Assembly (NCBI RefSeq): GCF_009914755.1
Contig: NC_060940.1
Direction: 5' to 3' (one strand)
Source: the human T2T-CHM13v2.0 reference genome, Homo sapiens
DNA: 64,000 nt
Numbering within the stretch: the first letter of the stretch is position 1; every line of letters begins with the position of its first letter. Below the pieces are notes generated by a model. It was not told where the DNA came from. It saw only the letters and a program-made list of their open reading frames with translations, and searched no databases. Of the stretch, positions 1 through 64,000 are shown in pieces. Position numbers and translations under genes: made by a program.

Positions 1-324
1 GATTGCAATGGAGGCTTAAATCTCCAATTTCGTAATATGACTGAAAAGGCCCAGCATGATCTGGCCCTTCCCACATCTCTATGCCCCAGTGCCTCCCCGC
101 TGCCTGCAGCCACCTGTTGTCCCTTTGGGTCCTCCAATGCTCTGAGCTCCTTTGCACCTTGGGACTTCACGTGTACTTCTCTCCTTCATTTAACAGAACT
201 CCATTTAAATTCTACTTTCTTAGAATCTACTCATTCTCAATTAGCCCCCTCCCTTTATACTCTTAGAGGTTTCTGTATTTTCTCCCCTTCTTGATACCTA
301 TTGAAAGTTATTTCACTTTACTGT

Positions 325-925
325 TTTTTGTTTTTTTTTTTGACTCAGGGTCTTGCTCTGTCACCCACGCTTGAGTGCAGTGGCGCAGTCACAGCTTACT
401 ACAGCCTCGAACTCTGCGACTCCACTGAGCCTTTTGCCTCAGCCTCCCGAGTAGCTGGCACTACAGGATAATTTTTTTTGTATTTTTTTGTGAAGAGAGG
501 GGTCTCGGCCAGGTGCTGTGGCTCACACCTGTAATCCCAGCACTTTGGGAGGCTGAGGCGGGCGGATCATGAGGTCAGGATTCAAGACCAACCTGGCCTA
601 GATGGTGAAACCCCATCTCTACTAAAAATGCAAAAATTAGCTGGGTGTGGTGGCGTGTGCCTGTAATCCCAGCTACTCGGGAGGCTGAGGCAGAGAATTG
701 CTTGAACCCGGGGGGCAGAGGTTGCCATGAGCCGAGATCCACACCACTGCATTCCAGCCTGGACGACAGAGTGAGACTCCAACTCGAAGAAAAAAAAAAG
801 AGAGAGAGAGAGACGGGGGGTCTCACTATGCTGCCCAGGCTGGCCCCAAACTCTTGGGCTCAAGTGATTCTCCCACCTTGGTCACCTCGTGCTGGGATTA
901 CAGGCATGAGCTACCATGCCCAACC
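325..925 (-). mobile_element. AluJ (minus) split by an inserted AluS (plus, ~507-800)
   Basis: Antisense Alu arms at 325-506 and 810-925; sense Alu between them, flanked by a duplication resembling AGAG..GGGGGTCTC. Confidence 0.85.
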
Positions 926-1309
926 CCTACTAAAATGTAAAGTTATATATTTATTTCCTTGATTATCAGTTTATGTGTCTGTGTCATTAGAACATAAGTC
1001 ATGTGGTGGAAGAGATCAGGTCTGCTTGATCATTCTATCTCCAGTGTCCCATATGTAGTTTGCACTATTACTTGTTGAATGAATATGGAGAGTTCTCCAT
1101 TTTATGGATGATTCCAATTATTTCTCACCACACCTCTCGAGTCCCTTGACATAGGTATCGTCACCCCATTTTACAAAAAAGGAAATGGATTGGTGGTGAC
1201 ACAATTTGCCCAAGATCATGTAGCCAGTGCATAGTGGGGTGAATTGCAAATTCAAGTAGAACATGAAAACCTGTGGTTTTCCTTCGTAGCATCTTCTAAA
1301 TACTTGTTT

Positions 1310-1830
<521 letters not shown>

Positions 1831-1908
1831 TCATGTGTCACACTACCATGGGCTGCTGTTGTCATATTCTCTAATCTGGTCTTCAGGTTTCTCTCTGGAG
1901 AGTGGCCA

Positions 1909-2476
1909 TGAGCCAAGGTAGCCACTTTCTAGGAGAGCCCTCAACAGGAAAAGAGTTAGGTTCAGGTGTGAAGGGCAGGTGAGACACAATGAGAAGGTGA
2001 AATCGTGATGCATGAAACAAAAATTGTATTATTTACAGATCCAGAGAGGTCGGAGTTGCCAACAGGAGGCTACAGGAAGTCTGGAGGCCACAAGGAACTC
2101 AACCAATGGGCAGAGAGCAAGAGAGGGAGGGCCTCGGGGAGCAGGACTTTATTAAGGTCCAGGGGCATCATCCCTTAGATTTTCCCAGGGGCCTATGGAT
2201 TGGCTAGTTTAAGGAAAACATGTTTGAGAAGGGGGAAATTTATTTACATGAATCTGGTGTTGACCATTGTGTTTTATCATGATCAGCAGTCATTGGTGTG
2301 TTGGGCTTAGGGTCAGTGGGATGAGGAACAAGCGGGCTATACTGCAAACAGGGACAGGAGGAGAGGAATTTTTAACTAGGCCAAAGGTGATGAGGTACAA
2401 CTGGTTTTCAAACCACCTATGTCAGGCCTAACGGTGGGCGTGGAGGCAGCAAGTGTGTTACACAAATTTACGACAG
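1909..2476 (-). mobile_element. Probable ERV solo LTR, family unresolved
   Basis: TG...CA-bounded block of LTR-like composition; family not confidently recognised. Confidence 0.4.
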
Positions 2477-2496
2477 TCACACACTGTGCTTGGGTC

Positions 2497-2957
2497 TGAG
2501 GATGGTTAAAGAAAAAATTATTGTCACACATGTTGGAATGGTTAGTAAGACTTTGCGCAGGTCTATCGCAACAGGTGTCAAGACTATCATAATCATCTTA
2601 GGAGAGATTAGGCTCAACTTAGAATATAGCACAGACACCTGAGGATTGATCACCAGTGAGAAGACTGAGGGGGATCAATCGAAAGAAAATTACTAAGAGG
2701 AGACATAGAGAATAGGGAGATTCTTACTAGAGACAGGTCAAGGACTTATATACCAAAAGTTGTGGGGGAGGAAATTGAGCAGGTACGGAGGGTGATCAGA
2801 TATCAAGGGTATGGAGGTTCTTGCTAAACTGACATAGTAACATTCAAGCTAAAACTGGGACAGGCAGGCCAAAGACAGCACTTTAGTTTTATCCAAAGTC
2901 AAAGCCTAGTCAAGAAGAGGAGCCTTACTAAAGTTTACCCAAGGAGAGTCTTTGTCA
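2497..2957 (-). mobile_element. MER31/MER67-family ERV1 LTR
   Basis: Reverse complement starts TGACAAAGACTCTCCTTG..AAACTTTAGT.AGGCTCCTC. Confidence 0.7.
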
Positions 2958-4194
2958 GGTACTAGAGTGAACAATGTAGTCAGTTTCTTGAGCCCAGAGT
3001 TAGATAAAGTGACAGTCTAACAGCCTATGATGTCTTGGCAGCTTATTGTGGGCTATGACCCTCCTTTGGGTTTTATTTTCTTGTATCAATAATTGAGCAA
3101 GATGACACAAGGTGGAGGTAGCGGTAGTGGAGTGGGGAAGGTGTGGGAAAAGATGTGGCAACCTGCGTGGCAAGTGAGTTTCAAGACCTGCTAAGCATAA
3201 TTCATTCACCTGGGAGAGAGTGTGAGGCAGCCAGCCCAGGGCTGGGTTTTGGTCTCAGCTCCCCACCTCCCTGGGTATCTGGCCTTTTCTCCTGGACTGT
3301 CCTATCCTGGGTGTGTCTTCTAACCCTACTGTGCCACTGAGATTCACAGTGCCTTGGTTTTGCCTCTCTCTGACAAAGAATCAGCCTTCAAGAGTCGGGG
3401 AACCGGGAAAACAAGTTGCTGCTTGATTATATTGTACCTTTCTCATTCTTGCATTTTGTGTGTGTTCCTGAAAGCCCCACTTCCCAGCCTTATAGGTACA
3501 GTGAGAACACACACAATGTACACACATACTTGCGGGTTCATTCATTCAGACAACATCTACTGAGCATCTTACTGTGTGCTAAGTGCTATCAAGATATAGA
3601 GATGGATGAAACACTTATCCACAAGCTCAGACATCCGTACAGTCACAGTGTGTGTTTGGGCATGTAGATAAGAACTCATGATTGAAGCTTAGATTTGAAA
3701 AGCTTCATGAGAGAGAGAACATAGTAATGACTATCATTTAAGAAACACTATATGTCCAACATTGTTCCAGAATTTCATGCACATTAACAATCTGCAACAA
3801 TCCTGTAAGGTAGATCTGACAATTAAGCTCCTTTACAAGGAGGCTTAAGGAGACTACCTTGTCAAAGACACAAAGCAATGCAGTAGTGAAGCTGGGATTG
3901 AAACTCAGAGCTGGTACACACCACATTGTACAACACACTGTGGAGGTATCATAGCCCCTACTGCAGTATCGTGCAAACTGGTAACTTACAATGGGCATTC
4001 AGAGCTGGGAAGTTTACTTCCACTTGGGGATCAGAGGAACATGAAAACCTATTCAATATGATCACAAAACAGAAAGGGACTGTGGCAGAACTTGGTAGAC
4101 ACTAGGGAAGCTGAACCACTACTAGTAGCAGCTGGGTTCTCAAAAGCTCATATTGTGCTGGAAAGCACTTCTCTTTCTTGCAATGTGATGTGTC

Positions 4195-4556
4195 TCAGAC
4201 CTCACTGTGAACACAGCTCACCTGGGAATCATGGTAAAACTCAGGCTCCAATTCAGCAGGTCTGGTTGGGACCTGGGACTCTGCATGCCTACCAAGCTCC
4301 CAGCTCATGCCAATGCTGTTAATCCGTAGAATACGCTTGGACAAGCAAAGCTCTGGGGCAGCAGTTCTCAAAGTGAGGTATTGAGAACCAGGTAGCAGCA
4401 GCAGCATCACCCAGAAGCATGCTAGAAATGCAAATTCCAAGGCCCCACTCCAGAACAAATGAATCAGGAACTCTAGGGTGGAGCCCAGGAATCTGCACTT
4501 TCACAAATTCTTCAGGTGATGCTGACGCACATTGAAGTTTGAGAACCACTGCTCTA
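4195..4556. mobile_element. MER5-family hAT-Charlie MITEs (MER5A ~4359-4556 plus adjacent fragment)
   Basis: CAGCAGTTCTCAAAGTG...AGAAATGCAAATTC...GTTTGAGAACCACTG. Confidence 0.75.
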
Positions 4557-6575
4557 GACAGCAGTGTATTCTCCTTCTCTGCTCTCCTTCATTTATAATG
4601 TTTTTTTTTTTTCTGTTAGATGCTCTGATTCGCTTCTAAATGAGGGAGGAAGTCCTGATATACTTGCTACCTGCTCGGGAGACCAATGCAAAACTCTTCC
4701 TAAAAAAGCCTCTCTAAACTTCTCAAAGATGGCAGACTCTGCGTAGTTAAGTGGTAAAACCCCCGGCCAGACTCCAGACTCACCTTCATCCAGATTCACC
4801 TTTAGTCTGTGCTATACATGATAGTTAATATGTGACATACATATATGTCTATACACACATTTGCATATGTAGGCTTTGTACCACCTCATAGATTTGTTGT
4901 AAGGCACACACTTATCTACAAGGAACATTTCCAAGATCCAAATGTAACAGCAACAACATAATAGAAATAAAAACGCTGAACACGTATTATTTCAGAGAAA
5001 TAACTCATTCTTTGATTAACATGATCTCGGTGTTTGTTAGCTGGAAGGTTCTAATTTCTCAGTAATAGAGCATTCAAGGCTATTAGCATAATTTTATGAC
5101 CCCTAACTATAATTCAATGAAAATTGAGATGTTTGTTTCCACTGTATCAAATTTGCCTCTGCTGGATACTGGAAATCCATTGACTGAAGTGCTGTACCAG
5201 TTAAGCTAGAATGGGGTAAGCAGTAAATAAATAAACACAAATTTTCAGTGGCTTATTTTTATTACATGCCACGCTCACATTATATGTCCAACATGGTATG
5301 TGTGTATATAATAGCAAGAGTAGGGGAATGGGTGGAGGAGAGCCCTCCTCCAATCACCCAAGACCCAGGCTCACAGAGCTCTAGCATCTTGGGACACAGT
5401 TCCCTCAATGTGTGGCTCCAAGGATACTGTTGCAAGGCAGAAACAGGATACTCCTGCAGTGGTTTTTTCACTGTCTTAGCCATAAGAGGCACACATCACT
5501 TTCACTCACATGTCATTAGCCAGAACAAGTCTCATGACTCTGCCTAGTTGTGAGGGAAGAGGAGTCTCCTATGTGTCCAAGAAGAAAGGGAGAACTAGAA
5601 ATCGGTGAGCAACAGTATTATCTTCACACTCAGCTGAAACATGTTACACTTGAATGCCTATAAGCATAATAAGGTAAAAAGATGAGCAACAATCAGCTCA
5701 AAAAGATCTCTGTAAATCAGCACACGTGACATTGCCATTGAGGGAGCATTTATTATGTACCAAGAACTCACTATCCTATTTCATGTACATAATTTCAACC
5801 GGTGCTGAAACAGCCCTGATGGGGTGGCCCCATTATCTAACCTACCAGTTTAAAACTGCAGGCAAGATCTGAGGCCGGATTTGAATCCAGTTTCAACTGT
5901 CTCTGTAGCACCCGGACTTAATCCACATGTGATACCCCTCAGTGACGATGCCGGCTCCTCCCCTTCAAAACTCTTTGATTACTCATTGCCTTTCTGTGGA
6001 CTTCGTAGTTGTTAAAATCCTATTCTACCAGGGACAAACCACAATCTCTGCAGGCCCTTCTCCAGTGTACTGGACTGGGTCCAGGACTGCAACTAGTGTG
6101 GACTTTGTAAGGTCAGTTCCCAAAAAACGTGATTAGTAAAACACACAGAGGATGCCCCACCCCTCAGAAGTAAGGGCAGGTTTAAGACTTATATGCTGAT
6201 CTACTCTCACTTTCTCTTTTGCCCTACTGAGAGGGGTAAGAACTCTGGTCCTCCCCAGCAGCTACAGGGGCCCATCATCTGTGGACACACTACAAGGAAA
6301 ATACAAGGTAGAAACATTTAACAGGACACAGACATGGAATGAAAAAGAGAGAATTGTTCTTGTTTTCTTCCCTTGGCTACCTGGAAATTCAAAGATAAAT
6401 GTAAATGCTTTGAACATCTTAGCACCTTATCCTTGGCTTCTGGTAAAATTACTGCCTCTGACCCCGCCCCCCCGCCCCCCCCAATTACCACTTATACAGT
6501 TCACTTTCCCCACTTAGCTTCTGCGTTAATATCAGTTCAATCACCTTACACCATTTTTTTAATAGGCAGGATATA

Positions 6576-6704
6576 CAGGCACAACTTATTTCATTGCACT
6601 GCAGTTTATTATCCTTTGCAGATATTGGGTCTTTTAAAAATTGAAGGTTTGTGGCAACCCCACATCAAGCAAGTCTATCAGTGTCATTTTTCCAATACCA
6701 CGTG
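6576..6704. mobile_element. Tigger1 terminal fragment (TcMar DNA transposon)
   Basis: TA + CAGGCAC..TTATTTCATTGCAC...AAATTGAAGGTTTGTGGCAACCC..CAAGCAAGTCTATCAGTGTCATTTTTCCAA resembles the Tigger1 end; truncated at the satellite. Confidence 0.75.
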
Positions 6705-9700
6705 TGATCTTTCTGCTACTATCACAGCGGGTGTACACCTTGTGATATTATGCATGATATCCTCGCGATCTTTCTGCTACTATCACCTTGGGTGTACACC
6801 CAGTAATATTATACATGATATCTTCACGATCTTTCTGCTATCACAGTGGGTGTACACCCTCTGATATTACACATGATATCTTCACGGTCTTTCTGCTACT
6901 ATCACAGTGGGTGTATACCCTGTGATATTATGCATGATATCCTCGAGATTTTCCAGGTGATATCGCAGCGCATGTACCCCATGTGTGTGCACCCTGTGAT
7001 GTTATGTAGGATATCCTCGCGATCGTTTTGCTAATGTCAATCGCAGTCACTTTACATCCTGTGTGTACACCTTGTGATGTTATGCAGGATATCCTTGCGA
7101 TCTTCCCACTAATATCAATCAATTACAGTGCCTGTAAACCCTGGGGTATACCCTGTGATGTTATGCAATATATCCTCGTGATCTTTCCGCTAATATCAAT
7201 CACAGTGGCTGTACACCGTGTGTACACCCTGTGATTTTATGCAAGACATCCTTGCCAACTTTTCGCTGATAACAATCAATCACAGTGGCTGTGCACCCTG
7301 TGTGTACACCCTGTGATGTTACGCAGAATATCCTAGAGATCTTTCTGCTAATATCAATCCATCACAGTGGCTGTACACCCTGTGTGTACACCCTGTGATG
7401 TTACTCATGCTATTCTCGCGATCTTTCCGCTAATAGCAGTCAATCACAGTGGCTGTACATTCTGTGTGTACACCCTGTGATGTTACGCAGGATACCCTCG
7501 CAATCTTTTTACTAATATCTATCAATCACAATGGCTGCACACCCTGTGTGTACACCCTGCGTGTATAATCTGTGATATTATGCATATTTATGCATAGTAT
7601 CCTCACGATCTTTTTGCTAATGTCACAGTAAGTGTACACCTGCGATATTAACTATGGCATCCTGACAACCTTTCTGCTAATATCACAGTGGGTGTACACC
7701 CTGTGTGCACACGCTGCGATATTATTCATGACATCGTTGCGACCTTTCCGCTAATATCACAGTGGGTGTATGCCCTGGGTGCGCACCCTGCAATACTATG
7801 CATGATATCCTCCCGATCTTTCTGCTAATATCACAGGGGCTTTACACCATGTGATATTAGACATGATATTCTCGCGATCTTTCTGCTAATATCACAGTGA
7901 CTGTTACACCCTGCGTTACACCATGTGATCTTATACATGATATCCTCCCGATCTTTCTGCTAATATCACAGTGGCTTTACACCATGTGATATTATACATG
8001 ATATCCTCCCGATCTTTCTGCTAATATCACAGTGGCTTTATACCATGTGATATTATACATGATATCCTCCCGATCTTTCTGCTAATATCACAGTGGCTTT
8101 ACACCATGTGATCTTATACATGATATCCTCCCGATCTTTCTGCTAATATCACAGTGGCTTTACACCATGTGATATTATACATGATATTCTCGCGATCTTT
8201 CTGCTAATATCACAGTGGCTTTACACCATGTGATATTATACATGATATTCTCGCGATCTTTCTGCTAATATCACAGTGGCTTTACACCATGTGATATTAT
8301 ACATGATATCCTCCCGATCTTTCTGCTAATATCACAGTGGCTTTACATCATGTGATATTATACATGATATTCTCGCGATCTTTCTGCTAATATCACAGTG
8401 GCTTTACACCATGTGATATTATACATGTGATATTATCATGTATAATATCATGTATAATATCATGTATAATATCATGTATAATATCCTCCCAATCTTTCTG
8501 CTAACATCACAGTGGCTGTACAGCCTGTGATATTATATACGTGATATCCTCGCGATCTTTCTGCTAATATCACAGGGAATGTACACCCTGTGTTCACATC
8601 CTGCGATATTATGCATGACATTTTCCCTACCTTTCTACTGATATCACAGTAGGTGTACACCCTGTTTGCACACCCTGCGATACTATTCATGACATCCTCG
8701 TGACCTTCCTGCTAATATCACAGTGAGTGTACACCCTATGTGCACACCTTGCGATGCTATGCATGACATTCTCGCGACCTTTCCGCTAACATCACAGTAG
8801 GTGTACACCCTGGATGCACACCTTGCGATACTATGCATGATATCCTCGCGATCTTTCTGCTACTATCACAGTGGGTGTTCACCCTATGATATTATGCATG
8901 ATATCCTGGGGATCTTTCTGTTACTATCATAGCGGGTGTACACCCTGTGTGTATATTCTGTGATATTATGCATGATATTTTTGCTATCTTTCCGCTAATA
9001 TCAGTCACAGTGGGTGTACATCCTGTGTTTACACCCTGTGGTCTTAAGCATGATATACTCCCTATCTTTCTGCTAGTATCACCGTGGGTTTACACCCTGT
9101 GTGGACACCCTGTGATATTATGCATGATATTCTCATGATCTTTCCGCTAATATCCATCACAGTGGGTGTACATTGATATTACGCGTGTACACTCTGTGAT
9201 ATTACACATGATATCCTCACGCTCTTTCTGCTAATATCACAGTGGGTGTACAGCCTGTGAGATTATGAATAATATCCTCGAGATATTTTTGCTACTTTCA
9301 CAGTGGTTGTACACCCTTTGTGTACACCTTGTAAATTTATGCACAATATATTCGAGATACTTCTGCTACTGTGACAGTTGGTGTACACCCTGAGTGTACA
9401 CCTTGTGAGATTATGCGTAATATCCTAGAGATATTTCTGCTACTGTCACAGTGGGTGTACACTCTGGGTGTACACCCTGTTATATTGTGCACAATATCCT
9501 TGAGACATTACTGCTTGTATCACATAGTGGGTGTACACCCTGTGATATTATGCCTAATATCTTGAGGGATTACTGTTAATATCACAGCGTGGGTACACCT
9601 TGTTTGTAATCCCCTCTGATATCATGCCTAATATCTTCTTCGAGAGATTACTGCTAATATTACAGGGGGTGTATCCCCCATGTGTACCTTTCCTGAGATA

Positions 9701-10588
9701 TTATGCCTAACATCTTCTTAGAGAAATCCTACTAGTAGCACAGGGGTGGTACACCCTGTGTGTCCACCCTGTGATATTATGTTTAATATCTTCTTCAAGA
9801 GGTTACTCCCAATATCACAGTGGGCGTACTCACTGTGTGTACACCCTGTGATATTATTCATAATATTTTCGATATTACAGCTAATATTGCAGTGGATGTA
9901 CACCTTGTGTGTAAACACTGTTAAAATATTCATAATATCTTTGATATTGCCACTAAAATCACAGTGGGTGTACACCCTGTGTGCATACTCCGTGATATTA
10001 TTCATAATATTTTCGATATTACAGCTAATATCACAGTGGATGTACACCCTGAGTGTACACACTGTGAAAATATTCATAATATCTTCGATATTGCTGCTAA
10101 TATCGCAGTGGGTGTACACTCTGTGTGTATACTCCGTGATATTATTCATAACATTTTCATATTACCACTAATATCACAGTAGGTGTACACCCTGTGATAT
10201 TGTTCATAATATATTCAATATTACCACTAATATCAGAGTTCGTGTACACCCTGTGATATTATTCATTATACCTTCAATATCACCGCCACCATCACAGTGA
10301 GTGTACCCCCTGTGATAGTATTAATATATTCGACATTACTGCTAATATCACAATGGGTGTATACCCTGTGATGTTATTTATATCTTTTATATTACTGCTA
10401 ATATCACAGTACTGCTATCACACTTGGTGTACATCCTGTGATGTTACTCCTAATATTTTAGATTTTACTGCTGATATCCCAATGGGTGTACACCCTGGTT
10501 GTACATCCACTGTGATATTATTTATAATATCTTTGATATAATGGCTAATATCACAGTGGGTGTACACCCTGTGATATTATTCATAATA
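6705..10588. repeat. SATR1/SATR2-like satellite, domain A (61-76 bp units, core AATATCACAGTGGGTGTACACCCTGTGATATT)
   Basis: Tandem degenerate units seen directly; core resembles the recalled primate SATR1/SATR2 consensus. Confidence 0.85.
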
Positions 10589-10600
10589 ACATGGAAGCCG

Positions 10601-13600
10601 TGTGTAAACATTGGATATTATAAATATCAGAGTGATATTTCATTAATATCACAGTGTGTAAACATTGTGTTAACACAGTATGTTATAAATATGAGAGCAA
10701 TATTTCATTAATATCATGGTTTGTAATCACTGAGTGTAAATACTGGATATGATAAGTATTAGAGTGATATTTCATTAATATAACAGTGTGTAAACAGTGT
10801 GTGCAAACACTGATATTATAAATATCGGAGCAATATTTTATAAATATCACAGTGTGTAAACACTGGATATTTTAAATATGAGGGGGATATTTCATTACTA
10901 TTACAGTGTGTAAACACTTGATGTTATAAATATCAGAGTCATATTTCATTATTATCAACGTGTTTAAACACTGTGTAAACACTGATATTACAAATATCAG
11001 AGTGACATTTCTTTAATATCACAGTGTGTAAACACTGAATAATATAAATATCAGAGCGATATTTCATTAATATCAATAGTGTGTAAACACTGAATATTAT
11101 AAATATCACAGTGATATTTCATTAATATCATAGTGTGTAAACACTGTGTCTAAACACTGGATATGATAAATATTAGAGCAAGATGTCATTAATATCCCAG
11201 TGTGTAAACACTGTGTCTAAACACTGAATATTATAAATATCAGAGTGACATTTCATTAATATTTTAGTGTATAAGCACTGGATGTTATAATTATCAGAGC
11301 GATATTTCATAAACATCACAGTGTGTACACCACTGCCATTATAAATATCATGGCGATATTTTATTACTATCACAGTGTGTAAACACTGGATATTATAAAT
11401 ATCAGAGCCATATTTCATTACTATCACAGTGTGTGAATACTGAATATTATACATCTCAGAGCAATATTTCATTAATATCACAGTGTGTAAACACTGGATA
11501 TTATAAATATCAGAGCCATATTTCATTAATATCACAGTGTGTAAACACCGGATATTATAAATATCAGAGTGATATTTCACTCACTGAATATTATAAACAT
11601 CATCAGAGAGATATTTCATTAATATCACTGTGTGTAAACCCTGAATATTATAAATACCATCAGAGAAATATTTCATTAATATCACAGTGTGTAAACAGTG
11701 GATATTGTAAATATCATCACACTGATATTTCATATATATCACTGTGTGTAAACACTGGATATTACAAGTATCATCAGAGTGATATTTTGTTAATATCATA
11801 GTGTGTCAATATTGGATATTACAAGTATCATCAGAGCAATATTTCATGAATACTACAGTGTGTAAACACTGGATATTACAATTATTATCATCAGAGCGAT
11901 ATTTCATTAATATCACAGCGTGTAAACCCTGGATATTACATGTATCCTCATCAGAGCAATATTCATTAATATCACAGTTTGTAAACCCTGGATACAATAA
12001 ATATCAGAGCGAAATTTCCCTAAAATCACAGTGTGTACATCCTGGATACTATAAATATCAGTGCAAAATTTCCCTAGTATCACAATGTGTAAATCCTGGA
12101 TACTCTAAATATGAGACCGAAAATTCCCTGGTATCACAGTGTGTAAACCCTGGATTTTATAAATATCAGAGCTAAATTTCCCCAGTATCACAGTGTGTAA
12201 ACCCTGGACACTATAAATATCAGAACAAAATTTTCCTAGTATCACAGTGTGTAAACCCTGGATACTATAAATATCAGAACAAAATTTTCCTTGTATCACA
12301 GTGTGTAAGCCCTGGATACTATAAATATCAGAACAAAATTTTCCTAGTATCACAGTGTGTAAACACTTTGTGTAAACACTGGAAATTATATGTATCAGAC
12401 TGATATTTCACTAGTGTCACAGTGTGTAAACCCTGTGTGTAAACTCTGGATATTATAAATATCAGAGCGATATTTCACTAATGTTACAGTGTGTAAACGC
12501 TGTATATTATAAATATCAGGGTGAAATTTCACTAATGTCTCAGTATGTAAATACTGGATATTAGTAATATCAGAGAGAAATTTTACTAATGTCGCAGTGT
12601 ATAAACACTAGATATTACAAATATCAGAGCGAAATTTCCCTTGTATCACAGTGTGTAAAAAGTGGACACTATAAATATCAGACCGAAATTTCCCTAGTAT
12701 TACTGTGTGTAAACACTGGATACTATAAGTATCAGAGCGGTATTTCACTAGTATCACAGCGTGTAAACACTTTGTGTAAACACTGGATATTATACATATC
12801 AGAATGATATTTCACCAGTATTACAGTGTGTAACCACTGGAGATGATAATTATCAGGGTGATATTTCACTAGTATCACAGTGTGTAACCACCGGATATTA
12901 TAAATATTAGAGCGATATTTCTTTAATATCACAGCATGTAAGCCCTGTGTGTAAACACTGGATATTATAAATATCACAGCGATATTTCGCTGATATCACA
13001 GTGTGTAACCACTGGGTATTGTAAATATCACAGTGATGTTTCACCAATATCACAACGTGTTACTAGTGGATATTGGAAATATCACAGCGATGTTTTGCCA
13101 ATATCACAGTGTGTAACCACTGGAAATTGTAAATATCACAGTGATATTTCGCCGATATCACAGTGTGTAACCAGTGTGTAATCACAGGATATTGTAAATA
13201 TCAGAGCAATATTTTGCTGGTATCACAGTGTGTAAACTTGATACTGTAAATATCACAGCAATATTTCACTGATATTACAGTGTGTAAACACTGGATATTG
13301 TAAATATCACAGCGATATTTCACTGATATCACAGTGTATAAACTCTGGATGTTGTCAATATCACAGTGATATTTCACTAATATCAGAGTGTGTAAACACA
13401 GGATATCGTAAATATCACAGCAATATTTCAGTGATGTCACAGTGTGTAAGCACTGTGTGTAAACACTGGATATTATGAATATCACAGCGATATTTCATTA
13501 GTATCACGGTGTGTAAACACTGGATATTATAAATATAACACCGATATTTCCTTAATATCATGATGTGTAAACACTAGATATTATAAATATTGCATCGATA

Positions 13601-14672
13601 TTTCATTAATATCATGGCGTGTAAACACTATGTGTGAACACTGGATATTAGAAATATCACAACATTTCATTAATATCACGGTGTGCAAACACTGTGTGTA
13701 AACAATGGATATTATGAAAATCACAGCGATATTTCATTAATGTCACAGTGTGTAAGCACTGTGTGCAAACACTGGATATTATGAATATCATAGCGATATT
13801 TTATTAATATCGCAGTGTGTAAGCACTGTGTGGAAACACTGGATATTATGAATATCACAGCGATATTTCGTTAATGTCACAGTGCGTAAGCACTGTGTGT
13901 AAATACTGGATATTATGAATATCACAGTGATATTTCATTAATGTAACAGCGTGTAAGCACTGTGTAAACACTGGATATTATGAGTGTCACAGTGATATTT
14001 CATTAATTTCACACGGGATATTATAAAAATCACAACGATATTTAACATCATAGTGTGTAAACACTTTGTGTAAACATCGGGTATTATAAATATCACAGCG
14101 ATGTTTCATCGGTATCACAGTTTGTAAACCTTGGATATTATAAACATCACAGCGATATTTCATTTATATCACGATGTGTAAACACTGGATACTATAAATA
14201 TCACAGCGATGTTTGCTTAATATCACGGTGTGTAAACACTGTATATTACAAATATCACAGCCATATTTTATTAATATCACGGTGTGTACACACTGGATAT
14301 TATAAATATCATATTGATATTTCATTGAGGTCATGGTGTGTAAACACTGGATGTTGTAAATATCTGTGATATTTCATTGATGTTATGGTGCATCAACACT
14401 TGATATTACAAATATCACAGAGACATTTCATTGATATCACAGTGTGGAAACACTGGGTATTATAAATATCACAGCGATATTATATTAATATCACGGTGTG
14501 TAAACATTGTATATTACAAATATCAGCCATATTTTATTAATATCACAGTGTGTAAACACTGGATATTATAAATATCACATCGATATTTCATTGATGTCAC
14601 GGTGTGTAAACACTGGATGTTGTAAATATCACAGCGATATTTCATTAATATTTCATTTCATTAATAATTTCA
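10601..14672. repeat. SATR-related satellite, domain B (54-bp basic unit ATATCACAGTGTGTAAACACTGGATATTATAAATATCAGAGCGATATTTCATTA; 57- and 67-bp variants)
   Basis: Tandem units seen directly; ORFs show 18-aa periodicity (ISLISQCVNTGYYKYQSD); same orientation as domain A (CTGTGTGTAAACACTG vs CTGTGTGTACACCCTG). Confidence 0.85.
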
Positions 14673-14691
14673 CAAACTGCCCCACTGACCT

Positions 14692-14955
14692 AGGGCCAGC
14701 CACAATATTACTTTCATGGGCCCTAGCTACTTTGTTTTTGTGCACCCCTTCTTCCATAAAATAATTTTAAAGTGAATATTTTATGACTGAATTCATAAAA
14801 TGACTATCATCCAAGCTGGATTCATTATTATATATTGCTTTTATTACATACCTTTTCTTCTTCTAATTTAAAAAGAAATTACAATTAAAACATTTTCACA
14901 GGTCCCTAAAATTACTGTGTGTGTCCTGTGCCTGTAAGGGAGAAGTCAGCCCTAC
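14692..14955. mobile_element. MER91-like hAT-Tip100 MITE
   Basis: AGGGCCAGC...GGGCCCTAG...AAGTCAGCCCT ends and AT-rich interior. Confidence 0.55.
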
Positions 14956-15142
14956 ACTGACCCCTGGATTCTCAGCTCGCACCAGGCTCCCTCACACACA
15001 CTGTTCTCCAGCCCCTTTCTGCTGTCTTTGCACAAACTTTGCCCTCTTCCTTGAACACTCTCCCTTGCCTTTTTCCTCATTTATGTCCTCTATCCCGCAC
15101 AGAGCATCAGAATCCCCTTACAGCACAGATCACTGGGCCTGA

Positions 15143-15639
<497 letters not shown>

Positions 15640-15783
15640 TGAGGACCACACTTTGAGAACTACTGCTTTCAAGATGAGCTGCACTTCTATTTCCTCTACC
15701 AAGCCTCTTCTGTCTCCTAATTGGGTCACATTTCTCCTTCACACGCTCTAGAAGGACCAAAGGCCACTGCTTTATCAGTGTGA

Positions 15784-16125
<342 letters not shown>

Positions 16126-16399
16126 CTGTGTGATTAATTTATGTTTCTACCATTTGACTGTGAGCTCCACGTGTCTTTTCGCTAGCTGTGGGATCTGCAC
16201 CCAGTGCATACAGGTGGTCGGTAAACAGGTGCTGACAGCAGTTCCAAAAAGTTGAATGAATCACCTTAACCTTCCAGCAACAGCGAATGCGAGTGTAAAA
16301 TATTATCACCTCACCAACACTGTATTTTTTTTTTTTTAACTCTTCCAGCTCTAAATTCCACAACTCCTCCTATACCTCTTGCTTCCATAGAAGCCCAAG

Positions 16400-17170
16400 G
16401 AGCCCGGCAGAAACTGCTTTGAGCAACCAGGAACACCCGGCCCTAAGTCCCGCCCAGCGCCTCTCCCCACCTCAAGTCCCGCCTCTGGCTATAAGCCCCG
16501 CCCCGCCCCGATCCCGGCCTCCGATCCCAGATCTCGCACCGCCCCGCCCCCTGTCTCCGCCCCAGACACCACCCCGCCTCGTGCTCTAAGCCCCGCCCCT
16601 CTCTCTGGCTTTAGGCCGCTCCCAAGCCCAGAGCTGCTCTGCGCAAGCGCGACCGACCGAGCAGCTCCGAGGAGTCCGCCCGGAAACAAACATTCCCCAG
16701 GGCAATGTCACGACTTGGTCTTCCCGAGGAGCCAGTCAGGTAAAGGCTTTCCGGGCCCTGGCACCCCGAGCTTGGTCAGGCCCGGCCTTGATCGTAGCGG
16801 AGGCCACCGGGGCCTTTTGGCCGGGACTGATTTTGCAACTCCCGCCAGTCCACCTGCGAGCGCCGGATGGGGGAGCACTCGCCTCCAGCAACCCGCAGGG
16901 TCCCCGAACCTTTGCACTGCTCTGGCCAGGAACAGAGCCGGCTTAAGCCAGTATGGTTTACATACACGCTGCTCCCCTTCCCAGCCGGCTTGGCTGTTCT
17001 GCAATCCGCGTCTCCAGAGTTGGACCCCAGGACCCCCGACAGTGGCACAGACCCGCACCAGGCAGCCCCGGATTCAAGTCCCCCGGTGGCTACTTTCAGT
17101 TGTGACCTTGGGTCTGTCAGTTTCGTAAACTCTCTGAGCCTGGAGGTGACCCTGTGATCACTTGCCGGGC
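16400..17170 (+). promoter_or_regulatory. NUDT7: NUDT7 CpG-island promoter with GC boxes, NRF1-like and ETS-like sites
   Basis: High GC/CpG; repeated CCCGCC(C) Sp/KLF boxes 16448-16598; GCGCAAGCGC at 16641-16650; CCGGAA at ~16680; spans exon 1. Confidence 0.88.
16705..16739 (+). CDS. NUDT7: NUDT7 coding exon 1 (MSRLGLPEEPV-R)
   Basis: ATG in ggcaATGt inside a CpG island; 35 nt then donor AG|GTAAAG; joins exon 2 in frame to give [26 protein letters not shown], which I recognise as the NUDT7 N-terminus. Confidence 0.96.
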
Positions 17171-17714
17171 TGTTGTGAGGATAAAATGAGAAACGTCAAA
17201 ATTGAGACCATGCTCAGAACGGGGTGGCTGCTACTGCTGTTGATACCTTGGTGATTATTCCAGCGGCCAGCCCCTAAAGTGGACAGATAACGTTTTTGCA
17301 GCCTTTTACTTTGGCTGGTTTGTCTGGTCAGTTCTGTGGTTTCCGGGTGGTTAAAAGCCACCAGCCCACAGTTTCCTTTTCTGGAGGCTGGCCTGCGTGC
17401 ATCCAGATGCACTGTGCAATCCCTGTGCCAGCATTCACTGATTTTTTTCAGGCCATTTGGTCTTTGAAATACACTGCCGTTACCCAACCACATCTTGTGA
17501 GCACCCTGCCACCTAGAAAGAGGCAAAAAATAGCAAATACCTCCTGCAAACAACTGCTTATCTAATGATGGGGAGATTTATGACAGTGGTTACCATTCCC
17601 TGAGCACCAGCTGTGTGCCAGCCACAGTATATGAACTGCATCATTTAATCTTCTTAAATATCCTCAAGCCTGACACAAATGAAGATGAAACTCAGAGAAG
17701 TCATTTGTATACAC

Positions 17715-18012
17715 TTTTTTTTTTTTTTTTTGAGACAGAGTCTCACTCTGCCGCCCTGGCTACAGTGCAGTAGGCAATCTCGGCTCACTGCAGCCTCTGC
17801 CTCCTGGGTTCAAGCGATTCTCCTGCCTCAACCTTCTGAGTAGCTGGGATTACAGGCATGTGCCACGATGCCCGGCTAATTTTTGTATGTTTAGTAGAGG
17901 TGGGGTTTTACCATGTTGGCCAGGCTGGTCTCGAACTCCTGACTTCAAGTGATTCACCTTCCTCAGTCTCCCAAAGTGCCGGGATTACAGGCATGAGCCA
18001 CTGTACCAGGCC
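17715..18012 (-). mobile_element. AluS (intron 1)
   Basis: Antisense Alu with poly-T. Confidence 0.9.
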
Positions 18013-18107
18013 TCCTATATACATTTGAAGCCAATTCTGGGTATCTTAAATAGCTGATTCTGCCCACTATGCAAAGCTGCCTTCCCACAGAAAAAGTAAA
18101 ATCAACT

Positions 18108-18843
<736 letters not shown>

Positions 18844-18944
18844 AAACTAGCAGTAGAACACACCTGTCAAAAGGACCAAAACAAGTCCACATAGGAAGGG
18901 CACCATTTGCGGTTTTAAATCCAAATGCTTGCATATTATTGGGA

Positions 18945-19135
18945 AATTGTTCTCAGAATGTGTTCCCCTGTCCACAGCGTCAGTAACGCTGTCATGAGGG
19001 AGTTTGATACAAATGCTAATTCTCAGGCCCTACACCAGAGTTACTGAGTCACAGTCTGGGACTGAACCTCGCAGTCTATGTGACAGCCAGCGCTCCAGGT
19101 GATTCTGTTGCTGCTAAAGCTTGGGAACCACTATT
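18945..19135. mobile_element. MER5A
   Basis: TTCTCA..ATGTG...AAATGC.AATTCTCAGGCCC...TTGGGAACCACT. Confidence 0.65.
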
Positions 19136-19522
19136 ATAAGCAGTTGAAGACATAAGAGTTTGAGAACATAAGGGCCAGCTTAACAGAAGGTAGTCTTCTA
19201 ACCTTCTAACCTTAACAATGACTTTTTCATCAAACCTGTCTTCTCTGAATATAATTATGGGTTTCAAAATTCAACTGTTGCATTATTGAAAAAACATTTT
19301 ACCATACTTTATGTTTCAAAGAGAACCTGTGTACTAAACTGTGTGCTTAGAAGGTTTTTTTGTCATTTTCATCTTGCGAACAACCACGCAATTTAGATAG
19401 TATCATTTCTGTCGTGTTATTGAAAAATACACAGAGAGTCAGAAATGGCAAACTCCTAAATACACAACAAAGCAGAAACAGAGGCAGGACTATAAGCTTT
19501 TTACCATAACTCTGCTTGCTAA

Positions 19523-19732
<210 letters not shown>

Positions 19733-19929
19733 TAAACCTCAGGACATCAGAAGACCTCACGACATTTTGTCACTTGCACACACTTTGATGCCAAAATTCT
19801 CAAAAGGGCTTTCAAAATTGTGATGTCAGAGGCATACAACCACAAGCCACAGGATAACATGGTGTTTCTTGGAGAAGGTTTAACAAGAAAATGAAGGAAT
19901 TTAGCTAGCAAGCAGTTTAAAACGCTTTC

Positions 19930-20200
19930 ACACTAGGGTTACCTAACCTTGGTGCTATTGGCATTTGGGGCTGAATAATTCTTTGGTGTGGAGGCTGTCC
20001 TGTATAATGTGGTGTGTTTACCATCATCCTTGGCCTCTACCCACCAGATGCCAGTAGCACACACAAACACAAGCTCACACACACCTTTGTCCCTTTGTCC
20101 AGTATGCCAGTAGCACACACACCACAAATGTCTTCAGAATTGCCTACTATCCTGGCAGGATTGGGGGTGCCAAATTGCCCCCCACCAAGGGCCACTGTTT
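19930..20200. mobile_element. MER20 (hAT-Charlie) with small internal duplication ATGCCAGTAGCACACAC
   Basis: AACCTTGG..CTATTG.CATTTGGGGC.G.ATAATTCTTTG...CTCTACCCAC.AGATGCCAGTAGCAC. Confidence 0.75.
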
Positions 20201-20595
20201 TAGACTATCCCACCCCCAGTATAATGTGAAAATACTAGAGCATAGAAGTTAACGGCCTAGGCTCTAAAGCTAGCTGTCCACGTTGAATCCAGGCTCTCTC
20301 CTTGCCAGCTGTGACTTTGGCCTCGTTACTTGCCCTCTCTGTACTTCAGTCTTTTCACTTGTAAAATGAGGACAAAATATCAGTAACTGCTTCATACAGC
20401 TGCTATGAACATTTCACAGGGTAACAAATGTAAAGCACCTATATAACCCAGGTACTTGGCAAGGAAGAATTCAGTAAGTTTTAGCTGTCATCGTTAGTGT
20501 CAAGTGACCTGTCAGACATGACCTGAAGTTTTAAGATAAATGATGTCACTTTACAGAAATAATGGGCTGGGAATGGAGTTTCTGGCTCACCCCTT

Positions 20596-21309
<714 letters not shown>

Positions 21310-21692
21310 CCCCCACACCCGTGAGCACAGTCAGTTTCCCTTGCTGTGGGGAACTTCCAAGGAAAAGCTGGTGAAGCAGTCATTTTAAGCTTATCCAAGT
21401 ACAAAAAGAAAATAAGCCATATTAACAGGCTTTTTAAGCAGAATAATGAAAAGTATTTTGTTTAAAAAAAAAATGCCAAGGAATCAGCTGGAGTTTTGTG
21501 GACGTGGAAGTAGACTTGTGTGGATTGTGTTCGGTCTGAGCCAGGCAGAAATGCCGTGAACTCAGGACATGATAGAAATCCAGGTTCCAGGGGGAAATAC
21601 TTAAATGGAAACCAGGGGACCAGTGTCTGTTCCCACCTCTGCCAATAAGCACAGGAGAAGCACTTACATATATTTTTTAAAATTATCAGATA

Positions 21693-22030
<338 letters not shown>

Positions 22031-22313
22031 CTAACAAACAATAATATAGGAAATCTAGACAATACTACAAACTCAACCAACGGGGTCTCTAGTTTCTTTT
22101 GTTTCACCCAGAGCCACTTTTGCCTGTTGATTATTAAGGTCACTTTTTAAAAACTATTTAAATTTAATTCAATCTGATTGTAAACACTATCTGGCTGTAG
22201 GGGTGAGAAATTCCCTCTGGAGCTCTACTGGAGCTCTGCCCCTCACACAAGCAGGGGGCTGGTAGGAGATTTCCCCCCAGTGGATGGGGAAAGCAAGGCA
22301 AGAAGTGGGTTAA

Positions 22314-22661
<348 letters not shown>

Positions 22662-23379
22662 TGCAAAGTTCGTAAATCTCTTAATCACCTCGGTTTTCTC
22701 ATCCCTAAAATGGGCCTGAAAACAGCGCCTCATGTGCAAGGTTGTTCTGAGCCTGAAAGAGATCTGTAAAACGCCCAGCACGGCTGCTGGCATGCCATAG
22801 TGCTGCATGCTGTTGGATGCTACCTATGTTTTCGTTATCTCCTTGTCCGGGTCCACCTTGGATAAGGGACTCCTCTCAGAACCCTAGATCCCTGGTGCCC
22901 AGCAAAGAGCTGGCAAACCCCTTTCTCCATTGCACACCTGGGCACAGCCCTTCAGGCCTTCAAAGCCACCCACTTTATAGTTTTCAGGAATTAGCTGCTC
23001 TGCATTATCGGTCCTGCTCTTCTCCCCCACCCTTGACCTCGCATCCCTCCTCTGTCCACTCTTCTACCCTCCTCCACCCTCCTCCCTGCACCCCATTCTC
23101 TGGGACTCGAAGTAGGCAAGAGAAAATTCAGGAACAAAGCAAAGATTGAAGTCTTAGGAAATTAGGCTGCAGCTTTACTTGGCCTCTGAGTAGCATTTCA
23201 GAAGGTTTTATTGAATAAGAAATGTATACTATTTATCAAAAAAATAACTGACCGCTTTTGTGCTTAGAGCCCTTTGCAGTGCTAATAGTTTTTGATTAGT
23301 CAGTTTTAGAAATGTGCCTGTTTTCTTCAAAACAGCGTAATATTTTCTTTTTTAAAAACAAAATTAAATAGATTTATCT

Positions 23380-25252
<1,873 letters not shown>

Positions 25253-25399
25253 CAAGGATAACATTTTCTTGAGAGCAATGTTCTCACTAATCCAAAATGA
25301 TCTTTTCCAATTCCTATTACCTATTAATTGGAATAGGTGTACAAGGCAAATTGAATAAAATTGGTATGCTATGAGATACTTTTGAAACCTTTCAAAATA

Positions 25400-26891
<1,492 letters not shown>

Positions 26892-27284
26892 TACATTTAA
26901 AACAGGCATCATATCAGGTCTGTTTCTGTCAAGCCTGATGACTGCTTGGAGGTGCGTTTGTCCCTGGCTGCCTTGGAGTTGAACGTTCTAACAATAAAGC
27001 ACTGTTTCAGAGTTGCTGTAACATTAGGTGTATTTCTTACGCATTTGGTGAGACATATTTGCAGTCGCTGGTGAGTGTTCAAGACAGTAGAAATATGTCC
27101 ATCAGCCTTCTTTTCACCTGTTTTTACAACTGTAATTGATGTGAAGATGTCTAAGGATTTAGCTATGGCAGCAATTTCTGCAGTGTTCCTGATTTATCAG
27201 CACAGAAGGACTTAAAAAAAAATTTTTAAGTCTTGCCCAAATGAGGCTGAAGCCTATAAAATATCAAAAAGTTTATCATGGCAT

Positions 27285-27644
27285 TGTCATAGTCCTCTCA
27301 AGCTGCTATAACAAAACACCTTAGACTGGGTGGCTTATAAACAACAGATACTAATTCTCACAGTTCTGGAGGCTGGGAAGTCCAAGATCAAGCTGCCAGA
27401 AGATTTGGAGTCTGGTGAGGGCCCTGTTTCAGTTCATAGATAGTCATCCTTTCAGTGTCCTTACAGGGAAAGGGGCAAAGAGTCTGTCTCTGGTCTCTTT
27501 TATAAGGGCATTCATCTCATTGATGAGGGCTCTGCCCCCATGACCTAAACACCTCCCAAAGATCCCACCTCCTAATACCATCACCTTAGGGGTAAGGATT
27601 TCAACATATGGATTCATGGGAGAATAAACATTCAGGCCATTGCA
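27285..27644 (-). mobile_element. MLT1A-type MaLR LTR
   Basis: GCTGCTATAACAAAA.ACC.TAGACTGGGTGGCTTATAAACAACAGA...CCTAATACCATCACCTT. Confidence 0.8.
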
Positions 27645-28436
27645 GGCATCTAGTTTATCCTTACATAGATATATGGCCTAGGTGCTAAAAATGGCAACAT
27701 GATCTCTTGATTGAGCTTCTCAAAGTCCAGGACTGACCTTACAAGTTCTCATTATTAAATATTTAATGTGGCCACGCACCATTCCCGTGCATCCGCTCCA
27801 TCCTCATGGAACAATCTTCACAGCTCTGTGAGGAGCACACTGTCATTACCCCATTGCACACAGTTGGAAAGAGGCAGACCCAGGACTCTTGCTGAGCCTG
27901 AGGGCTCCTTGACAATTCAGGAGAGAAAGGATAGTGGGTACTAGGCACAAGTGGGCATAAAAGAAATTGAGGTCACTCTGCTGAGATATTTGGCCCTGCA
28001 GAAGAGAGAACAGTGGAGGGTTTGTGCCTCTCCACTTCTGCCCAAGATATGAGAGAAATAATTTTAAAGACAGAGATAAGAAAGGGGGTAATTTTAGGAT
28101 GCTATAGAGACACTGTCAGTTCTCCTAAAGGCAGGAAGGAATGGAATCAAGGAAGGGGGCAATGCGGGGAAAGAGGAGACCTCTTTTCCTTTACCAACAC
28201 ACGCAAAGATAAACATAGATGCCAACACAATGCTAATAGCTCCAGGGCCTATATTTTTTGTGTCTTACTAAACTTTTGATAAATGTGTGTTGTACTGATT
28301 AAAAACACAGGCTCGTAAATTAAACACTGGTTTATATTCCAGCTCACTGAGTGAACTTGGTCAGGTTATTTAACCTCTGTGAGCCTAAGTTCCTTTGTCT
28401 GAAAATGGAAATAATAATAGTATAAGAGTAGCTTAT

Positions 28437-28732
28437 GGCTGGGTGCGGTGGCTCATGCCTGTAATGCCAGCACTTTGGGAGGCCGAGGAGGGCAGATCAC
28501 GAGGTCAGAAGATCGAGACCAGTCTGGCTAACATGGTGAAACCCCGTCTCTACTAAAAATACAAAAAATTAGCCGGGCATGCTGGTGGGCACCTGTAGTC
28601 CCAGCTACTCAGGAAGCTGAGGCAGGAGAATGGTGTGAACCCAGGAGGCAAGGCTTGCAGTGAGCCGAGTTCGCACACTGCACTCCAGCGTGGGACACAG
28701 AGCGGGACTCCATGTCAAAAAAGAAAAGAAAA
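28437..28732 (+). mobile_element. AluY-like
   Basis: GATCGAGACCA..CTGGCTAAC, GAGAATGG.GTGAACCC, GCTTGCAGTGAGCC; TSD AAGAGTAGCTTA. Confidence 0.85.
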
Positions 28733-28741
28733 GAGTAGCTT

Positions 28742-29105
28742 ACCTGCCCATCAATGCATGAGTGGATAAACAAACTGTGATCTATACACACAATAGAATA
28801 CTATTCAGCCATAAAAAAGGAAGTACCAATACACGTAGAACATGAAGAACCTCAAAAACATATGTGAAGGGAAAAATGCCAGACACAAAAGTCGAGACTA
28901 GGTAAATCCACAGAGACAGAAAGCAGGGACAGAGGGAGAGGGGAATGAGAATCAACTGTTGTATGGGGTTTCCTTCTGGGATGATGAAAATATTCTGGAA
29001 TGAGATAGTAGGGATGATTGTACAACACAGTAAATGTGTTAAACGTCTCTGCTTTTTTTCACTTTAAAATGGTTACTTTTATGTGAATTTCACCTCGTTC
29101 AAAAA
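28742..29105 (+). mobile_element. L1MB 3' end fragment
   Basis: TGGATAAACAAA.TGTG...ACAAT.GAATACTATTCAGCCATAAAAA. Confidence 0.75.
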
Positions 29106-29280
29106 TTAGTAGCTTATAGGACTGTTCTGAGGACCCAGTGGGAAAAATCTTTATGAAACAACATGCCCAGAACATAATAAGCAGCCATTAAAGGACTCAA
29201 CAAAATTATCTGTTGATAATATTGCCCCTTACATTATTCTTTCAGCTTTTTCCCCCTAGCAGTGTCAATCTGTGTGTGTG

Positions 29281-29683
29281 TGATATGGTTTGGATCCTGT
29301 CCCCACCCAAATCTCATGTTCAGTCGTAAACCCCAATATTGGACCTGGGGCCTGGTGGGAGGTGATTTGATCACGTGGGCGGATTTCCCCCTTGGTACTG
29401 TCATCACAATAGTGAGTGAGTTCTCACGAGATAAGGTTGTTTAAAAGTGTGTAGCACCTCCCCTCCCTCTCTCTGTCTCCCGCTCCAGCCATGTGAAGTG
29501 CTTGCTCCTCCTTTACCTTCCGCCATGATTGTAAGTTTCCTGAGGTCTCCCCAGAAGCCAAGCAGATGCCAGCATCATGCTCCCTGTACGGCCTGCGAGA
29601 CTGTGAGCCAACCAAACCTCTTTTCTTTATAAACTACCCAGTCTCAGTTATTTATTTATAGCAGTGCAAGAACAGATTAATAC
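29281..29683 (+). mobile_element. MSTA (MaLR) LTR
   Basis: TGATATGGTTTGGATC.TGTCCCCACCCAAATCTCATGTT...TTTATAGCAGTGCAAGAAC.GA.TAATACA. Confidence 0.85.
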
Positions 29684-29901
29684 AGTGTGTGGTATCTTTT
29701 GGGGACAAATAGAATAAAAGTTAGCAGTGAGAAAAATTTTCAAGGTTCATTTCTTAAAAAGGATTCAAGAAAACACATTTGTGGGCAATAGGGGTCTTGA
29801 TACCACCACCTGGGTAAGAATGGTCTCTGGTACAAAATAGAAGTTCAGTAAGTATTTGTTGAATGCATAAATAGTTCCAAAATTAGAATCCCACATTGTA
29901 G

Positions 29902-30093
<192 letters not shown>

Positions 30094-30719
30094 TGAGACA
30101 CTCATGAGCACCGTCCCCACCCCCAGGTGGATCTACTGTTCTCAGGATTCCACATTTTCCAAACATAACCCCAAAGAGTACTGTACATAAAGTCAAGAGA
30201 ACAGGTTCTCCTACAGACATTGCCCCTCATGAGTCAAGTGGCTATGGGCAACCCCTTTTGCCTCTCCGGACCCCTCTTTCCCCATCCAGAAATAAAAGGG
30301 TTGAACTCCCATCAGTGGATTTCAAACTGGATGCCATAGAACCCTAGAGAGATGCTTCAGAATTATTAACATTCAGTTCACATTTATTTTTCTCCAGTAT
30401 ACATTGGTTTTGAGAGTTCAGTTGAAAAAAGAACAGACACTCCAATGTGCTAGATACCAAATTTTAGCCCCTTGGAGACCACCAATGCATTACTTCTGCC
30501 GTAAGGATATTCATTTTTCTACATACTATAGAATAAAGCCTCTCTGTAATACATTAATTGAATAGAACCGTGAAATCACTAGGCAAGCTATTTAAAAACT
30601 ATTACTATTCATAACTGCATTTGTGTTGGATCAGGATTTCCTTGATAGTATAATATACATCAAAACATTTAAAATATTTTTAAAAATGAATTTTGGAGCT
30701 GAGATAACCACATCTTATT

Positions 30720-30912
<193 letters not shown>

Positions 30913-30994
30913 TGACTTTAGAAGGGGTAAATATTGTATTAAGAAGTATGATCTTGGATAACAGCATGATTTTACCATATAAATGTTTTAATAA

Positions 30995-31879
<885 letters not shown>

Positions 31880-33227
31880 TTAATGTTTTATATATTGGGC
31901 TTTCGGGTAAGTTTTTATTTCAAAAGAACAGTCCCACTGTTGCCTAACACTTAGAAAACCAGTGGGTTAGATGATCCTTTATGTTCCACTTGACTGAAGT
32001 CTTGGTGGGGCAGTGTTTTGAAGATCAGTGATGCTGAGACAATGTCTGTCTTAATTGGGTCCTTTTTAAAAATAGAAAGGTCAGTACCCAAGGGTGGTTT
32101 TGTTTGCAAAAAGCTAGTGGCCACTCAATAAATGTTTTCTAAGTGTGTGTGTATGAAAGCGAGATGGAGACATGGGATTACACACGAAATGTGTCAATTA
32201 CTTTTCCATTTGGTTTTCTAATGGGAACTCTTTACAGTTGATTTCCGCAAATCCACCAGCATTTGGAGGATTTACTTTAGAAATCAATTAACTAATTTAG
32301 CTATACTGATTAAAAGTTTCCAAAATGAGACTAACTCTGTTCCCAAGGTCCCCAGGTGCTACTGAGTTCTGCATGTGGGTGGATAGAATTCAGGAGCATT
32401 AACAGGAAAGTGTCTCTGGGAGATTCCTGGGGGCCAGATACTCCTGGAACAGGAGATTTCTAAAATGGCGTGATTGAGAGATTAAACAAAGGCTTTAAAA
32501 AGTCTGCTTTGTTTGGAAGTGCAAGGGAGGGTTGCTTTGTTTTTTGGCCCCTGCTAATTTTTAAAATGTATCACAAAAATGCCATTTATTGAAAATTATA
32601 AGCATAATCTAATCTACGTGGCTCTTAACCTGGAGTGATTTTTCAACCCTGGGGAATTTGGTAATGTCTGGAGATCATAGCTGGGAGTGGAAGGGTGCTA
32701 TTGGCTTTTCTCAAGTGATCTCGAGTCCCAGTGATCTCAGCTCACTGCAACCTCCACCTCCCAAGTTCAAGCAATTCTCCTGCCTCAGCCTCCAGAGTAG
32801 CTACCTATGTATGTATGCACCTATGTATGTACCCGCTACATAAGCCTTCCAGGCAGGCTGTGACACCACAACCCCCACCCCAGTTTTCCCTTTTGTCAGA
32901 CATTTATGTACTACTTTTTGCAAAGGTCTCTGAAATATACCCAGGAGTATGAGCAACACATCTGTGGTCGAATCCAGTTTCTGCCAAGTATCAGCAGAAT
33001 ATGCCCTTGGGCAAGTTTCTTCACGTCTCTAATTGTAGTTGTTAAGGCTTCTTCGCGATCAGATTGTTGTAAGGAATCAGAGGGTGCTGGGAACTAGACT
33101 AGGTGCCCGTAAGTTGTGGTCACCAATGGTAGCAGCAACCACGAATATTTACTGAGCATACATTGTTGGGGCTCTGTCCAGGCCCCTTCATATTCCTCTT
33201 ACAACCCCAGGGCTTCTGATAACTCAC

Positions 33228-33814
33228 TGTTACCAGATAGGGGGCCTGATCCAGACCCTAAGAGAGGGTTCTAGGATCTCACAGGGTGAGTCCATAAAGT
33301 GAAAGCAAGTTTATTAGAGAAGTAAAGAAAAAAAAGAATGGCTATTCCATAACAGAGCAACAGCATGTGCTGCTGGTTGGCCATTTTTATGGTTATTTCT
33401 TGATCATATGCTAAACAAGGGGTGGGTTATTCATGAGTTTTCCAGGAAAGGGATGGGCAATTCCCAGAGGTGAGAGTTCCTCCCATTTTTAGACCATGTA
33501 GGGTAACTTCCTGACATTGCCGTGGCATTTGTAATCTGTCATGGCACTGGTGGGAGTATCTTTTAACATTCTAATGCTTTCTAATTATCGTATAATGAGC
33601 AGTGAGGCTGACCAGAGGTTACTTTCATTGCCATCTTGGTTTTGGTGCGTTTTGATGGCCTTCTTTACTGTAAGGTCTTTATGACTTGTATCTCAGTCTC
33701 ATCTGGTGACTAAGCATGCCCTAACCTCCTGGGAATGCAGCCCAGTAGCTCCAAGCCTTATCTTACCCAGCCCCTATTCAAGATGGAGTTGCTCTGGTTC
33801 AAACGCCTCTGACA
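33228..33814 (-). mobile_element. MER41B ERV1 solo LTR (intron 3)
   Basis: Reverse complement begins TGTCAGAGGCGTTTGAACCAGAGCAACTCCATCTTGAATAGGGGCTGGGTAA; near-matching 4-bp flanks TCAC/ACAC. Confidence 0.85.
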
Positions 33815-34165
33815 ACACTTGGCAGCTTTCTTCTGAATACTGGTACCCTTGATACTGGAGCCACCTTGCCATGTGTCCTGCACAGAGAGCTGGGAGTGCC
33901 TGTGAATTCACCTCTGGCAAGGTAGTCCTTAACCAGTGACTGACTGGGGCTGGGGAGCATGAAATCCCAGCTCCCTTGTCTCCATGTGGGACAAACTGCA
34001 TATTAATTTACCCTCCAGAACACCCCATGGTGCCCTTGCCAGCCTTCTTCCCTTATGAGTATTGCTCCCCTCTTCCCCTTAACTGTTTCCCCTGGGAGCA
34101 CTTTCTTAAAAAATCACTTGCATCTGAGTCCTTATCTCAGAGTCCACCTGGAAAACTCCATATTC
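33815..34165 (+). mobile_element. LTR16-like ERVL LTR remnant
   Basis: CCTTAACCA.TGACTGA.TGGGG...CCCAGCTCCCTTG..TC...TGGGACAA motif. Confidence 0.55.
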
Positions 34166-34624
34166 AGAGACTAAGCATTTCCCCAATGCCAGGTGTGGTG
34201 TTACGTGCTGGTAGAATGTTGCCTCTGCCCTCGGGTAACTTAATGACCCCAAATTTCCTGCCCCAAGGACATACGAAGTCTATGTTCCTCTTGTCTCCTC
34301 CTGGTCCAAATGTTGACTTTCACTATTATTTTGGTTAATGGTCTGAGTTGTCTCTGTTCCTAAATTTGGTTTCCTGTCTTTGGCTGTCCCTCAGAACATT
34401 CTGCAGGCCGGATAGGTCCCAGCCTCACCATGTGTCTACCTCTCTGGCTTTTTCCACCCACTTCCTCTTGGGATGCTCCAGGAATTCCAGTTCTTCTCAC
34501 TTTCTAATACAAAGGCAGGCAGCTCTTACCAGTTCCCACATCCTCACTCAGCCCCAGGCCTCCCTCTCAGGGTTTCCAGTATAACAAAACAGTCTTTCAT
34601 TTGACAGCACTCATGTTCATTTGC

Positions 34625-34942
34625 TTTTTTACTTTTATATATTTATTTTTATTTTTGAGACTGGGCCTCTCTCTGTCACCCAGGCTGGAGTGCAGTGGCA
34701 TGATCTCGGCTCACTGCAATCTATCTCCGCCTCCCAAGTTCAAGCAATTCTCCTGCCTCAGCCTCCTGAGTAGCTGGGATTACAGGCACGCACCACCACA
34801 CCCGGCTAATTTGTGTATTTTTAGTAGAGACGGGATTTCATCATGTTGGCTAGGCTGCTCTCAAACTCCTGACCTCAGGTGGTCCGCCCACCTCAGCCTC
34901 CCAAAGTGCTGGGATTACAGGCGTGAGCCACCACACCCGGCC
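34625..34942 (-). mobile_element. AluSx
   Basis: Antisense Alu; TSD CACTCATGTTCATTTGC on both sides. Confidence 0.9.
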
Positions 34943-35676
34943 ACTCATGTTCATTTGCAAGCAGTTGTGGTTGTAAATAGAAATCCCTCTCCCATGTAAT
35001 ATATACATGTGTGTTATATAAAGTAGTTCACATATAGTTATATATAAGACACATAATTATATATATATGTGTATGTACTATGAAATTTTTCCATAAATGG
35101 GAATATGTCATAACTAGTATTATATCACTTTACTTTTCTGTTCATAAGTATAGCACATTTTTTTCTTTACTGAGAAGGAAAGATGTCTATCCCATTGTTT
35201 TTAAAGGCTACATAGTATCCTCTTTTATGGATATAACCCTAATTTATATAACCTAAATGCCTATAAAGTGAAGAGTGATAACTTTAGAATTTGGGGCTGT
35301 TGTTGAAACTAATTCTTCAGGTTTATACTTGTGTCTTTTCTTACTGGTAGGAATTTATCATACAGATACACAAATGCAATTCCCAGGTCAAAGCGAACAC
35401 ATTTTTATGATACTGCCAAATTGCCATTCCAAAAGATTGTACTACTTTATGTTCATACAAGAAATCATTTTCAGAGTCATCTCATAGATGTCACCTCAGG
35501 TAGAGCAGGATGACTCCCATTTTAGGGGGAACATAAATTTGTTTCCGGAATAAGCTTTCTTCCCCTTCTCCCAGGTTCGGTGTATTTTCTTAGCTCACCT
35601 AGAAGTGGCATGATTTTAGGATTTGAAGCAGTATCACTTCACTTCTTAATTTGTCTATTTTGTTTTCTGCTTTTAG

Positions 35677-36045
<369 letters not shown>

Positions 36046-36299
36046 TTTACTAGAGCAAGAGACAAAGAACTATTCACGAGGATTCTGTGTGTGCTTATTC
36101 GTAGAACAACAACAGTGCCAGCTGTTGGAATTTGACAGGTGTGAATATTTTTTCTGCAGTATGTAGTTAGAATCCTTGCCTCTTTTCCAGTTGCCTTCTA
36201 TTGTCTGAAAAAGTAAAAGCCATTCAAAAATGAAAACTATGTTCATAGTGTTGCATGTTTTCACCCACAATATGTTAATAATATTTTTCTTACACATAT

Positions 36300-36337
36300 A
36301 ATAAAGAATATCTGGCACATACTAGGCCCTTAATAAA
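36300..36337 (+). terminator. NUDT7: NUDT7 polyadenylation signals (two AATAAA)
   Basis: AATAAA at 36300-36305 and 36332-36337, ~255-290 nt after the stop codon. Confidence 0.75.
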
Positions 36338-36387
36338 GATTTTTTGAATATATAACCATGTGGCATTTACCTTATTTGCAGTAGGCA

Positions 36388-36412
36388 ATATATATACACA
36401 TATATAATATAC

Positions 36413-36443
<31 letters not shown>

Positions 36444-36467
36444 TATATTTATAATATATATATATAA
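36388..36467. repeat. (TA)n/(CA)n compound microsatellite
   Basis: Seen directly just downstream of the poly(A) signals. Confidence 0.85.
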
Positions 36468-36767
36468 TTTTTTTTTTTTGGAGAGAGACTCTTGCTCTGT
36501 CACCCAGGCTGGAGTGCGGTGGCACAATCTTGGCTCAGCTCACTGCAACCTCCACCTCCTGGGTTAAGCGATTCTCCTGCCTCAGACTCCCAAGTAACTG
36601 GGATTACAGGCGCCTGCCACTACACCTGGCTAATTTTTGTATTTTTAGTAGAGATGGGTTTTTGCCATGTTGGCCAGGCTGGTCTCGAACTCCTGACCTC
36701 AGGTGATCCACTTGCCTTGGACTCCCAAAGTTCTGGGATTACAGGCATGAGCCACCACACCCAGCTG
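36468..36767 (-). mobile_element. AluS
   Basis: Antisense Alu. Confidence 0.9.
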
Positions 36768-37303
36768 GCAATATATATATTTTTAATCTGTTGTTACATG
36801 TAACAGAAACTTCTGGTCATCCATCAAAATCTATCTTCCCTGTCTTCTATGGCGGTAGAGTTTAAGCTGGGTCCCCAGCACTCCAGGTATAAACAGCATT
36901 ACTCCGGATCCCTTGCAATTCAAGTTGACTCTGGGACTTACTTTAGGCCAATGGGTTATGGGTGAAAGTTGACTTTCCAGGTCATCTCCAATCTAAGACA
37001 TAAGCCAGTGTTCTTGAGTCCCTTTGGTTCTTTTTTTCCATGAGCTGCAACATGGACTTCTCTGCAACCCAGCCTTGCCCATACAAATGAGGACATTCTC
37101 TGGGGGAATGGCAGAACCGAAAGATGTCAGAGCTTGAATCGATGAATGACTCTGTGGAGCAAAGTAACCTTCTAACCTGGGCTCTTCACTTGGTACTGTT
37201 ACATCAGAAAAGAATAAAATTCTTTATCATCCGTCTGCCACTGTAATTCGGAGTCACTTTTCTATAGCAGAGCTAACCAATACGCTCCAGCACCTGAAAA
37301 TAA

Positions 37304-37677
<374 letters not shown>

Positions 37678-38724
37678 TGACACCTTACATGTGGCTTCTG
37701 GGGAACACATAGGATGCCCTCCCTGGGTGGGAGGTGGGGTTCAGCAATCATCCAAAACAGCTGAAATTGAGGAATATAAGAGGCTTATATGCCTACCAAT
37801 TGGGAGGGATAATGATGTATGTTTCGAGATGATGACGGCAGCAAAATAGTGATTTAAAGCATAAGCCCCAAATCAAAAGACGAAAAGACAGACAGACATT
37901 CTGTAATGCACCCTTGAGATCTTCTACTTCTTATGTGGGTATCTGCCTATATCATGCTTTAGAGTTAGCATGGATTTTTTTGTTTAATTATATTCATCAT
38001 CCTTCATGAGGCCAGAGAGGCAAGTGAGTCAAGCAACCTAACCACAATTCTGTGATGGCGATTTCACATCTTATTGTTGTTATTAGCTTTTTAGAGAGCC
38101 AAACCATGTTTAATAAGACTTTGTTATAGTTGAAAATGTGATGCCCACACCAAACCTATCAATCAGCCATGTGACTGTCCATTGCGGCTGAGTTTTTCTT
38201 TTCTGAGAGTTGGCAAAGGCAAATACCTGATTGGCTGCTTTATACCCATATATGTTTAAATGGCAGAGATCTGGTTCCAACCATGAAAGCAGATGTTGGG
38301 TACGTTACCCCATTAACATTCTGTAACCAGCCCTGCATGAACAGGCCTGAACTATTTCCGAACAATTACAGAAGCATTTGCAAATGTGTATTTACAATCT
38401 GACAGCAGTATAATTGCCGGGTAGATGGTTGACCTCTCCGACAGTGCAGAAAGCCTCCCTTCCAAACTGTTTGTTTATGTGAACTCTCCCAGATCTGCCT
38501 GGTCCAGCTGAAGTCAATCTGAGCACACCCATGGCCACACAATTTATGGGGCTGGATGCTTAGCAAAGGAGGTATTGCCCCCTTCCTTCTTAGTGGTGTA
38601 TTTTATAGTATCTATGTTCAGAGTCTTAGTTAAATATATCTGGCTCAAATAAAATAAGTTATTGGCAAGGTATGGATCTCAGGGACTCTCTGAAGCCACT
38701 GAATAAATCAGCTTCAAGAAGGAC

Positions 38725-39015
<291 letters not shown>

Positions 39016-39378
39016 GGCAGTAAGGAACAAACACAGCTAACTACCTCAAAGCCAGAAGGATGTGAACCTTTTCTTTTGTATCCTGTCATTATTGCTACAA
39101 GAAACATCTTGAATTGATTGACACCGACATAGAAAAACAACAGACACTCAGTGCCTCAGTCCCCAATTCTATCTGGCCTAACATGGGTCACCTGGAAGGT
39201 TTCCAGGAACCCAAAAATATGTTCAAAGGCAAGGGCTAAGTGGGGACTAGATGGACATCCCAAAACATCTAATCTCTCCAGTCCCTAGATTTTATAAATG
39301 CTCTAGATTCTGCCATTCAGACAGCTCAACTCTGTCTTCTTTGCAACCCTGCAATCTTGGTAAAGAAGTGGTTAAGAT

Positions 39379-39723
<345 letters not shown>

Positions 39724-40757
39724 CTAGCTTTGAACCTCAGCTCCAGTGTCAGCCTATTCTGTGACCTTGGGCAAGTTATTCCTTCTCTGTAGATCGCAGT
39801 TTCCTCTTCTTAATGTAGGAGAAATAAATTCTGTTTTAGGGCTGTCAGGGATTAAATGAGTTAACACATGTGACCTCTTTACTTAAAGCATACCAAAGTG
39901 CTCAGAACAGTGCCTGGGAAATAAGTGCCCAGTTACCAGTTGGCTACTAATTATGGTACTATTATAACTGTAACATTATATCATAACAATAACAATAATC
40001 ATTGTTATTTCTCTAGTTCAGAGTTAGACTAACATTTATCTATTATGTACCCAGTCTTTCATTTTATTTCATTGACCCTCACATCAACTCTTTGTAGTGA
40101 GTACATGCTATTATTACTCCTATTTTTAGATAGGAGACCTTGAAGATCAGAGATGCTAGTTTTTTCCTCATTGTCACACAGTTCATAAATGGCAAAGCCA
40201 ACATCCAAACCCACATGCCTGAGTTTCATAGCCCATACTCTTTCTGCTATAACCACATACTTGAAGATGAGGCAAGAATAGAAGGTTAAATTTACGTCTC
40301 CCTTGAGTCACCACATATGAAAGGGAAAACAATTCCAAGTTAATAAACTAGAGAGAGTACAGCATTTATTTTTTCCTTCATCATGTCCTCCAGCTTATTC
40401 AGCTGGTGCTGCACACAGTGAAATGAGTAATTAGCCAGGATGATTTTGATTAAAATGGAACATACCAATTAATAAATGAAAGTGCTGGCATACTTGCTAA
40501 TTTAACAACTTGTTCATGGTGCCAGCTTTCCAGTTAAAGGACTGAGAAGGGAAAACGTTCCTCCACCTCTTAGACAAGATGATTAGATATTATTCAACTG
40601 TTCATTCTTGTTAACAGTTGCTTTCTTATTTGAGAATAGCATGAAGTTTTGTTAAAATTGCTAGAGTGATCATCTCCCAGTCCAGTTGTCTCAGATGTGA
40701 CATACTTGGTGTGGTTCCTAATGGGACCTGTGTGTATACCCAATTAAGATTTTTTTA

Positions 40758-41066
<309 letters not shown>

Positions 41067-42119
41067 TGTTAAGAATTTTTCATTGCCCTCCCATCCCCAC
41101 TCAGCCACCTCCCTGGGCCACGCCACATTGAACACAACTCAGAATTTATGAGCCAATTTCTCCATGCACACTTCTTCAACTACCCCTTACTTTATGTTAA
41201 TAGCATGGACACCACTTCATTGCATTCCTTTGCATATCTGTATAATACATGTGTATCTCTGTGTTTATTCCAGACCTAACCCTGGAAGGGACAGATCCAT
41301 GCACCATAAGACCCCTCACTCTGAGTTCCCCTATCCTCAAATGAATGGACCAAGGATCAATGGCAAACCCATAGGTGGCCCCTAATTCAGTGGCTTATGA
41401 CTTGTATGATCTACTTAAATACCGGATCTAAAGTCCATTCGATTTTCAAAAAACTTTGAGCAATGCCAGAAGGTAACATATGCTTGGGAAATATTTTGGC
41501 CCATGTACATACTGATGAGTGAGCCCAAGAAGTCAGAGTTTAAAGTTAGTTGGCCAATAATGGTAGAAATATGTCTTTGCTCTAAGCAGTAGTTGTCGTG
41601 TCAGGGATTTCATCAGATACAACTGGAAGAAGAATATTTCCTGAAGCAATTTATCCTTCTTAAAGATCTCATACTCAAGCCCATAAATTTTAATTTTATA
41701 GGTGTAGACTTGGTTTAATATTTCCTCAACTATAACTTTCCTCAATTTTCATTTTAAATCTTCAAGCCCTTACTCTCTACTTCATCATGGATGTCAATGA
41801 CATCTCTGTGTCAATTTTTTTCTCTTTTTCACTTATCATTTATGTGAAACTTGAAGTTTTCCTTCCGATTATTTTCTTCTCCTCACTTTCTTCACGTGTT
41901 TCTTCACTCTAGTCTCATTTCATCTTCTTCCATCAGCCTTCAGTTTCAGCTATATTTCACGGATCCCAAACAGCATTCTGAAAATTTGCCTACGTTATTT
42001 TTTCTAACTATAAATCTGTATGGTCTAATATCAGGCTAAATGATAAACTGAAGATAGTGGGAACATTTTGCTAGAACTCTCAACCTGTTACAAACATATA
42101 TTAACCCATCTTAGCCCCC

Positions 42120-42590
42120 TGTAGTGAATTGAATAGTGGTCCCGAAAAGATATGTCCAAATCCTAACTCCAATGCCTGTGAATGTGAGCTTATTTGGAAA
42201 TAAGATCTTTGCAGAGGTAGTTAAGTTAAAGACCTTGAAATGAGATCATCCTAGATTTACGGTAATCCCTAAATCCAATGACTGGTGTCTTTATAAATAA
42301 AAAAAGAGGGAAATTTGAGACACACAGTTGCAAGAGACACAGGGAAGAAGCCATGTGAAGACAGAGGCAGAGATTAGAGTTATGTTGCCGCGAGCCAAGG
42401 AACACCAGGAGCCACCGGAAGCTGGAAGAGGAAAGGAAGGGTCCTCCCCACAGCCTTTGGAGGAAGGGTGATGCTGCCAACGCCTTGATTTCAGATTTCT
42501 GGCCTTCAGAACCGTGAGATAACAAATTTCGGTTGTTTTAAGCTACCAAGTTTGTGGCAAATTGTTAGGACAGCCCTAGGAAACTACACA
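42120..42590 (+). mobile_element. MLT1C-type MaLR LTR
   Basis: TGTAGTG..TTGAAT.GTGG.CCC.AAAAGATATGTCCA...CAGCCCTAGGAAACTA.ACA. Confidence 0.85.
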
Positions 42591-43399
42591 GCCCCCTTCT
42601 GAAACATCTCTTCATTTTGAGAAATAGCTCTGCCCTCTGTCTTGGGATTACCATGGAAACAGGACATTGCTGACCTCCCAGCATAAACTCAGTTAATCAG
42701 ATTTAGTCCCTCAGTAATTCCCTTGGGATTAGTACCAAGCAACACCAGAGTCTGTCTGCCTGCCCTCCGGAAGAGAGCATATGTGGGTGTTTGTGTTCCA
42801 CCATTTGCCCTGGGAAGCAGAGAAAGCTTGTCTGCAACAAGAGAGGAGAACAAAGTCAATGACCAGAATGGAAGAGCAATGAAAGTCAGTCGTGTGTTGT
42901 GAAGGCATTAGAATCCCTGGATGTTTGTTCTTGAGACCCGGATGTTTCCATGGTTTCCATGAAATGCTCCCACCCTTCGTAGTTAAATTCCCTAACGTGC
43001 TTGAGCAAGCTTAGAAAGAGTTCTATAACTTTCACTGGAAAATGTCCTAACATATCACAAACACACGTCTTTATATCCTTCTCTTTTCTCTTTTCTCACA
43101 CCCTTTTACACTATGGGGACCTTAGGTTCTATTCTTTCTTAACTTAGAATGGACCTATCCACATGTAGAGTCTTCTGGAAGTGCAATATGGTATGGTAGG
43201 AAAGACTGAAGACAGAAAACCCAGTCTCCTCTCATCACTAGCTATATGACCCATTGGACAGATTAAGCCCATATGCTAATTGCAAGAAAAATTAGGAAAA
43301 TAGGCATCTGACATTTTCTCCTCCACTGTGAGAGGCAGACCCGGCTAACAAGGAAGAGGATGATGGGAAACTCATTGTCTGCCACATCATGTTTATTAT

Positions 43400-43532
43400 A
43401 TTTTATTTTATAAATAGAAACAAGGTCCTGCTATGTTGCAAAGGCTGGTCTCAAACTCCTGGCTCCAAGCAATCCTCCCACCTGAGCCTTCCAAAGTGCT
43501 AGTATTACAAGCATAAGCCGCCATGCCTGGCC
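43400..43532 (-). mobile_element. FLAM/Alu monomer
   Basis: Single antisense left arm. Confidence 0.75.
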
Positions 43533-43874
43533 TGCCTGCCACATATAGAAGTAAAACTGCTCTGACAGTTAAGTATGTGAGGGGGACAGATTACTGCTTG
43601 CTTGGCTCTTCTCACCTCTCCCCCACCACAGTTGCCCCCATGACTCCTCTATAGACTGCCTTTAGGTTCTATAAGGAACAAAGAGGGACAATGGAGACCC
43701 AAGTCAACTCACTTATGTCTTTGATAACATATGTGTCCTTTGCACCTCTTCTTTGTTGGTCCAGTAAACAGAAGCTAAAGCAAATGTATCAAAGTCTGAA
43801 TCAACATTCCTGGAGAAGCCTTTGGGTCTGGGCTAGCCCATGAGATAACTGTGAAGCTGTCACAAGACACCCCT

Positions 43875-44120
43875 GGCTACAGAGCACCTGTAATGTGGCT
43901 AGTCCAAATTGAGATGCTGTAGGAGTCAAATACACACTGGATTTCAAAGACTTACTATTGGCTACATGGTGAAATGATAATGTTTTAGAGATGTTGGGTT
44001 AAATATAGGGTGAAAATTAATTTATCCTGTTTCTTAGTACTTTTTTGAATGTGGCTACTAGAAAATTTAAATTTACATACATGGCTTACAGTATATTTCT
44101 ACTGGACAGAGTGGCTCTAG
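43875..44120. mobile_element. MER3/MER33-like hAT MITE
   Basis: AATGTGGCTAGTCCAAATTGAGATG...AATGTGGCTACTAGAAAATTTAAA.TTACATA. Confidence 0.7.
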
Positions 44121-44169
44121 ATGACTCATGTGTGGCCAGGACACTAGGACACTGGAGAAGTAATGATCA

Positions 44170-44614
44170 CCCCATGTACAGATACAGTCTGTGTCCTACC
44201 CACATCCTTAGGACTCTACCATTGCAGTGAGCTCCAGATCACTTCCAACAGCCAACATTTGCATCTGTGTTCCTGCAGGCTTTTTCCAAAGCCACAGCAG
44301 GCCAGCTGGAAGTGACAGGGAATTAATGTCCCCTACATTAACCCTCAACCAATGACTGATGGGATTTTGCATATCAGTAGCTCAGGTTCTTTGCCCCTTG
44401 GGTGGGATAATTCTGAGACAGGTGTTCTGTACTTGCTCCCAAACTGAACTAAACTCTGGGTGCCCGCTGTGGTGGCAAGTTTCACACTTCTTTTCATTGG
44501 CTGCCTTCCCTTCTTTGTCTCATTTCTCCACTCCCATAACAATGTGCCCTGTAGATTCCAAATAAATAACTTGAATCTTTGTCTTTAGGTTTCTAGGTAA
44601 ACCAAATTAAGACA
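44170..44614 (+). mobile_element. LTR16-like ERVL LTR
   Basis: CCTCAACCAATGACTGATGGGA...GGGTGGGATAA.TCTGAG; ends AACCAAA.TAAGACA. Confidence 0.6.
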
Positions 44615-44619
44615 CTCCT

Positions 44620-45335
44620 ATATCTAATCCGTCGCCAAATCGTACTGAATTTATCTTCTGAATATCTATCAAATCTAGTTCTTCTCATCTCTACCGACAT
44701 CAACTTAGTTAAAGCTGTCATAAACGTCTGAAAACTTTTGCATCTATCTGGTAACTATTACCCTGCACCATCTCTCTTCTATAGCCAGAGTTATTTTTCA
44801 ATATAAATATCATCATATTTTCTTGAGGCACTCAAATGGCTTCCCATTGTTTTTTATGAAAAAGATGGATGGCTCTTACAAGGCCGTGTCCTGGCTCCTG
44901 TCTACCTATCTGGTTATGTGTAGTACCATGAGCCCCCTCCCTGCTCATCCACTCCTACAGCACTGGCCTGTAGAGGCTCAGTTTCAGTCCATGGGTGCCT
45001 CAGAACTCTTGCACAAGCTGATCCCTCAATCATTTCCCTTTGCCTGGTTACCTCATACTTATTGTTGAAGGATGCCTTCTCTGACACCTTAGCTAGGTTA
45101 GTTCTCCTTGTTATAAGCTCTCTTGGTGCCATGTACCTCTACTTCATAACTCCTGTCATAGTTACAATATGATATCCCCTTGATTCTTTGATTGATGTCC
45201 CCTCATTCTCTGGACTTCAACTTCCATAATGGCACAGTCATGTCTCAATTTTGGTCCATACACAAGAGTACTCTTAGCACTTGGCACAACACTGGGTAAA
45301 GAGTAGATGCTCAATGGATATTTGTTAAATAAAAG
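44620..45335 (+). mobile_element. L2 remnant
   Basis: CTCAAATGGCTTCCCATTG; 3' end AGTAGATGCTCAAT..ATATTTGTT.AAT. Confidence 0.55.
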
Positions 45336-47609
45336 AGTACAACTAAATGAGAAGTAGCTATTTCTACTCAAATAGCTAATTCAGTGGGCTAAGGAAAATT
45401 CAGTCTCTTCCCAACAGACTGCTTGACAAAGGTCAACCTAAGGTGGTCTAGCATTGTTGTAAATCACCCCCTCCTGCATTTACTGTATAAGGTATATAAA
45501 GTGCTCTACCAGAGTGGACATGAGTGAGTGGCTCCTATCTTTAACCAGTTTTTGCCTTGTAACTTAGTTATTTCCATACCTAGCTGTCTTGATGTACTAT
45601 GAACTACCAGAGGAGCAGACTTAGCTCTTCTTTACCCTTCTAGCCTCAATGCTAGCCATATATTTAGGACCCATGCCCCTTCATATCTACAAAAACTTGC
45701 CTTAAATCCCCATTGTAATTCCAGTGGAAAGCTCGATATTCTCCCCAAGATTTATTCAAATCCTTCAGAGAGTACCTTTCTTCTAATCACCTTAGGTTCA
45801 ATTTCCAGCTTCAGTGAATGTTAGTTCTGTATTCTGCATCTTGAGGTCTTTTTCCTTAGTGCCAACCCAAATCCAGGACAGAGACTGCTTCTCCTTGTTT
45901 TTCCTAAAGTAACTTGTATGTAAATCATTGAGTGGCTTTAATTGGAGACACAGGGATATCAGCCAGGTAAACTTTGATTGCAACATAAGAGAGCCAAACT
46001 TAAATTTGAATATTATGTTTTTCTTGTTCTTTAAAAGTCCTGTCCATTCTACCAAGTTGGGTATCAGGCTGATGCTGTATTCCTCCACATGCTTGTTCTT
46101 CCTTTTTGCTTTTCTCTTTGCTCCCACCACCAAAATGACATTCATTTCCTTTTCAGAGGATGGTGTCTATTTGGCTCCATGCATCTCATGCCCACTAGGA
46201 CCCACCTTCCACATTCAATAAGCTCAGCAGTGAATTTTCCTAAATAAGAAGAGTTTATTTGTGGTACATTGGTTTCAATTACACTTTTTTCTCACTCCAC
46301 TGGATATTTTTTAATGAAATGACAAGGGTCAAATGAGGACAGCCTTCTAGCAAAAGCCATGGGCACTGAATTGAAAAAAACATGCTGTGCAAAACACATT
46401 TGGTGGGTGAATTCATTGATCCAGTAATGAGCTTGATGAGCCTGAGCCTGAGTTGCAGTGAGGGGGGTGAATGATAAGATCAGGAGTGGGACTTGGAGGA
46501 ATAAGCTGCATTTAGGAAATGAGCAGAAGAAAGGTAGAGCTAAGGCCATGAGGGCCAGAAGAGACGACTGGGGAGCAAAGGACGTAGGTGAGGGAGGAGG
46601 AAATGAAGAATTTATACTGAAGGAACAACAAGGATGACTTTTAGGAGGAGGGTGGTGAATGGAAGAACCCTGAGACAAAGGAAGACATCACCAGCCAGGG
46701 GAGGTAGGCATTGCCCCTAGTACTGTCCATAAATATGCTCTGTAACCTTGCAGACAGAAATCACAATCTTGCTGAACCTCAGGTTCCTTACGTATAAAGC
46801 GGATTGGAACTAGTTAATCTCTAATTCCTTTTCCTTTTGAAATCTCCAATTCTGGGTTTTCCCCAGCCTCATTTAAGCATATCCAGGTAATGAAGCCATT
46901 CTGCTTAATGTTTTACAAAGGAAAAATCTGACTGAGGAAAAGAAAAGGATCACTTTTTGTCTACTGTTCGAAGCTAGCAGCATGCATAGAGTTTATTATG
47001 TGAAAATGCCATTTGGGGAGGTTAATTAAAAATTCTGACATTCAGATCAGGGATTTGGGTCAGGAATGTACAAGTCCAGGGCTCTGGGTAGAATTAGACA
47101 GGCATCTAAACATTGAACCTTATTAAGTATATAGTTAGGCCTTAGGAAGGGGACATTTGGAAGCTAATATTCCAAACCCAAGCCTAGTTGGCTTTGTGCA
47201 TTTTGTTTGAATTATGACATATTTAATAGGATTTACCTGCAGAGCCTGTGCTTAACAATCTGTTTCCTTGGCAATGCAATCCTCAAACGGGCAAAGGCCA
47301 TATGGAAAACATGGGTTATTTGGTAATTTAATAAGTGAGATGAGAGGAATAGTATTTAATTCAACGTACATATTTTTATCCCCTCTATGTTCAATAAGAA
47401 AAAAAGAGATCAGCATTAAGTACATAGCATGTACTTAATAAGTGGAAAGTACAATTATTATTATCAGAAACAATTTTTGTACTATGCTTTATATTATAAT
47501 AGGTGCCCAAACATGTTATGCTATTTGTCCAAAAACACTCACCAGACAAAATAATTCTTCTTAGTAGTCCCAGAGGCGTTATGCTTCAGTTTGTTTTTCT
47601 CCCTCTTTG

Positions 47610-48462
47610 CTCCCTGCACTTCATCAGCAAGTTTGTTCATTCTGCTTCTGATTCACACCCTAAATGCATCCTGTCCCCCTTTCCACCTGTAGCACCTGGT
47701 CCCAGACTCATCATCCCCCTCAACCCCTTACCTCCCCTGCACCTATTCTTGCTCCTTATATGCCCTTCTTCACCCAACATCCAGAGTGATCTTTTGAAGT
47801 CATGAATAAAGTCATGCCGTTTCTTGGCCTAAAACCTTCTACTGTCGTCCAACTGTGACTGACTTTATTTTTTTCTTTCTTCATTTTTCATTTCTGGTAG
47901 AGACAAGGTCTTGCTATGTTGCCCAGGCTGCCCTCAAATGATCCTCTCTCATCTGGCTCCCAAAGTGCTGGGATTGCAGGCGTGGGTTAGTGCGCTTACC
48001 CACCTGTGCCTGTAATAAAGTTCAACCTTTGTCTTTGGTTGACAAAACTGGCACATTGTGGACTCTGCCTACTTCTGACCCTTCTTGATCTTGGCCACTG
48101 AACTTCCTTCAGCTTGTGCTTCTTTCTCCTGTTGGAAACGCTATGCTTGCCCCCACCATAGTGCTCTTGCACTAGATGCCCCTCTCCCAGCAATTGTCTT
48201 CACCCTGGTTTTTGCATGGATGGCACTTGTTTTATCATCAGTTCTCACTACACCTGTCGTTTCCTGGAAGAGTCTAACGCTGATGTCATTCTCTCTCATG
48301 CACCCATATTTTACTTCCATATCTGGTATTTTTTGGGTACATACTTGGTTTTTTTTCCTATCTCTCACACTAGAACACAAGCTCTGTGAGTGTGGGGACT
48401 TTCAATTATATTTTATTTTCCATTAGGAATTCAATAAATAAGTACTGAGTGGATGAATGAAT
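47610..48462 (+). mobile_element. L2 remnant with FLAM insertion (~47865-47985)
   Basis: CCAGAGTGATCTTT, ACTAGAA...AAGCTC.GTGAG, terminal TCAATAAATA..TA.TGA.TGGATGAATGAA. Confidence 0.55.
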
Positions 48463-50825
48463 TAATTTGGCTGAAAACTAGATGGTCAAGGTCATTTTAT
48501 TGCCAAGAAGTAGGTCAATACAAGAATGAAATCACAGTAATGATTAGGTAAAAATAAAATTCCCAAGCACTGCTACTTTAATTTGTATTATTTTTTAATA
48601 CTGATGATTTGTTTCATCATGGGCTAATTTTAGTACTATTCATGCATATTTAATTATGTTTTAGAATTATTCATTTTTTTCTATTTTAAAGATTGTCTAA
48701 TTTATTCTCAGCTAATTAGTCCAGCTTTATATTTGTATACATTAGGAAAAATTGAAGGCAACCTAGACACCAAACAAGTTGTAAATGGTTTAAATAAATT
48801 ATGGTAAATTATAGAAAGATATATATGATTTCATTTTTGTCAGTTTTATCCATACTTCTCTATTTGTAAGGATATTCATAGAGGTGTTAAAAATTGTCTT
48901 CTCAGGGAGGAGGTTGGGATTATAATTATCACTTACATTCTTTGTTTTTTGGTAGTTTTTATTTTTGGGGGGCTTTTTTCCTAATTTTTCTACAATGTGT
49001 ACACACTGCTTTAATAATCCATAAAAGTAATTTTAAAAACAAAGTTTTGAAAGGATATAAAATATAAGGACTTGGAATGTCTGAGTATGAGGAGTTTTTT
49101 TTTTTTAACTTAAAAACACAAAATCCCCTCAAAACAAAAAACCTAATCCCTAAATTAAAAAAGATAGAAAGCAAAAATTCAAATTCTGAAACTAGAATTT
49201 TCAGGGACTGAATTCACCTAAGGTGATCAGAGGGAGGCCATCGTTGGCACATCTTTGGAGTACATCAGTTTAGCTGCCCAGGCCACACTTTAGTAGAATA
49301 TTCATGGCTGCGAGACCATCTTCCTTCCCTTTCGTTCTCCCTCCAAGTCCATTGCTTGCGTGCGCCATAACATCACCCCTCTAACCCCAGTTTACTATAT
49401 TCACACCTGCAGTAAAAAATGGCCACATATAAAACACTCTGAGAAGTTTGAGAAAGTTTTCTAAATGTAAGGAAGATATGTGAGGCTGTGGCTGCTCCCT
49501 CTCTTGGGTATCTATTTTCTTTAACCGATTCACATGGGGGCTGAGCCATGTACCAGGAAGAACATTGCAACTTGCCAGCATTGGAGTCCAGCCATGCGCA
49601 GGCATGTTGGAGCTTTGTAGGGTATCCCGCTATAAACAAGATGCCAGAAGCACAAGTCCCCTTGGGTAAAATCAACCTGAAAGGAATAAAGCCTGGGATA
49701 ACAAACTGAGTCTGGGCAGAAGAACCTGAGACTGAAAGGGAAATCATTATATAAGATAGACTGCGGTGGCTGGTATTTCTTGTACTGCTTTAGCAGTTCC
49801 TATGTGCAGCCTCAGGGGAGAAAACAGATATCTTCATACAGATAAACGTAGGAAGCCTCTGTAGGGCTCTGAGGTTCTAAACACGTGCTTGTATTAAACA
49901 ATTTTGATGTATCTCCCCAGACCATCCCCTATGACTTGCTTATCAAGACAGGAAAAAAATCGTTCATCATTGTGCAAAATTTCAAGTCCACTAAACGATC
50001 ACAAGCATCCTGACCTGAAAATATGGATTTAAATTACAGAAAAATATGAGAAATTATTTGGGAAAATATTATAAATAAGAAATAGTCTGAGCCATCATAT
50101 TCAGAAGACATGTGTCTCTCATTCTGCAGATTTTCAGTACAACACTAAGAGTGCGTCGTTTCATGGGACTTGTCAATTTTGAAAACCTTCATTCTCTGCC
50201 CACATTGAGTAGGCAACTATTTCTCCATGGCTTCCTCTTCCACACCCACTTCTACTAGAAACAGTTGGGTCTAAAAGGACCCAAAGAACAAATGAAATGG
50301 ACGATTACATATATTCATAGAGTTCTGTCACTTGGCTTCTTGTTTACTTGTCCTTATAATCCTATGTGCCAGACTAGAATGGCAAGCTCTGTTGTACAGT
50401 GAAAGATTTGGTGAATTTCAATGCTTGCCCAAGAACACAAGGCTACTTAAGTGAGGATTGCTATTACAGAACCTATATTCCAGCCCCACTAATGTTACAT
50501 TTCCCATGAAAGACCAGAAGAAGAGAAATCAGATGTGTTAAGGGCTTGGTGGTAGCTGTGTTTTTCATCTATACAGCATGTTTTCATATTGCCTTTGGCT
50601 ATTGATCATCAGTGAATTTCCAAGTTATGTGTGTGGATAACATGATTTGTTAAGCATGTCTGAACTGGATCTCTGTCTCTTGCAACCAAAGGAACCCCAA
50701 TATCAAATACATTTACAGCAGTGGAGAAATATAATGCAATTTATCCATTGTGCCCTGAGATTTCCAGGCCATACTAAGTTCAGAAGACCCCTATGAGTGA
50801 CATTTATTTAAAAAAAAAAAAAAAA

Positions 50826-51104
50826 GGCCGGGCGCGTGGCTCATGCCTGTAATCCCAGCACTTTGGGAGGCCGAGGCGGGTGGATCACAAGGTCAGGAGA
50901 TCCAGACAATCCTGGCTAACACGGCGAAAACCTGTCTCTACTAAAAATACAAAAAACTGGCCAGGCGTGATGGCAGGCACCGGTAGTCCCAGCTACTCGG
51001 GAGGCTGAGACAGGAGAATGGCGTGAACCCTGGAGTCAGAGCTTGCAGTGAGCCGAGATTGCACCATTGCACTCCAGAGCCTGGGCAACAGAGCAAGACT
51101 CCTC

Positions 51105-51138
<34 letters not shown>

Positions 51139-51155
51139 CAACAACAACAACAAAA
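50826..51155 (+). mobile_element. AluY inserted at an A tract
   Basis: GAGAATGGCGTGAACCC, GAGCTTGCAGTGAGCCGAG; compound A/(GAAAA)/(CAA) tail. Confidence 0.88.
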
Positions 51156-51775
51156 CTAAGCAGATGATAGAATAGAAATCGACTGCTGAAGAATTCTATC
51201 GTTCCCTATCACTACTTGAGGCAATCCGACAAAATTCATTAATTTTAGCTTCCAGTTAATAATAACACATCAGGAGAGAAGCTCACTAATGAACTTTTTC
51301 ATTTGGAACATGAGGCGATCGATGTTTGTAGGGCATGTAGCACTCTTAAATTGACACTTATATTCAGCTAGTAGTGGGAAAATAAAGTTGTGTTTCTTGG
51401 ACTAAACTCATCAGATAAATTCTCTTGGCTGTAAGTATTTAGACCTCAGGGTTAGCTAAAACTAAGCAATCAGATTATCTTGAGATACTCACATTTTTCA
51501 GATAATTGTTCCCATATAAAATTTCCCTCGTCCTCCTCTGCAGTTGATCTTGGATGAGCTAATGAGAAATGAACCATGCAATATGTTATTAATTTATTGG
51601 GTTATCCTCCATTACCCTAAAGTTGATCAATAAAAATTAAATCATTAAGGGGCCAAAGTATTTTTAGAAACAATACCCAAAACACCTGGATTATAGAATT
51701 CTGTTCACAAGTTTAAAGTCCAAAGGAAAGAATGCATCCCACCCCTACCAGCACTTCCATAAAAACAATCCTCCA

Positions 51776-52078
<303 letters not shown>

Positions 52079-52563
52079 TTAAAACTTGCTACCCAAAGTT
52101 TACTTTTCCTTTCTCCTCCTAACCTCTGATGATCTTCAATAATTTAGAAAAAATGCAAAGATTTCTCTTTATCTTCTATGCCATAAAACTATAACCCAAA
52201 CAATACCAAGAAAAAGCTTGCTAATATAGGGCTTGTTCATTCAGAAGCTGCAGGAACTCTGTGGCAAACTCGTATGTCAGGTCACTTTGTTCCATCTGGG
52301 ACCATAAGTCCACTAACTCATAAAGAACAATAGCAGACACTGTGATTCTAAGAGAATTGGTCACTTTCATCACAGCATAGAATGACCGAAGCCTTGTGTA
52401 GATTCGTTCCATTCCTCACCGCCACTCAGCATCAGTGTAACCATTCTCAGGCAGCAGAAGAAGAGACCTGCCAAGGCTGCATAGCTGGCGATGGATAAAG
52501 GATGTGGCTCCCTTTGTGGCTGATGTTTGGCTCTTGATACCATTGCTGTCCCTCTGTAGTTAT

Positions 52564-53000
52564 AGATCTGTATCTAGTCTCTGGATCTAGATCTAGTCCT
52601 GGATTTGGAGCTAGTCTCTGGATCTGAATCTAGTCCTAATTCTGGATCTAGTCTCTGGATCTGGATCTAGTCTTGCTTCTAGATCTAGTCCTGGCTCTGG
52701 ATCTAGTCCTGGTTCTGGATCTAGTCTCTGGATCTAGATCTAGTCCTGGATTTCGATCTAGTCCTGGTTCTCAGTCTAGTCCTGGTTCTGAATCTAGTGC
52801 TGGATCTGGACCTAGTCCTGGTTCTGGATCTAGTCCTGGTCTGGATCTAGTCTCTGGATCCAAATCTAGTCTCTGGATCTGGATCTAGTCCCCATTCTGG
52901 ATCTAGTCCCCGTTCTGGATCCAGTCCTGGGTTTGGATCTAGTCCTGGCATTGGATCTAGTCTCTGGTTTTGGATCTAGTCCTGGATCTGGAACTAGTCT
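52564..53000. repeat. 18/19-bp minisatellite (CTGGATCTAGTCCTGGTT / CTGGATCTAGTCTCTGGAT)
   Basis: Seen directly; roughly 23 degenerate units by length/period. Confidence 0.9.
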
Positions 53001-53709
53001 TAATTTCTCCTCCTATTTTTGCCTTTTCCTTGCTCCTTGGATTTGCTGACTGCCCTTAGCTTCTCTGATCTGACCCTGTGGGGTCTCTTACAGGGCTGAT
53101 TCATACTCATGCACCTTCCTCTACATCCTCTCTACCACCAACAGGGAGGCAAGGCCCTTCCTTCTCCACCCTCTCAGCCCTCTTGTCTGCGCAGGGCTCA
53201 CTCTGCCTTCTGAGCGTTTGGGCTGTCACTTTCCCTAAGAAGATGCCCTGATAAAAACTCTGGTTCCTTTTCAGCCTAGGTTTAGCAAGTCCAATTTCTG
53301 TCCCTGGTAATATGAGCATGTTTCATTGGAGGATGAAAATCTCCATTTAGCTGGGATCACTAATCTTTCTGCAAAGCCCCATAGCACATGTATATTATCC
53401 ATGATTTCGAAAAGGTAGTAAAGTTAAAAAAAAAAAAAAAGTAACCCACATATGTTGGAGTTACACAATTCTAGTCCCATGTGGGTGTGGCCAAAGCCAT
53501 TAATCCTCTAGGCCTCCATGTCCTTATCTGTCAAACAAGCATTAGGATGCCTACTCTGCAGGGTTGCTGGGAATAATGGACATAATAAAAGTGTGAGGCC
53601 TCTGGACACCTGACCAGGAGGGGCACTGAATCATTGGTGGGATGAACATAGGTCCATCCTGGGCACTTCACTCATGCCCATCTGATTTGTGTCCTTAAAA
53701 CTCTGTGCA

Positions 53710-53925
53710 CACTGAAAATCAACAAAGAAAACAGTAGAGTTAAACTACACACTCCATCTAGTAGGCCTAACTGATATTTACAGAACATTTTACTCAAATG
53801 CTGCAGAATACACGTTCTTTTCACCTGTACATGGAACATTCTCTAGAATAGACCATATCTTAGGCCACAAAACAAGTGTGTACAAATTAAAAAAAAAAAA
53901 AAAACAGAAATTATATCAAGAATCA
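53710..53925 (+). mobile_element. L1 ORF2 endonuclease-region fragment
   Basis: GCAGAATACAC.TTCTTTTCA..TGTACATGGAACATTCTC.AG.ATAGACCATAT.TTAGGCCACAAAACAAGT. Confidence 0.8.
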
Positions 53926-53989
53926 CAGCTGCCTCTCCAAAACTCTTTGTTTTGATCTGTCTCATCTACATTTGGCCATTGCTATTTTA

Positions 53990-54155
53990 TTGCTACTCAA
54001 AGTGATGTCCCTGGACAAGTAGCAACGTCCTCACCCGGGAGCTTGCAAGGAAATGTGGAGCTTCAGATTCTTCCCTGGACCTAGTGACTCAGCATCTGAC
54101 TTTCACCAGATCCCCAGTGATTCCTGTGCATACTGAAGTTCGAGAAGCACTGCTC
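53990..54155. mobile_element. MER5A-like
   Basis: CTACTCAAAGTG.TG.CCC.GGAC...AAGTT.GAGAAGCACTG. Confidence 0.6.
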
Positions 54156-54217
54156 TATTTCACACTTCCTCTATAATTACCATCTGTCATTCCTGTCCTA
54201 TTATATCTGTTATCTGA

Positions 54218-54693
54218 TGTATTAGGCTCCTATTGCTGCTGTAACAGATTTCTGCAAACTTAGCAGCTTAAAACAATACAAATGTATTCTCTTGAACTTC
54301 TGGCAGCCAGAAATCTGAAATCAGTTTCTTGGGCTGAACCCAAAGTGTTCGCAGGACCGTGCTCCCTCCGGAGGCTCTGGGGGAGAATTTGTTCCTCTGC
54401 CTTCCAGCTTCTAGCGCTTCATTTCTTGGCTCATGCCTCCTTTCCCCATCTCCAAGCCAGCAGTATAGCACCTTGCTTCAGTATTCACACTGCCACGTGG
54501 TCCCTCCTCTTACCATCCATTAAAAGGACAGTTGTAATTACACTGAGGGCCCACCTGCATATTCCAAGATAATCTTCCTATCTGAAGATCCTTAACTTAA
54601 TCACATCTGCAATGTTCCTTTTAAGGAAACATTCACAGGTTCTAGGGGTTAGAATGTGGGTGTTTTGGGGGGCTATTATACAGCCTGTTATAC
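54218..54693 (-). mobile_element. MLT1D/E-type MaLR LTR
   Basis: TGTATTAG..TCCTATTGCTGCTGTAACA.ATT...CAAACTTAG..GCTTAAAACAA. Confidence 0.75.
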
Positions 54694-55639
54694 CTGGGTC
54701 TCTAATTTGGCACTTAGTAGGTCTTTAATAAAAGTTGAAATTTGTATTCATTTAGTGGCTGTCACAATTAGTATATGCTCACCTGGAGATGCCTTCATGG
54801 AGAAAGGCAAGTAAATAAATTGACTATAACCTATCGTAATCCAGTATGAATGAATGTATCCCTTAGGTTTATATGTTTCCAATGGCAGGAAGTAGTTAAT
54901 CTCAAAGGCTTTACAAAAGTGGTGAGCTAAGTCCTGAAAAATGATTAGAAATGCAGCAGGTGACCAAGACAGGGAGAGACATTCCAAACAGCAGAAACAG
55001 CATTTGAAAGTGCATAAAAGAAGACATGAAACAGCAAAGCCCATCCAGGGAGCTGTAGCGATTAGGTAAACTAGAGTGTATATATGAAGCCAGAGAGATC
55101 AGAAGATAAAGCAAAGAAGTCAGTAAGAATCACATTAGGAAATGCTTTGAATGACTCACCAAGGACACTGATGTTCATCCTGTAGATAGGAGGCTACCAT
55201 TAAAGGGTTAAAATCAGGTCATTGACAAGGTCAGAAGTAATTGAAGAAAGGTCATTCTGGTAACAGTTTGGAGGCTATTTCAAAAGCTCAGAGCAATTAA
55301 ATTAACTTTTCAGTTTATGGTAGGTGTTTGAATAAATATCTGCTCAATATCTCTCACATGCACCATCACGCTTGAACTGCTGGAGAAAAAGGCACCCAGA
55401 ATAACAAAATGTTCTGTTCCAAGCAGATGCCTCTCTGATCTGAGCTGGGGGTGCAGCTGTTTGGTGGTAATCAACATGCCAGTTGCTGTTTCAATCCTTT
55501 TTAACTGGAGAGGGGACACCAGGTATTAAGTGGCAAGAGAGCTCTTAGGGCAGCAGGCCTGGAAGGCACCTGGATTCCTTCAAGATAAGCTCAGCCTGCT
55601 GCCTGCTCAGTGTTTCTCAGATTCAGGTTTGTGTTGGTC

Positions 55640-56210
<571 letters not shown>

Positions 56211-57650
56211 TAGCTAACACTTCTTAAACCCTTATTACATTTGAAATGTGCTAAGTGGAAGTGTAATGTGCTACCAAATTTAAATGATGGAGAAATAGCA
56301 CCTGAGAGATACCATCACACAATGACACATGTACTGAACCAAGCACTGAAGTTTTGCATTTGCTGGATTCTCATCCCTGATTTCTACAAACCAATTCCAG
56401 CCTCAGTTTAGTCAACTGTCTGTAGAGATCAGTGACTCTTTGGACACTAACACCCATTTTTCCCAATCGTTATATTAAGGATCAAAAGTGCTAAAGCCCT
56501 TTGCAAACTGGACAGATATCAGTTACTTACTTGTTTACAATTCTGGAAAGGCACACTTTGCAAAGAGGTTGGAAAAACGCAAAACTCTCAGCTTTGTTCT
56601 TTCATCAAAGAAGGCAAATATGAAAGTCATCATGTTTCTTGCTTCACAAAACATGACCTGACATAACAAGGCTTTGTGCCAAAAAACAAACTAACTTATT
56701 TCTTTCCAAAGAAGCCAATGTATGTAGCTGTCTGGCCACCTAAGAGACATGCATCTTTAAGCAGAGGTTTGTCCCCTCCAGAGATACTTGAGACATCAGT
56801 GCCAAGCCTGAGAAGCCCATTACTACAACCACCTACCCAGGAAAGATAGGGATGTTTGATATAAAGTGCTCTTGGCTGAGAAAGTTTGAGTCTCTATTCA
56901 TGCCAGTTCTGCCTGCTCTTAGCTTTCCTGGCAAATCCTTGGCTCATGAAAACTTAAGGACAAAATGGTAGAAGATTCATGTGGTTGGTGCCTATGAGTG
57001 AGAAGTCTGGAGTCGAATATCAGAAGGAAGACCTCTACAGAATGGACCCCAATGAACACGCATGAGAAACTTTACCTACAGAGACAGCCAATATGGGCAT
57101 GCACCAAAGATGCAGACAATCTAGATAATTCTTCAGTTGTGTCCCCACATTGTCCTTACCTCCAATCTTTATTCACACTGTCCCTTCCCAGTTAATGTCC
57201 AGCCCATATGACCATCTCATCAAATCCAGGCCATCCTTCAACGCTGCCTTCTGTATAAACTCCTATGATGCCAACCTGCCATCTTTCTTTTCCCTTCCTC
57301 CTTCCCTCTCTTACCCCAGTTTTGGTCCCACAGCACTTTTATGGTACTTCAACCCAATTCAACAGAAATGTGGATTCCAAGATTACAACACAATAAATCC
57401 CTTGAGATGCATAATTATATAGAGGAAAGTGCATGGATTCAAATCCTGCTTTGCTTCTCACCAGCTGTGTGAGCAAATTCCTTAACCACATGCCATGCAG
57501 AATCTGACATAAAGAGGCTGGGATTTGGGGCTGCAGTGCTAGGTTTTAATCCTGGCTCTAATACGTAGCATCTGTGTGATTTTGGACACGTCACTAACCT
57601 CTCTAAGCCTCCACATCCATACCTGTAAGTTGAGGCAATAACTGTCTTCT

Positions 57651-58159
<509 letters not shown>

Positions 58160-58836
58160 CTAGAGAACACATTTATGGATCCTCAATCCTTCTTGCTCAT
58201 TCTTGGGCACCGTCTCTGTGCTTTGCACATAATAGATTCTTAGATCAGGTCAGAACACCACTTCAGAAGCAGGTTAACCAACATTCCAGAGAGCTGAGGG
58301 GCCCAGGCCAGACCTAATTTCCTGAAGTGGGAAATTTCTCCCAGAAGGGGAGAAGATGCCACATGAAGTCAACTTGCAGCTGGTGGGGAGTATACAGGAG
58401 GCATGGGGATAGGGCACTGCAGCCAGGGTTTGGCAGGTTGAGATTTACCTCACACCTCCCTGAATTTATTTATTTATCCATTCATTCATTCACTAGTGAA
58501 GCAAGACCTCTTCTTTTCTTCTCTGAGCTTACTAAGCCCAATGAAAAATTTTTGTCTTCAACAACTCCCTCTGAAACATCAACTTGGCAAGACTCAGATG
58601 CCTTGACTCTAGCCTCCCAAAACACCACGTCATGGGGACTGACCACTCTCTTCAGACAGGCTGCAGGGCAAGGAGCAGGGCCAGCTGACGTGGAAGTTCC
58701 CTGGCACACCAGGCAACGGGGCCTGTAGTCTTATGGAAAAACACTGGGCTCAGGGCCAAGTTCCTGCACTCCAGCCTCAGTCCTCACATTTGCTGTGTGT
58801 CCTTGGGTGAAACACTCTACTTTTGGGGTGGGTGAT

Positions 58837-58837
<1 letters not shown>

Positions 58838-58878
<41 letters not shown>
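58838..58878. repeat. (TG)~20 microsatellite
   Basis: Seen directly. Confidence 0.95.
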
Positions 58879-58879
<1 letters not shown>

Positions 58880-59095
58880 AAGCATTTACTTAAATACGGC
58901 CCTGCTATGATCCCAGTCCCAACACCCTACTGAGGGCCTTGCATTCAGGATCTCCTTCCATCTTTGCAACAGCCTTATCTGATGGAGCTGGGATTTGAAC
59001 CAGTGTCAGCAGGCCTCCAGAGGTCATGGTTTTTGTCTCTGAGTATTTCTCAAAGGAAGTCCACGTGTAAACCTTCTCTATGAATTTTGAAATAG

Positions 59096-59454
<359 letters not shown>

Positions 59455-59719
59455 TGAAAGGAAAACAAATATCACTTGCCATAAAGAGAAGGTAAACTAA
59501 AAATGAGAAACAGAACAACGTTAGAAAATTCTAGCCAGATACAGTATTGATGCCTACTACTAGAAGTGTGACGAGTCTGGGGCACATCACAAAATAGATG
59601 ACATCGTCAAATGGGGAAGTGGAGGAGAGTTTAATGGAGAAACTATTAACAATGATGTGGGCAAAGTTAAGGAAAATAAAAAAAAGAGCTGGTAACATTA
59701 GAGGGCAATTATCCACGAG

Positions 59720-59915
59720 GCCAGGTTTACCAGATTTAGTAAATAAAGACACAGGATGTCCAGTGACATTTGAATTTCAGAAAACAATAAAGTTTTTTTT
59801 AGTATAATTATGTCTCTTGCAATGTATGGTACCTATTTATACCAAAAGTGATTTGTCATTGATCTAAAATTCAAATTTTACCGGATGTTCTGTATTTTTC
59901 TGGCAACACTACCCT
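59720..59915. mobile_element. MER53-like hAT MITE nested in an old ERVL (LTR33-like) remnant
   Basis: CCAGATTTAG.AAATAAA.A.ACAGGATG.CCAGT.A.ATTTGAATTTCAGA...ATTCAAATTT.AC.GGATG.TCTGTATTTT. Confidence 0.65.
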
Positions 59916-60539
59916 AGGCATGAGAGTATAGGAATGAGGGTGGTTATTGGAACACACAGGGTCGGTGATATTTGGAAGTGAAGGGCGGCCTAGTGGGAGT
60001 TACAACCTGCCTTACAGGAACAAAGCCAAATGGGACAGGGAATGAGCTGGAGAAATAAGGATTCTGAGCTTGCTCTCCTCTTCCTGTCTTCCAATTGTCT
60101 GCTGGTATCTCTGATTATTAGGACAATCCAGAAACTAGAGGCCAGATCAGCCTGTTGACCGGCTCCAATGGTTTCCATGGAGATAGGTCTTCCAGGGCAT
60201 TGAGGAGGGCATGGAAAAAGGAAGAGCATGGATCTAGAAGGCAAACAGAAAGATACCTAGGATGCCTCCTGGGGATTTGAGCCTGAAGTCCAATCCTTAC
60301 TGTTCAAAGAGTAGATGAGCAAATGTCAGAAAAGTGTCAGAATATTTGCTAGCACTCAACTTGAGACTTTTTCACTTGGAGCAAAGGTGAAAAAGAATGG
60401 GGAAAGAAAAAGGAAAGATAACTTTCTCATGAAGTGCCCCATGTTATGTAACATCACGGCAAGGTAGCACCTAAAATTATGTGTGAACTTCTAATTTTAT
60501 GTGTCCCACACTTTGGGAAACCTGCTAAGATAAAAGGCT

Positions 60540-60770
60540 CAAGGGGCAAGAGTAGGGTCAGGAGAGTGAGGCACTCACCTCAGATGCAAAATTTCAGGGG
60601 GCATCAAAAACCTTAGCAATCAAGATAAGTAACGGTCTAAATGTGTTATTTCTAAAAAATCAAAATCGATGCAAAAAATCCATGATAAATGAAATATCAA
60701 TATTTTCAATCAAGATAGGCCCCGTGCCTGCATTGCACAACTCAGCCTCACTTGTCTTCTGAATCTGGGT
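60540..60770. mobile_element. MER96B-like hAT element
   Basis: GAGGCACTCACCTCAG.TGCAAAATTT.AGGGGGCA.CAAAAA. Confidence 0.55.
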
Positions 60771-61602
60771 TCTGCTACTTTAGGTGTGTCTGGCGCTTGG
60801 TGGGTTTGTCAGTAACAAACTTGTCACATATGGTGGGTATGCCTTAATTCCCAAGATATTATTAGCAGCTATTTACCTTATTTGAAGTTCCCAACAACAC
60901 ACGAGGGAGTCAGGAATAGGAAAGTAAGTCCTGTCATACAGTCCTAGTGTGTCCCAACCATTCATGTACCCATGACCCTTTCTCAGTCTTGGGAAATGTT
61001 CTCAACACCCAACCATGAACTGATTGCTTCTAGCCTAATGATTTTAAGTCAGAGACAGCTGGGTTGAAACCCTGTTTCCGCTTCTTAGAAAAGCACAACC
61101 TTGGGCAATTTGCAAATGTACCCTCGTGAACTTCCAGGCCTCTATCTGCCCCCACTGCCTCCTGAACTCCCCTCCATTGAAGAGCCAGCTCTGTACCCAC
61201 CGAAAGGTCATTTAGAACTTGGGAGGAGAAAGTCTCTTTTAGATTCTTCATTTTCTACTAAGCTCATTTGTGCTCATTCACGATGGTTGACTTATTTCCT
61301 TTCTTGTCTATGAAAGAAGCCAAGAGGAGACATGCTGAAGGCCAAAATAATACTTTTCCAACACATGCACAGAGAAGCAAAGAAAAAAGGGAAGAGAAAA
61401 GCAAATTTTCAGAGACAAGCAAAGACAAAACACCACATTGTCCCAGAGAGACTGAAAAAATGGCAGTCTGGGTTGCAGACGTCTTCCCTGTTCTGCTCTC
61501 CTGTCTGCCCTTGGCTTCCTTCCAAACACCACCTCACTTTTCCCTTAAGCTCATTGTGAAAGGTTTTCTTTTACTTTTAATCAAAGACAGTAATAAAAAA
61601 GA

Positions 61603-61930
<328 letters not shown>

Positions 61931-63154
61931 CTACTTTGATAGTCAATTGAATTGATTTACCTTATATCTCTTCTTGAAGTTCTCATTGCTGCTTCTCCTG
62001 TTTAGAGTGAATTTCCGCCTCTACCAAGCAAAAAGTGAAATTGAGTTGTGTCATTCACAAAACATGACAAATAAATATCCATGACTGCTTCATCCGATTG
62101 TTCAAAAATACTCCTGGACACTTGCAGATTTCCTTATATAGACTTTAAAGCACATAATACTTTGTACTTCTGTGTACTTCCTGAGTTTCCTGAGTTTGAA
62201 CGGAAGGAACAAAACATGCCAGAGTATATTTTTTAACACTCTGAAGGAGTGTGATTTCTGTGACCATGAACTCATTATGGGTTCCATTACTTTGAGAAGT
62301 GCTATTCTTTGGAAAAGATGAATTGGGGAGTTTGGAGTCGGACATAGGGTACAAACTCCAGTGCTGCCTCTTATATGCTGTGTGGTCTTGGACAAGAAGC
62401 TTAGTCTCTGAGGATCTTAGAGTCAAAACTTATAAAGTTGGAATAATATCTTCTCAGCAGTAGTTTTGTAAGAATCAAATAAGATAGTACCTAGGAAGGA
62501 GGAATGAATCTAACTTCAATACACAGGATACAAGAAATGTTGCATTTGTTTCCCTGAATAAAATTTAATCTGCTAACAGTCTTCTGCATCTCAGCGATAA
62601 ACAAATACACAAATATATAAAGGAATAGTCTATGCTGATCTTCCCAATTCCATTGGGATGGCAGGAAATACAATAATGGATCTCCCTCCAACTTGTGAAG
62701 GCACTAGAAGTCTTCCCAAGAGCAGAACTTCTGTTCAGGAGGCTCTTGGTTCTTACTCATGTGGCTCCTTGAAGGAGGATTTCTCTGTTGTTTCCATGCA
62801 CAGCTTGAGTGCAGGTGCTTTGTGAGGCTGAGGGTCCTGGTACCTGGGGCTCTGCCTCCTTATGAGCGTCCTCCCCACAGCCACTTTCCTCTGGTATCTG
62901 TCTCCTCCCTGGTGCACTGTGAAACAGTGAGAAGTGTGTCCCAACCATTCATGTACCCGTGACCCTTTCTCAGTCTTGGGAAATGTTCTCAACACCCAAC
63001 CAGGAACTGGTTGCTTCTACATCCCAATATGCCAACCCCAGAGCCCTCTCCTTCCCTTGAGGACATGTTCAACTCTATGCAAATGTGCAGGCTGGCGATG
63101 ATAATCTCACAGGCCATCGATGTGTTTTATTCTATTTTTTAAAAAGAATTTTTA

Positions 63155-63595
<441 letters not shown>

Positions 63596-64000
63596 TTATA
63601 GAGTGATTTCTAGGAGATAGTGTCAGGTTAAAAATAAAGCAAAGTGCAAAAAGGAATATATAGAATCTACCTTTTGTGTTAGAAGACGAAAAAAAGACAA
63701 AATGCGTATACATTCACACATCTTTCCAAAAAGAAACACAAAGGAAAAGCCAGAAAACTATGAAGTTGGCTACCTTCAAGAGCTGGCTAGGAGGAACAAG
63801 ATGGAGTGGGTACAGAAGGGAGGAATACTTCTCGGAGTATATCCTTTATATAGTTTTGACTTCTGGAAGCATGTTAATGCTCCACCTGTTCAGAAAATAA
63901 AATAAAATAAACCAGGATGAGAAGAGACGAGTGGTAAAATCTATTGGTAACTTAGCGTCAGTCAGTCACTTACACACTGGGGATCAATGTGAAACAAGAC

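What the first reader, a model, noticed from the sequence alone, without database searches (positions are those of the whole stretch)
6705..14672. 8-kb palindromic satellite just upstream of NUDT7 that changes stepwise along its length
Seen: one continuous array whose unit changes in ordered blocks. The linker reads GATATTATGCATGATATCCTCGCGATCTTTCTGCTAATATC (6.7-9.2 kb), then a GAGATT..TAATATCCTAGAGATATTT type (9.25-9.55 kb), a GCCTAATATCTTCTT type (9.55-9.8 kb) and a TTCATAATAT..TCGATATTAC type (9.8-10.6 kb). After that come 54-bp GTAAACA units with local 57-bp, AAATTTCCC and GTAACCAC sub-blocks. Neighbouring units share variants and distant ones do not, yet the scaffold AATATC-hairpin-GATATT-x-AATATC-x-GATATT persists throughout. 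Known: this resembles the poorly characterised primate SATR1/SATR2 satellites. Inference: the array is a serial record of local amplification in which fold-back structure rather than sequence is retained. It may act as a structural or cis-regulatory element ~2 kb from the NUDT7 promoter. It is the best candidate for an undescribed system here.
Basis: partly seen in the sequence, partly recalled or inferred. Interest (0 to 1): 0.8.

Follow-up and report, generated by a model that had tools for sequence, protein, structure and literature searches.

The report
SATR-family satellite array upstream of NUDT7
The 8-kb repeat block 2 kb upstream of NUDT7 is one copy of a known primate satellite family (SATR1-like) found at dozens of places in the genome; its palindromic units are decaying about as fast as chance predicts, and nothing links it to NUDT7 regulation.

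Summary
Window 6705-14672 is one continuous tandem array. Units of 61/74/82 and 59/72 bp (6.7-10.6 kb, "A") are followed by homologous 54/67-bp units (10.6-14.67 kb, "B"). Unit identity falls with distance (adjacent 0.82, far 0.66; Spearman 0.58; 0 of 1000 permutations reach it).

It is not an undescribed system. A-type sequence matches 226 places on 14 chromosomes of the same genome. At three sampled relatives it adjoins GC-rich 75/76-mers that carry the published SATR1 consensus primers.

The biggest step, A to B, recurs at 5 of 12 sampled loci. 40 of 114 units match another locus at least as well as their own array. So only some blocks are local bursts (6.7-9.24 kb, 11.96-12.36 kb).

The fold-back design is real: natural units fold better than shuffles. 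Within this array it decays about as neutral simulation predicts, and 47 B-type palindromes show no covariation.

Across subfamilies, the four alternating AATATC/GATATT hexamers stay 92% identical while the spacers are 42% identical. That family-level regularity is unexplained.

No evidence ties the array to NUDT7. Whether RepeatMasker would label the B half SATR2 could not be tested.

The parts
6705..14672 (+). Whole tandem array: about 120 quasi-palindromic units of the SATR1-like satellite family.
   Evidence: TRF. Anchor-based cutting into 122 intervals. Identity against distance.
6705..10590 (+). A-type half: units of 61 bp, 74 bp (61 plus a 13-bp duplication of the palindrome core), 82 bp, and 59/72 bp. 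GC 0.35-0.44.
   Evidence: 50 units used, mean pairwise identity 0.757. It matches A-type arrays at other loci at 66-79%.
7793..8427 (+). Youngest local burst: 10.2 copies of a 61-mer at 91% matches. The inner palindrome core has changed (GGGTGTACACCC to GGCTTTACACCA).
   Evidence: All 12 units at 7600-8500 have their best match inside the array.
8410..8485 (.). A 12-bp micro-array (6.1 copies) whose unit is the reverse complement of the GATATT-linker segment of the neighbouring 61-mers. It looks like a small fold-back inversion and expansion.
   Evidence: consensus CATGTATAATAT. Read directly.
9237..10590 (+). Three short sub-blocks: the GAGATT type, the GCCTAATATCTTCTT type, and the 72/59-bp TTCATAATAT type. 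These carry family-wide variants rather than locus-specific ones.
   Evidence: the best match is local for 0 of 7 and 6 of 11 units, and 10 of 11 units at 9800-10560 have their best outside match at chr8:9.94 Mb. The SATR1_L primer hits four sites at 9537-10585 with 2-3 mismatches.
10595..14672 (+). B-type half: 54-bp units and 67-bp units (54 plus a 13-bp core duplication). GC 0.28-0.34. Local sub-blocks are 57-60 bp at 11625-11972, AAATTTCCC at 11972-12350, GTAACCAC at 12821-13160, and 67-mers at 13564-14013.
   Evidence: 64 units used, mean identity 0.782. It matches only 17 candidate places in the genome.
11972..12754 (+). Sub-block in which the outer hexamer pair changed on both arms (AATATC..GATATT to AGTATC..GATACT). 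This is the only recurrent compensatory change in the array.
   Evidence: pair 2-28 is A-T in 23 sequences and G-C in 6. Alignment. One natural unit folds with z = -1.44.
6571..6704 (+). Left flank: the terminal 134 bp of a high-copy dispersed repeat, cut off at the array boundary. From recall it looks like a Tigger-type DNA transposon end.
   Evidence: 1877 candidates, 40 scored, 79-89% identity; homology stops at 6704-6716, and the family's usual continuation is absent from window 1-20000.
14698..14933 (.). Right flank: a copy of a different, older dispersed repeat starting about 25 bp after the array. It is not found next to other arrays of the family.
   Evidence: 65 candidates, 67-81% identity..

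Best explanation
This is an ordinary interstitial copy of the primate SATR satellite family. The A half is SATR1-like. The B half is a shorter, AT-richer relative that often adjoins SATR1-like arrays.

The family unit is a fixed frame: four alternating hexamers (AATATC / GATATT), one 29-36-nt palindrome and three variable spacers.

The A-next-to-B layout was probably inherited from an older composite array, not built at this locus. This step is inferred.

Since then the locus has changed by two processes. One is ordinary point-mutation decay. The other is a few local tandem amplifications through unequal exchange or replication slippage (7.8-8.4 kb, 11.97-12.35 kb, 13.56-14.0 kb). These make neighbours alike.

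The hairpin-prone units plausibly promote slippage and small inversions; this is also inferred. The array most likely has no sequence-specific function for NUDT7. If it is silenced like other SATR arrays, it would sit as methylated repeat chromatin.
For: Family membership:
- The A-type query matches 226 places on 14 chromosomes at 65-75% identity.
- The B-type query matches 87 places from 17 candidates.
- The published SATR1_L primer (PMC3606032, supplementary file 3) occurs exactly in 4 of 54 fetched loci. Two of these overlap, so that is three places. All hits lie in GC-rich 75/76-mer arrays that adjoin A-type arrays.
- SATR1_R matches 8 times with 2 mismatches on the opposite strand in L051.
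- In the window, SATR1_L matches 4 sites with 2-3 mismatches, all inside the array, against 0.02 expected by chance.

Shared architecture:
- A adjoins B at 5 of 12 other loci. G adjoins A at 5 of 12. G never abuts B.

Local amplification:
- Identity falls with distance.
- 74 of 114 units have their best match inside the array.

Neutral decay of structure:
- For 12 A-type 61-mers, mean folding energy is -7.28 kcal/mol against -7.20 for simulants carrying the same number of random substitutions (p = 0.58).
- Covariation on 47 B-type palindromes: 83.1% of cells paired against 83.3% shuffled (322 of 500 shuffles reach it). Double changes number 8 against 6.5 (154 of 500).
- Column conservation, split by base class, gives p = 0.15, 0.30, 0.13 and 0.043.

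Literature (passages read):
- Interstitial SATR1-SATR2 mixed arrays, hypermethylated, in macaque (10.1101/2025.08.04.668424).
- SATR1/SATR2 as parts of the Xiao duplicon (PMC5088589; PMC2700803).
Against: - No RepeatMasker or Dfam run was possible, so the names SATR1 and SATR2 for the two halves rest on proxies.
- SATR1_R has no match within 3 mismatches in the window.
- The A|B junction sequence (about 10588-10600) is not shared with any of the 12 sampled loci. Tiles are not collinear within zones. So inheritance of the composite is inferred from recurrence, not shown by a shared breakpoint.
- The 12 loci were picked by me from the hits, favouring places hit by both queries. The adjacency counts are therefore not an unbiased frequency.
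- B-type 54-mers (n = 37) fold slightly better than neutral simulants (-5.25 against -4.42 kcal/mol, p = 0.016, units not independent).
- Between subfamilies the hexamers are far more conserved than the spacers. Pure neutrality does not predict this.
- No orthologous primate locus, human haplotype, methylation data or expression data could be examined.
Confidence: 0.8

Rival explanations
1. The conserved alternating AATATC/GATATT hexamers are binding sites for a sequence-specific protein, such as a KRAB zinc-finger or another repeat-binding factor. On this reading, SATR arrays, including this one, nucleate repressive chromatin that could spread towards the NUDT7 promoter.
For: - Between 9 subfamily consensuses the hexamers are 92.0% identical (795 of 864 positions). 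The palindrome interior is 70.6% identical and the spacers 42.2%.
- 0 of 24 hexamer columns vary among the G, A, B and C types, while all three spacers differ in length and sequence.
- Passages read: ZNF141 ChIP signal is enriched on SATR1 with its motif present (10.1101/2023.02.27.530095). ZBTB24 ChIP-seq reads map to SATR1 and SATR2 (10.1101/2023.08.31.555516). SATR cores are 74-82% methylated in macaque.
Against: - Inside this array the hexamer columns are not clearly more conserved than unpaired columns once A/T and G/C columns are compared separately.
- The main local 61-mer block has degenerate second and third hexamers.
- No binding motif was compared with the hexamers.
- My parse of the consensuses requires hexamer-like words, which bounds their identity from below.
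Confidence: 0.12
2. The array is a structural or cis-regulatory element for NUDT7. For example, it could be a cruciform-forming insulator, or a length-polymorphic repeat that tunes promoter activity.
For: - It lies 1964 bp from exon 1 (hub table).
- Natural units fold as DNA hairpins well beyond shuffles: z = -3.2, -5.6, -1.4 and -5.1 for four units. Means are -7.28 against -3.37 kcal/mol for A-type and -5.25 against -2.86 for B-type.
Against: - The same family sits at dozens of unrelated loci.
- Structure in this array decays about as neutral simulation predicts.
- The hub's RefSeq table lists an enhancer and a silencer only at 16474-16768, none in the array.
- Full-text searches for NUDT7 with 'tandem repeat' (7 papers) and with 'VNTR' (1 paper) listed nothing about this array by title or abstract.
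Confidence: 0.05
3. The array arose in situ from the dispersed repeat whose 134-bp end forms its left flank. On this reading it is a transposon-derived satellite.
For: The array starts exactly where the flank element is cut off, at 6704-6716.
Against: - The usual continuation of that repeat family, read in 11 copies, has no similarity to any unit type at E<=0.1. The only hits are 12-22-nt matches at E 0.2-0.8.
- None of the 12 other arrays sampled has this flank.
- None of the 40 scored copies of the flank family lies at a SATR locus.
Confidence: 0.02

Closest known systems
SATR1 satellite (Repbase/Dfam; used as a gibbon centromere FISH probe in PMC3606032; subtelomeric and interstitial arrays in macaque, 10.1101/2025.08.04.668424)
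   Same: - The unit frame is the same: four alternating hexamers, a GTGTACAC-centred palindrome and three spacers.
- The window's A half is 65-79% identical to arrays that are contiguous with 75/76-mers carrying the published SATR1 primers.
- The distribution is dispersed and interstitial.
   Different: - The window lacks the GC-rich 75/76-mer type.
- Its main units are a locus-specific 61/74-bp derivative in which two hexamers are degenerate (GATATC, GATCTT).
- SATR1_R does not match within 3 mismatches.
SATR1-SATR2 mixed interstitial arrays (macaque preprint) and the SATR-HERVE-SATR frame of the Xiao duplicon (PMC2700803, PMC5088589)
   Same: Two related unit types lie side by side in one array. 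The same pairing recurs at several loci.
   Different: - I could not establish that the 54-bp B type is what RepeatMasker calls SATR2.
- The window's flanks are not shared with other loci, so there is no sign of a surrounding segmental duplication.
Layered satellite arrays with young cores and older diverged flanks (recalled as a general picture of alpha-satellite arrays; not checked here)
   Same: Neighbouring units are more alike than distant ones, and discrete blocks differ in age.
   Different: - The scale is 8 kb and there is no higher-order repeat.
- The blocks include subtypes shared with other loci rather than one symmetric age gradient.

Membership tests
SATR1 satellite | Sequence assigned to the SATR1 consensus by RepeatMasker/Dfam | not testable with these tools
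   No Dfam or Repbase library is on hand. The only consensus-derived sequences available were the two PCR primers in PMC3606032, supplementary file 3.
SATR1 satellite | Carries the published SATR1 consensus primer sites | tested here: inconclusive
   SATR1_L matches 4 sites with 2-3 mismatches, all at 9537-10585, against 0.02 expected. SATR1_R has 0 matches within 3 mismatches.
SATR1 satellite | Homologous to arrays that do carry the consensus primers | tested here: met
   Window A tiles match chr11:15.08 Mb, chr5:136.32 Mb and chr7:100.82 Mb at 67-79%. At those places A-type arrays adjoin 75/76-mers. SATR1_L is exact in those 75/76-mer arrays. SATR1_R matches 8 times with 2 mismatches on the opposite strand in L051 only, which is chr11:15.08 Mb.
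SATR1 satellite | Dispersed at many interstitial loci | tested here: met
   226 matches, of which 150 are listed, on 14 chromosomes. The count is a lower bound by the tool's own statement.
SATR2 satellite | Sequence assigned to the SATR2 consensus | not testable with these tools
   No SATR2 consensus or primer was available. The B type adjoins A-type arrays at 5 of 12 sampled loci. This fits the 'SATR1-SATR2 mixed arrays' of the macaque preprint but does not prove the name.
Hairpin RNA or miRNA gene (one miRNA, mir-3683, is reported as SATR1-derived in PMC3059204) | Match to a curated RNA family at its gathering score | tested here: not met
   Rfam scan of 6400-15000 gave 9 matches at E<=1, all far below gathering scores. 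The best was 32.3 bits against a threshold of 100.
Cruciform-prone inverted-repeat DNA | Inverted arms with a short loop that fold better than composition-matched shuffles | tested here: met
   Unit consensuses give stems of 6+6 to 14 bp, at -6.5 to -12.2 kcal/mol. Extrusion in vivo was not tested.
Cis-regulatory element of NUDT7 | Chromatin marks, reporter activity, or an expression effect of deletion | not testable with these tools
   The hub's RefSeq table lists functional elements only at 16474-16768.

The most novel reading that the evidence does not exclude
Across all SATR subfamilies sampled (76-, 63-, 61-, 59-, 57-, 54- and 52-bp units), the four alternating AATATC/GATATT hexamers and a central palindrome persist. 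Meanwhile the spacers turn over in length and sequence. At least one stem pair has switched compensatorily: C-G in the 54-mers becomes T-A in the 52-mers.

Inside single arrays, however, the same positions drift freely.

The boldest reading is selection at the level of amplification. Only units with an intact hexamer and palindrome frame get copied into new blocks or new loci. That could be because the frame drives hairpin-mediated slippage or template switching, or because it binds a protein. The NUDT7 array would then be a readable record of that process, not a regulator.
Probability: 0.15. Interest if true: 0.5.

Novelty: already known. Interest (0 to 1): 0.2.

Why it matters
Mainly this is a clean-up.

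Two by-products may interest people who study satellites:
- Subfamilies adjoin in a regular order across loci: GC-rich 76-mers next to 63-mers next to 54/52-mers.
- The hexamer frame is conserved between subfamilies but not within arrays.

Both could be checked quickly on telomere-to-telomere (T2T) primate genomes.

Tried and rejected
- Rfam scan of the array found nothing near any gathering score.
- In-situ origin from the left-flank repeat: its usual continuation has no similarity to the units.
- Shared A|B breakpoint with other loci: no alignment spans window positions about 10588-10600.
- Fine-scale collinearity with other loci: 39 tiles against 12 loci sort by zone (A or B) but not in order within zones.
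- Shared flanks: the window's flanks match no other array's flanks. Apart from array sequence at the edges, only chr16:10.73 Mb and chr5:136.32 Mb share a long flank (663 bp, 88.5%).
- A first identity measure that ignored gaps gave a weak trend (Spearman 0.10). I replaced it with one that counts gap events.
- A first MAFFT alignment of A units misplaced the 13-bp duplication. I redid it after removing positions 10-22 of long units.
- Literature: NUDT7 with 'tandem repeat' (7 papers) and NUDT7 with 'VNTR' (1 paper) listed nothing on this array by title or abstract. SATR1 with 'palindrom' gave 4 papers, and in the only one I read for it (the macaque preprint) the passages do not describe the unit's palindromes.
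Full report
**What is there**

Window 6705-14672 is one uninterrupted tandem array. Tandem Repeats Finder reports these periods:
- 61 bp at 6706-6944, and at 7793-8427 (10.2 copies, 91% matches)
- 82 bp at 6973-7559
- 74 bp at 8542-8885
- 72 and 59 bp at 9732-10410
- 54 bp with 67-bp variants at 10799-14651

GC content falls from 0.41-0.44 to 0.28-0.34 at about 10.5 kb. The 74- and 67-bp units are the 61- and 54-bp units plus a 13-bp duplication of the palindrome core.

**Position and similarity**

I cut the array at a 17-nt anchor into 122 intervals. 114 intervals of 50-85 bp were used and 8 were dropped (7 irregular, 1 empty end marker).

With gap events counted, identity falls from 0.822 between neighbours to 0.664 for units more than 80 apart. 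Spearman is 0.576, and 0 of 1000 permutations reach it. Inside the A half (50 units) it is 0.339. Inside the B half (64 units) it is 0.141. Each is 0 of 1000. Identity between the halves is 0.667.

**Unit design**

Every block consensus reads AATATC, then a palindrome, then GATATT, spacer 1, AATATC, spacer 2, GATATT, spacer 3. The palindrome with its two hexamers is 32 nt in A units (9+4 bp stems, -8.4 kcal/mol as DNA). It is 29 nt in B units (6+6 bp, -7.9).

Four natural units fold with z-scores of -3.2, -5.6, -1.4 and -5.1 against dinucleotide shuffles. So 'palindromic' is correct.

**It is a dispersed, named family**

A 501-bp A-type query finds 226 matches in the window's own genome, on 14 chromosomes, at 65-75% identity outside this locus. 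A B-type query finds 87 matches from only 17 candidates.

I fetched 12 of these places. I chose them myself, favouring places hit by both queries, so counts over them are not an unbiased sample. TRF on them shows the same unit frame in further sizes:
- GC-rich 75/76-mers (G)
- 63/76-mers (A)
- 54/57/67-mers (B)
- 50-55-mers with a GTGTTAACAC core (C)

The published SATR1 forward primer (PMC3606032, supplementary file 3) occurs exactly in 4 of the 54 loci held. Two of these overlap, so that is three places. All hits are inside G arrays. The reverse primer matches 8 times with 2 mismatches on the opposite strand in one of them. G is therefore the canonical SATR1 type.

In the window the forward primer matches four sites with 2-3 mismatches, all at 9537-10585, against 0.02 expected. 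The reverse primer does not match within 3 mismatches.

I could not run RepeatMasker. The filing as SATR1-like therefore rests on these proxies, and the label SATR2 for the B half is untested.

Papers, read as passages only:
- SATR1/SATR1v/SATR2 mixed arrays, interstitial SATR1-SATR2 arrays and their hypermethylation in macaque (10.1101/2025.08.04.668424)
- SATR1 and SATR2 as the frame of the Xiao duplicon (PMC5088589; PMC2700803)
- SATR1 variants annotated in T2T-CHM13 (10.1101/2021.07.12.451456)

**Is the stepwise series a local record?**

Only in part.

A 150-bp sliding classification against five type consensuses shows:
- A adjoining B at 5 of the 12 other loci (chr8:94.78 Mb, chr1:223.73 Mb, chr7:100.82 Mb, chr5:136.28 Mb, chr8:29.6 Mb)
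- A adjoining C at 4
- G adjoining A at 5
- G abutting B at none

Relative orientation varies, and head-to-head A inversions occur at several loci. The largest step in the window is thus a recurrent family feature.

On the other hand, no alignment from any of the 12 loci spans the window's A|B junction. Tiles are not collinear within zones. So common descent of the composite is inferred, not shown.

Best non-self matches, unit by unit: 74 of 114 are inside the window's array. By zone:
- 6700-9240: 32 of 32 local
- 9240-9800: 0 of 7 local
- 9800-10560: 6 of 11 local, with the outside best match at chr8:9.94 Mb for 10 of the 11
- 10560-11960: 5 of 22 local
- 11960-12360: 8 of 8 local
- 12360-14600: 23 of 34 local

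The array is therefore a mosaic. Family-wide subtypes are mixed with a few local bursts.

**Is fold-back structure retained beyond neutrality?**

Inside this array, essentially not.

Column conservation:
- A units: non-consensus fraction 0.138 (hexamers) and 0.139 (palindrome stems), against 0.207 (unpaired). Mann-Whitney p = 0.069, or 0.21 without CpG columns.
- B units: 0.111 and 0.116, against 0.159 (p = 0.060).
- Split into A/T and G/C columns, p = 0.15, 0.30, 0.13 and 0.043.

Folding energy:
- The 12 A units of exactly 61 nt average -7.28 kcal/mol. Shuffles average -3.37. Simulants carrying the same number of random substitutions on the consensus average -7.20 (p = 0.58).
- The 37 B units of exactly 54 nt average -5.25, against -2.86 and -4.42 (p = 0.016). 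Units are not independent.

Pair counting on 47 B palindromes (alignment A1):
- 83.1% of cells are paired, against 83.3% after shuffling the 3' partners (322 of 500 shuffles reach it).
- 8 cells show a change on both sides, against 6.5 (154 of 500).
- The only recurrent double change is A-T to G-C at the second hexamer pair, in 6 sequences of the 12.0-12.7 kb block. This is probably one inherited event.

**A family-level regularity that neutrality does not predict**

I built 19 block consensuses from natural units (3 to 45 units each). All parse into the same frame.

Between 9 distinct types:
- hexamers are 92.0% identical (795 of 864)
- the palindrome interior is 70.6% identical (529 of 749)
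- spacers are 42.2% identical (304 of 720)

Among the G, A, B and C consensuses, 0 of 24 hexamer columns vary. All three spacers differ in length and sequence. Between B and C the outermost inner-stem pair is C-G against T-A.

Caveats: the parse itself demands hexamer-like words, the types are few, and they are related by descent. I read this as a lead. It suggests that units with an intact frame are the ones that get amplified, or that a protein reads the hexamers. It is not a demonstrated constraint.

**Flanks**

The left flank, 6571-6704, is the end of a high-copy dispersed repeat (1877 candidates). From recall it is Tigger-like. It is cut off at the array boundary. Its usual continuation is absent from window 1-20000 and unlike any unit type.

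The right flank, 14698-14933, belongs to another, older repeat family (65 candidates).

Neither flank occurs beside the other arrays sampled. How the array reached 16q23 is open.

**NUDT7**

The array ends 1964 bp before exon 1 (hub table). The hub's RefSeq table places an enhancer and a silencer at 16474-16768 and nothing inside the array. Two full-text searches found no paper on a repeat at NUDT7. No chromatin, haplotype or expression data were available, so a regulatory effect is neither shown nor excluded. The family's dispersal and the neutral decay here make a locus-specific role unlikely.

**Verdict**

This is a real array and an accurate description. The reading as a novel, structure-preserving, NUDT7-linked system is not supported. 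It is a known kind of satellite and of low interest, with one family-level regularity worth a quick check on complete primate genomes.

Noticed in passing
window 8410-8485: Six copies of a 12-mer (CATGTATAATAT) interrupt the youngest 61-mer block. The 12-mer is the reverse complement of the GATATT-linker segment of the adjoining units. It looks like a small fold-back (template-switch) inversion followed by expansion.
   Followed up: partly
window 6571-6704: The terminal 134 bp of a very common dispersed repeat (1877 candidates) is preceded by TA and cut off exactly at the satellite boundary. From recall it resembles a Tigger-type transposon end.
   Followed up: partly
loci L035-L054 (chr5:136.32 Mb, chr7:100.82 Mb, chr16:10.73 Mb, chr11:15.08 Mb, chr10:17.3 Mb and others): Subfamilies adjoin in a regular order: GC-rich 76-mers next to 63-mers next to 54- or 52-mers. 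The 76-mers never directly abut the 54-mers in the 12 loci sampled. Unit length and GC content fall together along this series.
   Followed up: partly
L052 (chr8:9.94 Mb), L053 (chr8:29.6 Mb), L039-L040 (chr1:223.73 Mb), L037 (chr5:136.32 Mb): A-type arrays switch strand head-to-head within a locus at several places. This would be expected if the quasi-palindromic units favour inversions.
   Followed up: no
L043 (chr16:10.73 Mb, left flank) and L038 (chr5:136.33 Mb, right flank): The sequence just outside the 52-mer end of these two arrays is shared over 663 bp at 88.5% identity. These two loci are therefore duplicates of each other, flanks included, unlike the window's locus.
   Followed up: no
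window 15190-15314: A pyrimidine-rich microsatellite stretch, (CTTTT)n followed by (GTT)n, lies between the array and the NUDT7 promoter.
   Followed up: no
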